Positions 1 to 64,000 of a DNA stretch of 64,000 bases are shown piece after piece (the stretch's first letter is position 1; every line of letters starts with the position of its first letter). Origin of the DNA: Vitrella brassicaformis CCMP3155 (lineage: Eukaryota; Protista; Chromerida); NCBI GenBank assembly GCA_001179505.1, contig CDMY01000332.1:52553-116552 (forward strand). Direction: 5' to 3'. Position numbers and translations under genes: made by a program. A model generated the notes under the pieces. That model did no database searches. It was not told the origin of the DNA and worked only from the letters and a program-made list of their open reading frames with translations.

Positions 1-764
1 AAGGGCACCAGCAGGCCCTCCATGGAGCTCCCGTCCGTGGCCTCAGTGGGCACGAACTGCAGACCGAACCAAATGGGCAGCCCGCTTGTGCCGCCCATCA
101 GCGCCAGAGGCGCCAGGGCTGCGCCCGCAGTGAGGGCGGCCGACGGGGGCCACCCGAGGGCGTTCAGCAGCAGAGAGGCGAAGACGCCACCGCTGCCAAG
201 ACTGAGAGGAGGGGAGAGGACAGCCGAACGAACAGGTAGGCAGGTAGCCTGTGCGTGTGTTGTTGTGTGATTGTTTACCCGATGAGTCCCTCCACGATGA
301 AGCTGAGTCCCACGGTGATGGCCATCATCTCTGCCGCGGGGTGGCGCCCACACGCCTCCCGCAACACGCTGCACACACCACCCCTGAACACACACACACA
401 CAGCGCCACAGCAAAGGCGGTCACACACAGGAACGGGAGCGTCACGGGGGGTGTCAACTCCCACTGCCTGCCCCTTGGTCGCTCACATGAGCCTTGACGT
501 GAGCATGACTCTGAAGAAGACGATCCCGGCGAACACGGCTGACAATGGGATGAGGGCGTTGAGCAGCCCCACGACGAGCGCCGCGTTGACCTGGTCGGAC
601 CTGCTGTTGACGAAGAACATCCGGGCGATGTAGAGGAGCAGCGCCGAGAGGAACAGACAGACTGCCGAGCCGAACCGCGCCCTCTTGGGCAGCAGGGAGA
701 TGCCGACCAGGAAGATCAGAGGGATGGACAGCACGCCCGCCTCTGCCTCCTCGCCGATGTCCAT
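1..764 (-). CDS. Multi-pass membrane protein of unknown function, spliced, runs off the window's left edge
   Basis: Exons about 764-487, 368-279 and 247-1, joined at GT/AG junctions. They encode hydrophobic segments: MDIGEEAEAGVLSIPLIFLVGISLL..., MMAITVGLSFIVEGLIG and VFASLLLNALGWPPSAALTAGAALAPLALMGG. The start codon is uncertain. Confidence 0.65.
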
Positions 765-938
765 CGCTGTGCGGACCGCCGGATCTTCCTCTTCTTCCGG
801 GAGGAGTCTGCGAGCTTTTTTGAGAGCCAAGCTCGCGTCTCGACTCTCGCCCACCCCCCTCTCTTCTTCTTTTTTCGAGGACCGAAGGCCAACCGACCTT
901 CACCGAACAGCTCGTTTGTGGGGTGCTCATCCATCACC

Positions 939-1544
939 ATGGCTGACGTGTCCGAGGCGTTTCGCAGCTTTGCTGGCGGGGCGAGCGAACTGGACGGCCG
1001 GCAGTTCGTCAAACTCTGGTTAGCATAGCAGCCTGGGGGTGGGGTGGACGGTGACGGCCCGGGCAGCCCCATGCCCATGTTCTGTGTTTGTGTTGCTGTG
1101 CAGCAAGGTGAGGCCACGTGCTGTGGGGCTCCACCTCGGGCGGTCGATTGCTCGGCGTGCGCACCTTTCTCTCTCTCTCTCGCTCTCTCTCCGTGTGTTC
1201 GATTCTGTCTGTGTGTCTGTCTGTGCGCTTGTGATTGGTCGACCAGGACTGCAGAATCATCGACTCCAAGTGCACTTCCACTGACGTACGTGAGCGACGG
1301 ATGGCAGAATTTGCCGTCGTTTCTTCATCCATTGAATGATAAGAGTGGTATTCGTTGCCTGCCTGCCTGGCTGGCTGGCTGGCTGGCTGGCTGCAGGTGG
1401 ACCTGATCTTCGCCAAAGTCAAGCAGAAGGCCGCAAGGAAGGTCGACAGCAGGGAGGGGAGGGAGGGAGGGAGGGAGGGACAGGACAACCAAGCAGCTGA
1501 CTTATGGGAGACACGACGCCCTTCCCATACACATGGTTCCGGTG

Positions 1545-1579
<35 letters not shown>

Positions 1580-2491
1580 TGTGTTGGATGTTGTCACCAT
1601 GTCAGATCAATTTGTTTGAGTTTGAGCAGGCCCTGGAGCTGCTGGCCGAGAAGAAAAAGATCTCCGTTTCTGACCTCAAGAACAAAATCGGCTCCTCACA
1701 GGGTCCGTCTGTGAACACACACACTCAGACACAGAGACAGAGAGAGATAGAGAGAGAGAAAGGGACACCATCCGTGTGGTGTGAATGATGTGTGTGTATG
1801 TGTGTCGGTGGCTGGACGGGTGCCCTCACTGCACGTGGCACGGTGTCAGGACCCGTTCTCACCGGCACCAAGACCGAGGCTGTCAAGTAGGACACACACC
1901 ACACACGAGACCACGAGACACACACTGATCTTCATATCCTCTGTCTGTATGTCTCTCTCTCTGTACCTGTGTGTGTGTGCAGGTTCTATGACGACAAGTC
2001 GACGGTAAATGACCACAGTGGGAATGAAGGGGAATGAGGGCGTGTGAGGGTCTGCTGGCATTGTGTGACACCTACCTGTCTCTCACTCACTGCTGACTCT
2101 GACTCTGACTCTCACTCTGCTGCATCGGGTGACTGTGGCCCCGGTGCGGTGCTTGCAGTTCACGGGTGTGCACCAGCACGGCGGTCCCTCGACGGTCGAC
2201 AAGGGGCGAAACAAATTCTCAGACCTCTCTGAATTCTGCGGTACACACACACACAGACAGAGGCACGTGTGTGTGAAGGGCAGAATGTGCGCACACACAC
2301 ACCCCTAAACATAAACATACCTCTGTCTGTATCCCATCGGTGTGTCTTGTGTTGATCGCATTGCCTGCAGACCGCACCCCTGCCGACGTCAGAGGTGCTG
2401 CAATGACTGACTGGCAAAAGAGCTGGCTGATTTGTGGGGCCGTGAATGTGTGTGTGCCGGTGTGAGTGCAGGCATCAAGTCGCTCAAGTAA
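939..2491 (+). CDS. TPPP: Short-type TPPP/p25alpha tubulin polymerization-promoting protein (flagellar FAP265-like), multi-exon
   Basis: The spliced product reads MADVSEAFRSFAGGASELDGRQFVKLCKDCRIIDSKCTSTDVDLIFAKVKQKAARKINLFEFEQALELLAEKK...GTKTEAVKFYDDKSTFTGVHQHGGPSTVDKG...SDLSEFCDRTPADVRGIKSLK*. These are the canonical p25alpha motifs. It includes a 4-nt exon at 1104-1107. Confidence 0.93.
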
Positions 2492-2931
2492 CCGACTAAC
2501 TAACGGGCTTCATACTTGCACCCACACATCGGCACCGAAATGGACGAGGGAGTAAATGTTGTATGGTGTCTGCTGCCTGATGAACGGGGGTTGGGTGGGA
2601 GGGAGGGAGACCCTGAAGTGCGCTGTGTGTGGGGTATGGGCGTGTGTGCACCTAGAGAGGGCTTCATTTCGTTTGCTCCCTGTCTGTCTGTCTGTCTGAG
2701 TGAATGAAGTATGTGTGTGGATGGATGGATGGATTGCCTCATACTGACCGACGAACGATATACAGAGGTTCACGCACCAATGTAGACATCTGAGCCAGCG
2801 CATTGGATGACTCAATCACTGACTGCATTTAAGTGCTCAGCGGTCCGGGTCGACCCAGGCATGTATCCACACAAACACTCGACTCACACAGACCCTGCCT
2901 GCCTGCCTGCCTGCCAACGTCCCTGTCTGTC

Positions 2932-3777
2932 TTATCTGTCACCAGATCGTCTTGCCGTCCTATCGCCTCCCATGAGCCTCTCTGCCTGTTCCCCCATCCC
3001 CATCTCCTCACTAACATCCGCGTCCTCTCTCTCGACCCCGCCGCCCAACTTGCTCAGCTGCACCATCAGCAGGTGCAGCAAATAGCCAGGGGGGCCCGCC
3101 GCAAACGTGACAGCCAGGGCAAACGAAGTGTTGATGCCCCTCCGGAGGCCATCGAGATAGATGAGCTGACCAGCCAGGAGGTCCCAGGTAAGTGCATGTG
3201 CCCACTCCTCGGCAACGAAGATGGGAGATTCGCGCATCTGTACCATTGCTGAGAGCCGGATGACCGCCTCGCTGACGAAGAATGTCCCCAGTTCTTGCGC
3301 GTCAGGCTGCCCGAGACCGTAGACGAACATAGAGAGCTGACAGAGGGCCGTGAGGGCCACGGGGATGGGTGTCTTCATGACGCTTTGCGTCAGGGACCAG
3401 TTCGGCAGGAAGACCATGAGCAGCCAGAAAGGTGTGACCCCGCAATTGGCCAGTGTGAATGCAATCGCCTCGGGTGTGTCCAGCTCGGGCGTGGGCAGGG
3501 AGAGGGCAAGCGACGTACCACTGTGCCGGTGTTGGCGTCGACTCATCGGCCGCCAATCGGTCCCCCGTTTTTGCGGTGACAGAGAGAGCAGCGGTCTGCG
3601 GAGTGGCTGCGTTGTGAGTTCCGCTGTGGCCGGGACGGGGGAGACGAATGCCGAAGGACCGGCTGCGGCCGCTGCATTGCAGAGGGCTGACAGCTTTGTC
3701 AAGATCAGCAGGGGCAGTAGCCGCAGAAATCGCTGCTCGGCTGTGAGTGACAATGTCCTCAACATCACCCTCAACAT
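2932..3777 (-). CDS. ABA4: ABA4-like (DUF4281) membrane protein, intronless, with a probable bipartite plastid leader
   Basis: Motifs PFWLLMVFLPNWSLT, WAHALTWDLLAGQLIYLDG and GPPGYLLH match the ABA4 family. The N-terminus has a hydrophobic stretch, then SAFV, then an S/T/R-rich transit-like region. Confidence 0.85.
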   Translation of the reverse strand: MLRVMLRTLSLTAEQRFLRLLPLLILTKLSALCNAAAAAGPSAFVSPVPATAELTTQPLRRPLLSLSPQKRGTDWRPMSRRQHRHSGTSLALSLPTPELDTPEAIAFTLANCGVTPFWLLMVFLPNWSLTQSVMKTPIPVALTALCQLSMFVYGLGQPDAQELGTFFVSEAVIRLSAMVQMRESPIFVAEEWAHALTWDLLAGQLIYLDGLRRGINTSFALAVTFAAGPPGYLLHLLMVQLSKLGGGVEREDADVSEEMGMGEQAERLMGGDRTARRSGDR

Positions 3778-4104
3778 GAATGCTAGTTGGCTCCGCAGGC
3801 AGCTCGCAAACGCGTAAGGACACTCCGTTAAACCTTGCATGCAAATTCTGATGGTAGCTGTTGTGTGTTTGGCTTTCACATGCTGTCAGTGACACGCACT
3901 GACTGTCATGACAGGGTACTTCCCAACTTTCGGCATGACGGTGGATGATTCAAAAATCATCACGAGATGCAGGCAAGTGATACCCACCCAGTCACATGGC
4001 ACAGACACATTGCCATATGACTCACTTGTTACCCTCAAAGTCGTACAGCAGAACATGTTCGCGCCGCCCGCCAGGCGTCCACCAAATATGGTCACCTTTT
4101 GCTT

Positions 4105-6767
4105 TCATCTATTTTCCTGCCATGTCTCAATGACAAACGAAAAGCCTGGACAGAGCTCGGCCTACTAGAAAGAGCAGCATTTGGTAAGGGCCCCAACATA
4201 CCTTCATTCTTACCGGCCCAGCATCGCCCCACTTCTCCTCACCCATGGCACGCATAGTGTAGATCGCAAACAGCATGTACCAAGTCGATATACTACACAA
4301 GAAGCCAACATACAGGACAAAGAAAAGTGACGGTGCAATTGATGAGTCTCACCAGCAAAGGCCAGTCCAGAGACACATAAGGCATCTGCACCATACTACA
4401 CTGCTCTCATATTCCGCTCGCACCATTGGCAGGTTGTTCCACCGAATTAACACAACAAACAGCACGTGGAGAGACGAACAACAAATGGGCCGCAATGTGA
4501 GGTATACGCTTTCGGGTCCCTGTGTTCCTTACCGCTTCGAAGGCACACTCGATGATGACCAGGACAAGTAGACGAGCCATACCTTGTAGAAAGCTGACAT
4601 GCGACGAATCACTGCCCCATATCTGATTGCTTATGAGAACCACCAGATTCGAGAAAAGCAAGACGGTGACCTCCAGAAAGGCCCACACCCTGATTTGCTC
4701 CGATAAAGCTCTCAGGTAGCGAGGGCTCACGTCCAAAGAGGCGAGAGCCGATTGTAGATTGGTCGGGGGGTGAGACACGATCGGCTCTTCCGCAATGTAG
4801 GAAAGGCCCGCTCTCAGTATTCGGCTACTCGTCATGCTGGCATTTTCGTGTCTCGCAGTGTCGTGGTCCTTGCGCGAGGACAATGAGGTGATTTTTCTCA
4901 TTTTCTCTACCGCCGCAATAGTTTTGCTGTCATTAGAGGAAGGCCGCGTTGCCTTTCGCCTCCTGTCTCTCAGAAATCTTCGCGCAGCGATAAAGAGTAG
5001 TATCCAGTATGGTAGGAAGATGTCACTCAGGAGGTCCAATCTGAAAGCAGCAAGCCAGCAGATCGATGCAAATACAAGAAAAGGCAAGTGTCTGCGCCAT
5101 GGCCAGGCCGCTTACAACGAAATCAAGACCGAATAAAAAATCTTTGCGGACAGCCTAACCATTTCCGCCTGCAGCAGGCGAGGGTAGATCACGAGAACCA
5201 TCTTAATCAGAATTGCGAGGTATCCGTTGAGCGTCGGTGGCCCCTCCTGCGTCGACACACATATATATCGACACACATATACATACTTCCTTTTACTTGT
5301 TTTCGAAGCTCACTTTCATCGATCTCGCAAGCTTCGAAATGAGCGAGATAATGGGTAGCATGGCAAGGACGAATATGAGCGCCCTTCGCGTCTTGTCAGC
5401 ATCAGTTGTCGTTGCTTTTACTGTAGAGCGTACGAAGTGTCCCAGCACGCCCAGAGCTACAATGCCCGCCGCGCAGGCAGTGCCTGCTTTGACTGCATAG
5501 CCCCACTTGTTCCTGACGCCCAGCGACTTTGCAGCTGTGTAGAAGTGTGCGTACGGCCATATCAAGGAGCACACCAAGAAAAGCCAAAAGACGCATCGTA
5601 GCGAGCGGCGATCCCAATGAGCGTGATAAGCCACCGAAACCATAATGCTGAGCGTTAAGGGTGTTACGACCAACCACCATGACGTCTTGAGGCGTGATAT
5701 GATCTTGGGCAGGTTGCATCCATCGGTCAGGTGGAGAAGGAAGAGGTAGACCGTCAAGACCATCACAGCCCGGCTAACGATGTCAAAGGTGAGGCCGACT
5801 ACGGTTGAATCACAGGCGAAGCCCATAGCGATCACATAGAGGATGAAAATGCCCGCAAGTGCCATGCCCCTGAGCAGCTTCCTCGTAGTGACTTTGATGA
5901 CTTGACAGACAGTCACACGGAGGGGCCCAGGGTCAAAAGTGGCGCCCACTAGCACCTGCTGCGAGCTGCCGTCGGGTCTTAAGACCGTCTCGTATGTAAG
6001 CCTTGTCTCCTTCTCTTCATAAGCAGCGTCATAGCCTGCCGCCTCGCGAAACCTGCCAATGGGGGATGCAGCGACGAGACATGACACAAAAAAGGGGCCA
6101 CCCTGCACTTTTCGCAGTGGTTCTTCTCTTATTGCTCACTCGTGCACCAATGCATTAAGCGCCTGCTCCTCTCGTGGCAACGCATGACCCTCCTCTGCGT
6201 AATCTTCATTGGCGTCCACGTTGTTCGCGTCATCGGCCATGCTCGATCGTCTCATTGTTGCGGCTGTAGTGACTGACGCGAAGGTCGCTCGTCTCTCTTG
6301 CTTCTCGTCGCCGAGCTCAGCTGCCGTGATAGCAACGGGCTCTCCACTCTTAGTAGCCACCGCGCCGTCAGTGTCATGCTTGTGTTCTTCGCCTGTCAGG
6401 TGGCCGGCTGTAAGGGTACTTTGCGGCGAGAACCTGAGCGTCACCTCGGACACAGTGGCGCATGGCTCGTCACCGTAGGCTTGGGAAGGCCTTGCGGTCT
6501 CCCAAATGGGATGATCATCCGACACGGACGAAGCCCCCCCGCTGATCTCTGTCATCAAACAGCGGAAAGAAAGGCCCCATGTGATTGCTCCTTGTGTGTT
6601 CATTCATCAATCATTCATTCGTGGCAGGGGGGTGACTGACCTCTTCGTAGACCGTTATTCATGGACCGAAAGTCGTCTTGACGCCGCCCCTCACCTCCGT
6701 CATTGCTTTGTACACAGCCCGCATCCATTGGGGTCTGCCGATTCAGTGCCGAATCTGCCACACTCAT
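4105..6767 (-). CDS. Multi-exon, multi-pass membrane protein of unknown function (ends approximate)
   Basis: ORFs 6136-6603, 5293-6108 and 4407-5087 join in frame through introns, e.g. 6053-6139 gives ALVHE|FREAAG. There are many transmembrane segments after an acidic N-terminus. The 3' exons are uncertain. Confidence 0.6.
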
Positions 6768-6793
6768 CGGCGGTGACTCGACTGTCTCAGCCT

Positions 6794-6853
6794 CTTTGCC
6801 ATATACATGCTGATCTGAAGCTGTCTGAAGCACTTTGCCGTATACATGCTGAT
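6794..6853. repeat. 21-bp direct repeat with one mismatch, period 39
   Basis: ctttgccatatacatgctgat at 6794-6814 and ctttgccgtatacatgctgat at 6833-6853, between two divergent genes. Confidence 0.85.
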
Positions 6854-7071
6854 ATAGTGCCCACTTATCCAGGCTATCGCGAGCCGGGAAGAGATCCAAG
6901 GCTCGCCAACGCCGCAGCCTTGACGAAGAGTATGGCTATCGCTGCTATATGGAGTCTGATGAAGAACTGATAGATAGCTGTTATTTCTTGTCGTTGTCCG
7001 CTCGCCTCGTCGTCCGCCAGCCGAGGTTGTTCGGTTCGGTTCTGTGAGTGAGGCGTGTCGTCCCTGAGGGA

Positions 7072-10000
7072 ATGGATCCCGCTTCGCCTGATGCTGAGGC
7101 CGCCACGACACAATGCTCAGACTATGAGCACTTCCTCACTCAGTACGTGAGCACACCCGACTGCTGCACACAGAGAATAGCGGGTTAGAAGCCACGGAGA
7201 GCTTTTCTGCCTTGTTCTGTCGCTTCCTTTACTGCAGGAGCCCAAATCAGCCCCTCTGGGAAGGCCCGGTAGGCTCGCTGCAGTGTCTGAGTTGCAAAGG
7301 CACCCTGAGATGTGGCAGGCAGGCCCAAGTCAATGTGTCTGTGTGTCTGTGTGGCTGCAGAAACCGGTCGCATCCTCCCAAGAGAGAGAGCCCATATCGC
7401 TGGTCGTCTACTCACAGCAGACCCACACCGACTCCAGCACAGAGTCGCCCGCCACCAACAGCCAAGGCGACGCCGAGCGGTCCTTCTCCACCCTCCTGCA
7501 CACACAGACGGACGGTGGCGATGTCGATGACCAAGGCGTATCTGCCAGCAGCTGTGGTGGCACTGCGGGGGTCAGGAAGGGCGGGCGTCGGAGGAACAAC
7601 GGCGGTGAGCGGGAGGGGTCCTATGTGGAGGGGTATGGATCGGAGGGCGACGGCAGCGAGTGGCGGGAAAAGGAGGGGGTCGTGGGGGCTGACCACCACC
7701 TGCAGCAGCAGCAGCTCCTGAGGGCGCGTGCTGCAGGTAGGGACGGACGGACGTCGGCATCCATACAATTATGCCTGGGTGTGTGGTGGGTGCATATGGT
7801 ATGGTGGTATCAGGGCGTGGTTTGGGCAGGGGCCTTTCTCGACAGGTACGCCTACAGGCACACGAGAGAACCAGAGGACCACACGCACACATCACACGGA
7901 TGGACGGCCTGCCTGCCTGCCTGCCACTCTGTGTGGGTGGGGGGTTAGGTCGGTCCCCCTCCGTTGTCGCGTCGCCCCTCGTCGACGAACGTGCCCCCCG
8001 CGATGCCTGGCGCCGCTGAGGTGCTCAAGGCTGGCCAGGGGACCAAGATAATAGTAGACGCCCGCAAGCCTGTTTTCTCTCAAGGTGATATGTGGATCGA
8101 CAGACACCAGCACGTCGTGTGCTGTGTCCATGTGTCCATGTGGCTGGTTGTGGCTGTGCAGACCACTTCCCGCCTCTCAACGCAGCGTTGAATCGGTCAC
8201 CGACGAAAAAGTCAGCGACCGACGATGGGTGGGCCTTCGTGCCTTGCGAGAACCCTTCCCTCCCTCCCTCCGTCCTTTGGTCTTGTTGGTGTGCAGCTGT
8301 CCCGCTCGTGTGTCGTCTCCCGTCGGCGACGGCAAGTGCCCCCTGCCGCACGCCGCCCTGCCCCTTAACAAGCGCATGGCGCATCCTCATGGGGACGAGC
8401 AGCCCCCACCTGACTACGATGTGCGTGAACACCCGCGGGACTCGGACAGACAGACAGCCTCACTGACGGTTACGGCGAGTGGTTTTTTTCTGTGTGTGCG
8501 CGCGCATATAGGAGGTGGGCAGTGGGGGCAGCAGCACGCCCCGGCCATCACTGGCCAAGGGCTCTGTGTGGGAACGGAGGAAGCACCACCACCAGAACCA
8601 ATACCAACACCAGCATAACCAGCGGCGACAGGAGCAGCAGGCGCCACAGGGCGTGCAGGCGTTTCCCCGTCGGAGTGCGTTGGATCCCGTCTCGCCCACG
8701 CACAAGAGCGACCAAGGCGCCACAGACACGGCAGACGCATCAGCTCACGAGTAACCCCGCACTCACACGCACACACACAGAGGGGGAGAGGCTTTGGTGG
8801 GTGGTGGTCTTGTTGTCTTCCGTCCACCTGTCGATCTGTCTGTCTGTCTGTCTGAGTGTGTGCAGGAGGCCCCCTCCATCCGGCGGCGAGCCACAGGCTG
8901 CCCCCGACCTGGAGAGGCTGCTCATCAACTTGGCCCACCCCTCCCGCCCCACCAGCGCCGCCCAATCCGAGATGACCACCTGCAGCCACTCCTCTCACGC
9001 CACCCGACACACCCCCGCCAGCACCACCACCAGCAGCGACAAACACAACAACAGGCGCCATCCCGGTGACTCTGCCGACCCCTACGCATCGCAGTCGTCC
9101 ACACCCATGTCTCGCTCGTCGGGGCGGGACGGCTCGCCAGCCGCTGGTGGCACTGGGACGTTCCGGCACCCCCGTGCAAACGGCAATGGCATTGTCGTCA
9201 ATGGCTGGCCCCCTGGCAGTGTGAGCAGCAGCGACTGGACGGCTGGTGCGAGAGGCAGCCTGAGGAGGGGGCCATCACCAGCACCATCAGCATCAGCAGC
9301 AGTCAACGGTCATGGTGCCGATGGAAGTGGGTTAGAGTGGCGGACGCGGCAGCCCGACGAGGGCCCCACGGCCAGATGGGACATTCCTCCCCCCCGGGGC
9401 CGAGGAGGGCGCCGGCCGCCCTCCATGCACAGAGGAGGGAGTGGGGGTGCTTATGCTCCCTACCGGTACCCACGCCCCCGCCCGCCGCCTTATCAGTCGC
9501 TCGCGCACACGCACATCCCGGATCAGCCGCTGCGGCAGGAGTGGCGCCCCACTTCAAGCAAGGCGGCACAGCAAGAGGAGAATGGTGGTGGTCCTGACGG
9601 TGTGGGTGGTGGGGATGGTGAGAGCGTGAGTGCTCCGTGCACGCCGCGGGCTGGCCCACGGGGCGCTGGGCGGGATGGCCACCACGGGGGTGGGCGAGGC
9701 CACGGGTGTGCGCCGCCTGAGCCGAAGCCGATATCGTATTGGTATAGGGAGCAGCCCGTGGGGTCGCTGGCGCATTGTGGGGTGTTCCAGCACCTGAGTG
9801 CCGAGGTAGACCAGTTCGTCGCGTCGGTCGACCACCATATCAAAACAAAGGTAGACGGGGGGAGGTGCGCTGGACAAACACTCACACACACATGGATGGA
9901 TGGATGTGTGTTGTGTGTGTCCGGTGTGGTGATATTTACTGTAGGAGGGGGCGCGGCGGGAGCAGATGCTTTGTGTGCTGAGGGCACTCATATTGGCCTT

Positions 10001-11560
10001 CTTCGAAGAGAACCGCAAAAAGTGAGAAGCTCACCGCAGGCACAGAACCAAGCGAGCCACCGTGTGGCCCCCGTGTGTGTGTCCTCCATCCCTCCATTCT
10101 CTCTCCCAACGACCACCAGATATCGCAGGGCACAGGCGGACCAGCCGATAGGTGTGGAGGTGTTCGGGTCGTACAGCACCAACCTGTTCCTGCCCACCTC
10201 CGACATCGACCTGGCCATCGTCAACGTGGAGCTGCCGGCCGCCGACCCCCACCCTCTGGCATATGACTTCACACAGGAGCTCCTCCTCAGCATCGCAGAG
10301 TGGATCGACGTACGACACACACACACACACACACATGGATGGATGGATGTGTGTGTGTGTGTGGTGTGTGTGTTCAGCCGCGCTCGGCTCACAACGAGCG
10401 GGACCATCCCGAGCTGCATGAGTGGATCAGTGGGGTGCAGTTCATCCCAGCCAAGACCCCACTGCTGACGGTGAGGACCACCACGAGCGTCGAGGGCCAC
10501 ACTACGCAGATCGACATATCGGTGGTGACGGGAAAGCACCACGGCATACAGACGGCCAAACTCGTCCAGGTCAGCTGACTTGAGCTGAGGAATCACGCAA
10601 TTCATCTCTCTCTCTCTGTGTGTCTGTCTGTCTGTCTGTGTCTGTCAGCGATATTGCGAGGGGCTGCCGACTCTGCGGCCGCTGGTGTTGGTGCTGAAGC
10701 ACCTGCTGAGCCAACGGGGGATGAACAAGCCGTTCGAGGGCGGCCTGTCGTCATACGCCCTCACTCTCATGGCAATCGCATTCCTGCAGACACCCCAGCT
10801 CTACAACAACGCCCACACAGACGTCGGTAAGTCAGTAACTCACTAAGGGCCACCTGACTGCTGACTGCTGCACTGCACTTGAACCAGCCATACCAACCAT
10901 TTGCACACCAGACCACACCTTTGCTATGTGTGTGCTGTGCAGGCCAGCAGCTGTGCAGTCTGTGTGCCTTCTACGGCGGTGTGGCGGTGCCGTCCGGTGC
11001 GCATCTGCTGGTGCCCAAGCATATCAACGGCCTCGGCCAAATCGTTCCGGTCACTTTCTTCGACTACAAGTACAGAAGACCCTCCATCCATCCATCCATG
11101 CATCCATCCATCCATGTGTATCTGCATGCATGTGTGTGTGTGTGTCCCTCCCGTCAGTTTGCTGGGCATCAGTGTGCGGCCGCCCCACGAGCAGCAGCAG
11201 CAGCAGCAGGGCCAGCACCACGAGCGGCCGCCCGCCTTGTTCTCCCTGGTGCCGTTCAATGGGCCCCTGGACGGCTCGCGGCTGTGCGTCGAGGACCCCA
11301 TGGACCGCACAAACAACGTCGGCAGAACCGCATTCAACATTTCTGAGATACAGGTCAGTGAGTGAGTGCGGTGTGAGCGGATGGACGCAGGCCTGACGCC
11401 TGTGAGTGACCATGGCGTCGTCTGTGTGTGTGTGTGTGTGTGTGTGCAGCGTACGTTTCGGCTGGCGTACGGTGTGTTTTCCACCCCGTGTGTGTGCTGC
11501 GTCGGGGCATCGCCGCCGCGGCAGTGCTCCAACCTGCTCAGAAGACTGTTCCTCTATTGA
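7072..11560 (+). CDS. Non-canonical poly(A) polymerase / terminal nucleotidyltransferase (Trf4/TENT4 family) with a long low-complexity N-terminus
   Basis: Motifs VEVFGSYSTNLFLPTSDIDL (GS..DxD), QIDISV, LRPLVLVLKHLLSQRGMNKPFEGGLSSYALTLM and the PAP-associated LCVEDPMDRTNNVGRTAFNI. The first exon MDPASPDAE is inferred. Confidence 0.9.
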
Positions 11561-12870
11561 CACGCCGCCAACGGTCTCTCTCTCTCTCACTCCCTCTCTC
11601 GGTGGATCCACACACACACAGTATGCCACTTCGTTCCATTCAACGTTTCTCCTCGGGCGCGTGTGTGTGTGTGTGGTCGATGGTGTCCTCGGCTGTGTGG
11701 GCTGAGTGCGTGCGCGAGTTAGTGAGGTACTTACGTGGTTTGCACACCTGTGTGTGTGTGCGCGTGTGTGTCGTGTGTGGTGCAACCAAAGGTGTTTCTC
11801 CTGCCTGCCTGCCTGCCTGCCTGCCTGCGCGTGTGTGTGTGTGTCTTGGGTGTGCAAAGCCCGACCGACCGAAACGCTCGGGCGGTGGGCGGGAGTCGTT
11901 TGTCTGTCTGTCTCTTGATGGGCTCCCTGGTGTGACGCTAGCTACCGATGTTTGTCTGTGCAGACGGCAGGGGTCTGATGGTCTGATGGAGGGAGGATGG
12001 GGTAGATAGACAGAGGCCACGTGAGTGACATATTTGTAATGCGCGTGTGAATGAATGAAGGCAATGCTGGGGGGACTCTGCGCCGCGCTACACACACACA
12101 TACCTCAGACGCGGTAAACCCAATCACGTACGCAAGACACACGGGCTTTTGGTTCCCGTGATGGGATGGTCCCTCCGTCCTATGCACCACTTATGCGCCA
12201 CACCCGTCTCCACAAATACAGACCACGTTAGGACAGTGCAGCAAAAAGTGACTGACCATCACCTCACTACTCACGTCCAGGTCTGCCTACTTGTTTCGTC
12301 TGTCTCCGCCAGTGAATGACGAACAGAAAGCCGACCTGCAACGCACTCCCGCAAAATACGGCTCCCGAACGCTTGCGTCGGAACCAACATGCATAAAATC
12401 ACAAAGCACATCCTCGAGCCCACAGCGATTAATTGTAGATAGAAAGAGACAGCCCTACTCTTGGTGTTCAGACGACGAGCACAAATAACAACGCACACAC
12501 GCACGGCGTCGTGCACCCAACTCCGAACAAATACAAGTGGCGGATCGAAAAACTGACTCCATTAGTCCGTCGCAAAAATTGACTCACTCCTCTGACTCTC
12601 ACAGGCCTGCCTACTTGTCTCGTCTCCTTTAGGGCAGTGCATGTCCCCTCGCTATCCTGGCTAGAAACTAAGGCGGTGTTGGCCACCCGGAAGTGTGAAA
12701 CGCACAAGCTGACACGGACACATCATCATCAGTGCCCTCGGGATGCATGGAATTGTTAGGACAGCCCCACATCCGTATATATAGTAGACAGGTACAGGAA
12801 CAAGTACAGTACGTACCATCGCCGTCAGTCAGTCAGTCAGTCAGTCGTCCCTCTCTCTTCCTCTTGCGCA

Positions 12871-15800
12871 TCAGCAGCCCTCCCGTTTGACCGCCGCAGC
12901 GCATTCCTTCCAGTCGCCGAAGTTGTTGTCGTTGCCGCCGCATCCACCATAATCGAAGGTCCTGCACTCGTCGTCGGCGAAGCCCCAGCGCTCGTACCCG
13001 ACATCACACTGGGTCAGCGACTCGCCGACGGGCTGCTCGCAGAGGGGCACCTCCTCCCGGCAGCTCACACAGCACGTCTCCTTGGGCGACTTGCGCTTCT
13101 TGAAGGGGCACTGCGGCTCAGGCGATGCACACGACTGCTCCGCAGACCAACAGGGCGTGTCTGCATGTAGAGGACAAGTGGTCAGACAGAGAGCGCAGGG
13201 CATGCTCGAGCTCTCGAATGGTCTCCCCCTTGCATGTACCAGGGCACTTTTGGGAGCCGGATACGAAGGGGAAGCCGCGGAGGCGGTATGGCTCAGCCTC
13301 GGTCTGATGACCACACACAGCGCAAGCCAGTGCCACGACATGCAGTGCGCAGACATCGACGTGCCACCGATTGACCTTGAGCATGCATTGCTGCCCGGTC
13401 CATGTGAAGTGGCGGCATTCGCTGTTGACCTCACACGCCTTCATGCACCCAACCGCCGTCCTCTCACCTGCAGCCATGTAATGATATACGCAAAGATTGT
13501 ACGGAAGCGCCTTTGCTGAGGGCGTACCCTGGGGCATGTCGTCTTTCTCAATAATTGCGATGCTCGGAGCGGCGATCTCCTGGCCGGCCTTGAAGCAGCT
13601 CTTGTCACAAAGTACGGACGAGGCGCCCTCCTCAAGGAAAGTCTCGGTCGCGACGTCATACCACGCGATGGGGGAAGGCCCCTTGTAGCTCTTGAGGAAG
13701 CCCTTGAGAAGGGGGTGTCCGCTCGACTTGATGTCGTCGGTGATGACCCAGGCGTCTTCCCTGGTGGAGAAGTACAGATATCGCTCCTCGTTTGCGGCCG
13801 TTTGCCGCTGGAAGATGGCCCCTCCGAATGTCTGATGCAGGTCAGCCCGCGTGTCCTTGGCGATGGTTGTCGCATCGTCAATGTCCGTAAGGAAGAGGCC
13901 GGACCACGACCACTCACCTGCGTCAGACAAGAGCGACCAATCGCAGACTGTGCCCCTCATGGTAAGTCGGTGTGTCCCCTTACCATTAAGGTTGGTCGTC
14001 GAGTCTCCCGTGAAGTTGCGGACGAACATCGAACCGCAAAGGTTCGGCTGCTGCAGCATCGTGCTGCAGAGAGCACACGGCAGCTTCGCGTCGCACTCCG
14101 CGCTTGTCCAATTGCCGCTGGGCCGAGCCTGAACACGCAACGGCGAGAGGGACGTCTCTCTCTTGGCGTGTGTACTTGGCTATTTGCTCAGCGTACCGTG
14201 GCACACTGCTTGCGCGACTCCAGGAAGCTGTCAATGGCCTTGAGGGGCCAGAAGGGCAATGCGTCCCGCAGCTTCTTCCTGTCCTCTTCGAATCGATCAT
14301 AAGAGAACGCAGTCGAGTCAACCCACCGCCAGTCGACGACCTCCGGCATATGGTGAGCTGCCAGAGGGGATCGTGAGGGCTGGCGAAGGCCGAGCCAGCA
14401 TGACTCTGTCTTGGCCTTGTCTCCGGTCAGCCATGAAAGCGGCCCGCCATTCGGCAGCAGATCCTTGAATGCGTCGATGATTGACGCGAGGCCACCCTGG
14501 GGGAATGCCTTCAAGGCTTGCTCAATCGCGCCCTCGAACTCAGGCGCATAGACGGCCTCCTCCTTCTTGGACTGCTGGTACCGATCTGCAGCCAGCTGCG
14601 TCAAGAAGAGGAGCGCTGCCGCCTGACGGCCACACAGACGACACACCAGAGGCGTATACACATACATATGCGTGGCCCGTGGTTCTTACGTGTTCGGTTG
14701 GGTTGTCGATTGATGCCAGCGTCGTGATGAGGCCGATGGGCGAGAGCCGCTCACACATGTCTTCGCTGTCGTCGAAACCAGCATAGCGGCGCAGACTGTC
14801 CTTTCCAAGACGTCGCAGTTGCGACTCGGCGTTGGCGGCGTCACGCTGTGCAAGCCAGTCGGGAGACGGATACTCGGGCTTGGCGAGGGCGTGCAGCTCG
14901 AGCTCTTCTGACAGAGAGTGGAAAGCCATGGGCGAAATGCACTGCAGCAGCAACAGCAAAGACACATTGGCTGTGGGGTCGTCTCTGCACGAGCTGTCAT
15001 CTACCTTTGTGTTGAGCTCATTGGGGATGCCTCCCGTGACGGGAACCGAGGTGCTTTTGCCTTTGTCGGGCGACAACATCAGGAGGGTGTCGAGGGGCGA
15101 CTTGACGCACCCGGAGACGGCAAATTGATACACCTCAGCCTACACGTCAATCAACACATGCTCACGGATGGCAGTGTGCAGCACGACATTAGAGGTAGAG
15201 GCATTGGTACCTCGTTCTTGCCATGCTCTGCAGGTGATGGCTTCACCAGCCCAAGGTTGTCATTGGGATCGTCGATGGGCCCGGGGGCCAGCTGCCCGTT
15301 GTCCACCACGGCCCCTTTGTTCAGCAACACCGTGTAGACCCGACCATTCAGTAGAGCGAGGCCAGACATGGAGACCTCGCACTTGTCCACGAACAGGGTC
15401 GATGATGCCATGTCGATGGTGATGTGCCCCTCGTCGGTGAGGCCGTCAAGCACGGCGTCTGTGAGAAGCTGCAGCGCCCCTTCGCCCCTTGTGATGACCT
15501 CATCGAAGAAAAGAGATACTTTGCCATCAGGATCCACACGAATGGCGCTCTGGATGGGCGAGAAGTGTCCAATCCTTCAGTATGCACATCAGCCACACAT
15601 GCATGTACACAAGACACATAAGATGCGGAGTGCCTCACGAATTGCCTCCCTGTATGAATGATCTCTTACTTCGGCGGCTCGAGGTCCACGACAACGAACG
15701 AGTACTTCTCTGGTGGGCCCGGTGGGATGCCGACGAAGGGGTTGTAGATGGGCAAGCCACCAGCATCAAGCGGAGGGGGGGCCAGCTGCCCGTTGTCCTG

Positions 15801-18268
15801 GACCACGCCCGCGTCCACAGTGACGTGGTAGCGCATGCCATCGTTGTCGAAGAGGACACTTGGGTCAATTACGAGGGTGCAGGCTGCCGCGGTGAGCTCA
15901 CTGCTTGTCGCGTCAATGATGATGGCTGGATTGATCGGAGGCAGGACCTCACAGGAGTCCTCGCGCAGCCACTCTGAAGCGATGACGTGGAGCCAGAGAC
16001 ATGCTATTGCTTCCTTTTGTCCTGCGCGTCCTTGCCTGGTGTGAGGATGATCTTCCCCGCGGGCCCCAGCCGAACGATCTCGTCGAACACCAAGTGCACG
16101 TCAGCATCTAGCGCAACACGCAACTCATCTTGAGACGGAACGAAGAGCTCCGGCCTCGCCCTACAGTACGGCAGTAAATGAGGGGTAAGTATGCAGCGAA
16201 CACGTGTTGCTTGCACAAAGCGTGTGCCGTGAGATGCCCCTGTGAGTCTCCACTCACTTTGGTTTCACGACATCGACGACCACAAACGAGTATGACTCGG
16301 GCGGGCCAGGTGGGATGCCGGGAAAGTCATTCTAGATGGTGTTGCCGTCGCCATCCAGAGCAGGAGGGGCATCTTGTCCGTTGTCCTCAATCACGCTCGC
16401 GTCCACAGTGACGTGGTAGCGGATGCCGTCGTCGTCGAAGAGGACACTTGGGTCGATTGTGAGAGTGCACGCCGAGATGCTGAGCTCACTGCTTGTCGCG
16501 TCGATAACAATAGGGGCGTCAATCACGGGCATAACCTCACAGGCGTCCTCGCGAACCCATTCTGCAAGAGACGCAGGGAAAAAGGTCGTGGATGTCGCCA
16601 AGAGATGGTGTGTCACATCGTTTCATTGTCCTTTGCTGTGTCATCCAAGCTTGCCTGGTGTGAGGGTGACCTTCCCCGCGAGCCCGATTCGAATGACCTC
16701 ATCGAACACCAATTGCACGTTGGAATCGAGCGGCACGCTCAGCTGATCTTGGGCGGGCACGAAATCCTCCACAACGGCCTTGGGAGCCACCGTGTCTGTG
16801 ACAGGACACAGAGAGGCAGTCCGGATGAGTTCAATGTGCAATGAGTTGAATGTGGGCAAGAGTCAATAATCACTCACCCGCCAGGATGATCGTGTTTTGA
16901 AACGTGTCCGTCGAGGGGTTGCCCGCCGTATCGCTCACGAATGACCCACTGAGGTGCAGCGAATACGAATAACCGTCCTCCTGGGGATACTGCAGGAAGG
17001 AAACACAGCCAGTCAGTGCCAACTACGTGTCTATTCTGTCGTCGCTGCAAGCAGATATTTACGCTGGGCCAGAATGTGCTCAAGTCGGCTCCTCTGAGCT
17101 GAACAGTGCAGGCATCGTGCTTGGTGAACAAGATGGGCTCAAGTGACACGGTTTGCTCGGCCTGATCAGCGCCCTCCGGCTGTTGGAACAGTCGATCAAT
17201 CGACATACACACGTGTGTGGGTGGTCGACGACAGCAGGCGCACGATCACTCACCTTGATTTCGCACGTGTTCTCTCTGATCCACATTCCAAAGATCCTGT
17301 ATGGACAGCATCACCCCACAACACAGTGCGCTGGCGTCTTGCGGTATTCGCATCGAGACAGACAGCTTGATGCGGATCTCTCCCTTCCTCCGTCCTTACC
17401 GTTGCGAGTGGCTGCCCGTCGTCCCCCAGAGTCGACTGGCTGACGTCCACCGGCTCGTTGTACTTAACCTACCACAAGTACACAGTACAGGTGCGTGTTC
17501 CACACGCATGTACAGTGTACAGTGTACAGTGTATACCTGCCACACGACGTCGGTGCCGATGAGGCGATCCGCGAAGGGAGGAGGAGAATAGCTGGTCACA
17601 ACGGGCGGGGTCTCGTCCTCTGTGTGAAACCACCACTCATCCGTGAGGTCAGTGAACAAGCCTCCCTTTCCGGGGGTTGTGAAGGTGTTGGTGGATCGGT
17701 CCATGATTGCTCCGTGTGGCGGGGACTGAGCAAAGCCGATATCCCATCTGAACCGGTCTCCCTCCAGACGATCGATAGGAAGCCCCAGAACAATCCAGTC
17801 GTCCTTTGACACGGCGATTGCTTCCAGACGCACTTCGAATTCTTGGGGGCTCCTGGGCTCCTGCAAGGCGGAAGTCATGAATATGCACTAAGCCATAGGC
17901 AGCTGACCATCGCGTATGTGCCTACCTCGCAAGGAGACGCCGGGGTGAATGTGGGAGTGAACTTCACGGTCTTGCCCTTGCCGATCTGCACCGGCTCGTT
18001 GAATTGGAACACCACGACGCAGCCGCGGCCCCCGAGCTTCCCCGGGTCGGAAAAGTCTGGCAGAGGCTCACCGGCAATGAGCGCGGCGACGTCGTTGGCC
18101 GTGAGCAAGGCGAGGTCCTCTGTGGTGAGGTCGGGATTGCAGGAGCTCAATGTCACAGTCTCGTCCTTCTCTGGATGGACAGGTCCCAGCACTGGTGGAT
18201 CCGTGTCTGCCACGTCTGCAGCTTCAGGCGGTTGCAACGAACACTCCTCATCTGATCATAAACACACA

Positions 18269-18344
<76 letters not shown>

Positions 18345-20976
18345 CACAAAGAGAGAGAGAGGCATAGAGAGATAAAAGGTCACCCCACACGCATATTCCT
18401 GTTCTTCGGTCTGACTTGGGGGGTGTGGACGATCTCCGCTGGAAGGAATGTCGAAACGTAGATAAACGACCTGTCCGTTTGGCAGAGGAATCGTCGGTGA
18501 GAATGGCCCGACGGTAAGCGTCGGCAGATCGTCGAGTTCGATCTTTCCGGAGGGAATCAGGTCGCAAGGATCACGACCCCAGATCTCGATGTCCACCCAT
18601 CTCCTGCAAGCCACGTGCCACGATTGAACGCGCATAATCACGAGTGCCGAACCTTTGGTCCTTACTTGCACAGAAACTCTCTGGGGTTGGCCACATTAGC
18701 CTGAAACGGTTATAATGAACGGGGACCAAGTGAGATCACGAAAATGCGAGAAGTGGGCCTCTTACGCAGAATCCGTCAAGGATGTCGTCGGGGTCTATTT
18801 TGTGGTCTTCTTTTTTGATTTCGGGAAGTTTGACGTCGATGGCTACTTGACTGCTGAAGGACGCTGCGCCGACCACCTGCGGTCCAATCACAACCATTCC
18901 AGCAGCCAGCCATACAGGGGTTGCTATATGCATCGTTGCTTTGGTGGGTGTGGGAGGGTGTGCTATACCACATCAACTTCCAGGATGTTTAGGTCGCTAA
19001 TGAATGAAGAAATGTCAAGCTGCAGAGGGATACAGCAGCACACACACACACACACACACACTGGTTCGTCCATAGAGGAAGCATTGTCATCACTCTTACT
19101 GCTCTCTGAATTGCGTCTTTAATGCTCATTTCAATGTCCTCTTCAAGCTTCTTAAGCTTCTCAACCGCTGTCTGGAGATCGGCAACCGCCTTGTGGAAGT
19201 CGGTGCATACATCTGTCGTCGCCGGATGATTGCTGATGCTCTCCAGCAAAGCGCCAAGCTCCACTTCTTGTTTGACCTCGATTGTTGAGATTGTCTTGAA
19301 GAGCTCATGGACTGTGTTGATGTGCTGGGGCAGCTCTCCGACACCTTGGGACCAGCTTTTCAGAGTTCCCGCGGCGTCCTTGATGTTCTCGAAGGGTATC
19401 AAGAAAATCGCCGAAAAGCCAGCCAATAATTCCCTTGGGAGTCATTGGCGGTCCGCCTTCCTGAAGCAATGCTTCAGCTTTCTCTTCTAGCAGCTCGATG
19501 AATATTTCTGTGTGAGAGGACGAGAAGGAGTGACCTGGTGGAATTGTGGGTGATCAAAGTGTTTGTCTTACTAAGTCTCTCGGCAGGATTTGAGGCTGTG
19601 ATTCCATCCAGCATGGCATTGCCCTCCTCAACTGCCTTGATGATCTTGTCTATGGCTTCCACCACTATCTGCAAATGACACAAACAGCCGTCCAGTCAAG
19701 ACACGTAGCGAAAGCGGATTTTCGTGCATACCAGAGCTTCTTTGTACAGCGACTCGCTGCCCGCGTCGAATAGAAACATCAGCGCCTCCTTAACATCTTC
19801 CTTATTCAGGATGCTTAGGTCATCGACAAGTGCATTAAGATCAGGAATGTCGGTGGAAATGTCCTGCTGACAAGCTTCGGCCGCTTTCAGTACATTGGGA
19901 AGGTTCACTTCGAGCACTTTTGCGCTATCCAGTGTCTTGGAGGGGTTCAGCACTTCGTTCAGGTAGCCTTTGGCCGCGTCAATAAGGTTGTCGGCTGCAC
20001 CAGTGATCAGCCCTGTGTCGGGATCGATGAAGAATCTCGCGATGCTTTCACATGAGCTTGCCCCTGAGACTCCGCAGCCTATGAGGTGACATCCGAGCTC
20101 CGTCCATGTCTTAAAGCCACTACACATACACAGAAACACACCCAAACACATACAAACACACACACACACACACACAGAGACACAGCAGCGGCAGCAGCAG
20201 CTTACTTCTCAGGCGGCGAATCAGGACTCCTGATCATGGCGATCTCAGCCAGTTCATAATACAGTGACTTCTTATTCCGTTTCCCTGGGTACATGGCTCT
20301 GCACAGCAAACGTACATAAACAACACTCCATACACACGTCCACAGCCAACAGCAATCATCCGCTCACTCGTGAACAGAACACTTCCTGCTATCCTGATAA
20401 GTGACGAGGTCCTTGCAGTCCTCGAGCAGTTTGGGGACGAGGATTTCGCCAACCCCTCCACAGAATGCATTGACCATCGCAACCACCGGGCCCTCATCTG
20501 CCACGTCTCCCGCAATGGTCTCTGTCATGCTCCTTATTTGCTCGACAAAGTCGTTCCCATCGGTGTCGAGGAGGTTGGCAGCGCACTCGCATGCCTTCCC
20601 GAAGAAGTCAATTGCCTCCTCGACGAGTGCAACGTCTACGCCGGGTGTTACCGCATTCAAGGCGGCACACAAGTTCACCTGCAGGCGCACACAGCAGACA
20701 GACATACAAGCGGCCTGACGCAGACCTGTGGACGCACTCATACTGACCTCGCAAACGTCTCGTACTCCCAAGGTGGCCGGGTCATCTGGGTCGCAGATGT
20801 TCGTGAAGGTATCTGTGACCACAAGGGCAAGCAAAAGGCGATGATTCAGTACCACGTCCTCGTGATCGTGACTCACCTCCCAATTGGTTGAATAGCTTGC
20901 ACGACTCATCGAGGACACCCCCCTCGACTCCCAAGCACAGTGCGGGCAACACCACCAACAGCACCAAGAGTTTCAT
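12871..20976 (-). CDS. Large secreted multidomain protein: signal peptide, Cys-containing helical region, 4-5 SbsA/Big_5-type Ig repeats, C-type lectin, PAN/apple, Kunitz
   Basis: Signal peptide MKLLVLLVVLPALCLG. Ig repeats such as DTVAPKAVV..VQLVFDEVIRIG..YHVTVDASVIED. C-type lectin CWLGLRQ..WRWVD..C..GNWTSAECDAKLPCALC. PAN CMKACEVNSECRHFTWTGQQCMLK. Kunitz CRTFDYGGCGGNDNNFGDWKEC. Junctions checked are in frame (CP|DTPC, CAT|ARPSG); not every internal junction was verified. Confidence 0.82.
15700..16790 (-). repeat. Two tandem, diverged copies of an Ig-domain coding module
   Basis: About 15700-16130 and about 16330-16790 share long nucleotide matches, e.g. gcgtccacagtgacgtggtagcg, gtcgaagaggacacttgggtc and gagctcactgcttgtcgcgtc. 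Confidence 0.9.
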
Positions 20977-21673
20977 CGGCTCTGCCTGCTCAGACGCCAA
21001 TCCGCCCTACAGTGTACCGAGCCGTTACCGGCTTAGCTCGCTGCTGGGTTGGTTGGGGACCTTCTGTCGTTGCGCGTAGACATTGTTGTTGACTGAAATA
21101 TCGGTTGGTCTGTTTGCCGACACACATCACGTCAGCGAGACGGCCAGACAGTCCGCCCCAGCTATCGGCCATGCAGTGGATCGTCTGCCAGCGCCTCCCT
21201 GCAGGACCCATTGATTGTGTGTAAGAGTATATGGAGGGGGGCGCCCGGACCGACCGACCGACAACTCAAACCAGAAGTGGCCGCACGCAGCTTGAAATAC
21301 ACACACACACATCATGATGTGTGCCGACTGATGACGGACCGACAAGAAGAAAACAAAGGAGAGCGAGGAAAGCACCCCCAGTCACGGGCATATGTAAGGT
21401 CCTCTCCCTCTGCCATGTCGATGGGATGGCCCGGCCCGTACCGTACCAGCTGGCACCGGGCGAACGAGCTCTAAATGAATGAATGGTGAGGAAGGCTGGC
21501 TGTCTGGGCGCCTGGCCGCCTCCTGTCCGTCTGTGTGTTCTGTTCTGTTCTGCTGCCCGTCTGGTGGTGTGCCGCTGAAAAGCACTGATAGATGGCCGCT
21601 GGCCAGTGGCGGGTAGATGTTGGCGGATTTGCCTACACCCCTAGCGCTCTCTCTCTCTCTCTCTCTGTGTGTG

Positions 21674-21705
<32 letters not shown>

Positions 21706-22077
21706 GTGTGTGTGTCCCCCGGTTTGCTGGCTGGCTGGCTGGCTGGCTGAGCGATGTCTATGCGATGGATGGATGGATGGATGGTTTGTGTGTTGTCACA
21801 CATCACATCCGGAACGAGACAGATACCCACGCGAAGGGCTTGGCTGATGGCCGAGAGATGAGACACACACTACTGTCACCTCAGGAAGTGCATCCATTCC
21901 ATCATCGAATGGGGTTCATGTGATCGAAATCCACCTAGTCCGCTCGCTCACTGCCTGTTGACCGTGAGTGACACACGCACATACATACATCTACACGTCC
22001 ACCACAAAAACCACACACGCGACGTACGCAAAAATTGTTGGGTTGAACCCACGTGATGAAAAACGCGTTGTTTCAGC

Positions 22078-22115
<38 letters not shown>

Positions 22116-22375
22116 ACAAACTGACAACAGCATACATATGTGTGTGTGTGTAGCGGCACCCACCCAACCCGACCACTCACTCAACCTTGCAGATTCGCAG
22201 ATTGCGAAAAAACGAATAAGAAGAATTCCTCAGTCAGTCAGTCGGCCAGCCCACACGCCACACCGCCACACCGGCCGGCACCTGTTTGTTGCCCTAACAC
22301 ACACACACAGGCCCCCCAGCCGCATCGCCCCCCCATGAATGGTCTGCATCCATAGAGACATGCGTGCTATGCATC

Positions 22376-25300
22376 CTATGCCCCCTCAGCCACGCCCCTG
22401 TCTCGCTCGCGCAACGCGTCACCGTCATCCGAGCCGCCCTCTGCAATCCCGGACCGAAACGACGCGATTTCGACGATGCCGTGGCGGGACACCGGGGACG
22501 GCCCGTCCTCTTCGTCGTCGTCAGGACCGCGGTTCATCGGCGTCTGTTTCTCCTTGAACAGACCGCCCTGACGACACACATACACACATACACACACACA
22601 CGCACACACGCACAGCCGCAGCCGCAGCAGCAGGATACAGTACGCGATGCAGGCGGGCTTGCTTGCTTGCTTATTAGTGACCTGCGGGAAGCCGCTCTGT
22701 TGGTTGGGGCTCAGGCGGTCGTGTCGGTATGTGAAGTGGAGCGACCCGTAGATCAGGAAGCAGACCGCCCAGGGCAACAGCTGACACACCATTAATTGAC
22801 ACACAGACACAGATTATGTGGGGCCGACGAGACACGTGCGCACTCACCATGGCGACCGTCAATGAGTTCGCTAAGGCGTTGACATTGTGCAGGCGCGTCT
22901 CCTCTGTCATGTCCTTGACCGCCAAGTCGCTGATCTCGTAGCCGAAGAACATCTGACATGTATGTCAAGCGGCAACACACCACACACGCAGTGGGCCTGG
23001 TGCCACTAGTGGGCCTCATCGTCCTTGCCCCACCTCTGCCATGAAGGCGACTGAATGTACGAGTCAATGACGTTGAATATGTACACAAATGATCAGTCAA
23101 TTCCACATCGGTAAGACAGAGGATGCTTCTACCTCGCTCTTCTACCTGATGGTGCCCCGAAAAGGCTTCCAGAAGCCCCCTCGATGGCCAGCAGCCACGC
23201 AAAGATGGTCGCACGGTCGGCAGGCTCGACGATGTCCGACAGGATGGGGCGGTTGGTCGCCACCGACGCCCACGATGCCACCATGCCCAATAGAAACATG
23301 CAGGCAAGGAAGGCGATGTACCAGTCGGGTGACCGGGGGATGACCTGCAGCACTATAGCCGTCATGGGCATTCCGAGCAGGACCGAGATCTGCGCCGTGA
23401 GAGGCCGCCCGTGATTGCCGTTCCACGAGTGCAGCGAGTCGCCGATCTTCCCGCCAATCAGCCCACCAACTCCGGCACCGGCCTGCTTGGCGGCCCATGC
23501 GAGCGCAGCTTGATAATCCTGTAGGCCCACATACTGCATGACACACACAGACAGACAGACAGACAGAACGACCGAACGAAGTATGCAGCTTGTATGGTGT
23601 GCCATCCACCCATCCATCTCACCTGGTACCTGCACACACACACACACACACCACCACATATCCACGGCGATACAGACACATGTCCTGTCCTTAGAATCGG
23701 TCTACGACGTCAGCCCACCACAGGGTGAAGAAGGCCATCGCATTCCAGGGCACATTGCCGAACACTCCTTGCAGCACCACGCCCCAGAAGGATGGCTTCC
23801 TGGCCATATTTCGGATCTTCCTAAGCTCCCGAGCCATCCCGCGAACCACCGCCGACCGACGTCCAGTCCCGCTCTGAACGAACAGCCACGATAAGGGCGG
23901 GAGGGAAGAGGAAGGCCAGTGCGCTGTGCGCCGGTCCGTCTTGTGTCTGTCTCTGTGTACACACCTGCTCGTCGGCTGCTGCGCTGCCATGTCGTGGGAT
24001 GCTCATGCTGGTCAAGGAGATGATGACGCCAAGCGCAATGGACAGGAGGCCAACAACAATGAAACCCACCCTCCAACCAGACATGCCTAAGCGCAGCGCA
24101 TCCACCCATCCATCAGATACACACACACACACCACACAGGCAGCCGAAAAGATGATGGCATGCTCCCCCCGCGACAGCCCCTCTCTGCGGTTGGTGTGCG
24201 TGTGGCGTGACCCACCGCCTACCGAGGATGATCATCTGTGATATTGTGGTGGTTGCCACCCCTCCCAGAATGGCCCCTGTGTTCTGCGAGGCCTGCACCC
24301 ACCCAAAGGCCCGTCCACGCTCGTCCACACTGAAGAGGTCAGCTATCATCGACTGGGATAGAGGCCCAACGCCTGCAGTGCAGTGCACACAAACCAAAGC
24401 GGCAGCATGACATGATTGCCCTGTGATGCGTGGGATGGGATAATGTGGGAGTGACGCCTGTGCGTGTCGGTACTTGCGAGCGCCATGCCATTCAGGGCTC
24501 GCAGAGACATCATCTGAGCAGATGTCGACGAAACGCACAGTCGTCAATGCTGCCAGCACCACCACCACCTCATCGCTCCCTCACCTCCCAGAATCGTGTT
24601 GACGCCGCTAAGACGATGGTGAAAACACCCCACAAGATGCACCCATACGCCTGCAGATGTCACCCACCAGTGGACACACGTCACGCATACGGCAAGGCGA
24701 GCCTACCAGGACGGTCTGCCTGCTGTATCTGTCAGCAAGGAAGCCCCACACAGGCGCCGACAGCGACTGGAACAGACTTTGACAGAGCGACAGCTGCCCG
24801 AGGTCCTGTCGAAACGAGCACATCAGGTGAAAGCACCAAAGTAGTGATAGACGGAAGATAGAACCTTTGTCGTTTTCATTCGCAGCAAGGCCATTGACCT
24901 TTGAGTGATGGATACTTACCTTTGGGCCGAGATGCAGCTCTCTTTCAAGGGCACGAAACGTGCTGGGCAGCAGTTGCATATCGGCCCCTGCAAGAAAGAG
25001 CACACACACAACACACAACACACAACACACAACACACAACACACAGACCGTTTGCTTCTCCTTGCAATCATCAATCAAGAGAGAGGTGAGTGAGTGAGTG
25101 TACTGGCGAACCATCGAGGGCACAGGCGACGTTGAGGATGTTTTGTGTCTTCCTGCGATTGGTGGAGGGGAGGGAGAGTCGCTTGCTCTGGAGGGGTCTG
25201 ATGGCTGGCCACACAATGTCCGCAAGCCACACGGACGGCTGAGACCAGGTGGTTGCTGACGAGGCATGGGCCATCGAAGGCAGACATTCTGTGACAGGCA

Positions 25301-25451
25301 CCGACGGGATGTCCACAGTACACTTGTCATCGGCCTCCTGGGCAGTCGCCATATCGCCAGTGGGGAGGACCTTGTTTCTCGTACTTCGGTAAATTTGGGT
25401 GCGAGCTAGGCCATCGGTGATCATGGGGCGTGCCACGCTCAAACCAGGCAT
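22376..25451 (-). CDS. Major facilitator superfamily transporter (spinster-like, alveolate type)
   Basis: Motifs GADMQLLPSTFRALE, SAPVWGFLADRYSR, PLSQSMIADLFSVDERGRAFG, GWRVGFIVVG, QGVFGNVPWNAM, GGKIGD..GRPLTAQ and NRPILSDIV. Confidence 0.9.
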
Positions 25452-25696
25452 TCACAGCATTCGATCACAACCCTCGCCAGGTCCACTAGCTAGCTACTCG
25501 AGGAAAAAATCACAAGAGCCGACGCACGCACAATCCTCGGTCGGGAGCACATGAAGGTGTATGTAATTTATCAGGTGTAAGATTCACTCACAAACCACAT
25601 GCATTCATTGGACACAAAAACTGCCTCGCGAAAAGACAAGACGGCCTGTCTCGAATACACTGACCGACCTGTGGATCTGTCTGTCTGTCTAGCTGT

Positions 25697-27090
<1,394 letters not shown>

Positions 27091-27811
27091 TGGATGGCGC
27101 TGCGGTTTCCGGAGGGGATGCGCCCGCCCTTTCGTTGTGGGAATGCTCACAGAGAGATCGGTGGTGGGCTAAGCTCGCGGATGTGGAGAGTGGAGAAGGA
27201 CGCCGTGGGACAGATCTGCACCGCCAGCGTGTGATGAGTGAATTATGCACCCAAATGGACTCATCTACCGCCTCCTGTGGTCGCAGCTTCTCGTCCTGAT
27301 CCATCTCGCCTTGAAGGGACCCGACGGAGATCTGGCTGCCGCTGCACGTCATCAATCATCCAAACGGCGTCCCTGCGGCTTTGTTCCACTTCTCCGACCT
27401 CTGCCAACTCGCTGCAGCATGCGGCGAAACGGGGTGGCGCACAGCGGTTTAGCCAGGGATGGGTGCGGCATGGCTGACTCAGAGAGAGGTTGCCAGGAGA
27501 TGGACCAGAGGAGGCGAGGTGTATCTATGGCCACGAAGCAGTCGCCTTCGGCTCCCCCTGTTGCTGGGAAAAGGCATACAGCGGATGGTCGCGAAATGCG
27601 CCGTGTGCTATACAAAGCGACGAGGGGTCCTCGACGGGCATCGCTTCGGGCACTGATGCGACCAGGCGTTTATCGGACACTTCGGTGAGCCTGTTAGAAA
27701 CAATCACTACAGCTTATCTCCGCGTTATTTGTCCCTCCCTCCCTCTGTGTTGTTCCACATCTCAGTTCGATACGGACCGAGAATGCCATAGTCAAGGCAG
27801 CAGGTGATGGC

Positions 27812-30800
27812 ATGCGGCCGCTGCAGTCCCTCTTGCGCGACATGCTCACCGCCCACCCAACTCTTCTCCCTTCCTCGACCTATCGCAGCACACCGGCAGC
27901 CTGGGACGATGACAAGGCGCCTCTCGCTCTCGACCCCACGTGCTGCATCACGGCCTTGTGGCACCTGGCGCACGACGACGGATGCAGCAGCAGCATCGAA
28001 GACTCCACACAGATGAGTCCATACGAGGCAGCGCCGCACTCGTCTGATCGGCCCCTTCCCGACCTTTCGTTGGTCCTGCAGCTAGTGGAAGCTCTCGTGA
28101 ATTATCATCACTCTCGCTCGGCGGTAGCCAACGACGGTCATGCGGCTGCTTCCCGAGTGGTGCGATGGACCCCTGAAGAGCTGGTCAGTGCTGCCTGGGC
28201 GGCCGCCACGCTGCTGCATCGCTATCATCAGCCGAGAAGGGGGAACCACGCGGCTGTGAGGCAGCTGAGAGAGGCTTGCGCGCGCCTGTATGACGTTGTT
28301 CTGGTGCATGCGGCGGGCCAGCTGCACAACTTCCGGCCGATTGAGCTGGCGCGGCTTCTGTGGACCCTGACACGAGTGCGTGACCCTGGCTCGGTGACGA
28401 TTGAAATCTCTCAGGGATGGTCCTCGGGAGATGAGCCGCCCAGAAGAGGCAGGCGACTGAGGGCGGTGCTCGAGGAGGCGGCTTCCGTCATGACGGCGAC
28501 GCTGAGTCAGTCGACCCCCTACTCATGCAGCACTATGCTGTGGGCCCTGGTGCGGCTGTGGCCAAACAAGACGACTCTCCAGGCATCCCCCCTCTCGCCC
28601 GACGATCCTATCGATCACACATCAACGATCCCCACACCGACCCATTCTGCCGACGGTCGTGCAGGTGCACATCTTCAGCCCGTCTACTCTGCGCCGATAA
28701 GAGGACTGTTCCGCAAGACGGTCGAGATGCTGCTGGCCCCGCTGTCAGATGGCGACGAAATAGCGGCCGTCGACAGCTTCCCGGCCCGCGACTTTGCACT
28801 CCTTCTGTGGTCGTGCACGCACTCGGGGCTCTTTCGGGACAATGGTGGTCTATCACGGCAGCTGTCCTCGGCTGTTCTCCGGTTCTTCAAGGCACAGCAG
28901 ACGTATGCGCCGCCTGAGGGCGTGAGGAGCGGCGATTCGGCAACATTGCCAGAGGACATTACGGGGGAGGCCATGAAGCTGCACGAGGGGCGGTCGGGCG
29001 ATGGATCGTTTCCGCTGACGTGGCGGCGACATCGGACGCCGATGGGGGCGAACCCGCAGGATGTGGCCCTCATCTGCTGGGCTGTCGCCGATATGGGGCT
29101 GCTCGCCGACACCAAACAGACAGATCAGGTTGGTGATGGTGGGTGGGCAGATGAGATGCAGTCAGTGAAATCCATCCATGCATGTGTCTGTCAATCAGTT
29201 GGTAGCGTGGCTGTGGCCCTACGTGTGGCGGTACAGCAACATCCAGCCCGACGGCCTCAACCCCAACTCCACCACCCACACCGACAGCCCAACCTTCGCC
29301 TCTCTGGCCTTCCCAAAGGTGACCAACCGCCCCTCCCCCGCCCGCCTCTTCCGGCCCATCGAGCTCACATCAGTGGCCTGGTCGCTCGTCAAGCTCGGCA
29401 TCCGCCGGCCGGCCATCCACCACGCCATCAGCCACCGTCTGCTGCAGTACCTGCGGTCCCATGTGGAGGCCATGAGGGTGCGTGGAAGGGATGCCGTGGC
29501 TGCGCTGCCGAGAGGCGTGACGCCTGGCAGTCTGGCGATGCTGCCGTGGTCGCTGGCGCGTGCTGGCCTGGTGCAGGGGCGGATGGCGCCGCTTGTGACC
29601 GAGGTCATGGAGGTCGCCATCGTCGAGGCCTTCGCTACCAACTTCACGGGCTTCTCTGCTCATGTAAGGGACTTGACTGACTGACATGGGGCACACGTGG
29701 GGCTCGACATAAAGCGCTCTATGGCTGGCTCGTTTGCCTTTGCTTTGTTCGTCCAGGAGGTGTCTATCCTTAGCTATGCCGTGTCGATGGCCAACCTGGA
29801 TGACCGCGTCAAGCGAGTGAGCCACCGACATGACAGCACAGACGACTAAGTACCGTTCGTTGCTCTCCTTTGTTGTGTCAAGGCATTCTTCGAAGAGGTG
29901 TCGGATCACTTCGCGCCGACGATCGGCAGCTGGCACCCACACCACCAGGCGCTGCTCTCATACGCCCTCCACAAGTCAGCCATCTGCGACCCACCCATCG
30001 TCATGGCCATGGCCACGGCCCTCAAGAGCGCAGCCAACACACCAGGGGGCCTCTCGCGGTACCACCCCGATGTGCTCTTCAGCCTCATGGTGGGGCTGCT
30101 GAGCTGCGACAGTCAGGTGGATGCATTGAGGGGCTTCCGCAGACCCCGGGGAGTGCTGCTGGATGTGGCGGCCTATGTGGCTGGCTGGGTGAGGCAGCGA
30201 GGGCACGGCCAGAGGGTCAAGGGCCTGTCGCTGGCAACGCTGCTCGACCTGTGGGCTGAGAACAGGCTGCCGGGGACACTCGACATTGCGTGAGCGAGCG
30301 AGCAGGCCAGGCCCGCCAAGATGATTGAGTGTGTCAGCTGGTGGTGTATGGCTGCTGTCCGCTTCATCTCTATCAGGTCTGCCATTGTAGAGGACACCCA
30401 TGTGCTGGGCCGCTTCTCGCCGCTGAGCCTCTGCATCGTCCTCAGCTCCCTCGCCAAAACAGGTTGGTTGGTGCAAACATACGTAACCGTCAGTCATATC
30501 ATCTGCTGCTGAGTGCTTGCTTTGCTTTCTTTGCCGTGGGTACAGGTGTTGGCGTGTCCGACGGCTATCTGGCCCGTGCAGCCGACATGATGGCCGCCAG
30601 CATCCACGAGCTCATCCAGACCCTCCCCAACACCTCGTCTGAACCATCCGTCGACACCACGGCAGAGACACCGGCCCCCCTGGCCGACGAGTGGCTGCCA
30701 TTCCTGGCCCTCCCTGACAGCAGTCAACACGTGCAGTGCCACCCGCACCCCACCGCCGGCATTTCCGACGAGGCGTCACCCCTCACTGTGCGTGGCTTGG

Positions 30801-31301
30801 TCATGGGCCTCTGGGGGCTGGCGGTGCTCTCGACACGGCTGGTGGGTCACACACAAGACCAAGACGGGGGCGAGAGTGCGGGCGCGGCGAGCTCGCTCGT
30901 GGGCCAGGCGGTGGACGCGGCTGTGGAGCTCTTCGACGACACAAATGTCCTCGAGAGGATCAGAGGAGGTCAGTCAGTCAGTCACACACACACACACCCA
31001 CGCACACACAACATCCGTCATGCCACCTACCCGTCCATTGTGGCTGTCTGTCTGTGTGCCTGGTACAGATGTGTTGCTGCTGCCAGCAGCTGCCGAGGCC
31101 TTCGCGATAGTGGGGCAGTACGGCCACCGGCTGGACGAGCAGCCCCGCTACCGGCGCGTGGTGCGGACTCTAGCCTGCTTTGCGGTGCCGATGCTCACCG
31201 AGGGGTCGGTGGGCGAGGCGGACCTGGCGCGGCTCGTCAACGCTGTCGAGTGCCTCCATGAGTGCAAGACAATCGATCGGAGTGGACCAGTCGACCAATG
31301 A
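27812..31301 (+). CDS. OPR/HPR-like helical repeat protein (probable organellar RNA-binding)
   Basis: Repeated xxP.(E/D)L....W motifs: WTPEELVSAAW, FRPIELARLLW, TPYSCSTMLW, FPARDFALLLW, NPQDVALICW, FRPIELTSVAW, TPGSLAMLPW, FSPLSLCIVL. Several introns. Confidence 0.78.
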
Positions 31302-32510
31302 ATGGATGCAATGATGAGGGGTTGCACTTCTGAGTAGCGACGGACGGCTGGTCGGCACAGCCATCCCTTTTGCCAGTGTGTGTGGGCTCGGAAGAAGAAA
31401 TCACATGTGTACAATCTGTGTGACGGATGTGCAACGGACAGATTGAAACAAAAGAAAGATGGGTCGCTCGGGTTGGTAATCTAGCGAGAATCGTCTTGTG
31501 TGCTGCATGGCATCGATGGCGCCCCAGAGAAATGGGTCTGTGTTTGATTGATGACTAAATGCACGCGGGGGCTTCAATGCTCGTTGGTCCGTCCTTTACG
31601 TGTCATTCACGAGTGTTGACACACCGTCGACAGGCAGGCAGACAGACAGGCGGGGAGGGAGGGCGAGAGCTGCACAGCACACCACACAAACACACAGCTC
31701 ACGTATTAAAACCAAGGAGAGGCAGGAGACAGGAGGGAGGGAGGGAGGGAGGGAGAGAGAGGGAAGCACGACCATATGCAGCGATACATACCATTCAGAA
31801 GCATGAAGGATGCATCCACTACACGCGGAATGGGGCTCATTCTGAAGAATGGGAACGAAAACTGGGTTGACTGTCCTTACCAGAAGTGAGGGTCTGCACT
31901 CAGTCATGGCCATACCAGCCAGCAGCAGCCCCACACATCCAGAAATGACCCTCCTCACTTGTGGGCCTGTGAGGCCATTTCTTTCTGGATATCCCCCAAA
32001 GGTCATTCATTTCTGGATACTTGGTGCCCATTTCTGAACTTTCTGAACAATCTGAGTGCACATCCAGACCAATAATCCACACAACTACTACGCCATATAT
32101 GCCAAGCACAGCTCCCTACATTAATCACTGCTCCAACAGAAACGACCGAGCGCTGCGGCACTCGAAATATCTATCTCTGGCCTGTCTCCCACAGCATCCA
32201 CGCTGTCATCTGCGGCCGAACACCAGCTGAGCGCCAGCCAACCCTCCCTTTGTCGATGACTGCACTGAGCGCTGACCACCGCCTCCATCCACAGTCATTT
32301 CGATTCTGGACCTGGTCAGCATCTTGACGGAGACCCGATCAATCGCCACCCGCCCATAATATCACGCATGAATTTCGAGCAGCTCCTCGCTCTCAGCTGG
32401 CTAAGGGCCACCCGTTATGTCCTCCTTATCGGCCGCCGCTGACGTTCCTTCCAGTCGTCTGTTGAGCTGTGCTGCCTGTCGGAACGAGCGGAGGGAAAAG
32501 GATGAAAGGC

Positions 32511-33368
32511 CTAGGGACGCTGAGCCGCCTGCTGCTGCTGTTGGTGGTGGTGCGGCTGCCGCATCATGTCGGTAGCCGTGTGGGTGCGCCAGTCGGTGTC
32601 TGCAAAAGGCGTGTGGTGGCGGTAGTAGTAGTGGTGCTTATCTGCATGGGAGGGCGGGCCGGAACGACTCGACACAGACACAGACTCGCCACAACGAGGT
32701 CGAGCAACAAGCGCACACGCCTGACACGCACAAGCCAACACAACACGCCAAACACTGGTCATGTACACGGCCTCGACCCATCTACGCTGGTCTGGGTGGG
32801 TCACCGGTATGTGTGGTTGCCAACCCCAACAAGGCCAAGACGGTCGGCAGGGAGTTCCTCGAGGACCTGACACACTCAGCACATTAGCCAGCGTGTGATT
32901 GAACAATCTATGTCGGTATGGTCTGTGCATAGTTTACCGATGCCCTGATGGAGCGTCTGTAGTTCGTGGTCTGCCTCATCTGGGGGTGCCTTCTTGGCCG
33001 CAGCGTCGTCCTCGACCAGAGGCGGCGACCCTGCTCGCTTGGCGGCGGCAGACCAACCTGGCGCCGTCTGCGACGCCGGTCATCATCGCCTCTGCATGCC
33101 ACATGGTTGTGGCTGCCTCGCGTATGACGCCCTCCGTCAGCTGCCGCGCCTCCCGCGTGGCGGCAGCTGCAGGGCCGCGGCCCCTGCAGAGATGGCGCGG
33201 CGTAGCTGCTCGGCGAGAGTGAAGCGTCGCTGTAAGGAAGAGGACATGAAGATCTTGCTGCCGGGCATGGCAGCCGCCTCCTCGTCGGTGCAGTAGACAC
33301 TCCGTCCGTTGACCTGCAGGAGGCCAACGCAGAGGAGGGATGGTCTGGCGGAGCTGGGCCCTCCGCAT
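32511..33368 (-). CDS. Hypothetical spliced ORF; reading frame unresolved (possible frameshift or pseudogene)
   Basis: Exon-like GC-rich blocks with GT/AG-bounded introns near 32810-32930. The protein-like segments fall in different frames and no family is recognised. Confidence 0.3.
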
Positions 33369-33449
33369 TTACGCGCTTGAAACGTTGTTGGCTAGGGTGC
33401 TCCGTGAAACCGCTGCCGGTTAGGCTGAGCAGCTACAGAGCGACGCAGC

Positions 33450-34795
33450 ATGATGAAGGCAGTGTGTTTGGTTGTGGCTCTCGGCCTGCAGGTGGCGCTG
33501 GCCTTCGTGCCGCCCTCCGCCCTGAGGGGCCAGACATACCCGGTCCGGCAGCCAACGCAGCTCCATATGACGGGAGAGGTCGAGCGGAGGAACTTCATGC
33601 ACAACGCAGGCATGCCATTGCATTCAATGCGACTCACGCCGCAGACAGACAGACACAATGACAGATTGGTCATTGTTTGCTGTTGTTGGCTGGTTGCAGG
33701 TGGTTCGCTGCTGGGTCTAGCCTTGGGTCTTGGCTTCGCGGAGAACGCCTTCGCTGATGGAGCGGTGAGGGAAGGAGATCTGGACACATTATGTGACGAC
33801 AGACGAGATCCATTCTCTCCCTCTCCCATGCTGCATCTGGCTGTGATGCGATGATGGGTTGCAGGTGAGCGATGCCACGGTGCAGAGAGCTCGCGGCACG
33901 TACGGCATCAGACTCCTCGTAAGCGACCACACACACCACACACACGGACGGGAGGGAGGGAAATGGGTGGATTGAATGAGATGAGATTGACGGGCATTGT
34001 GCCTGACCTGACGCCTGCAGGACCTTGAGCCCGCCGTGAACAAGGGCGACTTCTCAGCTGTGGTACTCATGAGTGACTCATAGATGTATGTTCTCATGTT
34101 TGTTCATCACTCGATGATACATGTTCGTTCATCCGTCAGGCCAAGGAGAAGAACGCCTTCACTCTGTTCAATAGGTGAGCGATCGTGATGCGGTGGGGGG
34201 GCCTGGGTTCAGGCGCAGGAACTCCCTGTCGTGTGTGTGTGTTTGTGTGTGTCATGTGTCTGTCGTGCGCGTCTGTCTGTCTGTCTGTCTGTTGTCTGCC
34301 TGGCTGTGTGCAGCGGTGCGTATGCCAAGAGAGGTCCGATAGATCGCGAGAACAAGGCCAAGGCGGAGTCCATCACCAAGGACATCTTTGCCGCCGTCGA
34401 GGCCAAGGACGTCAACAAGCTCAAGTCATCCTATGCCGAATACAAAAAGGTCAGCCAGGCAGGGCAGTCGATCACAAACCAACAAGGCAGGCACAAGCAA
34501 GTTACAAACACACCAACACGGACACCGTCTGTCTGGTGTGTTTGTCGGTGACTCCGTCCGTCACTCAGCAGTTCCTGCCTACTGACCTGGTCGGGCGCTC
34601 CTCCAAGCTGGTCAAGCAAGAGAAGGTCAGTCAGACTTTCTGCAACGCACAACACACACGGATGTCACTCACGCACACTGAATGCCCGTTCTCCCTCTGT
34701 GTGTGGGCGTCACGTCTGTCTGGTTTGGCTGACTGCAGGCCCAGGCGCATTCCTCCGACTTCCACTGGACGCAGCGGAGAGCCGCGTTCGACTGA
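33450..34795 (+). CDS. psbQ': Photosystem II extrinsic protein PsbQ' (red-algal/diatom type), lumen-targeted
   Basis: Mature DGAVSDATVQRARGTYGIRLLDLEPAVNKGDFSAVAKEKNAFTLFNSGAY...SSDFHW matches diatom PsbQ'. Leader: signal peptide, AFV transit peptide, Tat RR motif (ERRNFM), AFA cleavage site. Confidence 0.92.
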
Positions 34796-34799
34796 CCTG

Positions 34800-37700
34800 T
34801 GGCTTGACACACAGACAGACAGACACAACGACAGACAGACCGACAGAGAGCAGATCACACCATCAAATAGATCAGAGGGATGGATGGATGGGCGCGGTTG
34901 GTGTGGTCTGCAAGTGAAGTGGAGTGGAGTGACCCAGCCTTCCCATCGAATCGATGCAGCAGGCCAGGCCAGGCCAGGCCATGCCTGCTTTGTTTTTCGG
35001 TCAGACGCTTTTTCGCTCTGCGCGGCGCCGGCGTGCACTGCGTGACTGAATGCATCCGATGAGATGAGGCAGGCCGAATTCACCCATGTGTGCTGTGTCG
35101 ACTTGTGTCTGCATGGGTGTTATCCATCTCGTGCTCTAGCGGCTCCTCTCCTCTCACGACTGTGCATGGTTGTCATGTCCGTCGTGGAGCGGGGCGCTGT
35201 TCCGCCTGCTACTCGTGTGTGACGCGATGGAACTGAGAATGGGTCTCTGGATGTATCTGATGTCTTTCAATCAACGCATGTGCAACGGTCAAGTCAGTTA
35301 CACACACTAGCCGCCCCGTCTGCCATGCATCGATCGCATCACATCACATCAATCAACATTGACATGACAGTCTCTCTCGCTGCGATGGATGGATGGATCA
35401 ATGAATGATCCATCCCTTCTGGCCTCACTGCACCCACCAACCCACCACGCGACGCAGTGCAGTGCAGTGCACGCCAGCCCTCACACACATCCATACACAC
35501 ATCCACGCCACGCACCGACCGACATGTGCCTGGCTTGGCCGGATTCATATCACGTGGATATTTGTGTCAATTGGCGTCTTTGTGTCAGGACTGTCTGTCT
35601 GTCTGTCTGTCTCTCTGTCTCTCTGTCCGCTGGTACTCGTTCGGTCGGTCGGTCGGCTGGTCGCGCACACTCGTCATTAGCTAGCATGTGCGCATCGATC
35701 GCATCCCCACCGAACCGACCGACGCACATCAATCACATGCGCCAGGCCAGGCCATGCAGCAAAGTAAGTGTCTGTCATTTGCGATAGATCGCACACCCAT
35801 CCCATCCATCCCGCAGACAGACAGACAAGTCTCTCGCTGCTCTCGCTGCGATTGATCAATCCTTTCTTTCTCACACCCACGCCCACCCTCTCATACACAG
35901 TTAACTGTGTTTGTGGCTGGCTGCCTGGCCGGTCGCGCACACGTCATTCATTAGCTTTGCACGTGTGCATCAATCAGATCACCCACCACCCCACAGAACC
36001 AACGCACATCACACGCACCAGAGAGAGAGGCCATGCAGCAAATTGTGGGTGTGACTGACGTATATATATGCATCTATCTATCCAGAGACCGGCAGGCAGC
36101 AGCAGCCACGCGTGTGTGTGATGAACGAGATTACTGCACAATGCAGCCAGGCAGACAGACAGACGGGCGGCCCCATTGATTCGTTTGTTCAGCTCTTGCC
36201 TTCCTAGCTGCCTTGTTTGCCAGAAAGGCGAGCCTCCAAGGGACCGACCCGACCGCACGGCCGCCATTTGTCCGGCCGTCTGTCTCTCTGTCTGTCTGTC
36301 TGTCTGCCTGTCTGTCTCTTATCCATCCTTACTTACAACTGACTTGCCTGGCTGCCTGGCCGGCTGCTCGACTCACTCCCGGCCCCACCCCACTACTTAC
36401 ACAGATACGCACAGACAGACACAGCACTTTAGTGTCTCTGAGTTGCATGGCATGGGTAGGATAGATGCCACACACACGTACGTACGTATACACACATGCA
36501 CTCACTCACCTCACTGCTGCAGGGATTGCTATCATTGCAGTTGGGGTGGCGTGTCGTGTCGTGTCGTGACGACCCACTCACCACAGCACACCACCCTTGA
36601 CCAGTAATCAATCATCATCAATCAAAAGCAGGTAGTCAGTGGACGGACACAGGAGAGGTAAGGTCGTAGCCAGTCAGCCAGCCACAATAACAGTTCGTTC
36701 TTGCCAGGAGTTGCCTCGTGGGCCTTGTTTACAATAAAGGAATTCACACCACAGCCACAGCCACAGTCACATGCACACGCACACGCAAACACACGGCACC
36801 AGGACAGCAGACACAGAGACAGACCAGACCAGACCAGACCAGCACCCATACACACACACATTACGGATGGTTCTCTATCGACACATTCACACACACACAC
36901 ACACACGGGGGCAGACAAACATTTCAATCAACCAACAGTCAGTACACAGCCACCCTGCCCTGCCCACAAGCGATCGATCAGCCAGCCAACCAACCAAACA
37001 CGACACCCAATGCGATACTCTCCTGCCTGCCTGCCTGCCTGCCGGTGTTGCTACGGGTCCGTAGCAAGCCACGCTAGCATTCCTAGATCGTACCTCGCTG
37101 CGGTGCGTGCTGTGTGGGGACAGAAAAAAGCACCCGCGCCACGCCACGCCGACGCCTACGCCTTGAAGGAAAAAGGAGGGGACCCATACACACACACACA
37201 CATACAAGCAGGGCAGGAATGGGGGAAGGGAGAGAGGCCTGCCTGCCTGTGTGGGTGTGTGTGGCTAGGCGTTCCTTATATAGACGGAGGGAGGGATAGA
37301 CACGACGGACGGAATGTCCACGCATCCATCCATCCATCCATGAGTCATTCATACACTTACGTGCTCACTCACTCACTCACTCGCTCCTCTTCTCTCAAGT
37401 GCTCAAGTGGCCGTCAAGTGCTATGCTATGCTATCCCATCCTTAATCAGAGAGAGCAGTGGTCCATCCATCAAGTAGTCAGCATAGCATGCATGTGTGCA
37501 GCCAAGTCACTCAGTCACCCCCCTCCCCACCGTGTGTGCGACATATGGATGGACGACACTCCAAAGCACAAACAAGACACCCGTTAGTTANNNNNNNNNN
37601 NNNNNNNNNNNNNNNNNNNNNNNNNNNNNNNNNNNNNNNNNNNNNNNNNNNNNNNNNNNNNNNNNNNNNNNNNNNNNNNNNNNNNNNNNNNNNNNNNNNN

Positions 37701-38950
37701 NNNNNNNNNNNNNNNNNNNNNNNNNNNNNNNNNNNNNNNNNNNNNNNNNNNNNNNNNNNNNNNNNNNNNNNNNNNNNNNNNNNNNNNNNNNNNNNNNNNN
37801 NNNNNNNNNNNNNNNNNNNNNNNNNNNNNNNNNNNNNNNNNNNNNNNNNNNNNNNNNNNNNNNNNNNNNNNNNNNNNNNNNNNNNNNNNNCAGAAAAAAG
37901 CACTCATGCGATGACCCAAACCACGTTGTGTTTCCCCATGTAGGTGCTTGTGCATTGTGGGCAGGCAGGCAGGCAGGCATCCATATAGCGCACACAGACG
38001 CACACGTGGCACCATCAATGGAATGCAGACGTACGCGACATGAAGAGGAAGGCGGGCAATGCAATGCAATGCAGTGGCCGCCGACGGCCGTCCTGCATCT
38101 CCTGCATCTCTCTCTCTCTCCTTCATTGCTTCATTCATTCGTGTGTGCAGCCCAGCCCTTCTGGCCTGGCCACCCCACCCGGCAGACTGGCCGGGCAGAG
38201 TGAGGGAAGTTTGCATGGCATTGCACACACACCCTCGGCCTCTCTGCCGGCTGGCTGTCTCTCTGTCTGGCGATAGATAGATAAAGGCACTAAGCGATCG
38301 ATCTCACGTGAATACATGTATGTATCTCTGGTATGGTATGGTATGCACCCACAGAGGGAGGGAGGGAGGGAACAGAAAAACCACTGTCTGTCTGTCTGTC
38401 TGCAGGTGTGTGAGCGGACGGAGTGTGCCCGCGACTGTGTGTAAGTCCCCTGCGTGTGGTGAGGAAGGAGCCGACGCAGCATAGAGACACAAAGCGCACG
38501 CACCGGACACACAGGCGCACAAACGTGGCCTGCCTCGCTCGCACGCCACGCCAAGCACACAAAAAGGCATCACATCATCCAGACAGACATCATATGAATC
38601 ATCCACGTCAAGCATTACATACATTAGTAAGAAAGTACACACTTCCCTCCCTCCCTCCGTCTGTCTGTTCCCCCCTCTCCTCTCCCTCCCTCCCTCCCTC
38701 CCGCATATAACACATGCCATGCAATGCAGCCACTTAGGCTGCTCACCCATCCATTCTCCCATCCACCCACCCACCCACATGCGATCCATCCATTCCATCA
38801 AACACCAAACATCCATTCGTATAGATACAGACACGTACACACACACACACGAACAGCCCAAGAGAGACAAAAACCCCGCCTCCATCCCTCCCTCCCTCAG
38901 CACCACAGACGGACGGACATCTCTCTCTACCGTCAGTCAGTCAGTGAATC
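34800..38950. repeat. Microsatellite-dense non-coding region or long UTRs: (CA)n, (CAGA)n, (GCCT)n, (CCAT)n
   Basis: No credible coding exon; the listed ORFs are translations of simple repeats. Confidence 0.7.
37591..37890. other. Assembly gap (300 N)
   Basis: Run of N. Confidence 1.
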
Positions 38951-38956
38951 AAGGCA

Positions 38957-41713
38957 TCAATCTCCCTCTGATCCACACGAGTCGGTGCTGCCCGCCCCGC
39001 CCTGCTCGCTCATGCTGCCCCGCACGCTGCCCATGCTGTTCATGTCCATCATGTTGACCACAGACGGTCCCTCACCCTGGCCATAGCCATAGCCCCCTCG
39101 TCGCATGGCGGCGGATGTTGAGGGCAGCGTCATCGATCGGTGCACCGCGCGTGATGGCGGAGACGACGCCATGGCTGTGTGTGTGAGTGAAGGTGGAGGC
39201 CGGGGATCCGGCGGCAGGAGTTTGGCGAGGCTGAGGGGCGCCTGGGGCGGCGCCACGCCGGGGGGCGACTGCTGGCCAAAGCCGGGTGGAGGCACCAGGT
39301 GGGTGAGGGACAGCTTGGGGTGCGGGTTGGTCAGGGGCAGGCTGGGAGGGGGCGGGGGGCAGGTCTGTGTGGGGGGATGGGCCTCGGGCAGAGGCAGAGT
39401 CGCCACTGGCCGGTGAAGTGGCTGCTGCTGCTGCTGGGGCTGGGGCTGCTGGGGCTGAGGAGTCGCTACTGGGGGCTACAGCGCAGGAAGGGACGCAGGA
39501 GAGAGAAGGGCATAGTGCAGCGGAATGGCCGGCAATTGGGTATATATGTGCCTGTGCTGCGCTTACATTGACGGGAGGAAAGAGTTTGTGGTGAAAACCT
39601 GAATCAACAGAAACAGAAACAGAGACGGAGACGCAGACATCCATAAGAAAGAAGATGGCAACGCGTCGATATAGACGTCGGTTGGTTGGTTGGTTGGCTG
39701 TTTGATTGACCTACCAGCAGCAGGTTGGTAGAGCAACATCGACTGCGTCTGAGACAGCATGGCGTCGCGCTCCGCCTACACACAGACACGCATCCACCCA
39801 CACCACCGTCCATTCACCGTGTCCGCACTCTCAACGTAGCGCCCCACCAACGTACCTGGACCATCTGCAGCGCCTGCAGCGCCATCCTCTTTCTCTTGGA
39901 GGCTCGGCTCTTCTTCTTGGGTGGGTGTGTGTGGTGGCAGAAGAGACAGTTCGCGCCGTTCTGGCAGCCTTGTCGATGGACGAAGAGGCAGGGCTTGCAC
40001 GTCCCCTCATGGTGCGGGATGCTCCCCACCGACAGCAGGTTGCCCTTCTCGTCGCGCGGGATCTGCCGGTACAGCTCCGGGCTGATCTCCTTGACGGCGT
40101 TCTTCTCCTCGTTGAACTCCACAGACATTTCACTCAGCACACCCACACCCCTCCCGGCCTCACCAGCACCGACGCCGCCCCCTTCAGAGCCGCCTGAGCT
40201 CGATTGGTCGTCGAGCCACAGGTCGCGGAGGATCTTGGGGACTCCCGGCTGCCTGGATGCAGGCCGCCTGTGTGCGGGCGTCGAGGGAATCGACGCCGAC
40301 GCCGTGGACGCGTCGGTGTCTGTGTGGCTCCTCGTGTCGTTGTGGTGCGATGTGGTTGTGTGGTTGCTGGTTAAGGCCTGCTGGTGGCCGTGGGTGTGAG
40401 GGAGTGGGAGCGGGGTGGTGTTCCTCCTGTGAGTGTCGCGGTGTCCTGCCTGGGGCCACGTGTGGGAGAAGAGGCCATGCTGCTGCTGCTGCTGCTGCGA
40501 AACCGCAGTGCTGGGAGGGGCGGGAGGAGGGGGAGGTGGAGGCGTATCCGGCACATCGGCGATGCGCGTCTTCTTGAGCTGAGCCAGTGACCTGAATGAT
40601 GAATGATACACAAACAGATGCACAAACAAGTCAGCCGCAATGGTTTTGTCCTTCCTTCATTCCTTCCGGTGTGTCTTACGTGAGCAGCTTCTGTTGCATG
40701 GCCTCGGGCAGCCCAGCCGCGAGCACAAGAGACAGAGCCAGGCGGCTGGCATCCTTGTTGCTCGGTGCCTTGCTCTCATCTGCTGCTGCTCCCGCCCCCG
40801 CCACACTGACCGCCGGTTGCTCTCCTCCCACCAGCGGCTGTGGCGGTGTGGACGTGCTGCTGCTCATTGCGATCTGCAGGGCGTCTGCCAGGGAAATCTG
40901 CGAGTGCGATGCGGGCGGCGGCTGCTGATGCATGACGTCATGGTGCGCCGGGGGCTGCGACGAGGAGGGGAGGGATGGTGCCGCGTGAGACGAGGTTAGA
41001 GCGCCATGTGAGGTGGGTGTGGTCTCGAGAGCCAGACGAGCGGTTCTTTCCACGATGGCCTGGAAATCGTCATTGTCTTGCGGCAGCGGGCTGGGGCTGG
41101 TGGTAGCAGCGGTGTTGGCTGACGGCGAGGCGCATGAGGGGTGGGACGCGACAGAGAGGGGCTGGCCGCTGGGGCTGGTGCGCACGCTGGCCGTGGTGCT
41201 GCTGGTGCTGCTGAGTCGCGAGGGTCTCCCAAGCTTTCGCTCGCTGGTTGTGCTGGTGGGGTCGTCTGACTCCTGCTCGTCGTCCCTCTCCCTCTCAGCC
41301 CCTCTCTCCAGCCCCCCTACAGTGGCTGTGCTCGTTCCCCACTTTACATCTGCGCCACCAGTACCGGTGCCAGTGCCGTCCATCCAGCTGAGGAGCCCGT
41401 GCAGCCCCTCGGATGACGGAAGAGGCGAGGGCAGCCCCTCCGGGCTCCCACTGCCACTGCTGCCAGCCGCTGTCGTGTCGGACGCGCTCGCACCACCCCT
41501 GCCGCACCCAGCGATGTAGGTGCCGTTGGCGAGCAGCGAGCGAATGGATATGGACGGCGGCGAGAAGGCCCCGCCGCGGGCACTGGCGTCCTTGGGTGGG
41601 TGTGGGTGCGTGTGCGATGTGTGGTTGAGGTGGTGTCTGTTAGAGAAGAGGCTGTAGTGGTGATGGAGCGGCGGCGGGGGAGGATGGTGGACGAGGGGCG
41701 TCGACGAGCTCAT
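38957..41713 (-). CDS. CCCH (C3H1) zinc-finger protein with long low-complexity regions
   Basis: LLSVGSIPHHEGTCKPCLFVHRQGCQNGANCLFCHHTHPPKKKSRASKRKR. Exons joined as LLT|SLAQLKK. The last-exon frame is inferred. Confidence 0.8.
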
Positions 41714-42130
41714 CACTCAACCTCTCAACAGACGACCACCACAGACCAGGAGGCCATTCACCGGCAGGCTCACAGCACAAACAACCAGCAGACAGGCCGA
41801 CGCACCACCAGCAGCACCGCGAGCAGTGGCACCTGGACACACAGCCCATATACACAAGACAGACAGACAGACAGACGGACGTGGAAACACGATGTGGAAA
41901 CACGATGGCCTGCTTCACGGTCCCCTCTCACTCACCAGATCTGTGCTTGCAACGAGCGCCTGCCTTGAGAAGGGGGAGCGAGAGAAGGTCAGTGAAGGGG
42001 CTCTCCTCCAACGGTCAAGAACGCCGCCGGGGGAGTAAGAGCCCGAGATCTTCCGTGAAACGCAGTGAGGGGAGAAAAGGACCAACGCCTTTTTCAAGTC
42101 AAGCAGAAGTATGGAACGATTCAGAAGCGT

Positions 42131-42190
42131 CAAGCTTTCCGAAGAACTGGGCGGACGTTGCAAAAGTAGGCCAGTTCTTCGGAAATTTTG
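42131..42190. other. Perfect 15-bp inverted repeat (hairpin) with a 20-nt loop
   Basis: tttccgaagaactgg at 42136-42150 and ccagttcttcggaaa at 42171-42185, plus a few outer pairs. Confidence 0.9.
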
Positions 42191-42699
42191 CCGACGTCTC
42201 TCAACCTTTTTGTTTGTCTGTCTGTCTGTTTGTCACGTGTCATACAGATGATCTCATGCTACCCTCGTACAGTGCAGTCCCTTGGCCCCCTTCAGCAGTC
42301 TCTCAAGGGGTTGCGTCATGATCACCATGAAGAGCAGCACACCGAGGGAGGGAAGAGCAGGACTACAAGACGGCACGACGCAGGCAGGCCACAACAGACA
42401 GGTACTGTATTTTGATGACCCCATTGGTCATCCACTCCACCAGGCTGCGTCAATCAAATCAATGCAGCAGAGACACACATACCCCCCCTCCCCCCACTCC
42501 CCACACACACACATAGAAAGAGAGAGAGGGAGAAAGAGGCTCAGAAATCCCTGTCCCAGTTCAGCAAAGCAGCCTCGGGGGAACCATCCTGCAAGCAAAC
42601 AGGCCGGGCAGAAGCACATTCAGACTCACACGAACAATGTTATGACCACACACACAATTTGTGTGTGTGTGTGTGTGTGTGTGCCTACATTACATACCG

Positions 42700-48512
<5,813 letters not shown>

Positions 48513-48896
48513 AACGACAATCGTGACCTCGATGCCTGCAGGGTTCCAAACCCTGCGAGCTTAGACTTGCAAGGGACACGGCGAAAGGAAAGTCTCAGCA
48601 GGGGGACCCGGTGGTCGCTGGGTGTCACACATCACCAGCGAGAGTAGTCGTCCATGTCTGAGTCGTCATCGACACATCCCACGGTGCCCTCGTCGTACGA
48701 GGCGGAAAACCAAGATGGGCCGGAAACCAAGAAGACGGTGCGGCAAAACAGAATCTCAGCAACGATGCTCAGCGTAAGCCGCACACACTAATGCAGGCAG
48801 CCATGGAATGGATAATGCCACACAGGCCCAGATCCCCCTCTCCCTCTCTCCCTCTCTCTTTCTCTCTCTGATCTGTGACGGATGGATGGGTAGATT

Positions 48897-50726
48897 ATGG
48901 AGCGGCAGGTGTGGTGAAGTGAATGCAGCAAGGACCATGGCACACACATGCATACATAGCCTTCTAGCTGCACTACCCGTCGGTGCATGTGCTTGTGTTG
49001 ACTGCAGGTGCATCAGCTGCGTCGTGAGCTCGTGGACTTCTTCCTGCTGGCAGGGGACCCCAAGCTCACTAACAGCCAGAGGAGCATGCTGCCGGTAGGT
49101 GCACGTGTGGATCAAGAGATCAATCAATGAATGGCATGCATGGCTGTGTTGCTGTGTGGTTTATGTTATGATGGGATGGATGCCACCAGCCCTTTGTCGA
49201 CGTGATTGTATTCGGCCCCTCCGGCAGCGGCAAGAGCAGCCTCATTCGCACATTCTACAGAGGTAAGTGCGTAGACTAGACGAGTCCCAATAACACGAGT
49301 GTGTCCATTCCATGTACTGTACGCCTGTCTGTCCAATCCAATCAGCGCTGCACAACACGTCGGTGCTCCCGCGGGACCTCAGTGAGAGGGTGGTTGTGCA
49401 GGACACCTTGCGGAACGAGGGGACCACGCAGTACGTCAAGGCGGTCATCAAACAGCGGGAACAGGACACTGACGGACGGCCGACGTCATCGGGAATCATA
49501 CTGCATGGTCAGCCAGCGCGGCGTGGCGTGAGATGGTCTGTGTGCACTGCAGTGGATGTATCTTATCTGCTGTGTGTGTGAGTGAAGATACGAGGGGCCA
49601 GATATGGATGGATCGCAAGGAGCAGCAGCAGCTCGATGTCATCATACAGGTAACCTAGATCTGATCCATCATTAGGCGCACTGCCGTTGGTACTTACTGT
49701 CACGTGTCGGCAGGGTCGCATCAAAGACGACGTCACAGTCGAGCAGCGCGATCGAAGATACGGTAGGAGGGAAGGAGGGGAGGGAGGGACACAAGTACGT
49801 TGACCGACAGACACGTTTTGACTGAGTAGTTGGCTCATCCTTCCGTCAGCCCGTTTGTTGTGGGAGTTTTGGAGGTCGGAAGCAGACCTCTTCCCGCCTG
49901 AAATACTCAATAAACGATCAGGTTGGTGCCCTTCCAGCGCGCACACACTCACGGACCACACGCACAAGATGCAGTCATTCTTGCATCCATCAGGACTGGC
50001 CACGCGGCCCCACGCGTTGATTTTTGTGTTTGATGGGAGGTGCGCAGACAGACAGACAGACAGACAGACAGCCCGCTGCGGACAAGGGCACGGTGTGCTG
50101 TGGTGTGTTGTGTTGTCATGCAGCATGGATGAGATTCCCAATGGCGAGGAGGAGACTGATTTCTACAGAGAGGTCATATCCATGGCGCGGCGGAAAGGTA
50201 CACAACCACACACACGTTGTCCATCCATCCATCCATCCATCCGTGCATTTTATCTGCAGGTTACTACTATCCGCAGATAGTGCTGACTCGTATCGACAAG
50301 GTGGAGCAGCAGCTGCCGCAGGACGTCAGCCAGGCAGAGGCGGAGGTCATCCTCAGGCAACGACTTGGTACAGACACACACGACGACGAGTCGCACACAG
50401 GGAGAGTTTTTCTCGGTATGTGTGTGTGTGTTGTCTGTAGACTCCAAGATCGAGGCAGTGGTGCTCAACCTGGGCGTTTCTCGGTCGTCGGTGCACTTTA
50501 TCGAAAACTATCACGCCGACGGAAGTAAGTCAAGTCTAGAGGGCACAACCACCGACCGTCACACACCCAACCCATGTGCCGTACCTACTTGTGTGTGTGT
50601 CGTGCAGTGTGTCAGGATCTGTCCATCGACTTCCACGCGCTGCGTGTGCTGCACGAGTGTGTGCAGCACGGCGACACATTCATCCGCTCAGCTATGAAGA
50701 ACCGACCAAGGTGTGTCATCCAATGA
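48897..50726 (+). CDS. IFI44/IFI44L-like P-loop GTPase with a C-terminal CaaX box (start uncertain, 48765-48897)
   Basis: Spliced VIVFGPSGSGKSSLIRTFYRAL (G1), NEGTT (G2), LHDTRG (G3), RPHALIFVFDGS, QIVLTRIDKV (G4), LGVSRSSVHFIENYH, DFHALRVLHECVQHGDTFI; ends MKNRPRCVIQ*. Confidence 0.8.
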
Positions 50727-51696
50727 GATGAGTGGGTGACCCACAGAATCGGCGAATGGGTGGGTGCGTTCAGCGCCTTTGGGCTGGTTGGTATGTGCGG
50801 TGGGTGCAAGGGGGTGGAGATGTGGTTTGTGTAGCATAGGAAGAACGAAGGGTTTTTGCTGTGTGTCGAGTGAGACATTTGGCGTTTTATGGACGTAAGA
50901 AGGACCATTAAGCGTCCCGCGATGCTGGACCAATGGGTGTTGTGCGATGCGATTTGATGAGACCGTACAGTACATGGTGTGTGCCGTGTCGGCCGGTTGC
51001 TGTCGAAATTTGTGTGCATCTGAGCACTGCGGTGCGTAGGTGTGTTCATTGCGCCGTTGTACAATTTGTCTGTTCCCTCCCTCCCTCCCCACCAGCCGTT
51101 CTGACACACCACACAGCAGGCAGGCAGGCAGGCAGCTACGGCCACAGAAGCAGCAGAGGCCTTGACCGATGGATGCGTGGATGTGTAGAAGGTGTCTGTC
51201 TGTCTGGCCGTCTGCTCTGTCTGTCTATCACTACGCCCCCTGCCTGTCTGCGACTGCGGGTGTGGCTGCTGCTGCCGTGCTGCAATGGTGGTCTCACGGT
51301 ATATCTATCTCTCTACGCTGCTTGTCTGTCTGTGCGTGTGGGTGTAGTCGATCCCCGTCTGTCTGTCTGTCTGTAGGGTGGCCGCAGCTCAGTATACACA
51401 GCGCAATCTGGTGTACATCACATCAGCCACCACACCCCACCCACCCAACAGCCAGACAGCCCATCCGTCCATCCATCCATACTTACAACCATAAACCCGC
51501 ACACCCACACTCACTCACACCCACACCCACACCCACACACAGCCAGCCACTCTTTGTTCTCTCGCTCCTTTGCTTATCTATCTCTTGCCCGCATCCATCC
51601 GTCCATCCATCCATCCATGTGCACGTAGGATTGGTTTCTATGTTGCTTGGTTGGTTGGTCGGCGACATGGCATGGTTTGGTGTGGTGTGGTGTGTG

Positions 51697-53866
51697 TCAC
51701 GTCCAGATGGGCCAGGGGCAGCAGACGTCCGCCACGTACACGTTCTCGCCAACACTCACTATCAACCCAGCTGAATAGACAGACAGACAGACAGAAATGC
51801 GAGCACAAGTGTGGAGGGAGGGAGGGAGGGTTTGTTTCTTCTTTCGGGTCCCCTTACTTACTCTCGTGCAGCTGTATGATCTGCAGCGGGTCATTCCAGC
51901 CCACTGAATTGAACTGATCCACCTGATATATATGATCGATGAAGATGTGGACACACACACACACAATCGTCATGCCTCCCTCTCTCCCTCTCTCCCTCCC
52001 TCCCTCCCCTGTGCATGTATACCAGTCCGAGGCACTCTCCCCTGCCCGGCCTGTCGTGCCTGGCGCGGTACACCGCTATCCGACCGTCGTGCTTCGTCAA
52101 CCCATACACCTGACACACACACACACAAAACACACGGACACACATCCATTGCCCCTTCCTCCCCGGCCCACCCTCCCTCCCCTCTGTGTGTGCCCCCGTA
52201 CGGCCTTGTCTGTGACGCGGAAGTCCTCGACTGTCCAGGGGAAGAAGTGCGTGATGCCGGCTCGGTTCTGGCACGACCGCATGGAAAACGGCAGACCCTC
52301 GCGCAGACAGCTCGACGACAGAGGCGACATGTGGGGGTCCGTCACGATGGGGTCGGGCTTCGGGGGCAGCGCCCTGCTCACGCCCACGCCCATCTTGCCC
52401 ATGCCCATGCCCATGCTCGGGTCCACGTCCATCGCCACCACATGAGGGCTGGGGCTGCCGTGGTCGGTGTGGCGGACCTTCCTCTTGCGCTTGGTGCCGC
52501 CCCCTGCTGCTGCTGCTGCTGCTGTTGGTTGGGAGGGGGGTGCGTTGGTGAGCCTGGGGATGCCGTCAGCGGGCGTCTCGCAGTCGGTTGATGTCGTGGA
52601 GGTGCCGCTCGCCGCCTTGAGCAGAGACGACGGTCCCAACACTACTGACAAGACACCACCCACCCACAGTCGGAGAAAGGACACATCATGTCATGTGTGT
52701 GTATGAGATTCCTTCGGTTCCTCGTTCCTCCGCACCAGAGTTGAAGCCGAAGTTCATGACGCCCGACGGGAAGACGCCCCCAAACCCACCGAATATCGAC
52801 GTGGCCGACGCCGGCGATCCCCCGCTGGCACTCTTGTCTTCATCAATGTCAACCATGCCACTGCCACCCACACCCACACTGCCCCGCCTCTCGTGCTGCT
52901 CCTGGTACTGCTGGTGTGCCGTGGTTGTGGTGTTGCCGATGGCCGTGCCCATCAGCAGCCCTCCGAAGATGCCCCTCCGCTTGACGTCGCCGCTCATGTC
53001 GAGATCCGTGCTGCCCCGCCGCTTCATCGCTCCCTTGCCCCGTACCACCACCCTGCTGCCGCTACCCACACCCGCCAAACACGCCAAAGCAGACTGTCTC
53101 TTCTTGTCCTCCATGGCTGTGGCTGTGGTGATGCTTGTGCCTCTTCCTCTGCCTGTGGCTGTGGCTGTGGGGGGGTGGAGTCCGTGTGCACGTCGCCACG
53201 AGGGTGTGAGGATCTGTTTGTGTGCGAGAGGGAGGGGCGAGGGCGGCTTGGGGTCCAGCTTCTTGTGGTAGGTCTCGAGGGCCGTCCACGTGCGATCGAG
53301 GGCCGTCCATGCGGTGCTGAAGACCGTGTTGGCGGGCGGGATGATCTGCGTCGACGGCAAGAGGGACGTGTCGGGCTGCCCGATGAGGCCTGTGGGGGGC
53401 CGCTGGAGCAGTGGCTTAGGCAAAAACGTTGGGATGGGGCCGGGGCTAGGAGGGTCGGGGCTGCGGTCCACGGGGGCGTAGCTGAATCGGATGACACAAA
53501 GGGGACATCGGTGTGGTGTCTGCGTGGGGTTGTTGTTCATGTGTGTGTGTGTGTCTGTGTGCCTACCGGAGGTCGATTTGCCGGATGCGCCCCCATTTCT
53601 CCCCAGTGCGCGCTACGACATTGCAGAACACGCTCACATCTGAATTGCACACATGGATGGATGGATGGAGCAAAGACACACATGCCAGTACCTATGGTGT
53701 GTTCGCTACATTGATTGGTTCTCACTCACCGTGCACGCGCAGGGGCCACAGCATCTGCTTGTTCTGCGCTATCTCATGCACAATCCTGCGCAAACCATCA
53801 CAGAGAGAGAGAGGGACACGCACCACCCAAACCGTGAGACCATGTGCGAGTCTCTTACCTCTCTCC

Positions 53867-53897
<31 letters not shown>

Positions 53898-55325
53898 TAG
53901 TGGGCTGCGGACTTTTGCTGTGTCCTCATGTCGAGTAGCAGGATGGAGAATGTGCCATCGCTGCTGCGCTCGCCGACGGCCACGACCTCCGTGACGCTCC
54001 TCTTGCCCGTCAACTCCAACGCGTGAATCCAACGATCTACACCCACATCGCATCCACACACGCGTGAGGACCACATCATGCGTGGGGGTGGGACATCCAT
54101 CCCCCCTTCCCCAATCCGCCCCTTGATTGATTGACTGACTGACCTTGTGTGATGTGTGGTTGGAACCTGAGGTCTTCACCGCTCATCAGATCCCACAGGC
54201 CGATGCCCGCTGATATACAGATGGACGGATGGATGGATGGAATGAGAGGCGTCAGAGGATATGGTGTGTGTGGTGTGGTTGTCTGTGTGTGTGTGTGTGT
54301 GTGACCAGGGAATCGTCTGGCGGTTTTGACCGATATGATGCACTTCTCGCGGCTGATGCGCAGATCGTTGACCTCCACATCACGACTGTATATGGCCGCA
54401 CACACGCATACAAACACACCCACACACACGTGAAAACAGAGAGAGAGGGACATCCATCAGTTGACGCACCCGCAAGGGCAAGTGTGTGTGTGTGTTTGGT
54501 TGGGCGAATGCAATGCCTACGTGTGTTTGCGCGCCTGTTCCCTGAACGAGTTGCGGTTGTAAATGCGGATCGTCCCGCCGTCGTCACCCGCAGCAAACAT
54601 CTCAGAATCAACTGCACCACACACACACACGCTTATTGTGGTGTTTTGTGTGTATACGAATGGCCGGTGTCAGTCAGTTGTATATCATACTATCGAGGCA
54701 GTTGAACCCCGGTGAGGCCATGCAGACCGACGACACCTCCTGGCGGCTCTCGCGATCGAACACCTTCACCCAGGCCTCCCCGCTGTTGGCACGACTGAAC
54801 CAACCAACATACAAACAAACCAACAAAGCATTCTCCCGCCCCCTAGCCTCCTCTCTCNNNNNNNNNNNNNNNNNNNNNNNNNNNNNNNNNNNNNNNNNNN
54901 NNNNNNNNNNNNNNNNNNNNNNNNNNNNNNNNNNNNNNNNNNNNNNNNNNNNNNNNNNNNNNNNNNNNNNNNNNNNNNNNNNNNNNNNNNNNNNNNNNNN
55001 NNNNNNNNNNNNNNNNNNNNNNNNNNNNNNNNNNNNNNNNNNNNNNNNNNNNNNNNNNNNNNNNNNNNNNNNNNNNNNNNNNNNNNNNNNNNNNNNNNNN
55101 NNNNNNNNNNNNNNNNNNNNNNNNNNNNNNNNNNNNNNNNNNNNNNNNNNNNNNNNNTGGGTGGTGCTAATTTGTCATGGAGATATCATCCATATCATGA
55201 CGGACGAGCACTTCGGCAACTGCCAGCATGATACGTACGAGTATGCTGAGCTGTGCAGGACGGTCAAGTACAAGAGAGGGCAGTTTGCAGAGGCAGACGA
55301 GGCCGTGAGGCTCTTACCTCTCTCC

Positions 55326-55360
<35 letters not shown>

Positions 55361-57043
55361 TGTAGTGGGCTGCGGACTTTTGCTGTGTCCTCATGTCGAG
55401 TAGCAGGATGGAGAATGTGCCATCGCTGCTGCGCTCGCCGACGGCCACGACCTCCGTGACGCTCCTCTTGCCCGTCAACTCCAACGCGTGAATCCAACGA
55501 TCTACACCCACATCGCATCCACACACGCGTGAGGACCACATCATGCGTGGGGGTGGGACATCCATCCCCCCTTCCCCAATCCGCCCCTTGATTGATTGAC
55601 TGACTGACCTTGTGTGATGTGTGGTTGGAACCTGAGGTCTTCACCGCTCATCAGATCCCACAGGCCGATGCCCGCTGATATACAGATGGACGGATGGATG
55701 GATGGAATGAGAGGCGTCAGAGGATATGGTGTGTGTGGTGTGGTTGTCTGTGTGTGTGTGTGTGTGACCAGGGAATCGTCTGGCGGTTTTGACCGATATG
55801 ATGCACTTCTCGCGGCTGATGCGCAGATCGTTGACCTCCACATCACGACTGTATATGGCCGCACACACGCATACAAACACACCCACACACACGTGAAAAC
55901 AGAGAGAGAGGGACATCCATCAGTTGACGCACCCGCAAGGGCAAGTGTGTGTGTGTGTTTGGTTGGGCGAATGCAATGCCTACGTGTGTTTGCGCGCCTG
56001 TTCCCTGAACGAGTTGCGGTTGTAAATGCGGATCGTCCCGCCGTCGTCACCCGCAGCAAACATCTCAGAATCAACTGCACCACACACACACACGCTTATT
56101 GTGGTGTTTTGTGTGTATACGAATGGCCGGTGTCAGTCAGTTGTATATCATACTATCGAGGCAGTTGAACCCCGGTGAGGCCATGCAGACCGACGACACC
56201 TCCTGGCGGCTCTCGCGATCGAACACCTTCACCCAGGCCTCCCCGCTGTTGGCACGACTGAACCAACCAACATACAAACAAACCAACAAAGCATTCTCCC
56301 GCCCCCTAGCCTCCTCTCTCTGCTGGTTAAGGGATGCATCGCATCCTCCGTGTCTGTTTGTCTGTGTGTTTGTACCGTTCGGTGACTGCGAAGATGTGTC
56401 GTTGGTCGAAGCGCAGGTCCATGATGGTGACGTATGGCGGGGCCGCCACCAGCCGCTTGACGCTGAACTTGGGGCCCTGCACGCGACGACCGCCCACACG
56501 ACACGGATACCAACCGTTGCTGCATATCATCACACACACACACACTCACTACTGGGGGGTGAGGAGAATGCACTTCTTGATAGATAGGAAGTGCACCGCA
56601 CCTGTCAGCGTACAGGAACTTCCACTTGTCGCCGTATCCCTTGGTGTTGAGGAGGCTCCTGTCGTACTTGGCCTCACAGATGCGCCGCCACAGACCCGGG
56701 TGGTCACACAGGTCACGCCAACCTGCAGCATCACCCAGCACACACACACACATCCACTGCAAATGCCGCCCTCTGTGGCCAGAGTGAGCCGCCCGATCGT
56801 CATGTGACGCATTCCTGCCCCCTTACGCCTGCAAGTGGTCCTCGGAGCGGTCAGCAGCGTCGGCCTGAGGGAGTACATGGTCTCCACGAAGAGACCGTCG
56901 GGAAACTGCGAGAAGGCCGACTGGGCGCTGCCGTCGTTGGCCACGTGAGGGACGGTGATGTCCATGGGCGTGCTCTGAGCCGCGCTGGAGGCCTCCATGG
57001 GCTCTGCGGGCCTCGGCCGCCGCCGCGGCGGATTCCTCCTCAT
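51697..57043 (-). CDS. F-box / WD40-like repeat protein, interrupted by a gap and a tandem duplication
   Basis: Degenerate F-box FSQFPDGLFVETMYSL...WRDLCDHPGLWRRICEAKY. Beta-propeller-like strands VKVFDRES, AGDDGGTIRIYN, GIGLWDLMSG and ILLLDMRT. Ends VADVCCPWPIWT*. Confidence 0.72.
54858..55157. other. Assembly gap (300 N; probably about 2.1 kb)
   Basis: Run of N inside duplication copy 1; the equivalent sequence in copy 2 is 56321-58445. Confidence 0.95.
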
Positions 57044-57234
57044 TCAACTCCACTCAACTCACCGAAATGCAACAAAATGCGATGGCTCATGAATGGCGAT
57101 GCTCCCACGCCCCTTTATGGATGCATTGTCGCGGTGGGCTGAGACAATCTCATGTTTTGGGGCGAGTGTCTGTTTTACGACACAGATCTCCCACCTCTCC
57201 CTCTTAGATGTCTGTGTGACGGCAGGAGCAGGTC

Positions 57235-57696
57235 ATGCTCAATACGAAAGATGCGCTCTTGAAAGGCCTCCAGCAGGATCATCTGAAGGGCAAGGCCCTG
57301 CTGGAGCAGTTTCAACAGCTTCGAGAGGCGAACAAGGACGACTACGTTGCATTTGAGGCCGTGTTTGTGGAGCTGCGGCAGCTGCTGCATCAGGAGGCGG
57401 CCCTGCTGAGCTCTCTTGCTTCAAAAGCACAGCAGTCCCTCGACAGCTGCCTGCAGCAAGGACCAGGACCTACTGAAAGGGCCATCTTCAGAGGCCTGAC
57501 GAGGCAGCAAGTGGACGAGTACGTCAGCCATCGTGAGTGCTGCGACCTGGTTGAGAAAGACCTGCAACTGAAGGGCCGCCTCGTCAACGAATTGTCTTAC
57601 AGCTCCACTGCTGACGAAATCGCCCGCTCGGCCGTCATCTGGGACAGCAGCGTCTATCGCAAGACTCTGAGCAGCCTGTCCCACAGGACTGCCTGA
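57235..57696 (+). CDS. Hypothetical alpha-helical/coiled-coil protein, 153 aa
   Basis: Intronless ORF with protein-like, helical composition and no microsatellites; no family recognised. Confidence 0.6.
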   Translation: MLNTKDALLKGLQQDHLKGKALLEQFQQLREANKDDYVAFEAVFVELRQLLHQEAALLSSLASKAQQSLDSCLQQGPGPTERAIFRGLTRQQVDEYVSHRECCDLVEKDLQLKGRLVNELSYSSTADEIARSAVIWDSSVYRKTLSSLSHRTA

Positions 57697-57705
57697 CTGT
57701 CAGTC

Positions 57706-58607
57706 ATGGCGCCTCGCAAGGTGACGCTTCTGCGGCACGCTCAGAGCACTTGGAATGCGGCCATCGCTGCGCACCTGAGGGCGCATCCGGAGGACCGCGG
57801 GAGACCTTCCGAGGATCTTCCTGACCCGATGCTCTTTGATGCAGACCTGACAGAGGAAGGGTGGGAGCAGGTGTGTGGAGGGCAGGCAGGCAGGCAGGAA
57901 GGTAAAGGAAAAAAGATAGCCACGCCTGCTCATCTCTCCCTCTGTGGTTGTGCTGTGTGGCTGGGTGTGTGTACATGCGTGCCGTGCAGGCATTTAGTGC
58001 GGCCGGGCCATTGTTCGTGTATGGAGCTTCCAAGCCGGACCTCATCGTGTCGTCCCCCTTCACCAGGACACTCATCACATTGCAATGCGCCCTGAAGGCA
58101 ATGGAGGGCGAGTGGGATTTGCCACCCCCCGTGGTCGTCCAGCCGGACCTCCGCGAGCGCCTCACGGCCAGCTGCGACATCGGCCGGCCGCTGCACGAGC
58201 TGAAGAAGGCACTCCACCTCGCCAACCCTCAGATCCTCTTGGCTCTTGAGGCTTCAGCGTGCCACTTCAGCAATCCCGAATGCTGGTGGGCCGACATGGC
58301 TCAGGAGGGCTCGAGCGGTCCGCCGCTGACAGAGGAGTTGGTGAGGCGGCAGGGGGGTGTGCGTGTGGAGCAGCGGGAGACGATGCAGGCCACTGTCGAG
58401 CGGATGTGGCGGTTTTTGGAGTGGCTGGGGGGGCGGGAGGAGGAATGGGTGGTGCTAATTTGTCATGGAGATATCATCCATATCATGACGGACGAGCACT
58501 TCGGCAACTGCCAGCATGATACGTACGAGTATGCTGAGCTGTGCAGGACGGTCAAGTACAAGAGAGGGCAGTTTGCAGAGGCAGACGAGGCCGTGAGGGG
58601 CTCGTAG
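57706..58607 (+). CDS. Histidine phosphatase / phosphoglycerate mutase-like protein (one intron)
   Basis: Motifs LLRHAQSTWN, DADLTEEG, IVSSPFTRTL, PDLRER and LICHG. Confidence 0.92.
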
Positions 58608-59346
58608 GGGGGAGGCAGCGACACATGCATTAACTAAGTGCATGATGGATGGATGGACAATCAGCCGGTGTATCCGGTCTCGTTTGATTTGAAGAGCTTT
58701 AGTGCCACATGGCATGGTGGGAGTCATAGTCATAGTCATGATGCATGCACTGACTGGTGTGACATGTGGCATGTGTGTGGTGTATGGGGTTGAGAGGCCA
58801 GAGGAGCGATCGATTTGACACTCATCTGGTGAGTTGGCCCATCGCAGTGCGTCGGTGTAGCAGGCAGAGGTGCTGCTCGGCCATGTGCACATGCCGCACA
58901 GGGAGCTCACAAACACCACCTGCGAATGAAAACGGGCTGGATTGAGTGGGGTATTCTGCAGATGGACGGGCAAACGTCCTATCTGTCAGCTTCATCCCTT
59001 CCTTTGTCGCTTCTGTCTGTGCGCGGCTGTGTGATGCATCGAGAGTCAGACACACGGACACACACAGTGGGGTGGGCCATATGTATAATGATTGGCTGAA
59101 ACCAATCGTCCATCACGTGAAAAAGCACATGCATCATCCTACCTACAATGCCACACTGTGTGTCTACCTGCCTCTTCTCACATCGTGCGTCCGCAGGTCT
59201 GTCTGTGTGCATCAGACGCCTGCCCTTGACGCACTGCCGAGCCCACGTGTGTGTGGACCACCGGCAACACCTCAATGACCGGCGTGCAATGCAACGCACA
59301 AGAACAGACCCATCGACGCTGACATTCCACCGCCCATCCCCTTTAG

Positions 59347-60175
59347 TCACCCGAAGAATGAGCTCTGTGATGACTCCAGCTTCTTGATGCCCTGCAGTGC
59401 ACTCATGACGACCTCCGCGTTGGTCTCCACCACCATGCCGCCCATCACAATCTCATCCAGTATGTAATTCACCTGCACACACACACACACACACACAAAG
59501 GGAGTGTCACACACGCTGCAATACCCTTCATCTCTCTCATTGATTGCTTGGTTACTTTGTCGAAGTGGTAGATGAGGTCCAGCTCACAGACGTTCTCGAA
59601 GCACGAATCCAGCACCTGCACAAACACCTGCACACGCGGAGAGGAGGGAAAGACAGAGAGGCCGATACAAGAATGCAGCGCCACGATCCTTCACGTATTA
59701 TGCAGTGTGTGGGTGTGGTGGGTGTTTCCCTGACTGACCTGGATGAGGTCGAGTATGCCGAGTTCGCTCTCAGCGCTGTCAACCACAAACACAAAGTAAA
59801 GCGTCGCGAAGTGCCTGCACGTCACACACACACACATGGGCAGACAGGCGTCAAGCGAACTACGGTGATGCTGCGGCTCCATCATGCATACCTGTAGATG
59901 ATTTTGTGGTCGTCTCCGAAGAGTTCCCTGTCTTCTGCGAAGCAGCAGCAGAGGTCGTCGGACCTCCGCGACACGATGTTGTACACCGTCTTGAGCACAT
60001 GCTGCTGCCGCTCGTGGGGCTGAACACGGGATCCATGAATCAACCGCACTCGCTCGTGTCAGACCGGCACCATCCCATCTCTCTCTTGTGTGTCGTGGGT
60101 GCTCACCGTGCCGTCGTAGAACCTCATGAGTCTTGGTTTGCCCTGATTGTTGACCACGATGATGCACCGAATCAT
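59347..60175 (-). CDS. AP3S1: AP-3 adaptor complex sigma subunit
   Basis: MIRCIIVVNNQGKPRLMRFY, IYRHFATLYFVFVVDSAESELGILDLIQVFVQVLDSCFENVCELDLIYHFDK, ILDEIVMGGMVVETN. Confidence 0.95.
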
Positions 60176-60369
60176 CGTATCGTCAAGGGATGGACACGGG
60201 TCAGATGTGAAAAGCCGAGATCTTTCTTTTCTGCAGCAGACACAGCCCTCGCCCTTTCGTTCTTCGCCGCTACTCTCTTGTCGCGCAACGCGAAAGGCGA
60301 TCGCCGCTTTTGCTGAGCTCGGAGCGGATCTTCCATCCCGAGCTTTGTGCCACGCAAGTGTCTAGCAGG

Positions 60370-62591
60370 ATGCATTCCGCTGCACTGCTACTGCTTTACT
60401 GCATTGCTGCCGCTTTCGGCAGCAGCGAGATTGGCAGTGATGGGATGCTCAAGGCTGCTGCAGGAGTTGACACATCCATGCCGATGACGTCCTTTTCGTC
60501 GCTAGAGGATGTGTTTGAGCAGCACATCCCAGAGAAGGAGCGAACACAGGTCATGAGGGTGCTCTACGGCAAGGGCAGGTGAGATGAATGGACCAACGAA
60601 ATGGTGACGGCGATCTTGCTGCGCTGCATGAGTGTGCTGTTGTAGAGGGGCGCTGGAGGTGGCTGATGATGTGGTCGAGTTGGCCGACGCCAACAACTTT
60701 CAGGTCAAGCTCGAGTCCATGGTCAACCTCACCGCACAGGAAGAGGTAACACACAGACAGAGAGACAGACAGACGCTCATGCAGACAGTCAGGCAGGCGC
60801 ACCGTTTGTCTGCCTGTGTGCTCTGTCTGTGTGTCTGTGTGTCAGATGCGCGCCCCTCGTGTGGTGAGGATAGCGGTGGTGCAGAACTCCATCGCCCTGC
60901 CAACCACAGACCCCATCTCTGAGCAGTACCAGGTGGGCACACCACACCACACCACACCACACGACACCGGAAGTCATCTCTTCTTTGCGTGTGTCTGTCG
61001 TGTGGGCGTCAGGCGCTGGTTGACAAGATCGAGAAGATGATCGATGCGGCCGGTATGATGGGGGTCAACGTGTTGGCGCTGCAGGAGGCGTGGCCGATGC
61101 CCTTCGCCTTCTGCACGCGCGAGAAGCACAGGTGGATGGAGTTCGCCGAGTCGGCCGAGTCGGGCCCCTCGACGCAATTTCTCAAACACAAGGCCAAGCA
61201 GTACAACATGGTCATCATCAACCCCATACTCGAGAGGGACGAAGGTGGGTGCGGCGCTTACACGCACCGTGCACAAGCCACTTTGTCCGTGTGTGTGTGT
61301 GTGTGTGTGTTGGTGGCAGCGCACCAGGACCGGATATGGAACACGGCTGTGGTGATAGGCAACAACGGCAACTACATCGGCAAGCACCGCAAGAACCACA
61401 TACCACGAGTGGGCGACTTCAACGAGGCCACCTACTACCTAGAGGGTACGCGGGGTACCCAAACTCGCAAGGCAGACAGGCAGACGCACAGGGTGGGCGG
61501 CCTCCCTGAGGCGTTGGTGTCTTGTGCGCTCAGGCGACACCGGCCATCCTGTCTTCGAGACCGTCTACGGCAAGTAAGCAGCCGCAGCCAGCATCAGTGG
61601 CTGCGCGGTGTGTGCGAGTGTATCTGTGGTCGTGTGTTGGTGCGGTTGGCGTTGGTCCACCGATCATCGCTTCAGGATAGCGGTCAACATCTGCTACGGG
61701 CGGCACCATCCCCTCAACTGGATGGCCTTCGCCATGAACGGGGCCGAGATCATCTTCAACCCATCCGCAACGGCAAGACACACACACACACATCACACAC
61801 AACCACTACCACATGCATCCATCTCTATCTCTCTCTCTCTGTGTGTGTGTGTGTGTCCGATCAGGTGGGTGAGTTGTCCGAGCCGATGTGGCCAATAGAG
61901 GCCCGCAACGCCGCCATCGCCAACACGGTCTTTGTGGCCGCCAACAACCGAGTCGGCACAGAGGTGTTCCCCAATGAGTTCACTTCAGCCGACGGGAAGA
62001 AGGCACACAAAGACTTCGGTAATGTCGCAGGCAGACAGACAGACAGACAGAGAGTAGCTCATCAGCCGACGTGTGTATGTGTGGTCACGTCAGGTCACTT
62101 TTACGGGTCTAGCTACGTGGCTGCCCCCGATGCGTCGAGGTCATCCTCGTTGTCCCGGCTGCGCGACGGAATCCTGGCAGTCGACATCGACCTCAACCTC
62201 ATCAGACAGGTGGGCAACGAAACTCGAGCCGACATTGCCCCACCCACACACGCACGCGGCCTTGTGTGTGTGGTCTCACTGGTCGTCTCGTCAGGTTCGG
62301 GATAGGTGGATGTTTCAGAACACGGCTCGGTACGAGATGTACGCGCAGCTCCTCAACCAGTACATCAGACACGACTTCAAAGTCAGCGGCCAGCGCACAC
62401 ACAGACAAGACAAGGAAAGGAGTGCATCCGTGTGTATCGCATCGGTAGCCTTTCTGTCTGTGTGGGGATTGATTTGATGCCTGCAGCCCGAGTTGGTCCG
62501 CGACCCGGCTCTGGATGACGCCAGGTTACCCTCCAGCACGGCAGCCATACCGCTGTCCACCTGCACGGCCGACTACTGCACAGCTAAGTGA
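60370..62591 (+). CDS. UPB1: Beta-ureidopropionase (beta-alanine synthase, nitrilase family) with an N-terminal signal-peptide-like extension
   Basis: Motifs [63 protein letters not shown] and HFYGSSY. The E-K-C catalytic triad is intact. Confidence 0.96.
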
Positions 62592-63332
62592 CACAAGTGC
62601 TGGAGGGGCGGCTGGGCGGCGGGATGCGTCTGCTTGCGCCGTGGGCTCGTTTGTTTATTGAGAGGTTTATAGCGGTCTGGTGGTCTGTCGGTGGTCGATG
62701 TGCGTGGCATGGATATCATCGGCTGCGCCTTTTTGCGCAGCGGCCAAACCTGTAGGTACCGAATCTGTAGTACCTGTAGCTAGCCTGTGCAGTGCAAGGC
62801 GTGTGTATATGAGCTGCACAGGCATGGAGATATCAATTGCTGACATGACTGATAGCTACTGGCTCATATGGTGCAATCGTGGGGGACGGAATGGTTCATT
62901 CAGACACACGCTTCGCCCTGATTGTGCATCACTGCCGTGTTATGTATCGTCTCTTATCTATGCCGTGGCGTGTCGGTGTCTCCTGCGTGTGGCCGCCCCG
63001 TTCTTGCCCTGATTTGGCGAGGCTGCCTCACAGTAGCTACAAATCGAGAGAAATCGACAAATTGGATATCTGGATGTGAACGGACAATCAGATGGCTCTG
63101 TGGCTTTTCACTTCGTCCAACAAACCAATGCAGAGCACATGTCTTCCCCCCAACACGCGAACCTCTGTCTTCGAGAGACGCCCATGCAAGCAACCAAGGT
63201 GACCAGACGGCACGCAGACACTGAGGCACGTCACACGGCCTATCCCAATGGTGCTATCAGACGCACCGACACACAGCCTAGAAGACCAATCCACCCACCC
63301 GCAATCCCCACCACACAGCTTTGACGATTCCT

Positions 63333-64000
63333 CTACTGCTTGTATTTCTCGATGGCCTTTCTCATTTTGGGCTTCTCGGCAGCGATCTCCCATGGCGTCA
63401 CACCCTGTTGTCATGACATCGCATCACGCAAAGGAATCGGTGACAGACAGACGTGTGAGGACTTACTTCGTCGTTTTTGATGTCCAGCAGCTGCGCACCG
63501 CCCCACTCCAGCAGCTGAGCCGCAGCAGCTGTGGCGAAGGGCCGGCCAGCAGCCAGGTGCAGTGGCGTGTCTCCCATCTGACGTATCAAACATACAACAA
63601 AGACATTCTGTGTTTTTTCCATCCCCCTGTGTGTGTGTCCCTTCTGTATTTTTTCAATCCCCCTGTGTGTGTGTCTCACGTGGTCCGTCTCTGTGAGGAG
63701 GGCGTTGCCTTTGATGGCGTGGATGGCCACCATCGCGTCAACAGCACCATTGTGAGCAGCCTTGTGGGATGCTGTCCGCTTGATCTACATTTGATATGCA
63801 TACAATCGACACACGACAGGCCATCAGAGGCATGTGTGTTCTCGTACATTGTCGCGTGCGTCTGTCAGAATAGGGGGGAGAGAGTCGGGGAGAATGGTGA
63901 AGAGAGGATCTGCCGGGCGGTCAGTCCCGGATAAAGGATTAAGTCAATGCAACGTAAGGTCTGTGGATTTTGTGGAGAGTCCACGTAGGACATGTAGTAT
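63333..64000 (-). CDS. Ankyrin-repeat protein, 3' part (5' end beyond the window)
   Basis: RTASHKAAHNGAVDAM, GDTPLHLAAG, GVTPWEIA...KYKQ*. Confidence 0.8.

What the first reader, a model, noticed from the sequence alone, without database searches (positions are those of the whole stretch)
48897..50726. IFI44-like GTPase (animal interferon-stimulated family) in an alga, ending in a prenylation box
Seen: complete G1-G4 motifs and flanking motifs in the order found in the IFI44/IFI44L GTPase domain (H-x-(L/V)-x-(F/Y)-V-x-D, LTxxD, LG-x6/7-(V/I)-x-NY, terminal helix). It has no TLDc domain, and it ends in a basic stretch plus CVIQ*. Established: IFI44 and IFI44L are vertebrate antiviral interferon-stimulated genes of poorly understood mechanism. 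Inference: this may be an ancient, membrane-targeted member of the family and a candidate pre-animal immune GTPase.
Basis: partly seen in the sequence, partly recalled or inferred. Interest (0 to 1): 0.8.

Follow-up and report, generated by a model that had tools for sequence, protein, structure and literature searches.

The report
Lipid-anchored IFI44-like GTPase of alveolates
This is an expressed single-copy gene of the alga Vitrella for a GTP-binding switch protein with a conserved lipid-anchor signal, whose nearest named look-alike is the GTPase half of the animal antiviral proteins IFI44/IFI44L, but which belongs to a strongly conserved, uncharacterised family of ciliates, dinoflagellates and chromerids and shows no sign of an immune role.

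Summary
Window 48654-50726 (+) is a 13-exon gene of Vitrella brassicaformis. Spliced transcript contigs from four runs confirm every intron and add a 15-nt micro-exon that the public 351-aa annotation lacks. The mRNA runs unspliced through 50711, so the protein (356 aa) really ends in CVIQ.

It has G1, G2, G3 and a TRID-type G4, and no TLDc domain. It is one orthologue of a family of more than 180 sequence clusters. Every named source is an alveolate, and members are 37-60% identical to it. Nearly all end in CaaX or a Cys-rich tail.

No IFI44 sequence could be fetched, so homology is supported at fold level only. Strong conservation and single copy argue for a housekeeping, membrane-anchored GTP switch, and nothing here supports an immune effector role.

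The scan has noted other 'IFI44-like' GTPases elsewhere in this genome. A family-profile search of the genome matched only this gene, so those are not close paralogues. Verdict: partly supported; a new variant of a known kind.

The parts
48580..48653 (+). 5' UTR, as far as the transcript contigs reach. It holds no ATG and has an in-frame TAG at 48645-47.
48654..48773 (+). Exon 1, starting at the first ATG of the mRNA. It encodes 40 aa of a variable N-terminus.
48894..48908 (+). 15-nt micro-exon (IMERQ), missing from the public 351-aa annotation.
   Evidence: Present in all four transcript contigs. It fills a 5-residue gap against homologues.
49008..49094 (+). Exon 3, encoding the N-terminal helix.
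49190..49262 (+). Exon 4, carrying the G1 P-loop FGPSGSGKSS (49211-49240).
49346..49507 (+). Exon 5, carrying G2/switch I NEGT (49414-49425) and the first base of the Asp codon of the G3 motif.
49588..49649 (+). Exon 6, carrying the rest of G3, DTRGQ (49588-49601). The Gln sits at the Ras Q61-equivalent position.
49714..49762 (+). Exon 7.
49850..49921 (+). Exon 8, carrying most of the family-specific motif RYARLLWEFW..LFP (49756-49762 + 49850-49905). The motif is highly conserved but modelled with low confidence.
49994..50039 (+). Exon 9, carrying the strand PHALIFVFDG.
50124..50197 (+). Exon 10.
   Evidence: The transcript record positions are contiguous across both flanking introns.
50260..50367 (+). 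Exon 11, carrying G4 LTRID (50283-50297).
50441..50524 (+). Exon 12, carrying the G5-like LGVSRSSVHFIENYH (50470-50514).
50608..50726 (+). Last coding exon: the C-terminal helix, KNRPR, the CaaX box CVIQ (50712-50723) and the TGA stop (50724-50726).
50727..51020 (+). 3' UTR. The transcript contigs end at 50986-51020.

Best explanation
Window 48654-50726 (+) is a single-copy, transcribed, 13-exon gene of Vitrella brassicaformis. It encodes a 356-aa GTPase that belongs to a strongly conserved family whose named sources are all alveolates.

Shown:
- The protein has a complete nucleotide-binding set: P-loop GxxGxGKS, switch-I Thr in NEGT, DTRG followed by Gln (Gln or His across the family), and a T(R/H)xD G4 with an invariant Asp.
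- It models as a TRAFAC-class G domain with an added N-terminal helix and a C-terminal helical extension.
- It ends in a canonical CaaX box.

Inferred mechanism:
- The cysteine is farnesylated (X = Q). The tail is then trimmed and methylated, which tethers the protein to a membrane. The genome encodes prenyltransferase alpha and beta subunits and ICMT.
- At the membrane it works as a GTP/GDP switch that is competent for hydrolysis.
- The invariant insert RYA.LLWEFW..D.ELFP is a likely partner- or membrane-binding surface.

Its G domain is the closest non-animal look-alike found here of the IFI44/IFI44L GTPase module. It lacks the TLDc domain. Its conservation pattern points to a core cellular role, not an inducible antiviral one.
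For: Gene model and expression. The public protein P0001 equals the model minus the micro-exon.

Family:
- 185 clusters at E<=1e-3. Named sources are only Vitrella, dinoflagellates (Symbiodinium, Durusdinium, Polarella, Effrenium, Prorocentrum, Togula, Protoceratium) and ciliates (Stentor, Stylonychia, Tetrahymena, Paramecium, Pseudomicrothorax).
- 43 invariant columns, including all the G motifs and the CaaX Cys.
- Cys at position -4 in 83 of 138 full-length members (X = Q 62, F 8, M 6, L 6, I 1). Nearly all of the others end in Cys-rich tails.
- The residue after the G3 DTRG motif is Q or H in 175 of 176 members. G4 is TRID in 112.

Fold:
- AF2 model with pLDDT 80 and pTM 0.79.
- ESM Atlas by shape: IFI44 clusters at TM 0.65-0.69, and no AIG1, septin or Toc set among the 99 nearest models.
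- Language-model features: IFI44-like clusters score 0.97. For residues 140-351 alone, the first named hit is IFI44-like at 0.82.

Prenylation genes in the genome.

Single copy.
Against: - No alignment-based statistic links the family to IFI44. Three word-indexed searches returned no IFI44 protein.
- The IFI44 link rests on predicted-versus-predicted structures and on language-model features. These are not fully independent, and the tool outputs call them leads.
- The 0.82 score for the C-terminal part is below the 0.9 level that the tool treats as more than a lead.
- Prenylation, GTP binding and membrane location are all untested.
- 'Housekeeping' is inferred from conservation and copy number only.
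- Absence from apicomplexans or from other eukaryotes was not established. Two Atlas clusters of the same shape carry Mollusca or Streptophyta labels.
Confidence: 0.62

Rival explanations
1. It is an ancient antiviral or immune effector related to IFI44: a membrane-targeted GTPase that restricts viruses or other parasites of the alga.
For: IFI44 and IFI44-like clusters are the nearest named structural and feature neighbours. The same genome has a very large expansion of TLD domains, the other half of IFI44. Earlier scan notes report other IFI44-like GTPases there.
Against: The gene is single-copy. It is 37-60% identical across chromerid, dinoflagellate and ciliate members, with 43 invariant columns. 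That is unlike fast-evolving, lineage-expanded immune GTPases. No TLD match lies on its contig. PADLOC gives only P-loop-level hits. Spliced transcripts were assembled in four runs of three studies, with nothing on record pointing to infection.
Confidence: 0.12
2. It is a divergent member of the septin-like / AIG1-GIMAP / Toc group of TRAFAC GTPases with no specific tie to IFI44. The resemblance to IFI44 then reflects only shared membership of that wider group.
Against: Among the 99 nearest ESM Atlas models, no AIG1, septin or Toc family set appears, while five IFI44 sets do. Those align 259-283 residues, against 214 for Toc33. By features, AIG1-bearing clusters score 0.86-0.88 against 0.97 for IFI44-like. 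The family profile against a Vitrella AIG1-type ORF matches only the P-loop. No member reaches the Pfam AIG1 or Septin cut-offs.
Confidence: 0.22
3. It is a P-loop ATPase (ABC, AAA+ or STAND-like, DUF815), as automatic annotations of homologues say ('EcfA2', 'predicted AAA+ superfamily ATPase').
For: The best Pfam hits are AAA_16, AAA_5, ABC_tran, NACHT and DUF815, all below cut-off and all confined to the P-loop. A bacterial STAND kinase shares the same 16-residue P-loop string.
Against: The matches cover only about 20-60 residues around the Walker A motif. The whole-protein model matches GTPases throughout the top 50 rows of both PDB searches. The DxxG, T(R/H)xD and switch-I Thr motifs are invariant or nearly invariant.
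Confidence: 0.03

Closest known systems
IFI44 / IFI44L (interferon-induced protein 44 family), GTPase domain
   Same: It is the nearest named family by predicted shape (TM 0.65-0.69, 259-283 residues aligned, including the N-terminal helix and the C-terminal helical extension) and by language-model features. From my own recollection of the human sequence, which is a lead and not a test, the same motif order occurs there: GxxGxGKSS, D-x-x-G, hydrophobic-FVFD-(A/G)-S, LT(H/R)xD and x-NY.
   Different: It has no TLDc domain and carries a conserved C-terminal CaaX lipid-anchor signal. It has a family-specific invariant insert, RYA.LLWEFW..ELFP. It is single-copy and strongly conserved across alveolates and is not an inducible, expanded gene family. 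Sequence-level homology is not demonstrated here.
Toc33/Toc34 and AIG1/GIMAP GTPases (septin-like TRAFAC group)
   Different: No Pfam AIG1 match reaches cut-off. Comparison with a Vitrella AIG1-type ORF aligns only the P-loop. The anchor here is a prenyl group, not a C-terminal transmembrane helix. The extra insert and helices are not covered by these structures.
CaaX-prenylated small GTPases (Ras/Rho/Rheb type) and farnesylated CaaQ proteins such as yeast Ydj1 (CASQ)
   Same: The C-terminus is Cys-aliphatic-aliphatic-X, with X = Q/M (farnesyl type) or F/L/I (geranylgeranyl type). The G3 motif is followed by Gln, as in Ras DTAGQ. That X = Q directs farnesylation is established knowledge, stated from my own memory.
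   Different: At 356 aa it is about twice the size of a Ras-like domain. There is no NKxD motif and no Pfam Ras, Arf or Roc hit. The small GTPases rank below Toc33 structurally.

Membership tests
IFI44 / IFI44L family | P-loop GTPase domain with G1, G3 and a T(H/R)xD-type G4 in the family's order | tested here: met
   The motifs are located in the spliced protein and are invariant or nearly invariant in the 34-sequence alignment. That IFI44 has the same order is from memory only.
IFI44 / IFI44L family | The fold of the GTPase module is closest to IFI44 among known families | tested here: met
   ESM Atlas by shape: the IFI44, IFI44-like and TLD+MMR_HSR1 clusters have TM 0.65-0.69 by query and are the only named family sets among the 99 nearest models, apart from the protein's own family. 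Solved structures reach only TMq about 0.42 (Toc34). Both sides of the Atlas comparison are predicted models.
IFI44 / IFI44L family | Statistically significant sequence or profile similarity to IFI44 proteins (for example the PANTHER PTHR14241 model) | tested here: inconclusive
   Three word-indexed searches, including one tuned by query length to exclude the protein's own family, returned no IFI44 protein. The word filter cannot see relatives at about 20-25% identity. No IFI44 sequence was available for hhalign.
IFI44 / IFI44L family | N-terminal TLDc domain | tested here: not met
   No TLD hit in Pfam at E<=10. Only about 70 residues precede the P-loop. No TLD match on contig C332. TLD-less 'IFI44-like' clusters do exist in chordates (rows 4 and 9).
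IFI44 / IFI44L family | Induction by interferon, virus or nucleic-acid sensing | not testable with these tools
   The reads tool gave only assembled contigs, with no expression levels or conditions.
CaaX-prenylated proteins | Cys at position -4, followed by two mostly aliphatic residues and an X accepted by FTase or GGTase-I, at the true C-terminus of the mRNA | tested here: met
   CVIQ is followed by TGA, and the last exon is unspliced in four transcript contigs.
CaaX-prenylated proteins | The signal is conserved in orthologues | tested here: met
   83 of 138 full-length members have Cys at -4, and nearly all of the rest have Cys-rich tails (CFCFGG.., CFxxCF). The Cys column is invariant in alignment A1.
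CaaX-prenylated proteins | Prenyltransferase and CaaX-processing genes are present in the genome | tested here: met
   PPTA repeats at 2 loci, Prenyltrans beta at 3 loci and ICMT, all above the Pfam cut-offs. Rce1/Ste24 were not searched.
CaaX-prenylated proteins | The protein actually carries a prenyl group | not testable with these tools
   This needs metabolic labelling or mass spectrometry.
AIG1/GIMAP-Toc-septin GTPases | Match to the Pfam AIG1 (PF04548) or Septin (PF00735) model above its cut-off | tested here: not met
   No AIG1 hit. Septin is hit by 3 of 34 members at E about 3e-3, below cut-off. hhalign against a Vitrella AIG1-type ORF aligns 20 P-loop columns, Prob 35%.
AIG1/GIMAP-Toc-septin GTPases | Shared fold with solved members | tested here: met

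The most novel reading that the evidence does not exclude
The IFI44-type GTPase module predates animals. It survives in alveolates as a single-copy, lipid-anchored, hydrolysis-competent GTPase with a conserved cellular job, and animal IFI44/IFI44L arose by fusing this module to a TLDc domain. The unknown biochemical activity of the IFI44 GTPase domain could then be worked out in genetically tractable ciliates (Tetrahymena, Paramecium), which carry clear orthologues.
Probability: 0.3. Interest if true: 0.75.

Novelty: new variant of a known kind. Interest (0 to 1): 0.55.

Why it matters
IFI44 and IFI44L are among the most consistently induced antiviral genes of animals, yet what their GTPase domain does is still unclear. 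This work defines a well-conserved protist family with four properties:

- It has the same predicted fold.
- It is not covered by any Pfam model, and public records name it only generically ('G domain-containing protein', or wrongly 'EcfA2').
- It carries a conserved prenylation signal that predicts where it acts.
- It has orthologues in model ciliates.

If homology to IFI44 is confirmed, the family offers a simple, single-domain system for the biochemistry of this module and dates the module to before animals.

The work also corrects the public gene model by adding a missed 15-nt micro-exon, which restores a conserved IME(S/R)Q motif.

Tried and rejected
- Exon-by-exon Pfam scan: only P-loop noise.
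- The spliced protein has no reference, so it could not be sent to remote tools. The single exhaustive HMMER job went on the longest exon to recover the database copy, P0001. No exhaustive profile search of the family was therefore possible.
- Three attempts to reach IFI44 proteins with the word-indexed search all returned only the protein's own family. They were P0001 alone, a family alignment led by a 786-aa fused homologue, and P0130 residues 505-693 so that the length window excluded most family members.
- Pfam on all 34 alignment members, NCBIfam and PADLOC: nothing beyond the P-loop.
- PDB sequence and profile searches: P-loop matches and weak septin hits only.
- Homodimer prediction: no verdict, score 0.00. 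This is no evidence either way, and dimerisation is not claimed.
- Bacterial and viral relatives: genome contigs gave four loci that match only around the P-loop. One of them is a kinase-STAND NTPase that shares a 16-residue Walker A string. Viral contigs gave none.
- Paralogues in the same genome: none, by three exon queries or by the family profile.
- I looked for the other 'IFI44-like' loci that earlier scan notes mention, through MMR_HSR1 matches. The loci inspected were Obg-like (C576, C242) and AIG1-like (C666), so the noted loci were not found.
- Literature: no paper in the searched library describes IFI44-like GTPases in protists, dinoflagellates or ciliates.

Full report
**What is there**

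The region is a eukaryotic, intron-rich gene on the + strand. Three-frame translation and hand-splicing gave a model in which every intron is GT..AG and 62-234 nt long.

Public runs were found that hold only about 40% of the region's words. Laid on the window, four of them (three studies) each gave one contig of 1342-1407 nt with no mismatch that skips exactly the predicted introns. Intron-less contigs of this kind can only come from mRNA.

The contigs add one thing I had missed: 11 extra letters between 48773 and 49004. Together with the ambiguous GCAG, these define a 15-nt micro-exon, 48894-48908 (tag|ATTATGGAGCGGCAG|gtgtgg), in phase 0, encoding IMERQ.

The transcripts begin at 48580-48677. 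The first ATG is at 48654, with an in-frame TAG nine bases upstream and no other ATG in the leader.

The last exon is continuous from 50608 to 50986-51020 in all four contigs. The possible donor at 50711 is therefore not used, and the protein ends ...KNRPRCVIQ, with TGA at 50724-26. The product is 356 aa.

**Database copy and organism**

The spliced protein has no reference, so I searched the 53-aa exon 5 exhaustively. This returned P0001, a 351-aa 'unnamed protein product / G domain-containing protein' of Vitrella brassicaformis CCMP3155. It is identical to my first model, that is, it lacks the micro-exon.

In alignments, P0001 shows a 5-column gap exactly where homologues read (V/I/L)M(E/K)(S/K/R)Q. 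The micro-exon fills that gap. The public annotation is therefore slightly wrong.

**The family**

- P0001 finds 185 clusters at E<=1e-3. The listed ones are 35-61% identical to it over most of its length.
- Every source that names an organism is an alveolate. Dinoflagellates: Symbiodinium, Durusdinium, Effrenium, Polarella, Prorocentrum, Togula and Protoceratium. Ciliates: Stentor, Stylonychia, Tetrahymena, Paramecium and Pseudomicrothorax. Many more are unnamed environmental transcripts.
- A 34-sequence alignment has 43 invariant columns (351-aa numbering): F77-G-P-x-G-S-G-K-S-S86, N117-E-G-T120, D148-x-R-G151, L188-x-E-F-W192, P214-H, F221-D-G-S224, D261, H303, E306-N-Y308 and C348.
- The residue after the G3 DTRG motif is Gln or His in 175 of 176 sequences. 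These are the residue types that serve as the catalytic Gln of Ras and the catalytic His of EF-Tu (from my own knowledge).
- G4 is TRID, TRVD or THID.
- Exon-level and profile searches of the whole Vitrella assembly find only this locus, so the gene is single-copy.

**The C-terminus**

- Of 138 full-length members, 83 have Cys at position -4, with X = Q (62), F (8), M (6), L (6) or I (1).
- Nearly all of the rest, two environmental subgroups, end in Cys-rich tails such as CFCFGGKYY or CFATCFGGR.
- A C-terminal lipid-anchor signal is therefore a hallmark of the family and not an accident of this sequence.
- X = Q or M is the farnesyltransferase class, and F/L/I is the geranylgeranyl class (established knowledge; for example, yeast Ydj1 with CASQ is farnesylated).
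- The Vitrella genome encodes prenyltransferase alpha repeats at two loci, beta subunits at three loci, and ICMT.
- The preceding 'basic stretch' is weak (KNRPR) and is not conserved as such.

**What kind of GTPase**

- Sequence libraries cannot place it. In Pfam, NCBIfam, PADLOC and PDB sequences, only Walker A-level matches appear, to AAA, ABC, NACHT and DUF815, all below cut-off. This explains the misleading automatic names of homologues ('EcfA2', 'AAA+ ATPase').
- An AlphaFold2 model built on the family alignment is good: pLDDT 80 and pTM 0.79. The low-confidence parts are residues 1-28 and 179-199. The second of these overlaps the most conserved family-specific motif, RYARLLWEFW..LFP.
- Against solved structures the model is unambiguously a GTPase. 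Foldseek's top hits are Toc34/Toc33, mitofusin, EF-Tu and GIMAP7 at E about 1e-5.
- Against ESM Atlas cluster representatives, the protein's own family comes first (TM 0.80-0.83). Next come five sets named 'Interferon-induced protein 44(-like)' or carrying TLD+MMR_HSR1, at TM 0.65-0.69 by query. They align 259-283 residues spanning residues 20-351, which is 45-70 residues more than Toc33 aligns. No AIG1, septin, Toc or dynamin set occurs among the 99 nearest models.
- The language-model feature search agrees. IFI44-like clusters make up 22 of the 100 nearest (0.97), against 0.86-0.88 for clusters carrying AIG1.
- With the P-loop half removed, the first named hit is still IFI44-like, but at 0.82. 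The tool says that is only a lead.
- A Vitrella AIG1-type ORF, found in passing, aligns to the family profile only over the P-loop.

**Limits of the IFI44 claim**

I could not obtain any IFI44 sequence by reference. The three word-indexed searches returned only the protein's own family, even when the length window was used to exclude it.

No E-value or tree therefore ties the family to IFI44. The TLDc domain that defines canonical IFI44 is absent.

The genome does hold at least 130 six-frame TLD matches in clusters, but none lies on this contig.

**How it most likely works**

Shown:
- An expressed, single-copy gene.
- A complete and conserved set of G motifs, with a Gln or His at the catalytic position.
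- A G-domain fold with extra helices.
- A conserved CaaX box, and the prenylation machinery in the genome.

Inferred:
- The protein is farnesylated and sits on a membrane.
- It cycles between GTP and GDP states.
- The invariant WEFW insert engages a partner or the bilayer.

Because identity stays at 37-60% from ciliates to a chromerid, the role is most likely a core cellular one in free-living alveolates. Nothing supports inducibility or an arms race. A homodimer prediction gave no verdict, so dimerisation of the Toc/GIMAP kind is not claimed. No bacterial or viral relatives were found beyond P-loop strings.

**Literature**

- IFI44 homologues are reported among antiviral-response genes of cnidarians and molluscs, so 'vertebrate' is too narrow.
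- IFI44 is listed as the most divergent TLDc protein.
- No paper in the searched library mentions IFI44-like GTPases in protists.

**Earlier notes of this scan**

- One note on the neighbouring gene named the organism. One search confirmed it.
- Three notes report 'IFI44-like' GTPases on other pieces of this genome. My profile search shows they are not close paralogues of this gene. I did not find them among the MMR_HSR1 matches I inspected.

**Verdict**

- Observation: confirmed, with a corrected 5' end and an added micro-exon.
- Interpretation: partly supported. The IFI44-like fold and the prenylation signal stand. The immune role does not, and sequence-level membership is untested.
- Novelty: a new variant of a known kind, namely a TLDc-less, CaaX-anchored, alveolate-wide IFI44-like GTPase family that is not covered by Pfam or by the searched literature.

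Noticed in passing
window 48894-48908: A 15-nt micro-exon (IMERQ) is present in all transcript contigs but absent from the public 351-aa protein of this gene. It restores a motif that is conserved in homologues.
   Followed up: yes
window 50038-50080 and 50214-50251: Two introns of the gene consist largely of microsatellites: (CAGA)n directly after the donor at 50040, and (CATC)n in the next intron. The reads tool skipped them as repeats. An earlier scan note on this window describes microsatellite-bracketed introns.
   Followed up: no
G000, contigs C802, C242, C268, C326, C217, C483, C306 and others: There is a very large expansion of TLD (PF07534) domains in the Vitrella genome: at least 130 six-frame matches, many of them clustered on a few contigs. 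None lies on the window's contig, C332.
   Followed up: partly
L029 (G000:C666:281500-289500), ORFs 1423-2025(-) and 5434-6057(-): Two nearly identical tandem copies of an intron-less AIG1/GIMAP-type GTPase ORF (about 200 aa; LLGATGNGKST, DTVGF, VVTHTE).
   Followed up: partly
L027 (G000:C576:12000-20500): Three tandem copies of an Obg-like GTPase gene segment, interrupted by runs of N (withheld or gapped sequence).
   Followed up: no
proteins P0127, P0129, P0006, P0130 (Symbiodinium spp.): In several Symbiodinium annotations the orthologue is fused to unrelated sequence. In P0127 the N-terminal half of the G domain (about residues 400-635) and the C-terminal part (about 1215-1326, ending CAIQ) are separated by about 580 unrelated residues. 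This suggests a mis-merged model or a very long intron that holds other coding sequence.
   Followed up: no
window 51027-51228: Just downstream of the 3' UTR, many unrelated transcript contigs pile up on a (CAGG)n / CTGT-rich repeat, with very high summed depth and many loose ends.
   Followed up: no
L023 (Mariniblastus MAG, CBDDAC010000022.1), ORF 1675-5859: A 1394-aa bacterial protein that combines a Ser/Thr kinase, an nSTAND1 NTPase and an FGE-sulfatase-like domain. It shares an identical 16-residue Walker A string with the alveolate family and nothing else.
   Followed up: partly
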